DNA of 63,499 nt, counting the filler, from Bigelowiella natans CCMP2755 (lineage: Eukaryota > Protista > Cercozoa): the NCBI GenBank assembly GCA_000320545.1. It is 6 parts of 6 records of this genome, joined end to end, with 100 filler letters (N's around TTAATTAATTAA, not from the genome) between each part and the next. Parts side by side here need not be neighbours in the genome. Positions count along the whole stretch, not along the records: positions 39,811 to 63,499 come from ADNK01002597.1; 5 more parts are not named here. One strand, written 5' to 3'. Shown here one piece after another: positions 1 through 63,499 of the stretch (position 1 is its first letter; every line of letters begins with the position of its first letter). The position numbers were made by a program, and so were the translations under genes. The notes under the pieces are model-generated. The model had not been told where the DNA came from. It searched no databases and was given only the letters and a program-made list of their open reading frames with translations.

Positions 1-1320
1 GGTGTGATATAGCCCTGCACAGAGTGAAGTGGGGTTAGAAAAACAGCGACAGTAGTGTACTGATATTATTGCGTCTCTCCCATTTCTCACAATTCACCGC
101 TACTCTCCTCATTGTCATCAGTATCATCATCATCATCATCAACAACAACATCATACAACACCGAAAATATGATTACCAGCTCGGTTGTGTGATGGAAGAG
201 AGCATCTTCGCGTGCATGTCCTTGCACCTAGACAGTAAATGCAGGATGGCCTGCTTTCAGCTGCTGTTTTTTACCCGATATTTTTGGTTCTCATCCTCGA
301 ACAAAAAAAGGAAAAACCGACGCGATGAATACAAATTGAAATTGAAATTATAAATACGAATAATATTCATCGTTCTCTCGTCTGCAACCGGGTCAGATAG
401 TCATGAATGGCCTTGAGCTGCGTCTCCATAGCGCGTATCCCTTTCATGTGCTGATTTGCCTGGAATGCAAAGGAGGCGGGGGGGGCGATGAGAAAGAGGA
501 GAAGCTATATCAATAACCGCACAATAAGTGAGCTCAAAGCCGTTTACCTGTATCGACAGGGTCCTTTCTTGTCGTCGGAGCTGCAAAGAGAGAAGGACGT
601 TATGAGGTACTCGCTGTGACACAAATCGCACCGCTCTCCTATTCCCCTCCCCAAGACAACCATCAAGCATTCCTTTTATTTTCCTCATAATTAGAATGGC
701 ATCCGCCAACCACCACACACCCCATTAACACCGAACAACAAACACAATCATCACCTGCGTGTGCAGCTGCGTGTACTTCTCAATCATCTGCTTGAGCTCC
801 TCCAAGACGCCATCCCTCTTCTGCAAGCCAATCAGTCATGAAATGCCATGCAACGAAACGGTGTGCAATCAGTGCATCAGACATCATAGCATGGTGTAAT
901 CCACCGCGCCCCCCCTCCTCTCTGAACTATTTCACCTCGTACGATAGTTTCACCACAATAGGTTTCAGGAAAAAGTGAAAAACAAACAAACAAGAGCCGC
1001 GGATAGATGGGGTCCAAGCAGGAGCGAAGAACACGCACGGATCCCATCAAGACTTTGAGAATGTACTGATAACGTAGCTTCCACTCGATGATTGGGTAGA
1101 TATTGACCTCTTTTGTTTCCGCAAGTTGCTTGTCCAGCGCCGTCTCCGTAGCGTTTCTTTTTATGTGTCGAGAGCAGGGTTAGTTATTGACGGGGCAGGC
1201 GGCAATTAACACTTGCTCGAAGATACTATTTCTTTTCGGAGACAGCGCTCTTCCTATTGTAACTACTCTAGTTTTTCTAAAAAAACTGATTTGTTGTAAA
1301 CTACTTCTTTCCGTCGCCAT
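1..1320 (-). CDS. Hypothetical multi-exon coiled-coil protein, 5' part; continues off the left edge
   Basis: GT-AG-bounded minus-strand exons read ...KRDGVLEELKQMIEKYTQLHTQ | LRRQERTLSIQ | ANQHMKGIRAMETQLKAIHDYL... and ETALDKQLAETKEVNIYPIIEWKLRYQYILKVLMGS. Candidate ATG at 1320. No family recognised. Confidence 0.5.
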
Positions 1321-2243
1321 CACTAGGGTGAGAATTCTGCTCCCCTGGCGTGCGCGGGTCTTTCATCTAAGCCGGGATCTTCTCCCGCCGCGCTTTCCTC
1401 CCCAAATGCTCCTTTCTTGATCCTCCTCTCCGCTCTCCCTCTGCGGTATCACACCACAGATAACTGTTCCAGAACGAGCTGGGGAGGGAGACTGCTCGTG
1501 GTCCTCTTCGATTTGTTGGATAAAACTGCTCACATGTAAGGAAAAATGATAAAAATGCATGTCATTTTACCCGATAATTACTAAGGGAGTTTTTACTTCT
1601 ACGACAAAGAAATGTGGGGAGAAACTAGGATCAAACCCAAGAGATTTTAAGAACAGCCTGCTTTTACCCACATTTTCATGGGCGACTTAAGAATATCTGT
1701 GCATCATCTAGTCATGACGTAAACGAATAATGTCTTGATTTAGACAAATATTGTACGATACTTTTAGTGTCATGATTGAGCACATACATTCATCTACGGT
1801 TATCTGCAGTGATCTACAGGTGTTTTTTTAGTTTGAAATTATTTCGATTTTATCTTGGTAGTTATCTTGTCATTTTGTATTCTGTTTTATTTTTTGAACC
1901 CACGCGCTCTTGAGAGTAGCTTCTGTAAACTTCGCCTCTTCTGCAGGTTGCAATTCCGATGATCACTGATCGGAAAATCGAGATAGGAAACGGCGAGAAT
2001 GTTTTTCTGCGACATTAAAACGATATTGTCGTACGATTAAAATTGCATGAATTTTTTCCTAGAATGATGATTTTGTAACGTCAACAGATTAACTTCTCTC
2101 CTTTTTTCTAGCTCGCCCCCCCTGCAACTGGAGCTGGATACAGAACCTTCGACGACGCCCTGATTGGGGGTTCCATCTCTGATCCCCACTTTCATCAAAA
2201 CGGTCATAGGGTTTGGTGATTCGTGAATCACAAGATTTCTGGG

Positions 2244-3384
2244 ATGATAGGTTACGGGGGAACATACGCACAAATTCCTCTCCTTCTCCTCCTGTGTGCA
2301 TGCACGACGGTCCCTACCGTCCTCGCGCGGGGACATGGGTACTTCAACGGCATCCACGAAAAGACAACTGAAAAGGTGCGAAAGATAGGGGTAGAATCTA
2401 CGGTGGGAAAGGCCATTTGGGGATAGATGCTAGTCTCCCATAACCGTCCTTACCCCTCTCTTGTTGGCTGTGCAGGTTCACGGCGAGTTGCTGTCACGTG
2501 AGATCCGACTCCGCAATCGCCACGTGAAGGTGGAATTATAGAGAATTCTAAACACCTGATTTCCCCCTAATCCAATCGATATTCTCTAAATGATCTTCAG
2601 CTCGTCTGGGACCAGGAGAAAGCATGGTATTATCACGCCAACAACCTGTATCGAAGCTACAACATTTCCCTTCCTTTTTTGGTTTTCATAAAACTACGAA
2701 GATAGGAGGAAAGGATGCAAGAATGCACAATTTCACAAAGCCCTGAATGATAACAGGAGAGCCGATGGTGAATCAGAAGCGCGACTCGATCATGAGCTGG
2801 AGAGGATCCAAGCTTCTTTAAACGACAAAGACGGCTTCGCTACTGGACTTTGGATATTGGCGCTTAAAGGGCCCATTACGCACAAGTTAAAGGAACGAAT
2901 AGAGGAGTGCCTGCCACCTGCGATTCGATTAGGTAATATAGCATACCAACACACCAACACGCATTAAAGGACAGATATTGCATATTTCAGATGAACATGC
3001 ACATGAAACACCGAATCATCAAGAGAAGGAGAATAGGAGGGTTGTTTGACCAGACGATTTGTGATCTAGGCTCGTACATCCCCGATAATAGCTATGCGGT
3101 GTATGCACCGGCGACAAGAGACTTTCGCCGTACTTTGCTCAGATGTCCTGGTACTCCTCCTCCCCCCCCCTCTGATCGAATTGCGTATGCACCGTAAATG
3201 TATGGAGGGGTTTGCTTTGGATTTATTTGGAATGTTGTGTATAGGTGCCATATATGCAACACTGCTTCTGCCAGAGGTTCGCTGTTTTTTAAAATGGTGT
3301 CGCATTTCATCACAATAGCCGTCATTGTGAGTGGTGCGCGCCTTGCTGTACTTCGTCAAAAACCTCTACACCACACACACACAC

Positions 3385-3424
<40 letters not shown>

Positions 3425-3950
3425 TTATTGAAACTAAAACCTTTGACGGGAAAAGCCTCCACGACATCAATCGCTCAATAAATAATAAGGACAAATTCGA
3501 TGGCGACTCCGCCAAGGCATTGGTCAAAGCAGCCCATGGCCACGCTCCTATCGGCTTATTCTTCTACATCCACGGTAGTTTGCAGTGAGTCGCAATTGCA
3601 CATGAAGGAAGCTGTAGCGTCCAGCTACTAGCATCTTTTCAACAAGCAAAGGGACCATATCATAGTCATTGGGCGATCAATGATTATAGATGTGATAACC
3701 ACACAGTGCGAGTGAATGATGCTGTTGTTAGTGTCCGTCCTACGCGTGAATGCCTGCTTTTATCACAGATACCATCGAGGAGAAGGAGAGAGCAGCCTTG
3801 GAGGGCGCGGTGCGTAACAGCTTAGAAGCCCTGTGCGGTAATGACAAAACGGGGATGTGTCAGCAAGCGTCTGCGTTAGAAAAGGTGCCCTCTCGTCTGT
3901 GAGTGTATTATGTAATATCGATATAGCAATATATCAATGTATTGATATGC

Positions 3951-3988
<38 letters not shown>

Positions 3989-4669
3989 GCATTTTAAATC
4001 ATTTAAAATGTAGTTATTTGCATAAACTTGACGTTGGACGCATGGTATTAGGTGAACGAGGAGTTATACTACATCGAAGCAGTCGAGAGCACCGCACACC
4101 TCCTAGCCGATATCGTATTGCTGCTGGCCAATTACCCGCAGATAACACACATCGAGCCAAGGTATTTGTAGTTCTAACTGAAGTGCATCTTTGCTGAGAT
4201 CCGCCCTTGCATCGCCACATTCCAATGCAAAGTGTGCTGCTATGTGTCGTAGGCGTCAGGTGAAGTCGCGCAATTTCTGGGCGCGTTCGGTTGTGCAAAC
4301 AGGAGAGGTTCGTGCAGTGTCGCATACCGCTAATTGCGCTTCCCCCCCCCCTCTCGAAGCCACAAACGGCAGCATGCCGCCCCGCTCAATGCGCGCCGGT
4401 GTGAGAAATTGGAGGCGATTTTCGTGAAAATGATTGAAAATTTCAAAAATTCAAAAAAAATAAGAAGTCGGAGCTCACCGCTCATCGCAAGATACTTCTA
4501 AATGCCTTCACCGTGACTGCATGATCCTGGTTGTTGTTCGCCTCGTAGGAGGAGCGGAATTACTACTGGGAGAATGGCCTCTATGGGGAGGGGCAAGTCA
4601 TTGGCTTGAGCGACACAGGGGTAGTAGTAGGTTTTTAGTGCTAATCCTTTTCATTTTCCTCGCTCTCTT

Positions 4670-4733
<64 letters not shown>

Positions 4734-5124
4734 TACGTGCGTGCGCGCTCTCTTTCTAAACACGATATAGCCCCCCTTCTCCCTCCCCCCCCCCCCTCAC
4801 TCTAAAGATGCTCTCTCTCTCTCTCCCGTCGTGGTACTCGTTGCTCCTCTCGACGATATGTCATCATGCCTTATCAGATCGATCACGATCACTGTTTCTT
4901 CTACGATGGCAGCACGCCTACCCCCCTCAATAAAGTCGACATGGGGCACAGAAAAGTAAACCTGACAAAGCCGCCGAGGTCGTCGTCGTAGCTCTTGAGG
5001 GAAACTGATCACACACACTGTTTTTCAGATCGTGTACTACAAGACTTTTAGGGACGGGGAAGATCATAAAGGAGGTAGTGCGAGAGAGTAGCTAGCATGC
5101 AAGTTATCCAAACAGCACCACTTC

Positions 5125-5167
<43 letters not shown>

Positions 5168-5593
5168 GTACATATATATAATATTATATAGTATCTCTTC
5201 TCCCACCCCCCTTCCCCTCTCTCTCTCTCCCTCTCTTCCTTTATCTCTATTTGGAAACACATTACTATTGTATTCATATTCTTCTTGAATTGATATTTCA
5301 TAAAGGCCACGGAACACCGATTGCAGGGTCACTAGCGGGAAAGGCCATCTGCCCTGCCACCACGCAGGTTATTCTAATCCTTTGTGAAACACCAAGCATG
5401 AAACACTCTCATGTGCCCATGCGATATGAAGATACATCATGAGTGTCCCCAAATGCATCAAATTCTGTGAGGGAGAGAGAAGCTTCTTGGCCATATTATG
5501 ACGATACAAGACCGTAGGCTACTTCTTATCGCAGCATTCATATTTGTATCCGTGCGTGTATACACGCACACATATATAATAGTGCAAATATAT

Positions 5594-5634
<41 letters not shown>

Positions 5635-5831
5635 ATATGTGTGTATATACTTGTCAGGGTACTTTCGAATGTGAGGGAATGCAACGAATGAACGGAATGG
5701 CGTCGGAAGCCAAAATCGCTTTTATTGACTTACAGGTAGGCGTTCTTACAACACAGCGGTGAGAAGGGGGGGATATAGAGGGGGGGAAGGTGGTTTTGAT
5801 TCCTCTGTTGTTGGGTATGAAGATATAGGTG

Positions 5832-5888
<57 letters not shown>

Positions 5889-6127
5889 TTTAATGTTGTT
5901 GCCGGCTTGGAAAATATATCTTAAAATCAGTCCAAAACGGACAAAGAACTAGTTCTCCCCAAGGACATGTATAAGGTGCTGCTGGTGCTATTAATGCTGC
6001 TGCTACTACAGCTGCTGCTCGAAGAAAGAATATAGACGATTTACTATGAACAGTTGTGCAGTTCTCACCGCACTGGAAGCCAGTTTTGGCGAGCATTTTC
6101 ATACCTTTTGGAGAATCATATTTAAAA

Positions 6128-6158
<31 letters not shown>

Positions 6159-6252
6159 TTAATATATACTAAATGGCAAAAGGATAACGCCTCAGTACAG
6201 CATCGTTGGGGCTGAATACACACATATGCTATATTTTCGATCTTACATGATC

Positions 6253-6295
<43 letters not shown>

Positions 6296-6759
6296 TAAGG
6301 ACGTTTACAAAGACCTATACACAAAGACGGGAGCTCGTATTCACAGCGGATCTTGGGGTGGGGTGCAACCAGCATACTATCTTGCTGCTTCATTTCCTCC
6401 TTGTCGCTCTTTAACTCTTCTCTACACGCTCTTTCCCTCCCACACCCAGAACTCCAATTCAACCCCCCCCCCCCCCCCCCTCCCCATTCCCTTTTCCTTT
6501 TGAAAAATATGTGACTTGGGATATGTAAGAGCCAATGCGCTGCGATGGCATGTATCACCGACCCGCAACTGTCGCTCATAACCGTCAAAGCCTCAGTCGC
6601 ACCTCGCTTTCGCACTGTGAATAAAACCATCAGGAAATCCTGCCATCCATGGCTACGACACAACGGCCTACCAGCTCGATAAGTTTGCCTACGACAACCT
6701 AGACTTTGTCCATATCGTGGCGGCAGGTCGGTTGTTCAGCTGATCGAAAAGAGCCAAGA

Positions 6760-6806
<47 letters not shown>

Positions 6807-7758
6807 GGAAGGTATTAATGAGCTGTTTTTGTTGCGACGATAACTTGCTGCTACTCCGACGGTCTTTTACATAGGCAATGGAGGCGAAAAGGGCTTTGAG
6901 ACCCTCGACTCGCCAGGAATCGCAAAGAACGCTATCACTGTGCGTGTCACCAGTTTTTCTAGAGATGGGAATCGCGCGCCGCAGCGCCTTTGCCTCGTAT
7001 ACTTTGACGGCAGTTGGCATTACTCTGAATATGCGGGTCTTGTGTGATGGTGTAGGTCGGATCGTGCCGCTCTTTCGAGTCGTCGTTTCACTACGTAAGG
7101 ACTCAACGAATCACGTGGTTTTCATTGTCCTTTGAGAAATGTCGGATATCATGAGAAAAAGAGCAGTTACAAGTCTATACTATGCTTATCATCCGGGCAG
7201 CCACTGTTCAAAATCGGAGGCTCTCTGTATTCGATCGAGGATGACATCGGAGGGAGGGGGGGGGGGGAGGATGGAGAAAGGAAAAACGCCGTTTTTGTTG
7301 TTAAAACAACACCGTAAAAAAAATAATGTGAGATGTGTTATAAATGATATATTTACAATTCGCTGCTGCTGTATTACAGGTCGGCTTGGGCCTTGGTTAC
7401 GATGTAACAAACCCTCCCAACGTCCGAGGGGTGAGAGACGATGATGACGACGATAATCATTGCGACAGCAGTCATCTTATCAAAGCGAGAGAGCGATGTT
7501 TGTTTTTTCAAAACACCCTTATAAAACATAGCTTTGAAAGGAAGAACATCAGACATCAACGTGCTTTGCGTGACGATAAGCGGCTACACAGCAAGCATTC
7601 TTCCCCTTGTCTTTGCAGGGCTTAATTTGCTCGGATTTGTTTGTTTTTCTTCTGCTAGATATACATCACGTCGCCCGCGAAGATCGGGGACTACTTCGGC
7701 CAGATTGTGCTAGAATCAGAGGTGTTTCTCGCCCATCTCTATCATCAATAATAACTGC

Positions 7759-7813
<55 letters not shown>

Positions 7814-8546
7814 TATGTGTGTGTGCGTGTGTGTGCGTGTGTGTGCGTGTGTGCGTGTGTTGGTTTGTGTTTGTGTGTACTGGTTTGACTTCGATGTATC
7901 AAAATCTTACTCCGAAATGAGTTGGATCGGATATTTATCAAACTATATTTTCATTGATGCAAATGAATTTTCCGCCAATTCGTAGGTTGTGTGGGCAGAG
8001 CCGCAGATGGCCTGCTCCCCCCTTACAAACGCTGACCAAGCGAGAGGAAAAATCATCTTTGTAAGAAGAGGTGAGAGCTGTGCGGATATGATGATATCCG
8101 TTGTTGCTTTGTGTATGGTTTTGATGGAAATGATGATGATGATTATGAATCACAACGCGGCAGTTGAGCTCGCCATTTATGCTTGTGCACGCGCACACAA
8201 AAACACAATACCGTAGTCGAATGGATGGGAATCTGCATTGCGCCCCAGACGCAATAATCTTGGCTGGTACTTATCTACTACAATATGACATATTCCATAT
8301 TTTTTTGCTCCTCCCCCCCCCCCCCCCACCCAGGCCAGTGTGAGTTTGATGTGAAAGCCGTACATGTTACTGCGGCAGGGGGGAGAATAATGCTCATCGT
8401 TAATAATAAGGTAATGCACACAATTCTTGCATTGATTTCTTCCTTGAGCAATATGGCCTCCGATCCGATGCAAGCCTGCTTTCGTACACATATTGCGAAT
8501 AAGATTTTTTTTTTAAACTTTTAAAAATAATACACTCACATCAGCA

Positions 8547-8612
<66 letters not shown>

Positions 8613-8970
8613 AACGCGCGCACTCAAGCACAGAAAGTTGTTTTCCACCGCGCAAAAGAAGTTGATTTATCATCATACTATTGACGGCGTACGTGTGTTT
8701 TGAAGCCTGGGGATCCGGTCGTTGCCTCTGGCGATGGCTTCTACAACATCAGCGTTGCTATGATACGGCAAGATGTGAGTACTTCAACCATACACAGCTT
8801 CACATATCAGCCGCATGCTAGGCAATACCTGTGTGAAAAGAGAGGCAGCTTTCTTACGGAAGTGAAACTAGTTTTCACTCGCCAACCCTTCCTCCCCCCC
8901 CTAACTCTCTTCCTCTGAGAAACCCACAGCTGGGATTGATGGAGATGACGGGAGGGGAGAGGGAGGAGGG

Positions 8971-9006
<36 letters not shown>

Positions 9007-10540
9007 GAGCGCATGCGCATACATTGAGTATTTGCGGGGTCTTTTTTTGAACAAATCACCCCCCGGAATCAGGACGGGGAGCTGCTCTCCCAATACATCG
9101 GAAAGGGCCTTCGCATCAAGTTCCCAGCGGACGATATGGCGCCCTTGAATCTGCTGTACAGCGACGCTTTCATGTCTAACTTCAGTTCCAAAGGTATTGT
9201 GTGCGGCCGTTGGAGGCGAGCGTGCATGCTGCGTGCGTGTTTGCGCTCTGTATTATGGGGGGGGGGGTATTACAATATAATATAATGTGTATAATTAATA
9301 AGGCAATTATTTATATCAATGATACATCATCAAAATCATCATCAAAATCATCATCCCAGGGCCGACAAGAGACGGCAGAATAAAGCCGGATATTGTGGTA
9401 CTTTTTACCTTCCTATGAACGCATCCTTGACAAACGACAAACAAATTCGTGCTAACTACGATGGCGAACAGTTTATGATTTTTTTTTGCAATGCCCCCTC
9501 CTCTCCCTCCCCCCCCCCTCCCCTTATTAAGGCTCCCGGAGAATATATAACCAGCTCGGAGAGCGACGGGAACACAGAAAGTATGTGGAGCGCATCTTAT
9601 ATATTGGCATGTGACTAGTTATCTGCTTTTGGATTTGAAAAAATGAAACTGCAATTCTGGAGGATAGCGGGCCTCCCCCTCCACCTCCTCCGCCGCCTCC
9701 TCCGCCGCTTCCTCCTCATCATCATCCTCATCGTGGTGGGTGGAGATCAACACTGCTCTGCTCTTACTTGCACGTATACATCGTATCGCATCAGCATACC
9801 AGTGTCATGAATTCAACGGACTAGTCTCTATGGTGGGGACCTCGTTGGCCACTCCTCAGGTGATTGCTGTGCTGCATGCGTGTTTTTCTCCAACGCATGT
9901 GCGTATGTGTGTACGCGCGCGCGCGAGTGTGGATGTTCCATTCTGCAGCACTCGATGGTAAAAGGAATCGGGTTTCAGAGCCGTTGTCAGCATGTGCTGT
10001 GACGCGTTGTAGAAAATATATGCCTATCATAAGAGCAGGGTTCCGAAGTGTGTGCGGCACCGACATGTTGTGTTGGGTAGGTTTCAGCGGCGGTAGCTCT
10101 GATTCGAGAGTACTTCATGAAAGGTGTGAATGTGTGTGTGTGTGTGTGTGGATGTGAGAGAGAGAGAGAGAGTGGATTTTGATGAGGATGGTGATGATGA
10201 TGATGACGAGGACGATGATGATGATGGCAGAGGCGACTGAAAGGAAGCGCTGTTGGATTTTGTACTATACACGCACGCAGAAATCCGAAGCATACACAGA
10301 TGCACAAACACACTCACACAAACACACATACACGCGCGCGCGGGCAAATCGGTCATCAACCAACCGATTTTCTCTAACGAGTCCACATTGCGCGTATCCC
10401 TCCTCTCTGTATGATGACCACACCTCGCCGACGTACGTACTACCTCTCATCAGGATGGTACCCTGAAGGGAAACCCAGGCACAACAAAAAGCATATACCC
10501 TCTGCAGCTCTTATAAAGGCGATGATCGCAACATCAGGGG
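2244..10540 (+). CDS. Secreted subtilisin-like serine protease (peptidase S8, Kp43/TagC-like) with inserted PA domain; about 25 exons; 3' end lost at spacer
   Basis: Signal peptide MIGYGGTYAQIPLLLLLCACTTVPTVLA; prodomain GSYIPDNSYAVYA. Catalytic Asp in GEGQVIGLSDTG (GAC 4612), then HRKIVYY, catalytic His in GHGTPIAGSLAG (CAC 5308), GMASEAKIAFIDL, GARIHSGSWG, oxyanion AAGNGG, SPGIAKNAITV. PA segment ACSPLTNADQARGKIIFVRRGQCEFDVKA. Then [26 protein letters not shown], catalytic Ser in GTSLATPQ (TCG 9842), VALIREYFMKGWYP and PSAALIKAM. Confidence 0.93.
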
Positions 10541-10586
10541 TAGCTTACTTTTCCAGCTGCTTCCATCACTCCGTTCTCCATTCTCT

Positions 10587-10686
10587 NNNNNNNNNNNNNN
10601 NNNNNNNNNNNNNNNNNNNNNNNNNNNNNNTTAATTAATTAANNNNNNNNNNNNNNNNNNNNNNNNNNNNNNNNNNNNNNNNNNNN
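10587..10686. other. Assembly spacer (N44-TTAATTAATTAA-N44)
   Basis: Fixed 100-nt N block containing a six-frame stop linker; identical at five places. Confidence 0.99.
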
Positions 10687-10692
10687 ACACAC

Positions 10693-10851
10693 CCATGTGA
10701 CACACATATCACTGGTAGAGTATCTATCTCTCTGAATGGTTGCGAGGCCTTAGTTTCTTTCTGTTTCTCCTCAACGTCTTCTTCGCACTGGGTTTTATGG
10801 TATGGTGACAAATAAAGAACACACAGATATATACATCGCACACTCGCGGAG

Positions 10852-10924
<73 letters not shown>

Positions 10925-11086
10925 TTTCTCCTCGAGTGTGCAATGGATATATCTGTATGTTCTTTAATTGTCACCATACCATAAAACCCAGTGCCAAGAA
11001 GACGTTGAGGAGAAACAGGAAGAAACTAAGGCCTCGGAACCATTCAGGAAGATAGATAATCTACCAGTAATAAGTAAGTCACATGG
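10693..11086. repeat. Imperfect ~160-bp inverted repeat (arms 10693-10852 and 10927-11086) around a (CA)n/(TA)n loop; probably a fold-back artefact
   Basis: The left arm is the reverse complement of the right arm with scattered mismatches, and it sits at a contig end. Confidence 0.9.
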
Positions 11087-12534
11087 TTAAGTTAATTTCC
11101 TTTCTTCTTCTATCATCACATTCCTTGCTGCTGCTCCTCATCTACAAGGTCTAACCTTTACTGTTGCTTTGCAATCTCCTTGACTATCAGCTTGATAACC
11201 CTCCTCTATTAGTGTAAAAGTATCTTCGATGAGCAGCATGTTTTAGATTGGGAGGGGATGGGGCCAAAAAGAATCAGTTGTTACAAACCGCAAGTTCTTT
11301 CAGTGACACGAAGCAAGATAGGAGAATTTGGAATCTGCCAAGAACAAAACAATGGAGAAACTTGATAATATATCTATCATCGATGGATAGGCCTGGACGC
11401 TTACCTGAGTCCCTGCAATGGATAACTCAAGAACGTTGTCTCCCATCTCAGGCTGTGAAGCAAACAAACACCAAATGACTATTCTGAACATAAATATACT
11501 GAAATTGTTTTATCAGCCTCTTACCGTGGCAAGCGTGAGATTGTATTGATTATTTATCGGAACAATGGTGCCTTCTTTTGGGTGGGTGTCATAAACTATG
11601 TGCCCTCTTGCCTAAAAATCAAGTTTCTACTACTTCAGGAATCAAAGTAAAGAACAAATGCGAATATCCTACATACCACGTGCAACTTATACGTCAAATT
11701 CTGATTTCGTTCCTAATACAACATAACATGATTTTATTTGAATCGCTGAGACATAAGGAAAGCCATGTTCTCCCACCAAGTTGTCAGTAATGAAGAGATT
11801 GGTCTTAGCCAGCTGTTCGGAACTGCGGGACACAGAAATGCCAGAGTGTAAACAGAAATACATGGGGAATGAATATCAACTGGAAACCTTGCGCAAATCC
11901 CCATCTTCTGGCATGAGAAGGAGCGGTTTCCTTCATGTACAACTTCGACCTTTCAACCACAAACAGTATATATCACTATCATCCAGATACAGCAACGATA
12001 CGTTTTATTAGCTGTTCTTCTCAGCTTCTCTCAGCGGAGAAACTTTGGAAAATAACTTTTACGTTCGCTCAGCAGCAGCTACCTCATCTGCCTTTCGGCA
12101 TGGGCGGCACAAACACTTGTATCCAGAGGGACACTGGTATTCGCTACCCAAAAGCCCGCATTGAGCGTCTACGACCTGAAATGATAAGTGATTGCACATA
12201 CACGTCGTCCTCAATGTGGCGCAGCCGATCATCTCGCTTCGTTTTGAACGGGCAACAACGACTTACGTCTCGTTTGAGTTTGTAGTATCCAGATGGACAG
12301 ATTATGGCCTCGTACAAGTCATCGGATCTCATGCACCTACGAGTAATGGACGTCACGACTGTTTCAGACAGAACAATATCGAAGCTTGTTGGTCTCTTAC
12401 TTCCATTTGTTGCTCGTAGAATTGAATTGGATCCACCTGTATTGTTATTATTATCACAAGGATGTTATTTATCGTCTGTTATGTGCAGTCTCTCCTTATT
12501 CTTGTCTTAGTTTCATCATCATATATATTATGTG

Positions 12535-12568
<34 letters not shown>

Positions 12569-14497
12569 TATGTATATTATGTTCTTTTACCCAAGGGCTT
12601 CTTGCATCGCCCTCAAAGTCATGTAAGAAATCGGTGCTTGCCAAGTGCTATATCTGTATCATATTCGGGCCAAACCTCAATTTAGTCTACGTAAACAAAA
12701 TTTGAATCGAATCGTTGAATTGCAATTGTTACCCGGCTGCGAGGGCACTCGTCATTGTGCTGTAGGAAAAAACAGATATCATTGCTCACTTGCCAATTAT
12801 CGCTATCTCTTTTGTCTCTATTTTCTCTGCTGATCTATTAACATGTCAGACAAAACACGTAACTATATTATTATTACCTATTGACTCGCATAAGAGCCTT
12901 TGCAACTTCCTCTGCAACCCTATAGTCCTACATCGCATGATTTCGTCGTGAGAAATTATCAAAACTCTAACTTAGGAAAAGTTACAACCTCTCCCATGAC
13001 TTGAGGAAGAGCTCCAAGAGACCTGTTAAAATGTGGAAAGTTATTGGTATATCTTTTGGTGGTGGGGAACTGCTTTCTTATGGATAGTACCATTCGGGAT
13101 AGAGTATTGTTGAGATTCTGAAAGGGAAGGCGTTCCCATCAATGGTAATATTCTGCTTGTTGATGACCTAAAATTTCGTTATGCATTCTCATCATTTAGA
13201 TATCACTTGCCCAAAGAGTAGATGGACAGCAGAACCTTGAAGTACGACTCACTGGTCTCGCCATTTGCATCCATTGTCTGCATATATTCGGGTCCGTTCA
13301 TTTATGTGTACATGCGGGAAATCATCAAATTAGATTTGTGAGACTTACTTCAATCATATCCGTTCGCACAAAACCAACATCCACGTCTCCTGCAGATAGG
13401 TCATGTCAAGTTCATTCCAATCCACATTCAGTGGTTATATATACCCCTTCGTACATCGTGGACGATTTTTTTTTGATTGAACGAAAAACGAACTTGCGCT
13501 GGATCAGTCATTAAATCAAGACCATTTTCTGTCTGTCATTAAAATTTAAATTAGTTTATACCTCATTTGTGCATACAAATTCTCAAATATTCATATCCAG
13601 ATTGCGGAATAAAATGATACCAAGAGTCGCCACTGCATTTGGGCTGCACCCAGCCCTGAAATGGAGACTGCTTCTACGATCTTACCCTATTAAACAGGAT
13701 TGCTTTCACGATTGGTTAAAGATTTTGATTTGTGATGCCCACCCTAAGATCTGCGATGGTGTTTATTTCCGTGTTGTTCTCTCGGGTGAAAACAATGCCT
13801 CCAAATTTAGTCTGATTGTAAATGTGAGACACTAAACCAATTGAAAATTAGTATAGGTGTTTAGTCTTACCAACTCAATGCCTCTACGTAGATTTCTCAA
13901 GGTGACAATGGCAGAAACGTCGAACTCAGATTCTGTGCAATTATTTGTTGATTTACACAAACACATGGTTGACAGGAGATACAGAAACTTCTCAATTACC
14001 AAGACAGCTGAAAGCAGATGGATTCGTGAAGACAAAATCGATGGTTCCATGCTCAACTCGGAGGAATGTCGAAGAGAAGTTCAAAGGAATCGATCTATTC
14101 GATAAGGGAAGAGATACACAACGTTTACACATTGACTGTGAAGAGAAGAATCCATATTCATTACTCGAACGTGAGAGGAGGGTTGAATAAAGGCGACACT
14201 TCTTGGTTCAGATAGTCTGCAAATGTGGGACTCCACCTAATATTTGAAAAATAACTTAAATAAGTATCATCTTCAACTATGAAAAATTATGTTGTTCACC
14301 TAATTACAAAATCAGTTGCGCCTCGAATCGCCAATCCTGATGTATGACATTCCAATTTAAAAAAGGTCATCTAGTTCACATTATAATTATGCCTTACCCC
14401 CGATTTTCCACACTTGCTTGCTTGCAGTGAGATTTTGCGCTGAGGTTCCATAAAGCAAAGCTTGAAGGACCAACGCCAAGAGGACGGGGGACTTCAT
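10975..14497 (-). CDS. Membrane receptor-like protein: signal peptide + PhnD/phosphonate-binding-type solute-binding domain + Cys-rich region + filamin/Ig-like module + TM helix; 3' end lost at spacer
   Basis: About 24 short exons splice to MKSPVLLALVLQALLYGTSA..WKIGGLAIRG..WSPTFADYLN..IDFVFTNPSAFSCLE..FGGIVFTRENNTEINTIADLRGKIVEAVSISGLGAAQMQW..GDVDVGFVRTDMIE..FPFRISTILYPEW..WQAPISYMTLRAMQEALG..CMRSDDLYEAIICPSGYYK..CPSGYKCLCRPC..GDNVLELSIAGTQIPNSPILLRV..TM IIYLPEWFRGLSFFLFLLNVFLALGFMVW. Confidence 0.88.
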
Positions 14498-15089
14498 TGT
14501 TTGCTTGTTAGCTGAAACTGGATAAGATCGCAAGCAGAAGAACGTGCAAATTCGCCTTGCGTCAAAGTATTTACCTCATTATATTAAAAAACCACCTCGA
14601 TTTGGCAGTGATTTTTGCTGCCGAAACGAGATTGCGGAGGTTCGGGAGAGCCTCGACGAGAAATTTTAGAAACAAAGAGTAACGTAACGTAAATGATTGG
14701 GAGAGAACGGATGCGAATAACACCTAAAAAACTACATATAAAATCTTCGGAAGAGATTCGATCCTCGGGTCGCTTGTTTTTGCGTCGTTACGAGTTCTGT
14801 AACAAAAAACTGCAGAACTTCCAGGCCAAATTCCAATAATTCCATGTGGAATTCCTGGAATTCCTCATAGATGAATGATGTACGTATGAATGATGTACGA
14901 AAAACAAATTTTCGGCGAATTTGACAGTTTTTCGATCGAACCACCCTCGTATGTCTATTAATAGAAGTTGAGAGGAGAGATAGTCAGAGACAAAATGATC
15001 ATCTCCAGAGAACCACGAACTAGATCTAGACGGGTCGGCGCAGTTCGATTTCTGTCTTTCTTTTCTTTCTCATCTCCACTGTTCTGACG

Positions 15090-17273
15090 ATGACGATGAT
15101 GTGGTCGCCGCAACATCGGCACGCCCAGTCGAGGTTGCGTAACATTGTATGCATGGTCATCGCTCTGACGATGCTGCTTCTTAAATATGCTACGACCGCT
15201 GGAAGTGTCGCCCTAGCAGCAGAAACTAAGCCAGAAACCGCAGCGGAGACCGTGCATCGCTTTCACAAAAAGGCCGTGGGTAGAAGGAGGTCGAGACACT
15301 TGCCAAGACGTACGGCTCAATTTACTCGAGATAGCTTTTTGAGAACTGCAATTTCACCTGGGCTCTCCGGGGGTGGAGGAAATGTAGAAAGAGAGATGGG
15401 AACCGAAGATAGTGCTGGCACCCGAATAAAGGAACGCTCTTGGGTGAGAGAGGTATTCTCCCTGAATGCCAGTATATTTTATTCCATATTAACTTGCATC
15501 TCTAAATGCTAGGTTTTCATGCCAAACTACTTCTTGAGATTGGGCAGGCGAGGGAACACATTTCGAATGTTGTTTGAATATCTCGAAGCAAGAAATATAA
15601 CAAACCCGGTAGTAGCCCAACAGTTTTCTAATATCTCCGCCAGTGTGTTGACGGTTGTTTTTTGATCAGGTAATTGTCGAAACTGGAACCACACGAAAAC
15701 CATTACATCACCACCAGTTTTGGGTAGATGAATGTAAATAAGAACAGTGCGTTTGATTGTACTGCGTGTGCCATTTAAAATAAATTGACTTTTCACGCTC
15801 ATCCGTGTCAATAACTGTTTGGCCTTTTTTTATGGAGCTAACTGACAGATGGTGTTTGCATAGGATGACGGAGGTTCTACACTGCTATTCGACAGCTATG
15901 TCAACTTTTTCAGTGATGCAAACAAAACGCAAACGCAATCACGTGCTGGAGTCGGTGGACATCATGCACTAGGCGACACCCTCGCAAGGCATAACGATGG
16001 TCATGGAGAGGAGGACGGGGGAGACATGCCACTGACAGGGGGGGATGGTAAATTGGAAGGAATACATGTGGGAGAAGATTATAGGGAAAATGTAAAGAAA
16101 CAGCCGCGGGTCTTCAGCGTTGATATTTCTCAAAGGTGGTATGTGAGCAAGTAAATTGAATACTTCACAGCAGCAGCAGCAGCGGTGTGTGTCATCAACT
16201 AGTTTACAGTGAGGTCGTGTCTGTGTTGTATCCTGATTCATCATTACCTAACGAATTCTTCTCTGGACAGGAATTGTATGAATTGCCAAAGTCTTGTGAG
16301 CAATACAACAAAGGTTATTCATTCCTGTTTCTGATAGCATTCAGAGAATGCGAGCTGCTAAATCATGCCAAAAAACTCTCTGTCTCATCCGGCACTCCGA
16401 TTCTGTAGATAACTTTTTGTGCACGTTTTGACTGGCTTCGGTCGTAGCAGTGGCAATGATCGAATCCTGTTTCTCAACGTGCTGCGCAACTCATTCATTC
16501 ATTATCATATTGATTCCCAACACCTTATTCTCATGGCGAAGCTCCGAAAATTGTGAAACCTTGAGTTAATTTTTTTAAGGTTGTTTGCCGCGACAGCGTC
16601 AAGTTTCTCCATGATTTTCAACCGACAGTGGTAAAATGGATAGATGAGAAAACTTTAGTATCTTTAGAAGAGACGGAAACCACAAGGTTGAACACAACTT
16701 CCCTCGTCCATTACTGATAATTACAGGACGTGCTCTACTTGGATTCGTTCGATCTTGATTGGAACAATCCACACCCGTCTGCTCTCCATCATATCAAGGT
16801 TCTGCTCTTCTACAAAGTCCCATTCCTTAAGTTCAGAAGATGCTCAAAACCTCACCACGCTCAAATGTTACAACATATAGGAGCTATGTGCCTCGTTGAA
16901 AAACCTCAAGCCTGGATCATTAATTATAGTAGATGATAATGCTCAGGTGGAAGTAGTAGTAGTAGTAGCAGTAGTAGTAGTACAAAAGGCAGAAATATGT
17001 CAGCAGTTATTTGTATCAAGATACATAGATTTGCTGATTTACGAATCTGAGCAGCACTCCGCTACGTTTCACAGGGCGTGGGTAAAGGAGTCTATGTTCG
17101 AGACTTTATGGAGAACATTGGAGCTCAAGTGCTATTCGATGATTACCAGGTAATTCTTGGCTTTGTTCCTGCGAGCATTGTTCTTAATTCATCCTGGTGT
17201 GTGTGTGTGTGTGTGTGTGTTCTATTGAATTTTACAGATAGGTTTCGTGTATCGCACTTCTGAGTGCAAATAA
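15090..17273 (+). CDS. Class I SAM-dependent methyltransferase (Methyltransf_24-like) with N-terminal signal/anchor
   Basis: Spliced motifs VIVETGTTR..W-DDGGSTLLFDSY..VFSVDIS..DVLYLDSFDLDWNNPHPSALHHIKELCASLKNLKPGSLIIVDDN..GKGVYVRDFMENIGAQVLFDDYQIGF; hydrophobic IVCMVIALTMLLL near the N-terminus. Exons between 16300 and 16720 are unresolved. Confidence 0.85.
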
Positions 17274-17903
17274 TAAATAACGACATATAGCAGCGCTTCT
17301 AAAGGGAATGGGTTCTGATAATCATCACGAGCATCCAAATTTAACCCTTATTATCGTGTGAATGAAACGTTATTAACGCACGCTAGCTAACGTCTGAGCT
17401 CGCGCTATTACCCTGGGCGCAGCAGAAGCCCATGCAGACTATGCGACTGCGCTCTCATTGCCTCGTGATCGTCTTGGAAACCCTGAAAACGCAGCGCTCA
17501 TGCAACGTCTAGATGTTATTGATGGTTTCCATCAAGCACTGTCCTCGCATCGAGGGACTAGTATATAACCACAAGCTTTGTGTAATGTGCAATCAGAAAC
17601 ACACGATCACGGCCTCCTCATGCTGAGATTAATCCAGCAGCGCAACATATAATAAAGTTGAAGTTACGACCGTAAACGCCGATGCGCACGCGCCGCAGCA
17701 GCACAGGCTTTGTTGCATCTGCGAACGCTCTCTGCTGCTGCTGCTGCATCACAGGCACCAGCAATAGCTATGGCCTAATAGCAGGCATGTAAGCTTCACA
17801 TCAATCTCTGCATCCGTCCTACTTTCTGCTGTGATTGAATAAGCTACAAAAATTACATCGAAGGCAAGATAAGAGCATATTTCGAGTCATCATGTCAAAT
17901 AGT

Positions 17904-18800
17904 TCAAGAGGTTTCAGAACGCAAAATCTCGTTTATGGAGCCTTCTATTTGCGTACGCATTGTCGCATTGGATGACAGTACCTGATGGAAGCACAAATTG
18001 TGAGCAATATCTAGATGATGCCAAAAAACATGCTCGAAGCAAGGAGAACACACCATTTACATCACACATCAGTTACATATGTATACTTCCTACAGTATTT
18101 GTATAAATATATTAAAAAATAGTATCTACGAAATCGGGAGACGCTCATAATCTCCCTGCACAATCAGCCAGCCAGCCAACCAACCAACCTCTATTGTGTT
18201 GTCCCTTCCCTGTGCGACTTTCTCGCCCTCGAGATAGTAATAAGACCCTCTTCTTTCTACAACTCCTAATGTTTCTCCTACGTCCAAAACACATCCCTCG
18301 GAAAAGAAGAAGAAGAAAAAGAATAAGAATAAGAATAAGTATAAGAAGGGCATAAAAAGAGTAACGTGCAATTTCTCAATAATGTCGCCATGTAGGTAGC
18401 AACACCACGTTGAAAATGCGATAAATGACTAAGATAGTATATAAGGAGGGAACGATTGGCAATAACGCATATGAAACCTGCTAGCAATCATGTTCAATGA
18501 AACAACAGAATGATTGCGACGATAATGATGATAATGACAACGACAACGACAATGGCAGCGAAATAATGACAGTGAAACTCATCGTCATTACTTACCACAG
18601 AGTTGATGCCTTCCCCAAAGATGATATCGAACTCAGCGAGCTTATACGGGGGGGCGACCTTGTTCTTGACAACTTTCGTCTTGACGTTGATTCCTTTGTG
18701 CTTTCCGTCAGCTTCGATCCTTCCCTGCAAACGAGAAGAAACAGCACTCAAAAACGTGTTTGCTTGTAATTCGTAAACTTCCCGCGCGCGCTCACACACA

Positions 18801-18836
<36 letters not shown>

Positions 18837-18878
18837 GGATAACAATGCTATTCACCAGGCAATCATCATGATCCTCTT

Positions 18879-18921
<43 letters not shown>

Positions 18922-19374
18922 ATACAAATCTACAGAAGGGAAGAACATTATGCGGAAGCAGCAGGGGTGCTACGAGAGTGAAAGGCTTTAATGAGGAAGC
19001 AAGGGAGTGAGGAGGAGGGGAGGAAGAGGAGGATGTGATTCCAAATCGGATGACGATATGCTCACATCTCAACATCGCTCCTTTGATACTCATTCTTGAA
19101 TGCGGACACGTATTCTTTTTCTTCTTCTTCTTCTTCATCTTCTTTCTGTTACCTTCACACGGATCTCCACCCGAACAGACGCGTAAAACTTGAGCGCATT
19201 TCCACCGCTGTGTATGTGATGATTTCAATTCATTGTGCGTAGCCTCTATTGGCACGAGTGAAGCAGTGTGTATTTGACTCATTGCGATGTGAAAGGGGAG
19301 TTCGCAAGCAGTAGGCATTATGTTAACCTCGTAACTTCGGGATTCCCGTACAAAACGCCGATCTTGTAGCGAAT
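17904..19374 (-). CDS. recA: Bacterial-type (organelle-targeted) RecA recombinase, C-terminal half; 5' part lost at spacer
   Basis: Exons [16 protein letters not shown] | [18 protein letters not shown] | ..[27 protein letters not shown] | [36 protein letters not shown] | [25 protein letters not shown]; these contain RecA signature motifs. Confidence 0.96.
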
Positions 19375-19538
19375 CTAATATATGTAGACAATATGCGCGC
19401 ACATTTTTGTTCACCTGTGTCGCTATAATAAAACGATGTCATTGAACAAACATCTGGTCATCATCCTCTGCATGTTATAATTTCTCTCCATCATCATGAT
19501 CTTCACACAGTGTCATCACCTATCATTCTCCCCTCCCT

Positions 19539-19638
19539 NNNNNNNNNNNNNNNNNNNNNNNNNNNNNNNNNNNNNNNNNNNNTTAATTAATTAANNNNNN
19601 NNNNNNNNNNNNNNNNNNNNNNNNNNNNNNNNNNNNNN
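19539..19638. other. Assembly spacer
   Basis: N44-TTAATTAATTAA-N44. Confidence 0.99.
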
Positions 19639-19995
19639 AGGGGATGACGTAAGGAAGAAATTTCTTCTTTGAAAACCACCTCACCGTCGTTGGGTGAAGA
19701 GCGAAAGATTTACAGGAACTCGAGTGCAAAAAAAGGCGACTTAGCCGGATTCCCCGTATAGGAGAATACCATATTAACCCCGTCATTTCGACCTTGTTCT
19801 GCCGCTCCCCCACCGCTCATGTAACAGTCATGAATGTGTCAGCTAGTGTGTTAGTGTGTGTGCGTATAGGGAATTCCGAGGGAAGCATAAACTTCGCCTC
19901 CCCAGCGCTCGCTGATGCATAAGGCAACATATATATGCTTGCCAGTTTCTACCTCTCTCTTTCTCTCTCTCTCTGCTCATCAATGTGCGACAGGA

Positions 19996-20070
<75 letters not shown>

Positions 20071-20336
20071 CGTTGCTGCCATTATACATATATACATACA
20101 TGCATACATGCATGCATAGGAGCTGCTGCAGAATGGAGGAGGAAGAAGAAAGCGCTACGGACCATGTTCTCGATGGGCGGCGGGGGGACGAGTATAGCGT
20201 CCTTCAAGAGGCGAATGAACGGATTTCTTTCGAGGAGGCCAATGGGGAGCATATTTCCGCTCAGACACATCGCAATAGATGAGGGTATACAGTGCTCTAA
20301 CATATATTAAACCCCTTTCCTCCCCTTCCTACTTAC

Positions 20337-20376
<40 letters not shown>

Positions 20377-20710
20377 CAACATCCAAGACCTATATCCAAG
20401 CAACACGTCTTCGTCTCGGGCCCATGAGATTAAACAGCAGCAGCCGCAACGGGAACCTTTCGGGGGGCTCCAGAAAGGCAGGAAAGAGCGCGAGGTTCTC
20501 CAGATGAATCTTGGTGCCAGCCTATCACCCGAGGATAGCCGCGAGAATTCGCCCGTTCGAATCTACGACAACTCTCCTACTGTCCCCATGTCAGTGAGGT
20601 TAGAAATCAGACGGAGACGGGCCGACGATGCCAGCGGTAGAGGCGACCATGTGTCCCGTGAAGGCTCCTCACCGGATCGTGGCAATGCACTTGCTGCTGT
20701 GAATGTCTAG
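19639..20710 (+). CDS. 3' end of a hypothetical protein
   Basis: AG-preceded exon-like blocks GAAAEWRRKKKALRTMFSMGGGG... and a terminal ORF DNIQDLYPSN...AAVNV* (stop 20710), separated by microsatellite introns. No family recognised. Confidence 0.4.
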
Positions 20711-21495
20711 CGCCAGAATCGAAATTCACCGCGTCGGCGATTGTTGGGCTCACAGTGCTGATGTGTAGTAGTGGTAGTAGTAGTAGTAGCAGTGGAGGTA
20801 GCAGTTGCGGTGTGCTGTCTTGTCTGATGCTGTCACATGTCTAGATGTTTTTGATGTCAGCATGGAGATGTTCGGTCATCCGAGGAGAGATCAGGGTGCA
20901 TGATGGGCTGTTTTATTGATCAAAAGATGAGTGGATCATGCCATTGCTATGTATAGCATCCTGCAATAGCATTCCTGTTACATCGCTCTGTGAAGGTTTG
21001 CTTGTGCACACTTCGCAGTCATTAGCAGTCACAATGATGATGATGTCATCATTTCATGTACATTGCACGCTACTGGCCAATCATTTCGCACTTTTCTGAA
21101 GAGCAGAGGATCAGATCAATGTCGCACATGCGAATGACACAACACATGCAAACATGGGGTAGCTTGTTTTCATGGATTGATGAGATTGTGTTGCGCACAT
21201 GCATCTTCAAAAAGCGTCTGTGGTGGGCTGCGTGTAGCGATGGCACTTATCGTCCTAGCCGTTAATCACCAAGGCAATGACGACATGGCATCAGTGTGAG
21301 CTGGAGCCATCCCAACACACGTGGCCCAACTTGGCGTCAAAGCGTTTTTTGATGATGGGGGCGCTGTACGGGAGGCTGTTCATTGTGTCGGAGCTTGTAC
21401 GACATTGCTCATTTTCCGGGCACTGTCAAAGGTAATTGTCGCTTAGTCGCTGATTTACTGACTAGCCAGCAGAGCCATCGTTGGACTGGGTAGCG

Positions 21496-22188
21496 TCATT
21501 TGGGGACAACTGCGGCGTCTCCTCCTTCGGATTTTGCCTGATTGAAGGCAGTGAGGTCGGTAGAAGCACTTGTGTTCGTACCACCTGCCGCTGATGATGA
21601 CGATGGCTGCTCCATTTTCTCGACGACGAAGTAGTTCTGTCTCAGGCTTATGCGAACTCCCAGGGGTCCCACTCTAGCGCTAGTGTAGTAGTGCTGCCTC
21701 TTTGGCTTTCCAAGGCCCGTGTGCTGAGGACTCGTACCACGATTGACGAGAGTCACACTGAACGCTGTCTTTGAATCAAGCCTGGGCACTACGCTCCGGC
21801 GCCCCTTCGAAATCGTGAATTCTACCCAGCCCTTGGTTGGACCGTCTCGCGCTGGGCGCTTGTGTGAGCCTCCCATTCTTCTCACCCATATGCATTCGGA
21901 ATCCTGGTGGGGCGTGTCGTCATCGCTTGTCAGAGCTGTCAGAGGAAAGCGCCAGGCCTCGTTTGATCCACGGGATCCGCATCGAGCAGCATATCCCAGT
22001 CCCCACTCTCCGTCAGTTACATCTATATCCTCAGCCGACGGACTCTTCATTGTAATCGTGCTAGGCTTAGCAACGTCTACATGAGGGATGTCCTCAGCCT
22101 TTACCTCTTCCGTTGTGACGGGGTCCTTCGGGGCCTCTTTCACCGGAGGGGCGGGGGCTTTGGCAGAAGGAGCTTTACGTTCCATGTG
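21496..22188 (-). CDS. Hypothetical protein (long single exon; 5' end uncertain)
   Basis: A 245-codon ORF free of microsatellites, with Pro/Ala/Lys-rich N-terminus and a globular-looking core (GEWGLGY..WRFPL..GWVEFTIS..YYTSARVGP). It may have upstream exons to about 22600. Confidence 0.5.
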   Translation of the reverse strand, partial: HMERKAPSAKAPAPPVKEAPKDPVTTEEVKAEDIPHVDVAKPSTITMKSPSAEDIDVTDGEWGLGYAARCGSRGSNEAWRFPLTALTSDDDTPHQDSECIWVRRMGGSHKRPARDGPTKGWVEFTISKGRRSVVPRLDSKTAFSVTLVNRGTSPQHTGLGKPKRQHYYTSARVGPLGVRISLRQNYFVVEKMEQPSSSSAAGGTNTSASTDLTAFNQAKSEGGDAAVVPK

Positions 22189-22946
22189 AAGTTGCGGAAG
22201 CAGCAAATGTCTCAACCTCCTATCAGATATCAAAGACAGAGTCTCCCCTTCAAGATCAGCCCCTCCCCGGCTTAGTCTGCAGTCCGGTTAAAAATATCAA
22301 CGAGTTGGGCAACCGGAGATGCAGCAAATGCGATAGGAAAATGTAGGTAATTACACGATGACGACAATGATTCTACCGTTTTTATCGATGCCCAGTTAGG
22401 GTTCTTCGGCAACGGAGGAGGGACGCTTTTTCCCAAAACACACCAGATAATTCCAGGGATTTTTGTCCTAGATCGATCTAAATGGGACATGAAATCACAG
22501 GTGACGGCAGCGACTACCTGATTTTCATGCTGTTTCTCTTGGGAAAAGGAGCATATTCCGTCTTGCCTCGGCTGCATGAAGATTAAACTGTTGCGACATG
22601 AAAAAGTTATTGTCGCATAGAATAAACCCTCAATTTCCAACAGCTTTTGCCGAAAAGCCCCGCCTCCTTCCAGCCGTTGAAGGAGCAAGAGAGCAGTCTC
22701 TGGCTGCTCTCCCAAAATTACGCCTTGAAATTTGGGTTTTTTCCTTATGAAAAGGACTGCATTTCTCTGAAATATGCACTAAGAATCACGATTTGAACGC
22801 CTGAAAGCCCTTCCTTCACAAGAACCCAAACAACCAACCAATAGCCTCCCCCCCCAGAGAGGACAGGACGAGGAGGAGAAAAGAGGCGCGCCCTCTGTTT
22901 AGATAGCTGCCGAGAAATAACCGGAACATAGGAGGCACGTCGGAAC

Positions 22947-24664
22947 ATGCATTCAAACCACCTGGACGACACGCCGCCGGCCGTCAACGACCTCATGGCA
23001 AAGGCCTCTACGGTAGCTCGGTTGCATTTTTACACTTTCCCGCAGTCATTTCTCAATACTTGCGCTGCCGGCTTGGTGTGCGAGCACCGCAGTATAGTCG
23101 ATTTTCAAATCTGTGCGCACACTTACACTTACACTTACACTTACACACACACACACACACACACCAGGAGGCTGAGGCGAAGGGGTCGATAGCGATGGAG
23201 TTGGGACTTCGAAATCGGAGCAACCCCCTGGTCCTAGAGCGAGAGCGCAAGTCGGACGCGATGAGCGTTGCCGGGACTCAGAAGGAGGAGGAACTAGGCC
23301 GCACACCCGATGACAACCAATCCCTGAAGTCAGAGTGCTACGAGGAGCCGAGGAAGAAGCAGGGGGCTCTTTTCTTCGTTTCTGTCGGGACGTTCAAAAA
23401 GCCTCTGGACATCTTTCGCGCGTTCGCTGAGTCCGCGGCCAAGAAGGGAGCGCTCAGTTTTTGGAAAACCTTCGTCGCTGGAATCATGGCTGGGATGTAC
23501 GTTTTTCCCTCGCCCAGTCAAACCCCCTTTCCCTTAGCTAGTTGGAACGAGTGTTCTTACCTCCCTTTACCAGCCGTAGTAATCCAACAAGAAGCATACC
23601 CGCAGGTATATCGGAGCGGGTGGGCTCTTCAGTATAGTGGTGGGGGGGGGGATGCCTGGAATTATGGAAACGGATCCTGGGTAAGTAGGTGGCAGTCGCG
23701 GTCGCACTAAAGAACAAACACCACACGCCTTTTAATGCTGCACACAACACGCGTGGGATACTCTGCTCGCTACGCTCTCACCCTGGGTTTTGCTGCCCTG
23801 CTTCTATTTACTCCTCCTCCTCCTCCTCCTCCTCCTCCTCCTCCTCCTCCTCCTCCTCCTCCTCCTCCTCTTTTCACACAATGATGATGATGATGATGGT
23901 GGTTGCCATGCTTGTCAATGCTGTGAAGGGTCCAGCGGCTCGCGTTCGCCGCGGTGTTCCCCGTGGGACTGCTGCTGTGTAAGGTGACTGGTGCTGAGCT
24001 TTGGACGGGCAATGCGAGCACTATGGCTACCGGTATTATCGAAGACCATGATGATGAGACGGAGGGGGGTGGGAGGGGGTCCATAGATCTTGCACGCCAG
24101 CGGTTTCCAAAAGTTTTTTTTGTGTTTTTCCTCTGGATCTCCTCCGTCCCCCCCCTCCCCCTCTCTCTCCCGCTCCATGTGTGTGTGTGTGTGTGTGTTT
24201 ATTGTGCACACCTACTCTGATCTCTGAACGATGTCGTCGTCCTCGTCGTGGTCCGCTATCCATTAAGGTTTCCTGAACGGCAAAGCAACTTGGAAGCACG
24301 TACTGTACAACTGGAGCGTGGCGTGGATCAGCAAGTAAGTCCGTTCACAACAAACGGGTTCGAGTCGGAACGGGCGAGGATTTGGCCGAGAGCGAGAGGG
24401 GGGGAGGGGGGAGTGCGAGAGTCTGAAGACGAATGCAGCAAACATTGTCCTTTTTGGCTCCTTATCGAAAGATGACGCCGTTATCGTCCACAATCATTGT
24501 CATCATCCTCACCGTTGCCATCGTTACCACCATCATTCAGTTTCTTGGGGTCGATATTCTTCGCGTACTTTTTTGTCTACCTGGCGGGGGTCTTGGACGA
24601 CGATCCGTACCTCACCTTCATAAAGAACGTCGCCGTGAAGAAAATTGACCTGGACCCCTTCAAA
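22947..24664 (+). CDS. Formate/nitrite transporter (FNT; NAR1/FocA/NirC family); 3' part lost at spacer
   Basis: Spliced sequence KTFVAGIMAGM|YIGAGG..GLQRLAFAAVFPVGLLLCKVTGAELWTGN..VLYNWSVAWIS..FLGSIFFAYFF..AVKK. It matches the FNT motifs AGxxIG, FPxGL, GxELFTGN and W..NxxG. Confidence 0.93.
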
Positions 24665-24753
24665 GTAGAGTACTAGCAGCAGACAAAAATATAAGCAAAA
24701 GACTAAGAATAAGAAGAAAAGGAGAAAATAACGAAGGAGTGGCTCGATTTGTT

Positions 24754-24791
<38 letters not shown>

Positions 24792-25023
24792 CGCGCGCGT
24801 GTGGCCTCACGGGATGCCCGGACGTGTATGTGTCCATACATGTAGATATGTACTCGCAAGCTTCGCTCTATAAATACGATAGCAATACAACACCGGAGGA
24901 AAAAACAAAAGAAAAGAGCACCTTGCAGATAGTCCCGCGATTACGTGTATATTGCGTATACTTGCTTCTAACGATGATGATCACTTGTGCTCCTCCTCCC
25001 CCCCCCCCCTCCCCTTCTCCCTC

Positions 25024-25123
25024 NNNNNNNNNNNNNNNNNNNNNNNNNNNNNNNNNNNNNNNNNNNNTTAATTAATTAANNNNNNNNNNNNNNNNNNNNN
25101 NNNNNNNNNNNNNNNNNNNNNNN
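25024..25123. other. Assembly spacer
   Basis: N44-TTAATTAATTAA-N44. Confidence 0.99.
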
Positions 25124-26148
25124 CAAAAGGAAGGTTGTGGGGGATAACTGGGTGATCTTTGTCGACGGGTGTGCGAGCATGCAGGATGCAATGAGCGGAC
25201 GGGGGGAGGATGGATGGATGGATGGAATGGAAAGCGGCGAGTATGTTAACTTTTCGGAATAGAATAAGGAAAATGCTACTTCATGTTTTGAGAAGAGAGA
25301 AAGGAAGGGAAAAGAAAGAAGGGGTGGTGGGGGGGGGGGGGCAGAGAGAAAAGGACAGAGACATACGAAGAGAGATAATATTGATGTGAATTCGAAATAA
25401 CCATCATTTACACATACAAAGATCAATTCGTCGTCACCGCAACGAGTGCGCATTTCAGCTCTCAGTGCCCCCGGGTCTCCCTTCGTCATCTCCGGCATTG
25501 TCCGCAACATCCAACATCACCTCCCCCGCCCTCATTCCCGGGTCTCCTGCGAGCATGCGCGCAAACAATAGCAATTCAGCGGTCTATAAGGTAAAATGTT
25601 CTAGCCTTTTTGTTTGAAAAGAGGGGGGGGGGGACAAAGAGGGTGGGGGGGAGTTTTCTTCCGTCTAAAATACAACAGTAAATGTAGTCGTCCACGTCTA
25701 GCATCTCCCTCCCCCCTCTAACTGCTTGACCCCGTCCGTATCAGCGCAACGGCTATGGAAGCCATCACCCCCCCCTCCCATCACCGCTATTATCATCTTC
25801 ATCGCACCAGAGGCAGCAGCAGCAGCAGCTGCGGCGGCAAAGGAGTGGAAGTGCTGTGGAGTCCTCTAACGGATCTGTATACTCGTCGCAACTACCACGA
25901 TTGAGCCCTGCACTTCCTTCCGCCTCGAGTGTTGCGGGGCTGACATCGACCCTGGCTCTTAATGGCAGCAGCCGTAAGGGCGTTGTCAGCTCCCCTAGTC
26001 CCCCTCCCTCTCTGGCCGGTAGTGCACGCGTCTCCGTCATCGTAGCGCGCGGGGGGGTTGGTGTGGGGACAGGAGGAGGAGGAGCAGGAGAAGATGACAA
26101 TGGGGAAATGAATAAGGCGAAGGGCAGATACGTGCGACACAATAGCAC

Positions 26149-26183
<35 letters not shown>

Positions 26184-26581
26184 AAACCAATGGTGTTGGC
26201 AGTAGCGGCGGCACCGTGAAGAGGAGAAGGAGAAGGAGGAAGAAGATCACGGAAGACAATACAGAGACTAATAACGTGAGGGTTATAAAAAAGGGGGGCG
26301 GGGGGGCTGCTCATGAGCTGCTCGAGAGGTCGGCAGTGAAGAGGACGATATTTGGGGGGGGGGGGCGAGATAAGAAAGTGCAGGAGCAAGGCTCTGGTCA
26401 TTCACGGCGATTAGTAGCGAAAAAAGAGGAGGCGGGGGGGGAGGGGGGAGGAGGATAGGGATGGGGCAGGTCGGAAGAAGGCCGTGGCGGGGGAAAAACT
26501 GCCAATCCATGAGGCTCTGCAGGTTATATACCTTCTTCTCTTGGCTTATATCGTATACATATACACAAATATAGAATATAG

Positions 26582-26617
<36 letters not shown>

Positions 26618-27118
26618 TGTACCAAGTAACGTGTGATTGACCGCAGGCATGATCGTGTCGGCATATTATGCACACGCACAAAACGATATACGCATTCATT
26701 CACCTCTCGCATTGCCTTCGCCAGGTCTTCTTGCTGAAGTCCCTCCAGGAGCCGCTCGCGCGGGGGGGAGGGGCTGGCGACGACGACGACGACGACGCCG
26801 CTCTCAATGGCGATGTACTGAATAACGGTGCCGGCAGCTGCGATAACCAAAAATCCCGTCTCTCGAAGAAGTGCCGCGCTCTTGCAAAGAAGTTGGAGAA
26901 GTGCGTGGATGAAGGGGAGGGGCATGGGCAACAACGGCAGCGGCAGCAGCAGCAGCAGCGAAGAGATGGGAAGCTGAAAATGCTTGCCACTGCGCCTGGG
27001 ATCTCCAAAACTCACGATTGCGAGCAGGAAGGGGACAAGGAGGCGGAGGGGGAGGAGGAGGAGGAGGAGGAGGAAGAAGAGGGGTATCTAGTGATATAAC
27101 ACAAAACGATCATGAACA

Positions 27119-27157
<39 letters not shown>

Positions 27158-28044
27158 CACACACAAGCACGCAGTGGACACGAGCAAATGCGTGGTTGCA
27201 CCGAAGATGTTCCGCGAGTTTCGTTTTGATTTGCCCCTTTGCACTAGTCGCAAGTCTTGGGCGCTACACGCGAACGGTGTTGCGAGCGCCCCGTCCTCCT
27301 CTGAGAAGAAGAGAAAGCTTCTCAGGAAGGCCAGGCAGCAGAGACGCCACTCCTGGGTAGATCTTCCACGCAGTACTCTTGCGTGTATATGGACTGTGCG
27401 TTGTTGTTAATAAGTGTGGAGAGCATGCAAAAAAAAAAAACACAGTAAAGATCCTAGCGACTACCAACTACTGTGCTACTGCTACAACTACTACTACTAC
27501 TATTAATACTATCATTTTTACTATTACTTCTACTACTTCTTTTTCTTCTTCTTCTTCTTCTTCTTCTTCTTCTTCTTCTTCTTCTGCTACAACTACTAAT
27601 CAATGATCTACCCTCCTCCCAACGCTACCGAAGGTGTCGCAGCACCCCCCCCCCTCTCCGCACATTGAAAACAGTAGCGTTTCGAGCACCAGGGTGTCGG
27701 TTCTTTCGTTCGCAGCATCACCAGGTAAAGAGCGGTCATCATTATCATCATTATCATCATCATCATCATCATCATCTTTTGGAAATGCCCGCTGCTGTTT
27801 TGCCTCTCTCCCCAGTCGCCTCACGCGCCGCGTGTTATCATGTTGTTTCTGCTTGTGCTTGCTTTAACATTGGGGGAGATAGATCGGATACCAGGTCACG
27901 ACGAGAAGAGAATTAACACTCCGACACGAAGGAGCAGGCCGGAAGGTGATATGTGCGGTTTTGTGTAGGTTTGGCGTGCGTGTGCGCCTCTGTGTGTTAC
28001 GTGCTATTGGTTCTGAAGCTGGTCTGTTTGTGCTTGCGTGTATG

Positions 28045-28082
<38 letters not shown>

Positions 28083-28301
28083 TGGCTTCCCCCCAGGCTC
28101 ACCTGTGCAGCATCTTGAAAAAGTAAACATGCGAAAGGGCATGAGAGCGCAGAGACCGACTATCAGACACTCTTTAACACTTTGACGTGCCAAATCGACA
28201 TAACCGAAGCAGGGAGCGCGATTCTTGCATTTCCTGTGAAATGCACGCGTGAAACATTCGCACACGTGCACAAGAGTAAAGACGTGTGGCCAGTGATGGC
28301 A

Positions 28302-28344
<43 letters not shown>

Positions 28345-28900
28345 TATGTGTGTCTGTGTGTCTGTGTGTCTGTGTGTGTGTGTATGTGTGTGTGTGTGTA
28401 TGATGCTTTGCCAGATGCTGCCCCACGAGCAGCTACTCAAGATACTCGAGAAGGAGAATAAATGGTGAGAGCTTCGACTCCCTTCATGCCGTCGTTTTGC
28501 CCACCATCGTACCGCACAGTGAGAACCACCTACCGCAACCAAAAAAACAAAAAAAAGAAGATACACGTACTCCTCTGGGGAGGATAGAGGTCTCCAAAGC
28601 GAAGACGCCGATGATTCTCCCCTTAGAGCTCTCCGCTTGGAAGCAGAGTACTCTTCGTGTAATCGTCTTCGAGCGCTCGCACGTTGATTCGCGCGACATG
28701 CCGCAGCGTTTGCTGCCGCGTGGAGGTGCGCGTGCGCACGTTCCTTCTTTCTCGGGTGCATTTTCATTTTCCCAGCGAGTGAATATAATCCCCCCTCGCA
28801 CAACACACCATGCAGGCTGGCTGCCGATGCGAAGCTGAAGCGAAGGCATCACCACCTGAGCACACTGGTTATTGCTACTTGCTGACATCGATTTTATATA

Positions 28901-28961
<61 letters not shown>

Positions 28962-29739
28962 AATAAATCAATAAAAGATGGCACATTAGCCACCCAGTGT
29001 CAGAAAGGAAAGGAGATGATCTCCTGAGATGATGATGGTGATGGTGATGATGATGATGATGATGATGATGGTGGTGATGGAGATGATGATGATGATGATG
29101 ACGACGACGACGGTAATGACGATGACGTCGATCGCAGCTCTCTCAAGCTTCCCCCCTCCCCCCTCCCTTTTTTTTTGGTTGCGGAAATGATACCTAGGTT
29201 CTTCCTCCTGCCGCGGCTCCCATTAGCAGATCTGACTACACCTCGTCCTCCATGCGGGAGAATCAAAGGTATTCCGCACCCCAAAAGAAGAGAACCACTC
29301 GCCATTAATAGCTGCGCGACTCTGTCTGCCGCATCTTCCTAGACTCCCCGATAGGAGGCGAAAGATACGTCGCTAGTAGCAGCCCTGAATTGCCCAACGA
29401 GAAGCCCTTCTCGTTGATGATGCGACGCACACCCTCGTTTTCCTTTCTTCACTTTATTTCATACCGTGCAGGACCGCGACGTTCTTCGCATCGAAGTAGT
29501 GTGGTTTGGGGCTGCTTGGCCGTCCTGGTGGGTGGATATATTGGAGGGAGACGAGCCAGCGCCATGGCAATGATCGCAAAACCAGCTTTCATGAAACACT
29601 GCGTTTTTTTAAGTTTTATGTTGTCGTTTTGAAATTTATGTTGTGTCAATGAATACCAATTGTTGTAGGAGTGGTTGTAGCAGTAAGGTAGCAGCAATAT
29701 AGTAGTTGCGGTAGTAGCAGGGAATTCAGTAGTATTAAC

Positions 29740-29771
<32 letters not shown>

Positions 29772-30440
29772 GTAGTAGTAGTAATAACAGAATCAAAAAA
29801 GATTATTTTTTTTCTAAAAAATGTCTTTCGAATGTGGCCAAATCCTGGGCGACGCGCCTCTGTGCATGGTTCCTCTCGAGCTATCATGTGGTGAAATCCA
29901 GGACTTAACAACACTTTCTTTGAATGATGATGATGGTGGTGATGATGATGATGAGGATGGGGAGGATGACGATAGATAGCAATATGACGATTTTCCTCTT
30001 GCTTTATATATGTGAGCATCCATCGATGTATGCAGGCAAAGTGGTGGGGCTCTTTAAACCGCCACACCACCATGCTTGTCTCCTCTTCCTTACTTTGCTC
30101 GAGAGATGCAAAGATGGGCTTGACGGCATTATTATATTTGTAAATAAGTTGCATGTATCCACGCACGGACGCGTGCCTTTGTCTGGGTATATTTTCGCCG
30201 TGCTGTCCTTTGAAAAGAGGGGTTGGTTATGAGTGGGAGATGGCTAGTAAATTTGGAAAGCAGAAGCTCGAAAACTGTTTGGCATCACGACAGGCCGGGC
30301 CGACGAGGCAAGAAATCAAAATGGTCGCCAGAATAGAATCGATGCTGTTTTTCTTGTCTCGAAGCAGCGGCGAACAACGTTTCGATGCGTATGAGGACGA
30401 AATGACGATGAAGTTTGCCTTTCAGCGGCACAAGGGGTAG
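25124..30440 (+). CDS. Hypothetical low-complexity (Ser/Gly/Gln-rich) multi-exon protein(s); structure unresolved
   Basis: A series of + strand AG...GT exon-like blocks (e.g. LSVPPGLPSSS.., VFLLKSLQEP.., MLPHEQLLKILEKENKW, ..RIESMLFFLSRSSGEQRFDAYEDEMTMKFAFQRHKG*). No family recognised; it may be more than one gene. Confidence 0.35.
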
Positions 30441-32345
30441 TGTACGGGGTAGTGATCTATGTTTGTCATCTGAGTGTCTGTGTGTGTGTGTATGCGTTTC
30501 ATCTAGTTGTAAATATGCCATCATCGCAGCCATATTTGTTATATTAGTAATTTCTGTCCACAGCCGAGATGACCTCATGCGTATGCTAGCATGCAATATT
30601 TTTTAAAAGCGTGCGAAAATACATTAGACTAGCAAGCCGGACGAGCGGAACAGTTGCGTACGAATGCCTATAGCAATACACATGCATAAAGTCTCTCATG
30701 TGTGTAGCACAACGCTTGGAGGTGTACGTGTCTGCAATAGAGTCAGCAGTGTGCATTTGCTTTGTATAGCGGGCGATGTATTCATGTCATGTGTGCGAGA
30801 CTAAGCCTAGTAAGCGGCCGCTGATTGGCAACTGCGTGCTGATATGCGACTCTATCTCTGCAGCAAGCAAAGCTAGTAACATGTATAAATGAGAAAGGCT
30901 AGCTAGCTGATGCCCCTTTCGTCATCAGAGTGTATGTGTATATGTGGTATTATGTAAAGTATGAACAGCCTCGGAGTCTATAACGACAATGTACACGTAT
31001 GACACAATACGCAGCATAGTGCAGCACAATGTAATTATAATAGCATATATATAATATGGCGTAGTTGAGATAGTAGTAGTAGCTATACATATTAAACACA
31101 CCGTGCATAAATAGATTTACGGTAGGTTCGGTTAGTGATGTAGGCAGTCGGCATGCTTGATTTTCCTATGTGTTCAGTGGGACGATGAAGGATAGCAATC
31201 GACGAAATCAGCACAGCAGCCTTATGCGATGCGTTGCATTTATTAGTCGATCAACACCCTCTACTTTCTGGTCTGCTTTTGCTTCATGAAGAAAGCTCCA
31301 GCCCCTGTTTATTGTCGTAAGTGTTCATAAGAAAAACGAAGAGTTTCGTCAATCTTCTGCGCGAATCGACATCAATGGAATTTTGGTGTAGTTAGGATGT
31401 AACCAGCGATAGCGAGTCCACCAAACACGACGAATCCAGAGCCAACAAAGAGATTCTGCCGTCCAGATCAGCACGCAACAAGTAAGTTTATGATGACGCG
31501 GGATCAGTAAGTTTAAGAACCAGATAAATTCGTCATACTCTAATTTTTGAGAATTCTCGGGGTTCCATCATTCCTTTCAGCTTGAATACGCTTGTTGCAC
31601 TACCTGTGATGCGGGTGAGCACCTGTTCGCGCGAGATTAGAAAGAAACACATGATCTCAGAAGACACGCAGGTGTTATACAAAACAAAAAAACCCAACCT
31701 CCATCTCACTCTTTGCTTGCGGGCCTTTCATAGCCATGATTCGAGCGAATAACCGACTCGTCCTTTTCACGTGGCAAATACGCAGCAGCATAAGGCATAA
31801 GGCGTCGCGATTCACATTCCCATTGAATAGAATGAAAATAATGCGGCTACGTGCATGCCAGGCTGGCCATGAACGAGTGCTCACCCCTGTGTTAGCCCTA
31901 ACAACTTCTTTTGGTTCGGCCTCGAGAATCCGTCGTCCGCCACAGGTTTTCGGAGCAGGCGCCCAGCAACTCAAAAATGTATTACGACAGATAATTTCGT
32001 TGTCGCAGCCTCAAATCTTCCTACAATTCGGAGAGAATTCATCCTAAACCGAAATAAAGGCCAAAGCGGATGTCGCAGGATGAACTACTACATCATTTGC
32101 AGGAAAACGACGGAAAAAAGCCAGCGAAAGATATGTCAAAGCAATCAAATATATTGCGATTTTTCGGGTGGTTTTCAGAAAATGCGACTTGGGAAATGTA
32201 TTGTCGCAGTACAAGAAACAGATCCTCTCGTTGGAATCCACGCCGCATCCGAACTGAGGGGGTCCGGGAATGGCTGCCCAGCACAAGAAGCTCTCTCCCA
32301 TCTCGAGATAGATACACATACGCTCGCACATACACCAAAAAAACC

Positions 32346-33481
32346 ATGGCAGACAGAAGGGGATCGATGCTTGAATCTACGAGAGGCTTTCTTGGGTGCT
32401 GTTTGCTGCTAATGGCAGGGGTGGCACTGCATAGTGCACGATTCCAGCGCATGTCATCTCCCGCCCTCCACAGCCTGCGGAGATCGCCTCAAGCTTCATT
32501 GCGCACAAAACTACGGGATGAACCGCGCGGACTACACGGGGGCTGGTCGCTGCGAGCTAATCAACGGCTCAGGGCAGGAAAGACAGCGTTATGTGGGGGG
32601 GGGGTAAAGAGAACCGCTCCTAATCAAACTGTGGACGACACACAGTAAAACACACGCATAATAAAATCATCCGTTCCAATGCACAGTGAGAGAAGGGGCA
32701 GGTGGGCGGGAAGGGGGTGATGATGTGAATTTGAATTTGTTCTGCTGACAACCCAGAAACCAATAAATCGCCAACAAAAAAAATCCCGTTTTTAGGCTGA
32801 TATTTGATGGAGACGTGCAGTACGAGATCAAAGGGCTAAACTCCAACAGCTCATCGGTTGATGATCGTTGAAAGCATGCACGATGCGTACGCCGAAACAT
32901 CTGATGGCAGAGTAGAAATAAGGGAAAACCTGGGTTCTGTTTGAAAGCACTATTTGACGGCCTTCGCTTGACCTCAGACATCGAAGGCATGTGTGTTTCG
33001 TTTGTAACATTATCACTTAATTGTAGGCATGGGAGAAGATCCGGCAGCGTACGGAAGAGTTCGGAGTGGTAGTGTATTCATAGTGACGAGTGAAAGATTT
33101 TCTGCAGTTGCTTCTCTTCCACCGTCATCGTGATCTGATGAGTATCATTACCACTATTAATTGACTGATGAGCTCACACGCGTGACGCGGCTAACGACGA
33201 TGCCAATGCGAATGGGATTTTGTGTAGAACGACGAGGAAGAGGAGGGAGGATGGGATGTTGATATGGTGAGATTTACTAGGCGCTGAATAGTCCACATAC
33301 ATATACGCATGGCACTCGAGCGTATACACTTAGTAATTATATAATGTGTGTGCGTGTTTGTGTGTGTGTGTGTGTGTGTGTGTTTACCTTTGGTCTCTCA
33401 TCAATACCCGTAATATCTTGATTGTCGTGAATAGAGGTGCCGAATGCAATACCAGCATGATATGAATACCAAAGCGTAAGT

Positions 33482-33515
<34 letters not shown>

Positions 33516-34129
33516 TTTAGACTAACGCAACCGACGTCAGAAGACAACGAGAACTTTTGGAGATGAAAAAGAAAAAGACCGTTGATGGAAGAGACGGCAC
33601 CAACCGCGACCACAAGCGTAATCCGCCAACAGCAAAATTGTTATTCTCCCTTTCTCAAACCAACAACAACAAAAAACAAAGCAAGAGTAGGAGATCGTCA
33701 AGGAAGTTTTTTAAATCACTTGAGTAAATCTCAACGCGCTCGAATCTGACCAGCAATGGAAACTACAAACTCTTTTCCAAGCGAAGTTGTTATTCGTCGC
33801 CAATCTCGCCATCACAATCCCTGTGCTCATGATCGTTTTATCATAACCTTTGTCCCTGCTGGTGTGCATGTGCCTATTTCTATTCCTTGCAGCGTACGGC
33901 ATGGAGGGGGATGATGATTTGGATAAGCTTGTGGCTGGTGAGTGCCCTTTCTCCCTCTTCCACAGTAACCAACAATACACACAACACAGCACACACAACA
34001 CAGCACACACACACACACATACACGCACGCTCACGCATCGAAGCGCACACCACAGCTTCCCGTCAATATCAATATTACATTTACAATTTCTGGGGGTACT
34101 AGGTTTTCTCACTACTCTCTCTCTCCCTC

Positions 34130-34171
<42 letters not shown>

Positions 34172-34300
34172 CCCCCCCCCTCTTTTCTCGATATAGATGA
34201 GCTCGCACACGGCGAGAGTGGACGATATGGTTGGACGAAGGAGATGGACGATGCAGACACTGTACCGAGGAATAACCCGAACAACTGCCACCAGAAAACA
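32346..34300 (+). CDS. Hypothetical protein with bipartite-like leader (signal peptide + Arg/Ser/Leu-rich transit-like peptide); 3' end lost at spacer
   Basis: MADRRGSMLESTRGFLGCCLLLMAGVALHS followed by a basic, hydroxylated stretch; later acidic exons (NDEEEEGGWDVDM, AYGMEGDDDLDKLVA). Confidence 0.45.
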
Positions 34301-34323
34301 ACAGAAAGAAAGAACTCCCGCTG

Positions 34324-34365
<42 letters not shown>

Positions 34366-34367
34366 TC

Positions 34368-34467
34368 NNNNNNNNNNNNNNNNNNNNNNNNNNNNNNNNN
34401 NNNNNNNNNNNTTAATTAATTAANNNNNNNNNNNNNNNNNNNNNNNNNNNNNNNNNNNNNNNNNNNN
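34368..34467. other. Assembly spacer
   Basis: N44-TTAATTAATTAA-N44. Confidence 0.99.
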
Positions 34468-34607
34468 TTTGCAGCGCGCATCGACCATTTTCCATTTTCT
34501 ACATGTGTGCGGAACTGGCTCGATGATCTTGTCATCATCATCCTCCTCCTCCTCCCCATCATCATCACCCTCATTCTCATCCGCATCCTCATCATCATCA
34601 TCACCAG

Positions 34608-34923
34608 GCACTTGAAAAAAGCGCTGTGGAGGAGGTTGTTATGTTCAACACGATACCGCTTAAGGATAAGACCTCTCCGAAGATCCGCGTCCTCTCGGTA
34701 AGAGGAGGGCGCAGGGGGGGGGGGGGGGGGGGAAAATGTTGAGATTGCAGCCCCCTAATAGATGCCTACATCTTTGCATTGTGTGTGCTACCACGACTAC
34801 TACTCAACTACTATCCTACTAACTACTACTTCTTCTACGTGTTTCTTTCATCAGATCGCCCCTCTTTTGGCTGAAACCATTTCTCGTGTACACACATGCG
34901 GCTCGGTTAAGGACCTCTACTGA
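34608..34923 (+). CDS. prs: Ribose-phosphate pyrophosphokinase (PRPP synthetase), last two exons
   Basis: ALEKSAVEEVVMFNTIPLKDKTSPKIRVLS | IAPLLAETISRVHTCGSVKDLY* matches the PRS C-terminus (EVVVTNTIP..KI..LSIAPLLAE.I.RIH...SV..L). Confidence 0.85.
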
Positions 34924-35808
34924 TGATAATACGATGATGAGATGATGGTGGTGATGATGAGGAGGAGGATGGGGAAAGAGGCTAATTGGATGATAGCATG
35001 GCAAGTATTCTTTTGGTGGTAACAGTTCGTTCGAGGAGGGCCAATGAGAAAGCTGCACGCTAAGATTAAATGAAATGATGCCCATTTGATAAAATATCGT
35101 TGTCCATATACATATCTAAATATTCGCCTTGACGAAAGCAAGTCACTATATAACCGGCGCCATGCATTTTATGATGATGTATGTGAGAGCGTGGTAGGTA
35201 ACATTCAAATGCCAGGCGTTGTTATCATAGCGCATCGATCGTCGTATTGAACAAGCGAAGTTAATCGTGTCTTCGCGGCTCGTCTCTCGCCATTTATCTC
35301 TAGATCGATATCTAGACCTGCGCCTTAACACAACCAAGCATGCCTAGACACATGTTGGAACAATGCTGCAGGAGTCGATGAAGATCTAGCTGGCACAGAG
35401 TAGTTGTCGTCAATTGCATGCATAGTATAATAGCTGGATAGATGGACTGCAATTCGGCAAACCATTGACAATGCAATAGATGCACAGGTAGCATGCATCG
35501 CTGGAGCAAATAAACATGCTAGCATGTTCCAAATTTGCAGAGTGGCCGCAAGCGACGTACGTGTATATTTTTATAGTAGTAAGCGTACGCGAGCTAGACA
35601 CTTCGCATTGCACATTCTAATGATGCGGTTGCGCAGTATCCTGATTTGCAGGATTGTTTACGTTTGTGCTTATGCATGTATCCATCGATCCAGTGCCAAA
35701 GAGGCTTTCATGTGATAAAGTTAAATTCAATGGTCGTAGGACCTTGCATCATCTCAATTTCAATTCATAATCAAAGCCGTTTCATTTAGTGATATTTTTG
35801 CAGAAAAA

Positions 35809-37137
35809 TCAAGAAATGTATTCGGCGACATTCACAGGCATTTCCTCGATTTTGGTGTTGTAGAAACGCTCTAGCTCCCTAAGGCTGCTCGCATCGCGAT
35901 TGGTGACTAAGTTTATCGTAACACCGTTGCGACCGAATCTTCCTGCTCGACCAATTCGATGGATGTAGTTCTCTTTGTTTCCAGGAAGATCAAAATTGAC
36001 CACTAGACTTAGATTCTGAAAGTCAATCCCTCGGGCTAGAATATCCGTCGAAATTAACACTCGAGATTTTCCATTTCGAAAGGCTGTTACAACATCCTTC
36101 CTCTCTTGGTCTTTGAGGTCAGAATGGATTGCGCTCACGACGTGATCTCGCCGGGTCAACTCGTCCTCTAGCCACTGTACCGTTCGCCTGGTGTTGGCAA
36201 AGATGATGCTTTGATTGATGCTGAGCGTCTCGAACAAGTCGACCAATGTCGGAAGCTTCCAGTCACTCTGTTCCAAAGCCACGTAGAATTGCTTTATGCC
36301 GTCCAAAGCGAGGCTTGTCTCCTTGACCAAGATCTCAACGGGGTCCTGCATAAACTTCTGGGTGAGCTCGAGAACTTCCTGAGGCATCGTCGCCGACACA
36401 AGGACAACTTGAACGTCCTTCCTGAGAGACTCGAATATGTCGTAAATCTGCTCCCTAAAACCATGCGAAAGCATCTCGTCCGCCTCATCAATGATGATCG
36501 TCTTCACGTCGTCTGTTCGGAGGACTCCTTCGCGTATTAAGTGGAAGATTCTCCCTGGGGTACCAATCGCTATTTGGACGCCCTTGCGGAATTTGTCCTT
36601 ATCGTCGAAGAACCTGTTCCCTCCAACGCAAAGGTGAGTCGTAATCTTCGTGTAATCTCCAAGGCACGTCGCCACCTTATGGCTCTGACGTGCTAGCTCT
36701 CTCACAGGCGAGACGATGATAGTTTGCGTCTCGCGAATCTTTGGATCTATCTTTTCCAAGGTTGCGATGACAAACGCCCCTGTTTTACCTGTACCAGCCT
36801 GTGCCTGTGCTATGACATCGTGTCCAGCAATAATAGGCATTATGGCTCGCTGCTGAATCGGTGACGGCTCCTCGAAACCGTAGGAATATATCCCTCTCAG
36901 GATGTTCATCTTAAGTCCCATCTTGTCAAAGGACTCTACCGGTCCAAATTTGTTACTTTTTTTGCCATCTTCTGTCCTACCATCTTTGGATTCTGTTTTA
37001 GCATTTTCCCTTTCCTTGTGGATTGCATCGTCGTCATGCCGCCGGGCATGGTTCTCACTGGGAGTGTTGCTTCTGCTGCTCTTTCCACTGAGCGAAGCCT
37101 CCCTCGTCTGTTCATCATTCTGCATAGTTTTCGTCAT
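35809..37137 (-). CDS. eIF4A: eIF4A-family DEAD-box RNA helicase, intronless, with a low-complexity N-terminal extension
   Basis: Single ORF with [70 protein letters not shown] and a C-terminal [17 protein letters not shown]. First ATG at 37137. Confidence 0.95.
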
Positions 37138-37779
37138 AGTAGTTGATGTGTTGGTAATCGTCGTCACTGTTGTTTTTCTTGAGTTCTGAGGCCCAGATCA
37201 AATCAGTAATGCCTCGAGTATTCTTCTGTGCCTTCTGGGACCCGCGCCCCGCGCAGAATGAACAAAGTAGCTGCGACTTTCGATGTGCGACAAAAGCACA
37301 AGCTCAAAACTACTAACAACCGTCGCCCAGTTTGCGTCAAGCCAATCAGCGCCGACTGCCTTTCTCAAGCACTGCCGAGCCGAAGCTCGGAAATCTCCTG
37401 GATATTTCCCGTTGGAAACGGCCTCGAATTCAAGAGTGCGGCAACGCTTGATTGCAAAAACGCCGAATCCCGTCCAAATTTCCTTCCTTCCTAAGCACAG
37501 GCGAGACCCCATGCAGAAGACTTCCGTGAATAGTTGTCGCATTGACGGTTTTGCAGGCGATTTTTTCGAATTTGAGCAATCCCTGTAACAACGTGCTCTG
37601 GAAGATACCAACCTGAGTTCCGCCTTGTGCTTGCAAACACCAGTTGCTCCAAAAACTCCATCTAAAACAGCGGTAATTTCTATGTCGCACTTAAAAATTC
37701 ACATCTATTTAATCCAATTTTTTGTCTGCGAAGAACGCGTCCTTCTTCTAGCGGTGGTCGGCAAGTAGAAGGGTTGTCG

Positions 37780-48751: not shown

Positions 48752-48801
48752 ATGAAGCTCATAGGCCTAAAATTGAAAGTCGAAAAGACCTATCTGCTGA
48801 G
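48752..48801 (+). promoter_or_regulatory. Putative type II SECIS element
   Basis: Core AUGAA(48752)...UGAG(48798); 12-nt helix II GCUCAUAGGCCU/AGACCUAUCUGC (9 of 12 pairs); unpaired AAAA at 48769; apical mini-stem UUGA-AAG-UCGA. Helix I is weak by eye. Confidence 0.72.
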
Positions 48802-49976
48802 GAACACTTGGATCATCAATTTCGTCATTTATTCTTGAAAATTACTAAAAATAAATAAAGAGTAAATTGGCAGAAACTGCGATCATTATTCTTGCCATGA
48901 CATATCAGAGCTAGTTTTCACATTGCTAGATTGGCGTCATGCAAATGGTTTCCCTTGCTAGCTTGCTACTCTTAATAATCGTGAAGGAAAATGACAATGG
49001 TCTTTGTCATGTCTAGATGTCTAGCTAGCTAGATGTGCTAGTCTAGTAGTCTGTCTCGTCTAGTGACGAAACCAGTTGGTAGCAGTTGCCATGCTATGAG
49101 CATGCTAGCATGTCTAGGTTTGCGCGAGCGCGGTCTAGCGGTTTGCACATTCCTTCCGTATATAAGAGCCTAGCTAGCTAGCTAGTCTCACGGTAGCCTT
49201 CCATGTTGTCGACCTTTGTTGTTGCAGATGCTACCTAGCTACGCTAATACGTGGACATTGCCTAGCTAGCTAGATCTAGAGAGCGTGCCAGACGCGCATG
49301 ATGGTAGCTAGCTAGCTAGAGCTAGGTAAATGAACTATAGAACAAAACAGACGCGGTGGCATTTTGTGAGTTGACTTGCATGTGCCACATTATCTCCATT
49401 CACTACGTGTCGCAGTGCATGCATCGCACTGTAGGGTGTGTGGTGCATAGCGGGCTCTCATGCATGACTAGACTAGTAGATGGCTTAGATGGGGCTGCAA
49501 TGACAGCACAGAGCAGGAAAAAGGTGGAATCGTTTCCATGGAACAGTAGTGTCACGTGCGTGTAGAATTGAAAAAACCTTTTTTGTGTGCTCATCTCATC
49601 TCATATTGTCCCACCATTAAGACATCTAGACATGTCTAGATGTGTACGTACATGGCATGTACATGGCACGACGGCGTCGTTTTGATCATGGCCCAATAAT
49701 GACCTGCACGTGAAAATTTTACAGGGATGATCGATGCAGGCTGCTACTTCCTCCAGGATGGTTTCTATTGTGAATGTTAATTTTTCTCAAGAGAAAGGAA
49801 GAACAAATAATTTTAGGATGAAATAAAGAAATAGACAAGGAACGAGAAGCGTTGAAAGAACTCAGTTTAACGAGCTATACTCTCTAAACACTCTACACAG
49901 CTTGGAACCTTCTTTTTCTTTCCCGGAAGGTCAAGATCAGACAAATTTCCAAGTACTTTGTCAGCCATTTTGTCGC

Positions 49977-50350
49977 TTAATTTGTCCCTGAGTTAGCATT
50001 ATAAGTCCTACCAGAAAGCTTGTAGTTTGGGAAATGTATCATATGCTACGATACCTTTCCGTTTTGCTGGAGGGCATCCAGGTTCGCACAGTTCCCCCAG
50101 ATGCTTTCTTGTTCAAAGGAACACCCTCCTTCGGTCCTTTCTTGTCACTAGGTGGTTCATTGCTACTTGAAACTGTCATCGAGGTTCCATTCAAGCTATT
50201 AAGTCCGCCAGAAACCGAGTGAGTCTGCCATAAGATTGAGACTTGATCATCTGATATCCCCTGAGTGTGCTATCTCGGTTAAGCATAATCAACCTTTTTG
50301 CCAAACTTCGCCGCAGCCAGCTTCGACACCGACCCTCCACTCTCAGCCAT
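49977..50350 (-). CDS. Small hypothetical protein (about 3 exons)
   Basis: AAAATGG start context; MAESGGSVSKLAAAKFGKK | GISDDQVSILWQTHS..GGTVRTWMPSSKTE | RTYNANSGTN*, with phase-compatible GT-AG introns. Confidence 0.45.
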
Positions 50351-50929
50351 TTTTGTTTGGGTTAAGCGAAATACGTTTTTTTTTTGCTCGGAGGCGCGTG
50401 TGAGTTGGGTTTTTCATCTCACGGAAACTGAGCGAACTTTTATTTTAAATTGCCTTTTAAATTAGCGGGAAAAAGTCGGTACGAGCTACCTGTAGATCTA
50501 CGAGAGTACCAGCGAAATGATGACCAAATTTGAATTGAAAGAAGTTTTTTGCAATCGGTGAATAATGGGCATGCCGCACCAGAAGAATGCAGACCATTTT
50601 ACGTATCAAACTTTATTTTCCTGCCGACGTAGTCATGTTCTCCTTTTTTTGATATAAAACAAGCTGCTATCGCCGAAAACTAAGTTGCGACATCGTTTTT
50701 TTTATCACAAACGGTGGGTAACCCCCTTTAACTTAGCATCTCGAGGGCGCCTCAAGGAGCCACAAAAAAGAAGAAACAGTGCGCCCCCCCCACAAAAAGC
50801 CCCCCCAAAAACAGATCGGCATGGGTACGTGGTGTTTTTGTTGTCAATAAATTCATTTTACACATGCAGGAGACAACTGGCATGACGTAATCTATGTGAT
50901 ACTTTCCTGTAATCCTCTCACTCATACAG

Positions 50930-51956
50930 GTAACCTGGCCGCTATACTCGAGCGGAAGCGGGACAGAGCGACGTATCTTTGCCCACTGCCAGATCAGATT
51001 GTCTATGATGTCTTCTGCTTTTTGAGCACGGCGGAACTTCTGCGGGCAATCGGTATGTGGGAGATATATGGCATCCCAAGGTATGTATGAACAACTCCAT
51101 AGAGCACATATGAGCACACTACCACAACAATAATTCACTCAAATATCACACATTAACGCATACACAAATTTTGTAACCTTCCTACTGCATTGTAACACTT
51201 TCACCTTCAATGTCCAGGCCAAATCTACCAATGGAATTTCCTGCAAAGCTAAACTCAGGGTAGCGTCAGCAAGATAACTCTCTGATCTATTTCGATGGAG
51301 AAACTTATCTGTTCTTCGGGACATTTTGTTTCTGTCTACTTACCCATCAGGGCCGAACTTGCACAGCATATCTTATCAAAATCACGAGGAGGATCGGTAT
51401 CACAAGTAGCAAACGAATATCTACGTATGCGTTATGTGAATTGACAAAGAATCATCATTACCACTCGAACAACGCTTTTACTTTTGCTTTCTGTGGCGAA
51501 AACCTTTCCCGGCCATATGTGAGCGAGCATCAAGTGCGCACGGGCATACCTGTACATTTGGGAGTATGATTACATGTGTTATGTAGATCTTGGTATCCGA
51601 GAAATTACAAACCCCCTCTATTAACCCTTCCATCATCACTCCATGAGACTGATGAATCATCTGAAACAGGGCGGGGTTCGACGGCCGATCACCAGGCATT
51701 TCTCACGTATTTCACAGCAACTCAGTGACTGCTCATCAGAGAACATAAGGATACTCAAAAAGCATCTGAAGAAGTCATCGTCTCCTGGGTGCATCGCAGA
51801 GGCAGCAGCCATCTTTAGAATTTTAGAGAACTCAGATCCCGAAAACTACCGCTACAAATTCCCCAAGATAAGCAGCTCAATCTTCGAGCGGTTAGTTAAC
51901 TACCGCTCCAGTTCCACTAATACTGAGAGTCAGGTAACACTATTTCACGCTCGCGA

Positions 51957-52010
<54 letters not shown>

Positions 52011-52656
52011 CGATAAGAGTTGGCGCAGTGCGTGATCCTCACCCAACACGATTCGTTCATTAATCCTCTTCGAATTTACCATAGACCTACACCTACTCAT
52101 TGATTCGAGTAGTGCTGGATAATGAAAAGAACCGTAAGCGCCTCACCAGTATCAAGGAAATTGACAACTATGTGAGAAAGCTCACGAAACTGTGTAGCAG
52201 GTTCACCGTGGCTTCACAAACAGCAAAACTAGCATCCAGCAATATAACTACCGCATTGACCTTCCCTTGCGACATGTCCACCACCTCAACGCCTCCCCAC
52301 GGCGAGGAGAGGATGGATTTCTCTACACCAGAAGAGCAGTTTTATGAAGCAGCACAGCAAGTTCGTGGCAACCTACCTCGCTCGGCCTCCTTATCCCCAA
52401 GCCCTAGCTTCTCTGCGGATGCTCGGCGAATAAAAGACTCATCTAATGCAGCGACCCGTGACTCTTCCTTCTATTCCACAAAGTCCTCCTCCACCTACTC
52501 CTCGTCTTCATCTTCGTCTTCATCTTCGTCTTCTCCTTCTGGCTTTGATGGAAAAAGCAGCATCGTAGGGGCGATGGAGGTGATGATGTTCAGAACGACA
52601 CCTTCATGTTCAACTTAGCCATCACTGCAGTGCAACGTGCGAGCGTGCGCGCGCGC

Positions 52657-52693
<37 letters not shown>

Positions 52694-53584
52694 ATACACT
52701 ATGGTTAGATCGAAAGTATGGACAGCAGCGAACACTGCCACCAGCTACGATCGATGATGGTGCAGCAGAACGGCATCGTAAAGACGACGTCTTCCCCCCC
52801 CAAACTGCACTTGCGCCACACGGAGCTAAAAACGCACTTTGCCACGGATCCTTGCACCAGAGATAGATGTTGGAATGGGGGGGGGAGGGGGAGTGTTGAT
52901 GAGAAGCAGAAGAAAATGAGGAGCGGAGGCGAAATTTATAATAAGAAGAAGAGAAGTCTGCACCATTTCTGGGATGAGGGTGAAGAGGGGGAAGAGGTGG
53001 GGAGAACGATATCGAACAAATACATAACGAAAGAACAAGAATGGAGGGAGGAGAAGGCAAATGCTTTGAGATGGAAGGCCTCAATGCCAAGGAACGATGG
53101 ATTACAGCAGAAATCAATGAGATGCTCTCGCTGCTCACAACTATCTCGAGGCCATTTTGCATAAAAGACGGAGACTCAACAGTGAGGTGATGATATTTGT
53201 ATGGTTGTGGCCGTAGTTGTGGTGTGAGAGAGCCTCCGTGGGAGCTGTGATCTAGAATGTTTATGAAAGAGAAAGAAGTAGTTTTCCTCTTCCCATAATG
53301 GTAATGAACACTAGCATGGATTCTGGTCGGATCTGAATAAAACGATGGGGAAACTGCCACAGGACAGAATCCGTCGTTGTTTATCGTTATTATCATTATT
53401 GTTGTATTATTATAGCTGTCATAGTTTTTCACTCATGCTCTGTACTCCTACTACCTCAGTCTTGGTTCATCCCAAAACACTCTGCTATGCTACGTCGCAT
53501 CGAAAGAAGAATTAAAAGACGCTCTCATAGGTTCTTACCTATACTATATATGTGTGTACGTATGTGTGGGCATTTGTATCTCTC

Positions 53585-53629
<45 letters not shown>

Positions 53630-53651
53630 CCCCCCCCTTCACACACGCACA

Positions 53652-53691
<40 letters not shown>

Positions 53692-54716
53692 TATTCCACA
53701 TATCAAGAGCTGTGCGATGGGATAGAGGAAGGACCGCATGAGCTCCAGAAGCACATCATGTGGTAGTAGACACAACTCTCAGTAGTTTTTGCTTCTAAAT
53801 CATCGATTCAACGATGCCTGGCAGGACGTAGCGATTAGTTGCACAGTAAAAACACAACTAAAAATTAAATTTATCTTCCGCGCATGCATACTACTGCGGC
53901 TAGATACCCTCCTCCTCCTCCTCCTCCTCCTCCTCCTCCTCCTCCTTCTCATCCCTACTATCATTCTCTCCTTCGCAGGCTGCTAGTTAACATCTCGATC
54001 GACCTCGGAGGAGCAGAGTTCATCAGCCAGGCTCTTCTACCTCGTTTTCAGCATCTTCGGGAAATTACATTTCAGACTTCTAAGAGGTACGATGGAAGTA
54101 AAGGGGGTTCAGCATTAAGCATATGCGTGCTACGTGCGTGTATGCGCGTTGTGTGTGTGTTTGTGTGCGTGTGTGTGTGTGTGTATGTGTTTATGTGTGT
54201 TGTGTGTGCATGTGCGCGCGCAAATTTATGTTTTATTTGGTGGGAGCAAATGTTTGTACTTGTGAACATGCTTTCTACTTGCTATAGCTGGCCTCAGGAT
54301 TAGCATCTTAAAAAACTAGCAGCTTCTCTGCGCATTTTTCCAACATACATGCCCCCCCATTGCTCTTTCCCGCTCCTCTTCCTCCTCCTCATCTAGGATG
54401 TTAATGCTGGCCAGCAACTTGTGCTATCACACTTTAGAGAAAGATAAGCACATTAGACAGATGATCGGTCGGATACTGGTTCTTTGCTCTCCCCCACCTG
54501 AGGATCCTGTCGCGTAAGTGCCTGCTGTTTTAAAGAGGGAGGAGAGAAGGGGGGGGCAAATTTTCTTGCTGTTAGCACATTTTAATACACGCTAGAAGGC
54601 AACATTTAATTTCCTGAGGCAGTGTTAATCACGAAATAACTTTCTCCTTTTGATTTTTTGATTTTGATTAGCTCGAAATGCTACCAAAACGTGCTGATGG
54701 CTATGAAAATGTGTGA
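50930..54716 (+). CDS. F-box-like domain protein, multi-exon; ends approximate
   Basis: N-terminal LCPLPDQIVYDVFCFLSTAELLRAI fits the F-box consensus LPxEIxxxIFxxLxxxDL. Later exons include LRR-like LPRFQHLREITF and CSPHLRILS. Confidence 0.55.
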
Positions 54717-55551
54717 GCAGTTTGAGTAAGAACCGCAGATACAGCACACACTGATGTTAATTATCGGTGGTTGATCGTCTTCTCTTCTTCATCAAAGACA
54801 TCATGGAATGCAAATGTCATTAAAGTGATTACGGTTTGCCTAGCGCTTCGCTGTACAGATAAATTCATACTCGTACGAATAGATCATGTGTTGAAAACAT
54901 ATATGCGCGCATCAGTCGTACAGACTATGTACACATCTTCGCTACACTCTCGTGCACCTGGACGATGGCGGTCACTGCAAGCTGAGCATATAAGCTAGTA
55001 AGACGGATGTAACGAAATGTCTAAATTTTTCCAATTGTCATCCTAATGTAGCTGTGCAATGCAGCTGAGCATACTAGCATATAAGTAGACAAGCATGTAA
55101 GACGGATGTAGTTAATCAATTAAATAATTTGTTCAATTGTAAAGGTGACAATGAGGCGTCTCGCTTGTTCATTGTTGTGCATGTATCTGCACATCCTGCG
55201 ATGCTGAACTGTTTTGGAAAAGTAACAAAATATAATGACAAATGCCAGAGCAAGCTAATGTAACACGGCACAGCAGGCGTAGGCGCGCTGTACGCCCATC
55301 TAGCCATGCATGTTAGTGTTTCTGATGTGGTTTTTCTAGTTTTGCATCATCATTTTGCATTGTTACTCATGTAGGTGTTTATGTACGTATAAAGATGCAC
55401 ATGCATCATGCGCTAAACCTCATGAACTTTCGTGTTGTGCGCATGTACATGCTATGTTTTACACATAGGATGATGTTGCAACGGCCCAAATTTCCGCAAA
55501 GCTACGCTCGCACATATCTACCAAATTACATTCAATCATGCCAGCATGTCA

Positions 55552-56547
55552 TTATTCTTTTTCTACAAGAGCAATCTTTTCGTTCAGTGCAGCTATGTGT
55601 TCGGGAAATATTCCGCAACAACCACCAACGATTGTCGCACCGTCCTGAATCCAGTCCATGGCTACTTCAGCATAAGACTCCGGGCCGCAATCATTGTAGC
55701 TATCTTTGATTTGGGGCTCAATTGGCTTTACTTCTGTTGACTTACTACTGCTACTACCACTGCTACTGCTGCTGTCACCACCGCTGTTACTATCCATGCC
55801 ATTTGCATAACCCCCGACTTGAATGGACGGTGGAAGACATTCGCGAAGCTTTGGAATGACATTCGTGGTAGCCTCGATAGAAGAACAATTCACCAACACC
55901 GCTTCGACCCCATTAATATCCCGACATGCTTCTGCTGCTATGGAGATGTCCTCCCCCGATCTCAGGCTGCAGTCGGCTTCCTCAGAAAGCGTAAAAGATA
56001 CCCACACCGGAAGGCCCGTTTCCACTCCAGCGGATGCAGCGGCCGTACCCTCGCGCACGGAAGCCATTGTCTCACATAACAGCACGTCACAGTAAGGCGC
56101 TATGGCGGTGGCAATATCTTTATACTCCTGATAAAGTTCGTCATCTGAGTGCTTTGTGTCTACGCGGTAGGACGGTCCAAGGGGGGGGAGACATCCTGCC
56201 ACTTTTACGGTTCTGTCGGTGCTCTCTGCAGCTTCTCGAGCGATCCTTCCCGCCGCCGATATATACTCGATCATTTTTTCCCGTGTAAATATATCTCTGC
56301 TGCCCTCTTGGCCAGCGAGGGAGAGACAGTGAGGCACACAGGCATAGTTGTTGGTTGTAATGTACTCCGCTCCGGCTTCAATGTATGCAAGATGCGCCCT
56401 CTTCACGAGCTCAGGCCGTGATAGGTTGGCCAAAGCTACTCCTAGAAATCTCTCCGAGGAACCAAAAGGGCCCGATATGCGCATGCCAAGCCTCCTGAGC
56501 AGGTGGCCCATACCCCCATCGAGCAACAGCGTGTGACGAGCTGCCAT
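55552..56547 (-). CDS. Homocysteine S-methyltransferase family protein (HMT/BHMT/SMT), intronless
   Basis: 331-aa ORF with LLDGGMG, ITTNNY, VAGCLPPLGPSYR, LLCETMAS, PVWVSFTL, and Zn-ligand motifs VNCS and VGGCCG..PEHIAAL. Confidence 0.95.
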   Translation of the reverse strand: MAARHTLLLDGGMGHLLRRLGMRISGPFGSSERFLGVALANLSRPELVKRAHLAYIEAGAEYITTNNYACVPHCLSLAGQEGSRDIFTREKMIEYISAAGRIAREAAESTDRTVKVAGCLPPLGPSYRVDTKHSDDELYQEYKDIATAIAPYCDVLLCETMASVREGTAAASAGVETGLPVWVSFTLSEEADCSLRSGEDISIAAEACRDINGVEAVLVNCSSIEATTNVIPKLRECLPPSIQVGGYANGMDSNSGGDSSSSSGSSSSKSTEVKPIEPQIKDSYNDCGPESYAEVAMDWIQDGATIVGGCCGIFPEHIAALNEKIALVEKE

Positions 56548-57511
56548 TGTCTACTGGATCCAGAGACAACCTACGATGTCTCTCTGTTTTTGTTCAGCCA
56601 TACACAAAATAGAGGCCGTTTTGGTCTGAATTGACGTGAATTTCATTGCAGCACCTGGCTGAAACCCTTCTTGCACACAAAAGTGCTTCGACGACGGCAA
56701 ATGAGGTCTTCTTCATCTTGGTCTTGCATGGTCATGGTGCCTCTGCGAGCTGTGCTGTGTTATCTGTGTTCGTGCGAATTGTGAGAGAGTCGTTTCGGTC
56801 TACACCAGGTTGAGTCTGACAGGCAATTTCGCCTCTAAGTGTCCACGCACAACTTCGGCTAGTCGGGCTGAGCCGTTGCAGCGTGCAGCGTCTAGAGCGT
56901 GTGCACATGCAGTCGGCTGCAGCAGGGACCCAGGCCACGCAGTCGCTGGACTGACTGCACCTCTGCACACAAATGCAATTGGAAGTGTTCGCGGCTCAAC
57001 TGCCCCAGTCTAGCAGTGTGCCACACTCGCATCACAGTGAGCACTGGCCTGTTAGATTGTGCAGATTGGGGAGAAAAGTGACACCCACCAATTTCTCTCA
57101 TGCATTGCTTTGTCTTTGTGTAGCTGTCAAGTATATACAAGCAGCCTTTTTTTGCAACGTCTGCACAAAGGTGCGCGTGGCAACATGTTTGTGCCATAGT
57201 GCAACACATGCCATGTCTTTGTCATGTCGCCACATCTGGACGTGTCTAGTGCGTGCGTGGCTAGATGGCTGTGTCATGAATCCCGGTGTCATGTTGGTGG
57301 GATGCGGCTACGTCCTGTGCAAGATTTTAGACGCATACGAGCAGACGACTAGCACTGCTATTGCTGCATCCTTCATGCAGGGATCGTGCGTCTCGATGTT
57401 ACGTGTGACATTTGTTAGACAAGAAAGCTTTAAAACAATGCCCATCAAGGATTAAGGATTTAAGACCCTTTCCCTCCCATCCCCCAGCCGAGCTCGTTCT
57501 GCACGAGCCTG

Positions 57512-58832
57512 TTAATGTGCACGGCGGGGTTGGGACACGCTGTTTGTGGTCACTCTTGAGTGCAGCAGAGATCCTTTCATACTGCTGCCATTCTGTACAC
57601 CCTGCCGGTTGTTTACATACACAGCATCGCGGACAGCTGCCGCGCACGCTTCTATAGTGGACGTGAACGTCTCCTTGTCCTGCCCAGTGAGGCCATACTC
57701 AGAAGCAACGTTTTTGCCATTCTTCGAGGAGCTGGATGCAGGGGCGCCGAGGCGATTTCTATCACCATTGCTGCCGCTGCTGCGTAGGTTCCCAACACCG
57801 CTCCCAATATTAGTTTTCGCAGGCGTCATCGTCGCCTTTCTTTCGCCCTTGCTACTGTTATCAGCTCCGTCCTTCCCTTTCTTCTCAGGAGGATTGGGCT
57901 TCATTTTCACGAATCTCCCCCCGACGCGCGGCCGACGATCCGCAAAGCGCTTCCGGCAGGCGTAGCGAATGACCTGTTTCATGTTGAATTATTTACAGTT
58001 ACATAAGCATTTGCGCTGTGACTAAAGAGAAAGAAGAGAGAGCGCGCTATGCGGAGAAAACCGGAGGGGGGGGGGATTTCGAATTGAAATGTGTAAGGGA
58101 GCATAGGGAGCATAAGCACGTTGCTGCTTGCTTCGTAGAGGTGAAGGGCAATCACCAATTGTATGACCTTCCGAAACTTCCGGCTCTTTTTCTTTGCTAA
58201 ATATCTCCGGATTATCTGCGCCTTTTCTTCCTTGTTGTAAATGTGAATTTGGCCTGGCTGCAGATTCGACAACCCCGTATTGAAGCCATGCATGGCGTTT
58301 TGGTGCACAGGATGGGGGGGCAGCGCGGCGTGCCTTCTACGTGTCTCGATCTCTTGCAGCTGCTTGGGAGTTAACCGGTAGCTGCATAGAGAGGTAGGAA
58401 GAGAGGGGGGAGGGGGGGGGGGGGCACATAGAATTGATCAAACTCATGGACGGCGAAATACTTCAAAACGAGGAAAAACCGAACACTCTCCATGAAAGTT
58501 AGAACAGCATCGACGACTTTTGAGTTTCTGTTTGTAGGTCCTTAACGACGACGACGACGACGACCAAAGGGCGGTCGTCGCCGGACGTACGTCGTACGTC
58601 CCAAAAGTAGTCGATGAGGGTACTTTTGAAGGCCGTTTCGGCAGCCCGTCTGTGTGCAGACGTCTGCACTGCTCCGGTGCTGACATCGCTCGTTTATGCA
58701 GCGAAATCATACTCAAAGACGCTGCTCAGTTATGATGGGAAAGAAGAATTGTACCGGCTAGCAAGCGCTTGCGCTGCCGCTCTTTGCGCACTTGCGACTG
58801 CGGCAGCGAGATCTGTACTCTTTATCAAAGAC

Positions 58833-58863
<31 letters not shown>

Positions 58864-61666
58864 GCAAGTTCGGCCTGTCCTGGTGCTGCAACGACTTAGG
58901 TAGCTGCTTCTGATTTTGTGAGGTAGATGACGGGCGAAGACTCACGGGATATCGATTCCAGAACTGCTGACGCTGCTGCTGTTGCTGGAAGAGAAAGGCG
59001 AAGTGCTTCTCCCTCTGCTGCCGCTGCTGAGCCTGGTGAGCGAGTGTTGCTGCAGTAGTATTTGTAGTTGTTGTTGTTGTAGATGAGGATGATGGGGTCG
59101 TTGGTGTTGTTGTTGATGACGAGGCTAGCATACGGTTTGGGGTGGTGGTTGAGCTGGGGAGTGAGGAGACGGGAGAAAGATACCCGCTGCTGCTGCTGCT
59201 ACTCAGATTTTTGTCAGCCGTCGTGTTGATATTTGTGGTGGTGTTTGATCTCCTGGGGCTCATCATTGCTTGGCCTTGATTGCTGTAAAATTGCGGCTGG
59301 TGTTGCTTACTATTAACACTATTATTATTATCCGGTTGATGAAGCAGCTCAGATGAGGTTGCAAATGGGTCGAGGATGGATAAGTCAACTGATGGCTGTC
59401 GCGGTGTGCCGCCTAGTTTGTGATGAGGGGCAAGGGGGGCAAGGGGGGCAAGGGGAAGGGCAAGGGGGGCAAAATGATTAGACAAATGATTTATCTGATG
59501 TGTAAGCTGTGGAGGAGAAATAAGATCCCAAACACCCACTCACCCACACACACACACACACACACACAAATACGCTCTCTCTGAGAGGAGCAATCAGGGA
59601 CGAACGCATAGGTTTCATCAAAATGAAACCATGGCACACCGTCGTATCCTCCCTCTCCGCCCGCTACACCCAAGCTAGAGATCATGCATCAGCTCATGTA
59701 CCGTTACTTTGCTGTTGATGTGTAACGGCCCCGATGTGATTCTGCTGCTGGTGGTGGTGGTGGAGCTCCTGTCGCCTCTGTTGCACTCGCCTTTGCTGTT
59801 GTTGTTGTTCTTGCTGCTGCTGCTGGTTTATGTGCATTAAAGGCCTGGAGGTAGCGAGGGTCTGCTGAGGTGTTGATAATTCACTACCGTGTCTTTTCTT
59901 CAATGATGCACCTCCTCCTCTCCCATTGCTCACCCGTTGGCGTGCGGCAACATGAGGGGGCGGCGACGAAGACGACGAAGACGCCGCAGCAGCTATTTGA
60001 TTGATGGGGTTGTGGTGGAGGGAGGAGGAAGAGGGGGAGTCCTTGTCGAGGAATGATTCGGGGGCTCGAGCATCAGTGGGTATTCTGAATTGACGCCTCT
60101 GCCGTTGTTGCTGGAACGGCTTCTGCTGCTGTGGATTGTGGCCATGGGCGGAGGAGGTGCGGTTGTGGCGAAATGATGGGGAACTGTCAGTGCTGAGGCC
60201 GATGCTGTCCACGCGACGGCTGCCGGGCAGAATCTGAGGATTGGTCGTTGTGAAGTCCGCCAGCATGCTTGACACCGCTGATGGATGGGAATAACAATAA
60301 TTATATTGGGGAGGAGGGGAGGAGGGAGGAGGAGAGAAGAGGGGGTGAGGATTAAAAGAATGACAAAGGATGACGAAAATGTTCTGATGCTGTAAGGATT
60401 GAAAGATTGGCAAAGGAGGATAAATGTGTGATGATGCTGTAAGAACATTAGCCAGAAAAAAACCGAGCACGCGTGCACACCACCACCACCACCACCACCA
60501 CCACCACCACTTTCCTTCCCCCTCAACTGATTTCTGATACGATGTCTGTTACTTCTTCATTCGATCACACCGCCCCTGCTAACCCTTCTCCTCCTAGTTT
60601 CAGGTACCATCCGTAGATGACGAAGCCGAGGCCTCGAAAAGGGGGTGGTTTTGGTCTAGAATGGGGTCCACACTAAGATGTGACGCCTGTCTCATGATTC
60701 CACTGGCGCTATCTACTCTCAGCAGGTTGCTGTCTACGCGCTGAAAGCTATAGTCGAGACTCTCCGGCACGCTCGGAATTCGAGGCTGATTTTAAATTTG
60801 AGGTAGCAAATTAAGTTTAATAGCGAATAACCCGATGGGGGAGAGGGGGGGGAGTTAATTCGCTGTTGTAGTCGTTTGGACGAGAAAATAGAGGTCTTTC
60901 TTCTCCCCCCCTCCCTCCCTCCCTCCCTCCCTCCCTCCCTTTGTCTCCCACTCTCAAACATAGCTGCTAAACAATAGGTGTTATCATCATGATAGTAAGG
61001 GAGAACAACGACCATGCCGCTTGAGTCGAGGTTGTAATTCCCGAAAATCGAGAATCCGAGGTCCTCCCCCTCGAACGACAACAAGCTCTGGTATCTCCGA
61101 GGATTCTTCTTGTTCTTCAGCGGCCCTTTAACCTTTATTATATTGAGCACACCGATATGCACAGAGAAGAATGAGGACTACCGAGGCGTGGAAACGTGCA
61201 TAATGACATGAAAATTGTGCTGAGGATCATGCTGCGCGAGGGAGACAGTCGATTTTTCGAGGTCTCATATCCCTACACCCCTTTCCCATAACCCCCCCTT
61301 TTCTCACCAGCCATTGCGAGTAGTGTCGTTTCTTCGGAAACTCGGTTTGTTCAAACACTACACAGGAATGGCGAGGATCTGCAATGATCTTTGTAACCAG
61401 CGTCTCTACCAACTTCTTCGACCCCTCGAGAATCTGATCGATAATACCAGCAAGACCACCAGCTTATCATCGATGATCCAAAATAAAAGTCAATCCTGCT
61501 TTTCTAATAATAATAGAGCCTCCCCCCCCCCCCTCCCTCCCTTCGGGCGAGAAGTAAACCAATCCCTTGTGACAAATATGATTTTCTAATCTTTTAAAAA
61601 ATCCGCGCACCTGGCGGACACGGCGTGTCTCGAAGTCATACCATAGCGCTCCTAAATATACATATA

Positions 61667-61709
<43 letters not shown>

Positions 61710-62046
61710 GGGGGGGGGGGAGCGGGGTCGTGAAGAAGCAAACAGGTAACTCGATGTCCATTATTTTCAATGAAAACAAAAGACGCCGGCATCACACATC
61801 AAGCTCGATACTGAAGATGGTAGGGGATATTCTAGTACCGCCGATCATGAGTTTTCCATTTTTGGCTCTGGCATGCTCGATTATCCTCCAAACATCGACA
61901 CCAACGTTCAACTCTGTATTCATTAGATCATGAATATATTCGAAGTAAATTAAGATGCGGTTAAATTATCAGCTGTTGGACACTAGAGAGTCTTTAGCGC
62001 ATTATTTGGCGTAACTACCTGATCTGTAAGTCATGCGTATGAGACG
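57512..62046 (-). CDS. Putative BLUF - low-complexity linker - CCT domain protein (5' end unresolved; further exons likely upstream of 62046)
   Basis: BLUF exons (..62019, 61913-61839, 61651-61611, 61433-61308) splice in phase to RLIRMTYRSELNVGVDVWRIIEHARAKNGKLMIGGALWYDFETRRVRQILEGSKKLVETLVTKIIADPRHSCVVFEQTEFPKKRHYSQWL. CCT exons give EKAQIIRRYLAKKKSRKFRK|VIRYACRKRFADRRPRVGGRFVK. Each domain is high confidence; the fusion is moderate. Confidence 0.78.
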
Positions 62047-63499
62047 CTCTTCTTCTTTAGTCTCCCTTGAGAGAGGTCTATGATCGTAGTACCCCATGGT
62101 GTTAGCCCGTACATTTTCGCCGTCTATGGTTTTCTTCGTCACCACCGACACCCCGTCTGGACTCACATATTTCGGGCCGGTTCGGGCAAAGTCCTGCCGG
62201 GGGGGAGGGGGGAGAAGAAGGGTTTGAAACAGATTTCTGTTATCCTCTTTCTCTCCATTCGAGGTGTTTACAGAATGGAAAAACTGAAACGAAATCAGGC
62301 CGTCAGGGCGTTGCCACTTCCTCGTTGGATGTGAATGTATGAAAGAGTCCTCAGGAGTCTTTCGGACCAGCCACGAAGCATGCAACATGGCTGTTCTTAT
62401 TCGTATGGTTACCTGCAGATTGATGGCCGAACCGTCCATAACGCGCAGAAGCAGGGGCGGAAGATCGTTGAGAAGGGCGTAGAAGGTTGTAGAGAGGCGG
62501 ACGTTCAGTGGATTCCGTTGTCTGCAAGAAAGAGTGGCTCTGGGCCACTCAGACCTAGTTGACAGGAGAAGCTGTAGAAGACTCATTCAAAGCCTTAATT
62601 CGAGACATTCACATAATGTCCTCCTATAATTCTGCTCAGCGACAAGAAAGAAAGCGTAAAGCCAGCCAAAAACAGAGACATCAGGAAATATGAAAGTTTA
62701 TCCGAATGCTGCGGATTCGATCAATATAGCCTCCATTCCTCCGATCATCAGTTGTCGCACTTCAAAAAAACAGACCGTTCGGACCTTCCTTTGTGAGCCG
62801 AGAAACGGTGTCACCAAAGCAACTCGAACTTCATCAATACGGCTTCTTTTATTTTTGTTGCCGATCGCTGCTGGAAAGTGAGCTTTCCACTTTCCGAACA
62901 GCGATGTTCTTCCGATCAAAAATGACAAGCGTTTGTCATGAGATAGATGGCATTTTCGTGTTTTTTGGCTATTTTCTCTTTATCATTTTTCGCATCAAAA
63001 AAGGATCCTGTTCATCGGTATTTGTGGGCTCGGCCGTGCAACTTCGCTAAGATTCGGCCACCGCCCCAGGATTCCATGATTTTTTCAAAAACAATGTAGG
63101 ATTTAGGATTGCGACAACCAATAATGAATGTCTTCGACATTAAATCATAGGAATTCCTTCTCCACGCGCCTGCAAGCGTAATGGCGGCCCCTACCCCCTT
63201 GCCATTCGGAAGGAGGAGGGGGGCAAAGACTAATCGCACCATCGCAGCTTGGACGATTTTATTCTGCATTATATGCGTCGATTCATCGCGTTTGGTACAG
63301 GTAATACAACACGTTAATCCCCCCTCGTGAAACAGGGGACGGGCTTTTTTAGCAAATAGAAGACGAGTCGTATTTCTCCGTTAATTCAGCCAATTATAGA
63401 ATCATTCACCATCATTGCTTCGGTACAAATGACGGTGCGCCCCCCCATCCCGTCGCTACGAGCGTTTCTCCCGGTTTTCAGGGTACTTGAGCTGATACT

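What the first reader, a model, noticed from the sequence alone, without database searches (positions are those of the whole stretch)
57512..62046. BLUF blue-light sensor apparently fused to a CCT (CONSTANS/TOC1/PRR) domain: candidate single-protein light-to-transcription switch
Seen: four minus-strand exons that the ORF track does not show as a domain splice with matching phases into a full BLUF domain. It retains the photochemically essential Tyr (TAC 62026-62028) and Gln (RQILEG), the flavin-binding Asn (ARAKN), DPRH and the Trp. Downstream on the same strand and contig, in-phase exons continue (VKGPLK.. | PRIPSVPE.. | AVSSMLADF.. Gln/Ser/His-rich .. | RLHTDG.. | TYKQKLK.. | YRLTPKQ..) into a canonical CCT motif. 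I could not fix one junction uniquely (about 59700-59500), but I saw no intergenic-type gap. Established: BLUF domains are FAD photoswitches usually coupled to cyclases or EAL domains, or standing alone; CCT domains bind DNA with NF-YB/YC in plant clock and photoperiod regulators. Inference: this is a directly light-gated clock/photoperiod factor, analogous to aureochrome (bZIP-LOV) but built from different parts. I know of no described BLUF-CCT protein.
Basis: partly seen in the sequence, partly recalled or inferred. Interest (0 to 1): 0.93.

Follow-up and report, generated by a model that had tools for sequence, protein, structure and literature searches.

The report
BLUF–CCT blue-light sensor fusion gene
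An 11-exon nuclear gene of the alga Bigelowiella natans encodes one protein with a flavin blue-light sensor (BLUF) at one end and a plant-type clock/photoperiod DNA-binding motif (CCT) at the other; the combination is conserved in two relatives, was not found in the papers searched, and is a candidate one-protein light-to-gene switch.

Summary
Transcript contigs from three independent runs give ten GT-AG introns on the minus strand. Joined, the exons form a single 932-codon frame from 62586 to the stop at 57514-57512. The likely start is ATG 62439, giving 883 aa.

Pfam finds BLUF in the exon at 61433-61308 and a CCT motif split over exons 58381-58168 and 57973-57515. A 41-nt microexon (61651-61611) supplies the photoactive Gln.

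The organism is Bigelowiella natans. Its public gene model (JGI 142655, 486 aa) skips the microexon and stops before the CCT.

Only two relatives turned up, both with BLUF and CCT above Pfam thresholds. One is an Amorphochlora amoebiformis "hypothetical protein". The other is a single uninterrupted 1.7-kb transcript contig.

Tyr, Asn, Gln and Trp of BLUF are kept; the usual β5 Met is not.

No paper in the library pairs BLUF with a CCT domain. Photochemistry and DNA binding remain inferred.

The parts
62413..62535 (-). Exon 1 (5' exon). Transcript contigs reach at least 62535. The likely start codon is ATG 62439-62437. The upstream in-frame ATG at 62586, used by the JGI model, is not covered by the contigs.
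   Evidence: joint 62192>62412, with X2 record 13 extending 123 nt beyond it; no other ATG between 62535 and 62439; orthologue N-termini align with this Met, and residue numbers then match P0002 exactly.
62019..62193 (-). Exon 2: N-terminal lead (…NTMGYYDHRP…) and BLUF strand β1, with the photoactive Tyr (TAC 62028-62026, LIRMTYRS).
   Evidence: for the joints, for GT-AG, for tblastn collinearity with P0002 and P0003, for the alignment to AppA Tyr21.
61839..61913 (-). Exon 3: BLUF helix α1, with the flavin-contacting Asn (AAT 61860-61858, HARAKN).
   Evidence: joint 61913>62019. The lower boundary comes from contig-length arithmetic: 362 nt = 120+126+41+75. Supported by a GT donor and by orthologues.
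61611..61651 (-). Exon 4: 41-nt microexon encoding (G)ALWYDFETRRVRQ, which is BLUF β2-β3 and ends in the photoactive Gln (CAG 61613-61611).
   Evidence: joint 61433>61611, side 40. AG acceptor and GT donor; 87% identical to both orthologues; a separate exon in Amorphochlora too. The public model P0001 skips it.
61308..61433 (-). Exon 5: BLUF C-terminal half (ILEG…DPRH…HYSQWL), with Trp TGG 61313-61311.
   Evidence: PF04940 at 33.3 bits; only 3 hits among 1.84 billion representative proteins; weak matches to BlrP1 and PAC.
61013..61132 (-). Exon 6. Its first codon (Val) sits where BLUF proteins usually have the β5 Met. It then carries a conserved post-BLUF motif, NPRRYQSLLSFEGEDLGFSIFGNYNLDSSGM, of unknown role.
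   Evidence: 81% identical to P0002; no Pfam family.
60608..60785 (-). Exon 7: conserved PRIPSVPESLDY, then the start of the divergent linker.
59702..60277 (-). Exon 8: Gln/Ser/His-rich low-complexity linker.
   Evidence: joints 60277>60608 and 59411>59701 in three runs; linker is 480 aa, 15% Ser and 15% Gln.
58755..59412 (-). It holds a (CAA)n run at 58826-58872, where the short-read contigs break.
   Evidence: contigs cover 58873-59411 and 58755-58784; the frame is open right across the gap (ORF 59539..58733).
58168..58381 (-). Exon 10: conserved ALPPHPVH and IHIYNKEEK, then the first half of the CCT motif (AQIIRRYLAKKKSRKFRK).
   Evidence: PF06203 profile 2-21; joints 58381>58755 and 57968>58163; 61% identical to P0002.
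57376..57973 (-). Exon 11: second half of CCT (VIRYACRKRFADRRPRVGGRFVK), a basic tail, a conserved C-terminal IEACAAAVRDAVY motif, the stop at 57514-57512, the 3' UTR, and a poly(A) site near 57376.
   Evidence: PF06203 at 35.6 bits, profile 19-43; a loose end of 24 T before 57376 in X1, and raw RNA reads of X21 over 57300-57896..
58382..58754 (-). Intron 9. It is retained in a minority of contigs, which would end the frame after …ASRYNSSFPS and give a BLUF-only product without CCT.
   Evidence: contigs 58405-58784 at depths 38.8 vs 335.6 (X1), 9.0 vs 27.4 (X2) and 48.8 vs 641.8 (X10); stop in frame.

Best explanation
Shown: this is one nuclear gene of Bigelowiella natans with 11 exons on the minus strand. 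It encodes a protein of about 883 aa in four parts: an N-terminal BLUF domain; a conserved ~45-aa post-BLUF motif; a ~480-aa Gln/Ser/Thr-rich, presumably disordered, linker; and a C-terminal CCT motif plus a short conserved C-terminal motif (helical in the low-confidence model).

Inferred mechanism: the BLUF domain binds FAD non-covalently. Blue light rearranges the Tyr65-Gln106-flavin hydrogen-bond network. That change in the β-sheet and the post-BLUF extension alters self-association or partner binding. The CCT motif, as in CONSTANS, Hd1 and TOC1, joins an NF-YB/NF-YC histone-fold dimer and contacts DNA. Promoter occupancy, and so transcription, would then be light-dependent.

The layout, an N-terminal regulatory module, a disordered middle and a C-terminal CCT, is that of CONSTANS-like (B-box) and PRR (pseudo-receiver) proteins. 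Here a photoreceptor domain takes the N-terminal place. With so long a floppy linker, I expect light-controlled oligomerisation or partner exchange rather than rigid allostery.
For: One gene, one frame. Ten GT..AG introns are seen as joints in contigs of three runs from three studies. The joined exons give one 932-codon frame.

Contig continuity. 1960-1988-nt contigs run from exon 9 to exon 1. 541-866-nt contigs run from the poly(A) end through exons 11 and 10 into exon 9. Depths either side of the only gap, an 88-nt stretch containing the CAA repeat, are equal in X1 (335.6 vs 348.4) and X2 (27.4 vs 23.5).

Domains. PF04940 and PF06203 hit the exons.

Orthologues. P0002 scores BLUF 60.9 and CCT 52.0 bits; P0003 scores 51.6 and 50.8 bits. 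P0002 is a continuous ORF on single transcript contigs from two runs, with an in-frame stop upstream. Both orthologues are collinear with the window's exons. The microexon and the KF(R/Q)K|V(I/V)RY intron inside CCT are shared with the Amorphochlora gene.

Residues. The alignment to AppA keeps Tyr21, Asn45, Gln63 and Trp104. The CCT is close to the Hd1 and CO CCT solved with NF-Y (7c9o, 7cvo; E 1.6e-8 to 6e-8).

Fold. Although the model is of low confidence, every listed Foldseek PDB match (ranks 1-49) is a BLUF structure, and the secondary-structure order is β-α-β-β-α-β-β.
Against: No experiment shows flavin binding, a photocycle, nuclear localisation, or NF-Y or DNA binding.

The β5 Met (AppA Met106) is Val, Thr or Ala in the three species. 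From my own knowledge, this Met is needed for signal relay in PixD and AppA.

The AlphaFold models are poor: pLDDT 36.7 and 46.3.

No single contig spans the CAA repeat at 58785-58872. In run X10 the 3' part is about 10-fold deeper than the 5' part. I read that as 3' bias, because depth falls stepwise towards the 5' end.

The 480-aa linker makes direct allosteric coupling unlikely.
Confidence: 0.6

Rival explanations
1. The protein is an ordinary CCT-type nuclear regulator. Its BLUF-like domain no longer senses light and serves as a dimerisation, redox-sensing or partner-binding module.
For: The β5 Met is absent in all three species. The BLUF is divergent: its half-domain found nothing outside the family in 1.84 billion proteins, and the best PDB match is only about 30% identical. 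There is no evidence of flavin binding.
Against: Tyr, Asn, Gln, Trp and the DxRH motif are kept. The BLUF half-domain is 66-71% identical between species whose linkers have diverged beyond alignment, which suggests selection on the photoactive core. From my own knowledge, Met mutants of PixD keep the red shift, so loss of the Met does not remove photochemistry.
Confidence: 0.2
2. It is a true blue-light receptor, but the output is not DNA binding. The CCT acts only as a nuclear-localisation or protein-docking motif, for example for light-controlled nuclear import or sequestering of NF-Y subunits.
For: From my own knowledge, part of the CCT acts as a nuclear-localisation signal in plants, and many CCT proteins act through protein contacts. 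The long disordered linker suits a scaffold.
Against: The CCT matches the whole motif, including the RPRxxGRF segment present in the CO/Hd1-NF-Y-DNA structures. Both halves are invariant or nearly so in three species.
Confidence: 0.12
3. The main products are separate: a BLUF-only protein and a CCT-only transcript. The full-length fusion is then a minor or artefactual read-through.
For: No contig crosses 58785-58872. Run X10 shows about 10-fold more depth on the 3' contigs. Contigs that retain intron 9 (8-33% of depth) would encode a BLUF protein without CCT.
Against: Depth is equal on both sides of the gap in X1 and X2. The gap lies in a CAA run longer than the assembler's 31-letter word, inside an open frame. 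The spliced contig carries 30 nt of exon 9 joined to exon 10. The frame is kept over all ten junctions. The orthologue P0002 has both domains on one contig.
Confidence: 0.05

Closest known systems
Aureochromes (bZIP-LOV) of stramenopile algae
   Same: A flavin blue-light sensor and a DNA-binding motif in one algal polypeptide. The expected logic is the same: light to transcription without a signalling cascade.
   Different: Aureochromes use a LOV sensor with FMN and a cysteinyl adduct, a bZIP effector placed N-terminal to the sensor, and a short linker. Here the sensor is BLUF (FAD, hydrogen-bond switch) at the N-terminus, the effector is CCT, and a ~480-aa linker separates them. Pfam finds neither LOV/PAS nor bZIP.
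CONSTANS/CO-like, Hd1 and PRR/TOC1 proteins (plant CCT regulators)
   Same: A C-terminal CCT motif matching the Hd1 and CO CCT solved with NF-Y (7c9o with Hd1; 7cvo and 7cvq as NF-YC-CO chimeras). The layout is also the same: N-terminal regulatory domain, disordered middle, CCT.
   Different: There is no B-box and no pseudo-receiver. The N-terminal module is a photoreceptor domain. The host is a rhizarian alga, not a plant.
AppA (BLUF-SCHIC) of Rhodobacter sphaeroides
   Same: It is the best solved BLUF match (2iyg, E 6e-8). AppA also controls transcription, through light-dependent binding of the repressor PpsR.
   Different: AppA is bacterial and has no DNA-binding motif of its own. AppA has Met106; these proteins have Val, Thr or Ala there.
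Photoactivated adenylyl cyclases (Euglena PAC, bPAC, OaPAC) and BlrP1 (BLUF-EAL)
   Same: A BLUF sensor fused to an effector. PAC is the classical eukaryotic BLUF protein. The folds match.
   Different: Their effector is an enzyme attached by a short rigid linker. Here the effector is a short DNA/NF-Y-binding motif far from the sensor.
JGI Bigna1 model 142655 (EukProt EP00466_P003277), the public model of this locus
   Same: Same gene, and the same exons 1-3 and 5-8.
   Different: It is 486 aa. It skips the microexon, so the BLUF reads …LMIGAGGLAGIIDQILEG…. It reads through the donor at 59702 into a stop, so it has no CCT.

Membership tests
BLUF (Pfam PF04940) | Profile match above the curated cut-off (25 bits) | tested here: met
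   The window exon 61433-61308 alone scores 33.3 bits. P0001 scores 38.4, P0002 60.9 and P0003 51.6 bits.
BLUF (Pfam PF04940) | Photoactive Tyr (β1) and Gln (β3), and the flavin-contacting Asn (α1) | tested here: met
   P0002 aligns to AppA 2iyg with Tyr21/Tyr65, Asn45/Asn86 and Gln63/Gln106. The same residues are in the window at 62028-62026, 61860-61858 and 61613-61611.
BLUF (Pfam PF04940) | β5 Trp and Met (AppA Trp104, Met106) | tested here: not met
   The Trp is kept (61313-61311). The Met position is Val (B. natans), Thr (P0002) or Ala (P0003). This is a semi-conserved signalling residue, not part of the Pfam criterion.
BLUF (Pfam PF04940) | Ferredoxin-like β-α-β-β-α-β-β fold | tested here: inconclusive
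   The AF2 model has low confidence (pLDDT 46.3, pTM 0.44). Its element order is right, and every listed Foldseek PDB match is BLUF, best E 2.8e-3.
BLUF (Pfam PF04940) | Non-covalent FAD binding and a reversible ~10-nm red shift in blue light | not testable with these tools
   Needs the purified protein and spectroscopy.
CCT motif (Pfam PF06203) | Profile match above the curated cut-off (28.4 bits) | tested here: met
   Window exon 11 alone scores 35.6 bits (profile 19-43), and exon 10 covers profile 2-21. P0002 scores 52.0 and P0003 50.8 bits.
CCT motif (Pfam PF06203) | Conserved RY…K…RKF.K.IRY..RK..A..RPR..GRF core, as in the CO and Hd1 structures | tested here: met
   Alignments to 7c9o (Hd1) and 7cvo/7cvq (CO) at E 1.6e-8 to 6e-8. 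The window reads RRYLAKKKSRKFRK|VIRYACRKRFADRRPRVGGRFVK.
CCT motif (Pfam PF06203) | Binding to NF-YB/NF-YC and to DNA | not testable with these tools
   No eukaryotic NF-Y reference could be given to the complex tool. Needs EMSA or pull-down.
CONSTANS-like (COL) | N-terminal B-box zinc finger(s) | tested here: not met
   No B-box hit in any exon or orthologue.
Pseudo-response regulators (PRR/TOC1) | N-terminal (pseudo-)receiver domain | tested here: not met
   No Response_reg hit.
Aureochrome | bZIP plus a LOV (PAS) domain | tested here: not met
   Neither domain was found. The resemblance is functional analogy only.

The most novel reading that the evidence does not exclude
Chlorarachniophyte algae have a so-far lineage-restricted single-chain photoreceptor-transcription factor. 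A BLUF flavin sensor directly controls a CCT/NF-Y-type DNA-binding module. It would be the first BLUF protein with a DNA-binding output in eukaryotes and the first CCT regulator that is itself a photoreceptor. It may have been assembled from a bacterial-type BLUF and a CCT gene inherited from the green-algal endosymbiont, and it signals without the canonical β5 Met.
Probability: 0.5. Interest if true: 0.85.

Novelty: new variant of a known kind. Interest (0 to 1): 0.8.

Why it matters
In plants, CCT proteins (CO, PRRs/TOC1) receive light information indirectly, through separate photoreceptors and regulated protein stability. A CCT protein that carries its own flavin sensor would short-circuit that pathway. 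It would give a simple system for asking how light reaches the NF-Y/CCT machinery.

It would also extend BLUF outputs beyond cyclases, EAL domains and partner-sequestering. It would add a second, independently evolved "flavin sensor plus DNA-binding motif" design beside aureochromes, and it could yield a new optogenetic part.

It also shows that the public B. natans gene model hides the architecture. The model misses a 41-nt microexon and truncates before the CCT. Domain-co-occurrence surveys based on that annotation would therefore miss the fusion.

Tried and rejected
The joined spliced protein was only translated inside scripts, to check the frame and locate motifs. It was not sent to any search, fold or family tool. 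Searches used single exons by reference, or the database proteins P0001-P0003. The joined-model Pfam scan and fold were left out.

- AlphaFold of P0002 with a 2-row alignment gave pLDDT 36.7, which is unusable. The BLUF region with 7 rows gave pLDDT 46.3, usable only for element order and a weak Foldseek check.
- Aligning exon fragments with the full orthologues misplaced several fragments (A2), so I did not use that alignment. tblastn and A4 were used instead.
- Three word-index searches found only the same three proteins: whole P0002, the profile of P0002+P0003, and the BLUF region. Two of them scored only the 8000 candidates sharing most words, so absence elsewhere is not shown.
- The ESM Atlas gave nothing for the whole protein, and only bacterial short BLUF clusters (scores ≤0.86, leads only) for the BLUF part.
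- The JGI metagenome scan found no relative.
- The phmmer search of 1.84 billion representatives used only a 42-aa exon, so distant BLUF-CCT proteins could be missed.
- The sigma-70 promoter and terminator scan is irrelevant to a eukaryote and found nothing.
- Supplements of the B. natans diurnal RNA-seq paper are not held, so diel expression could not be read.
- The Amorphochlora genome paper and the open-ocean photoreceptor survey mention neither BLUF nor CCT.
- The joint 59081>59742 (GA..TT, low depth) and the loose ends at 59065-59763 lie in CAG/CAA repeats. I take them as assembly cross-talk.
Full report
**What is there**

The piece is eukaryotic nuclear DNA. On the minus strand between about 62535 and 57376 lies a gene of 11 exons.

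I laid contigs of three runs from three studies (X1, X2, X10) and raw RNA reads of a fourth (X21) on 57101-63050. The contigs carry ten joints. All have CT..AC ends on the plus strand, which is GT..AG on the minus strand, so they are spliced transcripts of the minus strand.

After small shifts allowed by ambiguous bases, every intron is GT..AG. The introns are:
- 62194-62412
- 61914-62018
- 61652-61838
- 61434-61610
- 61133-61307
- 60786-61012
- 60278-60607
- 59413-59701
- 58382-58754
- 57974-58167

The joint 61651|61839 was not listed. It follows from arithmetic. In two contigs (X10 record 10 and X2 record 13), exactly 362 nt lie between the pieces that end at 60785 and start at 62019. Exons of 120, 126, 41 and 75 nt add up to 362. 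Both splice sites are canonical.

A run of 24 T before 57376 marks the poly(A) site. The few raw RNA reads (13) all lie in the last 600 nt.

**One frame**

Translating the joined exons in a script gives a single open frame of 932 codons, from ATG 62586 to the stop at 57514-57512. No other frame exceeds 110 codons.

The contigs reach only 62535, and the next ATG downstream is 62439. The orthologues start at the aligned position. With that start, the residue numbers of Tyr65, Asn86, Gln106 and Trp147 are identical to those of P0002. I therefore take ATG 62439 as the likely start, giving 883 aa.

The joined protein was not sent to any search tool.

**Domains**

Scanned exon by exon, Pfam gives:
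- BLUF (PF04940): 33.3 bits against a cut-off of 25, for 61433-61308.
- CCT (PF06203): split across 58381-58168 (profile 2-21) and 57973-57515 (profile 19-43; 35.6 bits against 28.4).

- LIRMTYRS (Tyr, 62028-62026)
- …HARAKNGKLMIG (Asn, 61860-61858)
- a 41-nt microexon, (G)ALWYDFETRRVRQ, ending in the Gln (61613-61611)
- ILEG…DPRH…HYSQWL (Trp, 61313-61311)

**Whose gene it is, and the public model**

A phmmer search of 1.84 billion representative proteins with the 42-aa BLUF exon found only three proteins.

P0001 is 100% identical. It is EukProt EP00466_Bigelowiella_natans_P003277, which is JGI Bigna1 142655. So the organism is the chlorarachniophyte Bigelowiella natans. That 486-aa model skips the microexon. 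It also reads through the donor at 59702 into a stop, so it has BLUF but no CCT. The RNA evidence corrects both errors.

**Orthologues**

P0003 (534 aa) is an Amorphochlora amoebiformis "hypothetical protein" (GAB5364019.1).

P0002 (450 aa) is encoded as one uninterrupted ORF on single transcript contigs of 1728 and 1679 nt from two runs of an unidentified sample, with an in-frame stop upstream.

Both score above the Pfam cut-offs for BLUF (60.9 and 51.6 bits) and for CCT (52.0 and 50.8 bits), and for nothing else.

By tblastn they map collinearly onto the window's exons:
- the N-terminal lead and β1
- α1
- the microexon (87% identity)
- the BLUF C-half (64-68%)
- a post-BLUF motif, LLSFEGEDLGFSIFGNYNLD.SGM|PRIPS.P (81%)
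- nothing alignable across the linker
- ALPPHP.H…IHIYNKEEK and the whole CCT
- a C-terminal motif, CAAAV..AV

In the Amorphochlora genome the microexon is also a separate exon, and the intron inside the CCT (KFQK|VVRY) is at the same place.

The B. natans protein differs mainly by a 480-aa Ser/Gln/Thr-rich linker, where the others have roughly 120-170 aa.

**Is it one mRNA?**

Contigs of 1960-1988 nt run from exon 9 (58873) to exon 1. Contigs of 541-866 nt run from the poly(A) end through exons 11 and 10 and 30 nt into exon 9.

The 30-nt limit is what a 31-letter-word assembler gives where spliced and intron-retaining paths merge. The remaining gap, 58785-58872, contains a (CAA)n run longer than the word size. 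The gap lies in an open frame.

Depths on the two sides agree in X1 (335.6 vs 348.4) and X2 (27.4 vs 23.5). In X10 the 3' side is about 10 times deeper, and depth falls stepwise towards the 5' end, which suggests 3' bias.

With frame conservation over ten junctions and an orthologue on a single contig, I put the fusion at about 0.95. A long read has still to show it directly.

**Comparison with known structures**

P0002's CCT aligns to the Hd1 and CONSTANS CCT solved with NF-Y subunits (7c9o, 7cvo, 7cvq; E 1.6e-8 to 6e-8). Its BLUF aligns to AppA (2iyg, E 6e-8). AppA's Tyr21, Asn45, Gln63 and Trp104 are matched.

AppA Met106 is not matched. That position is Thr, Ala or Val in the three species.

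The structure models are poor because the alignment has only two or three species. Even so, the BLUF part has the β-α-β-β-α-β-β order, and every listed Foldseek PDB match (ranks 1-49) is a BLUF domain.

**Mechanism: what is shown and what is inferred**

Shown: the architecture, its transcription, its conservation, and retention of the photochemical triad and of the CCT core.

Inferred from established knowledge of BLUF and CCT proteins:
- FAD binding
- a light-driven hydrogen-bond switch around Tyr65 and Gln106
- transmission through the β-sheet and the conserved post-BLUF motif
- CCT docking on NF-YB/YC and DNA

The linker is long and of low complexity. I therefore favour light-dependent self-association or partner exchange. 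This parallels the way B-boxes multimerise CO, or the way AppA and PixD trade partners. Rigid allostery seems unlikely.

Contigs that retain intron 9, at 8-33% of depth, would give a BLUF-only protein. That isoform could modulate the full-length form.

**Novelty**

No paper in the library pairs BLUF with a CCT domain, uses the term "BLUF-CCT", or discusses BLUF in chlorarachniophytes beyond incidental co-mention. A 2025 review of algal photoreceptors lists BLUF outputs only generically. The Amorphochlora genome paper and an open-ocean photoreceptor survey mention neither domain.

Database searches found no member outside these three. Their limits are stated under Tried and rejected.

I rate it a new variant of a known kind: a flavin photoreceptor fused to a transcription-factor motif, built from parts not previously seen together.

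**Other points**

Noticed in passing
window 61611-61651 and 59697-59702 (compare P0001): The public gene model of this locus (JGI Bigna1 142655 / EukProt P003277, 486 aa) is wrong in two places. It skips the 41-nt microexon, putting intron-derived residues AGGLAGIID in the BLUF core. It also reads through the donor at 59702 into a stop, losing 446 residues including the CCT.
   Followed up: yes
window 58382-58754: Intron 9 is retained in contigs at about 8-33% of the depth of the spliced form in three runs. The retained form stops after …ASRYNSSFPS and would give a BLUF protein without CCT. This could be a regulated isoform or just unspliced RNA.
   Followed up: partly
window 61013-61132 and 60741-60785; P0002 residues 158-199: A motif downstream of BLUF, LLSFEGEDLGFSIFGNYNLD.SGMPRIPS.P, is nearly invariant in three species and has no Pfam family. 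It could be the BLUF output helix or cap, or a docking site.
   Followed up: partly
window 57590-57640; P0002 residues 430-441: A C-terminal motif, I(E/A)ACAAAV..AV(Y/L), is predicted helical and has unknown function.
   Followed up: no
window 61132-61130 (Val); P0002 Thr149; P0003 Ala: The position of the near-universal β5 Met of BLUF domains is variable and never Met in this family. This implies an unusual signal relay, or none.
   Followed up: partly
window 55552-56547, minus strand: The downstream neighbour is an intron-free 331-aa homocysteine S-methyltransferase gene (PF02574, E 7e-55).
   Followed up: partly
window 40761-42470, plus strand: A 569-aa single-exon ORF has a charged, probably coiled-coil N-terminal half and highly similar tandem Kelch repeats (Kelch_1, E 1.4e-33).
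   Followed up: partly
L003 6001-14472 (Amorphochlora amoebiformis BAAHQB010000110.1): The orthologous gene spans 8.5 kb with at least 14 small exons, against 11 in B. natans. This fits the intron-rich genome reported for that species. At least two intron positions are shared.
   Followed up: partly
window 61680-61725, 59545-59580, 60905-60950, 58826-58872: There are (CA)n and (GGGA)n microsatellites in introns and a (CAA)n run in the coding linker. The repeats break short-read transcript contigs and attract chimeric loose ends.
   Followed up: no
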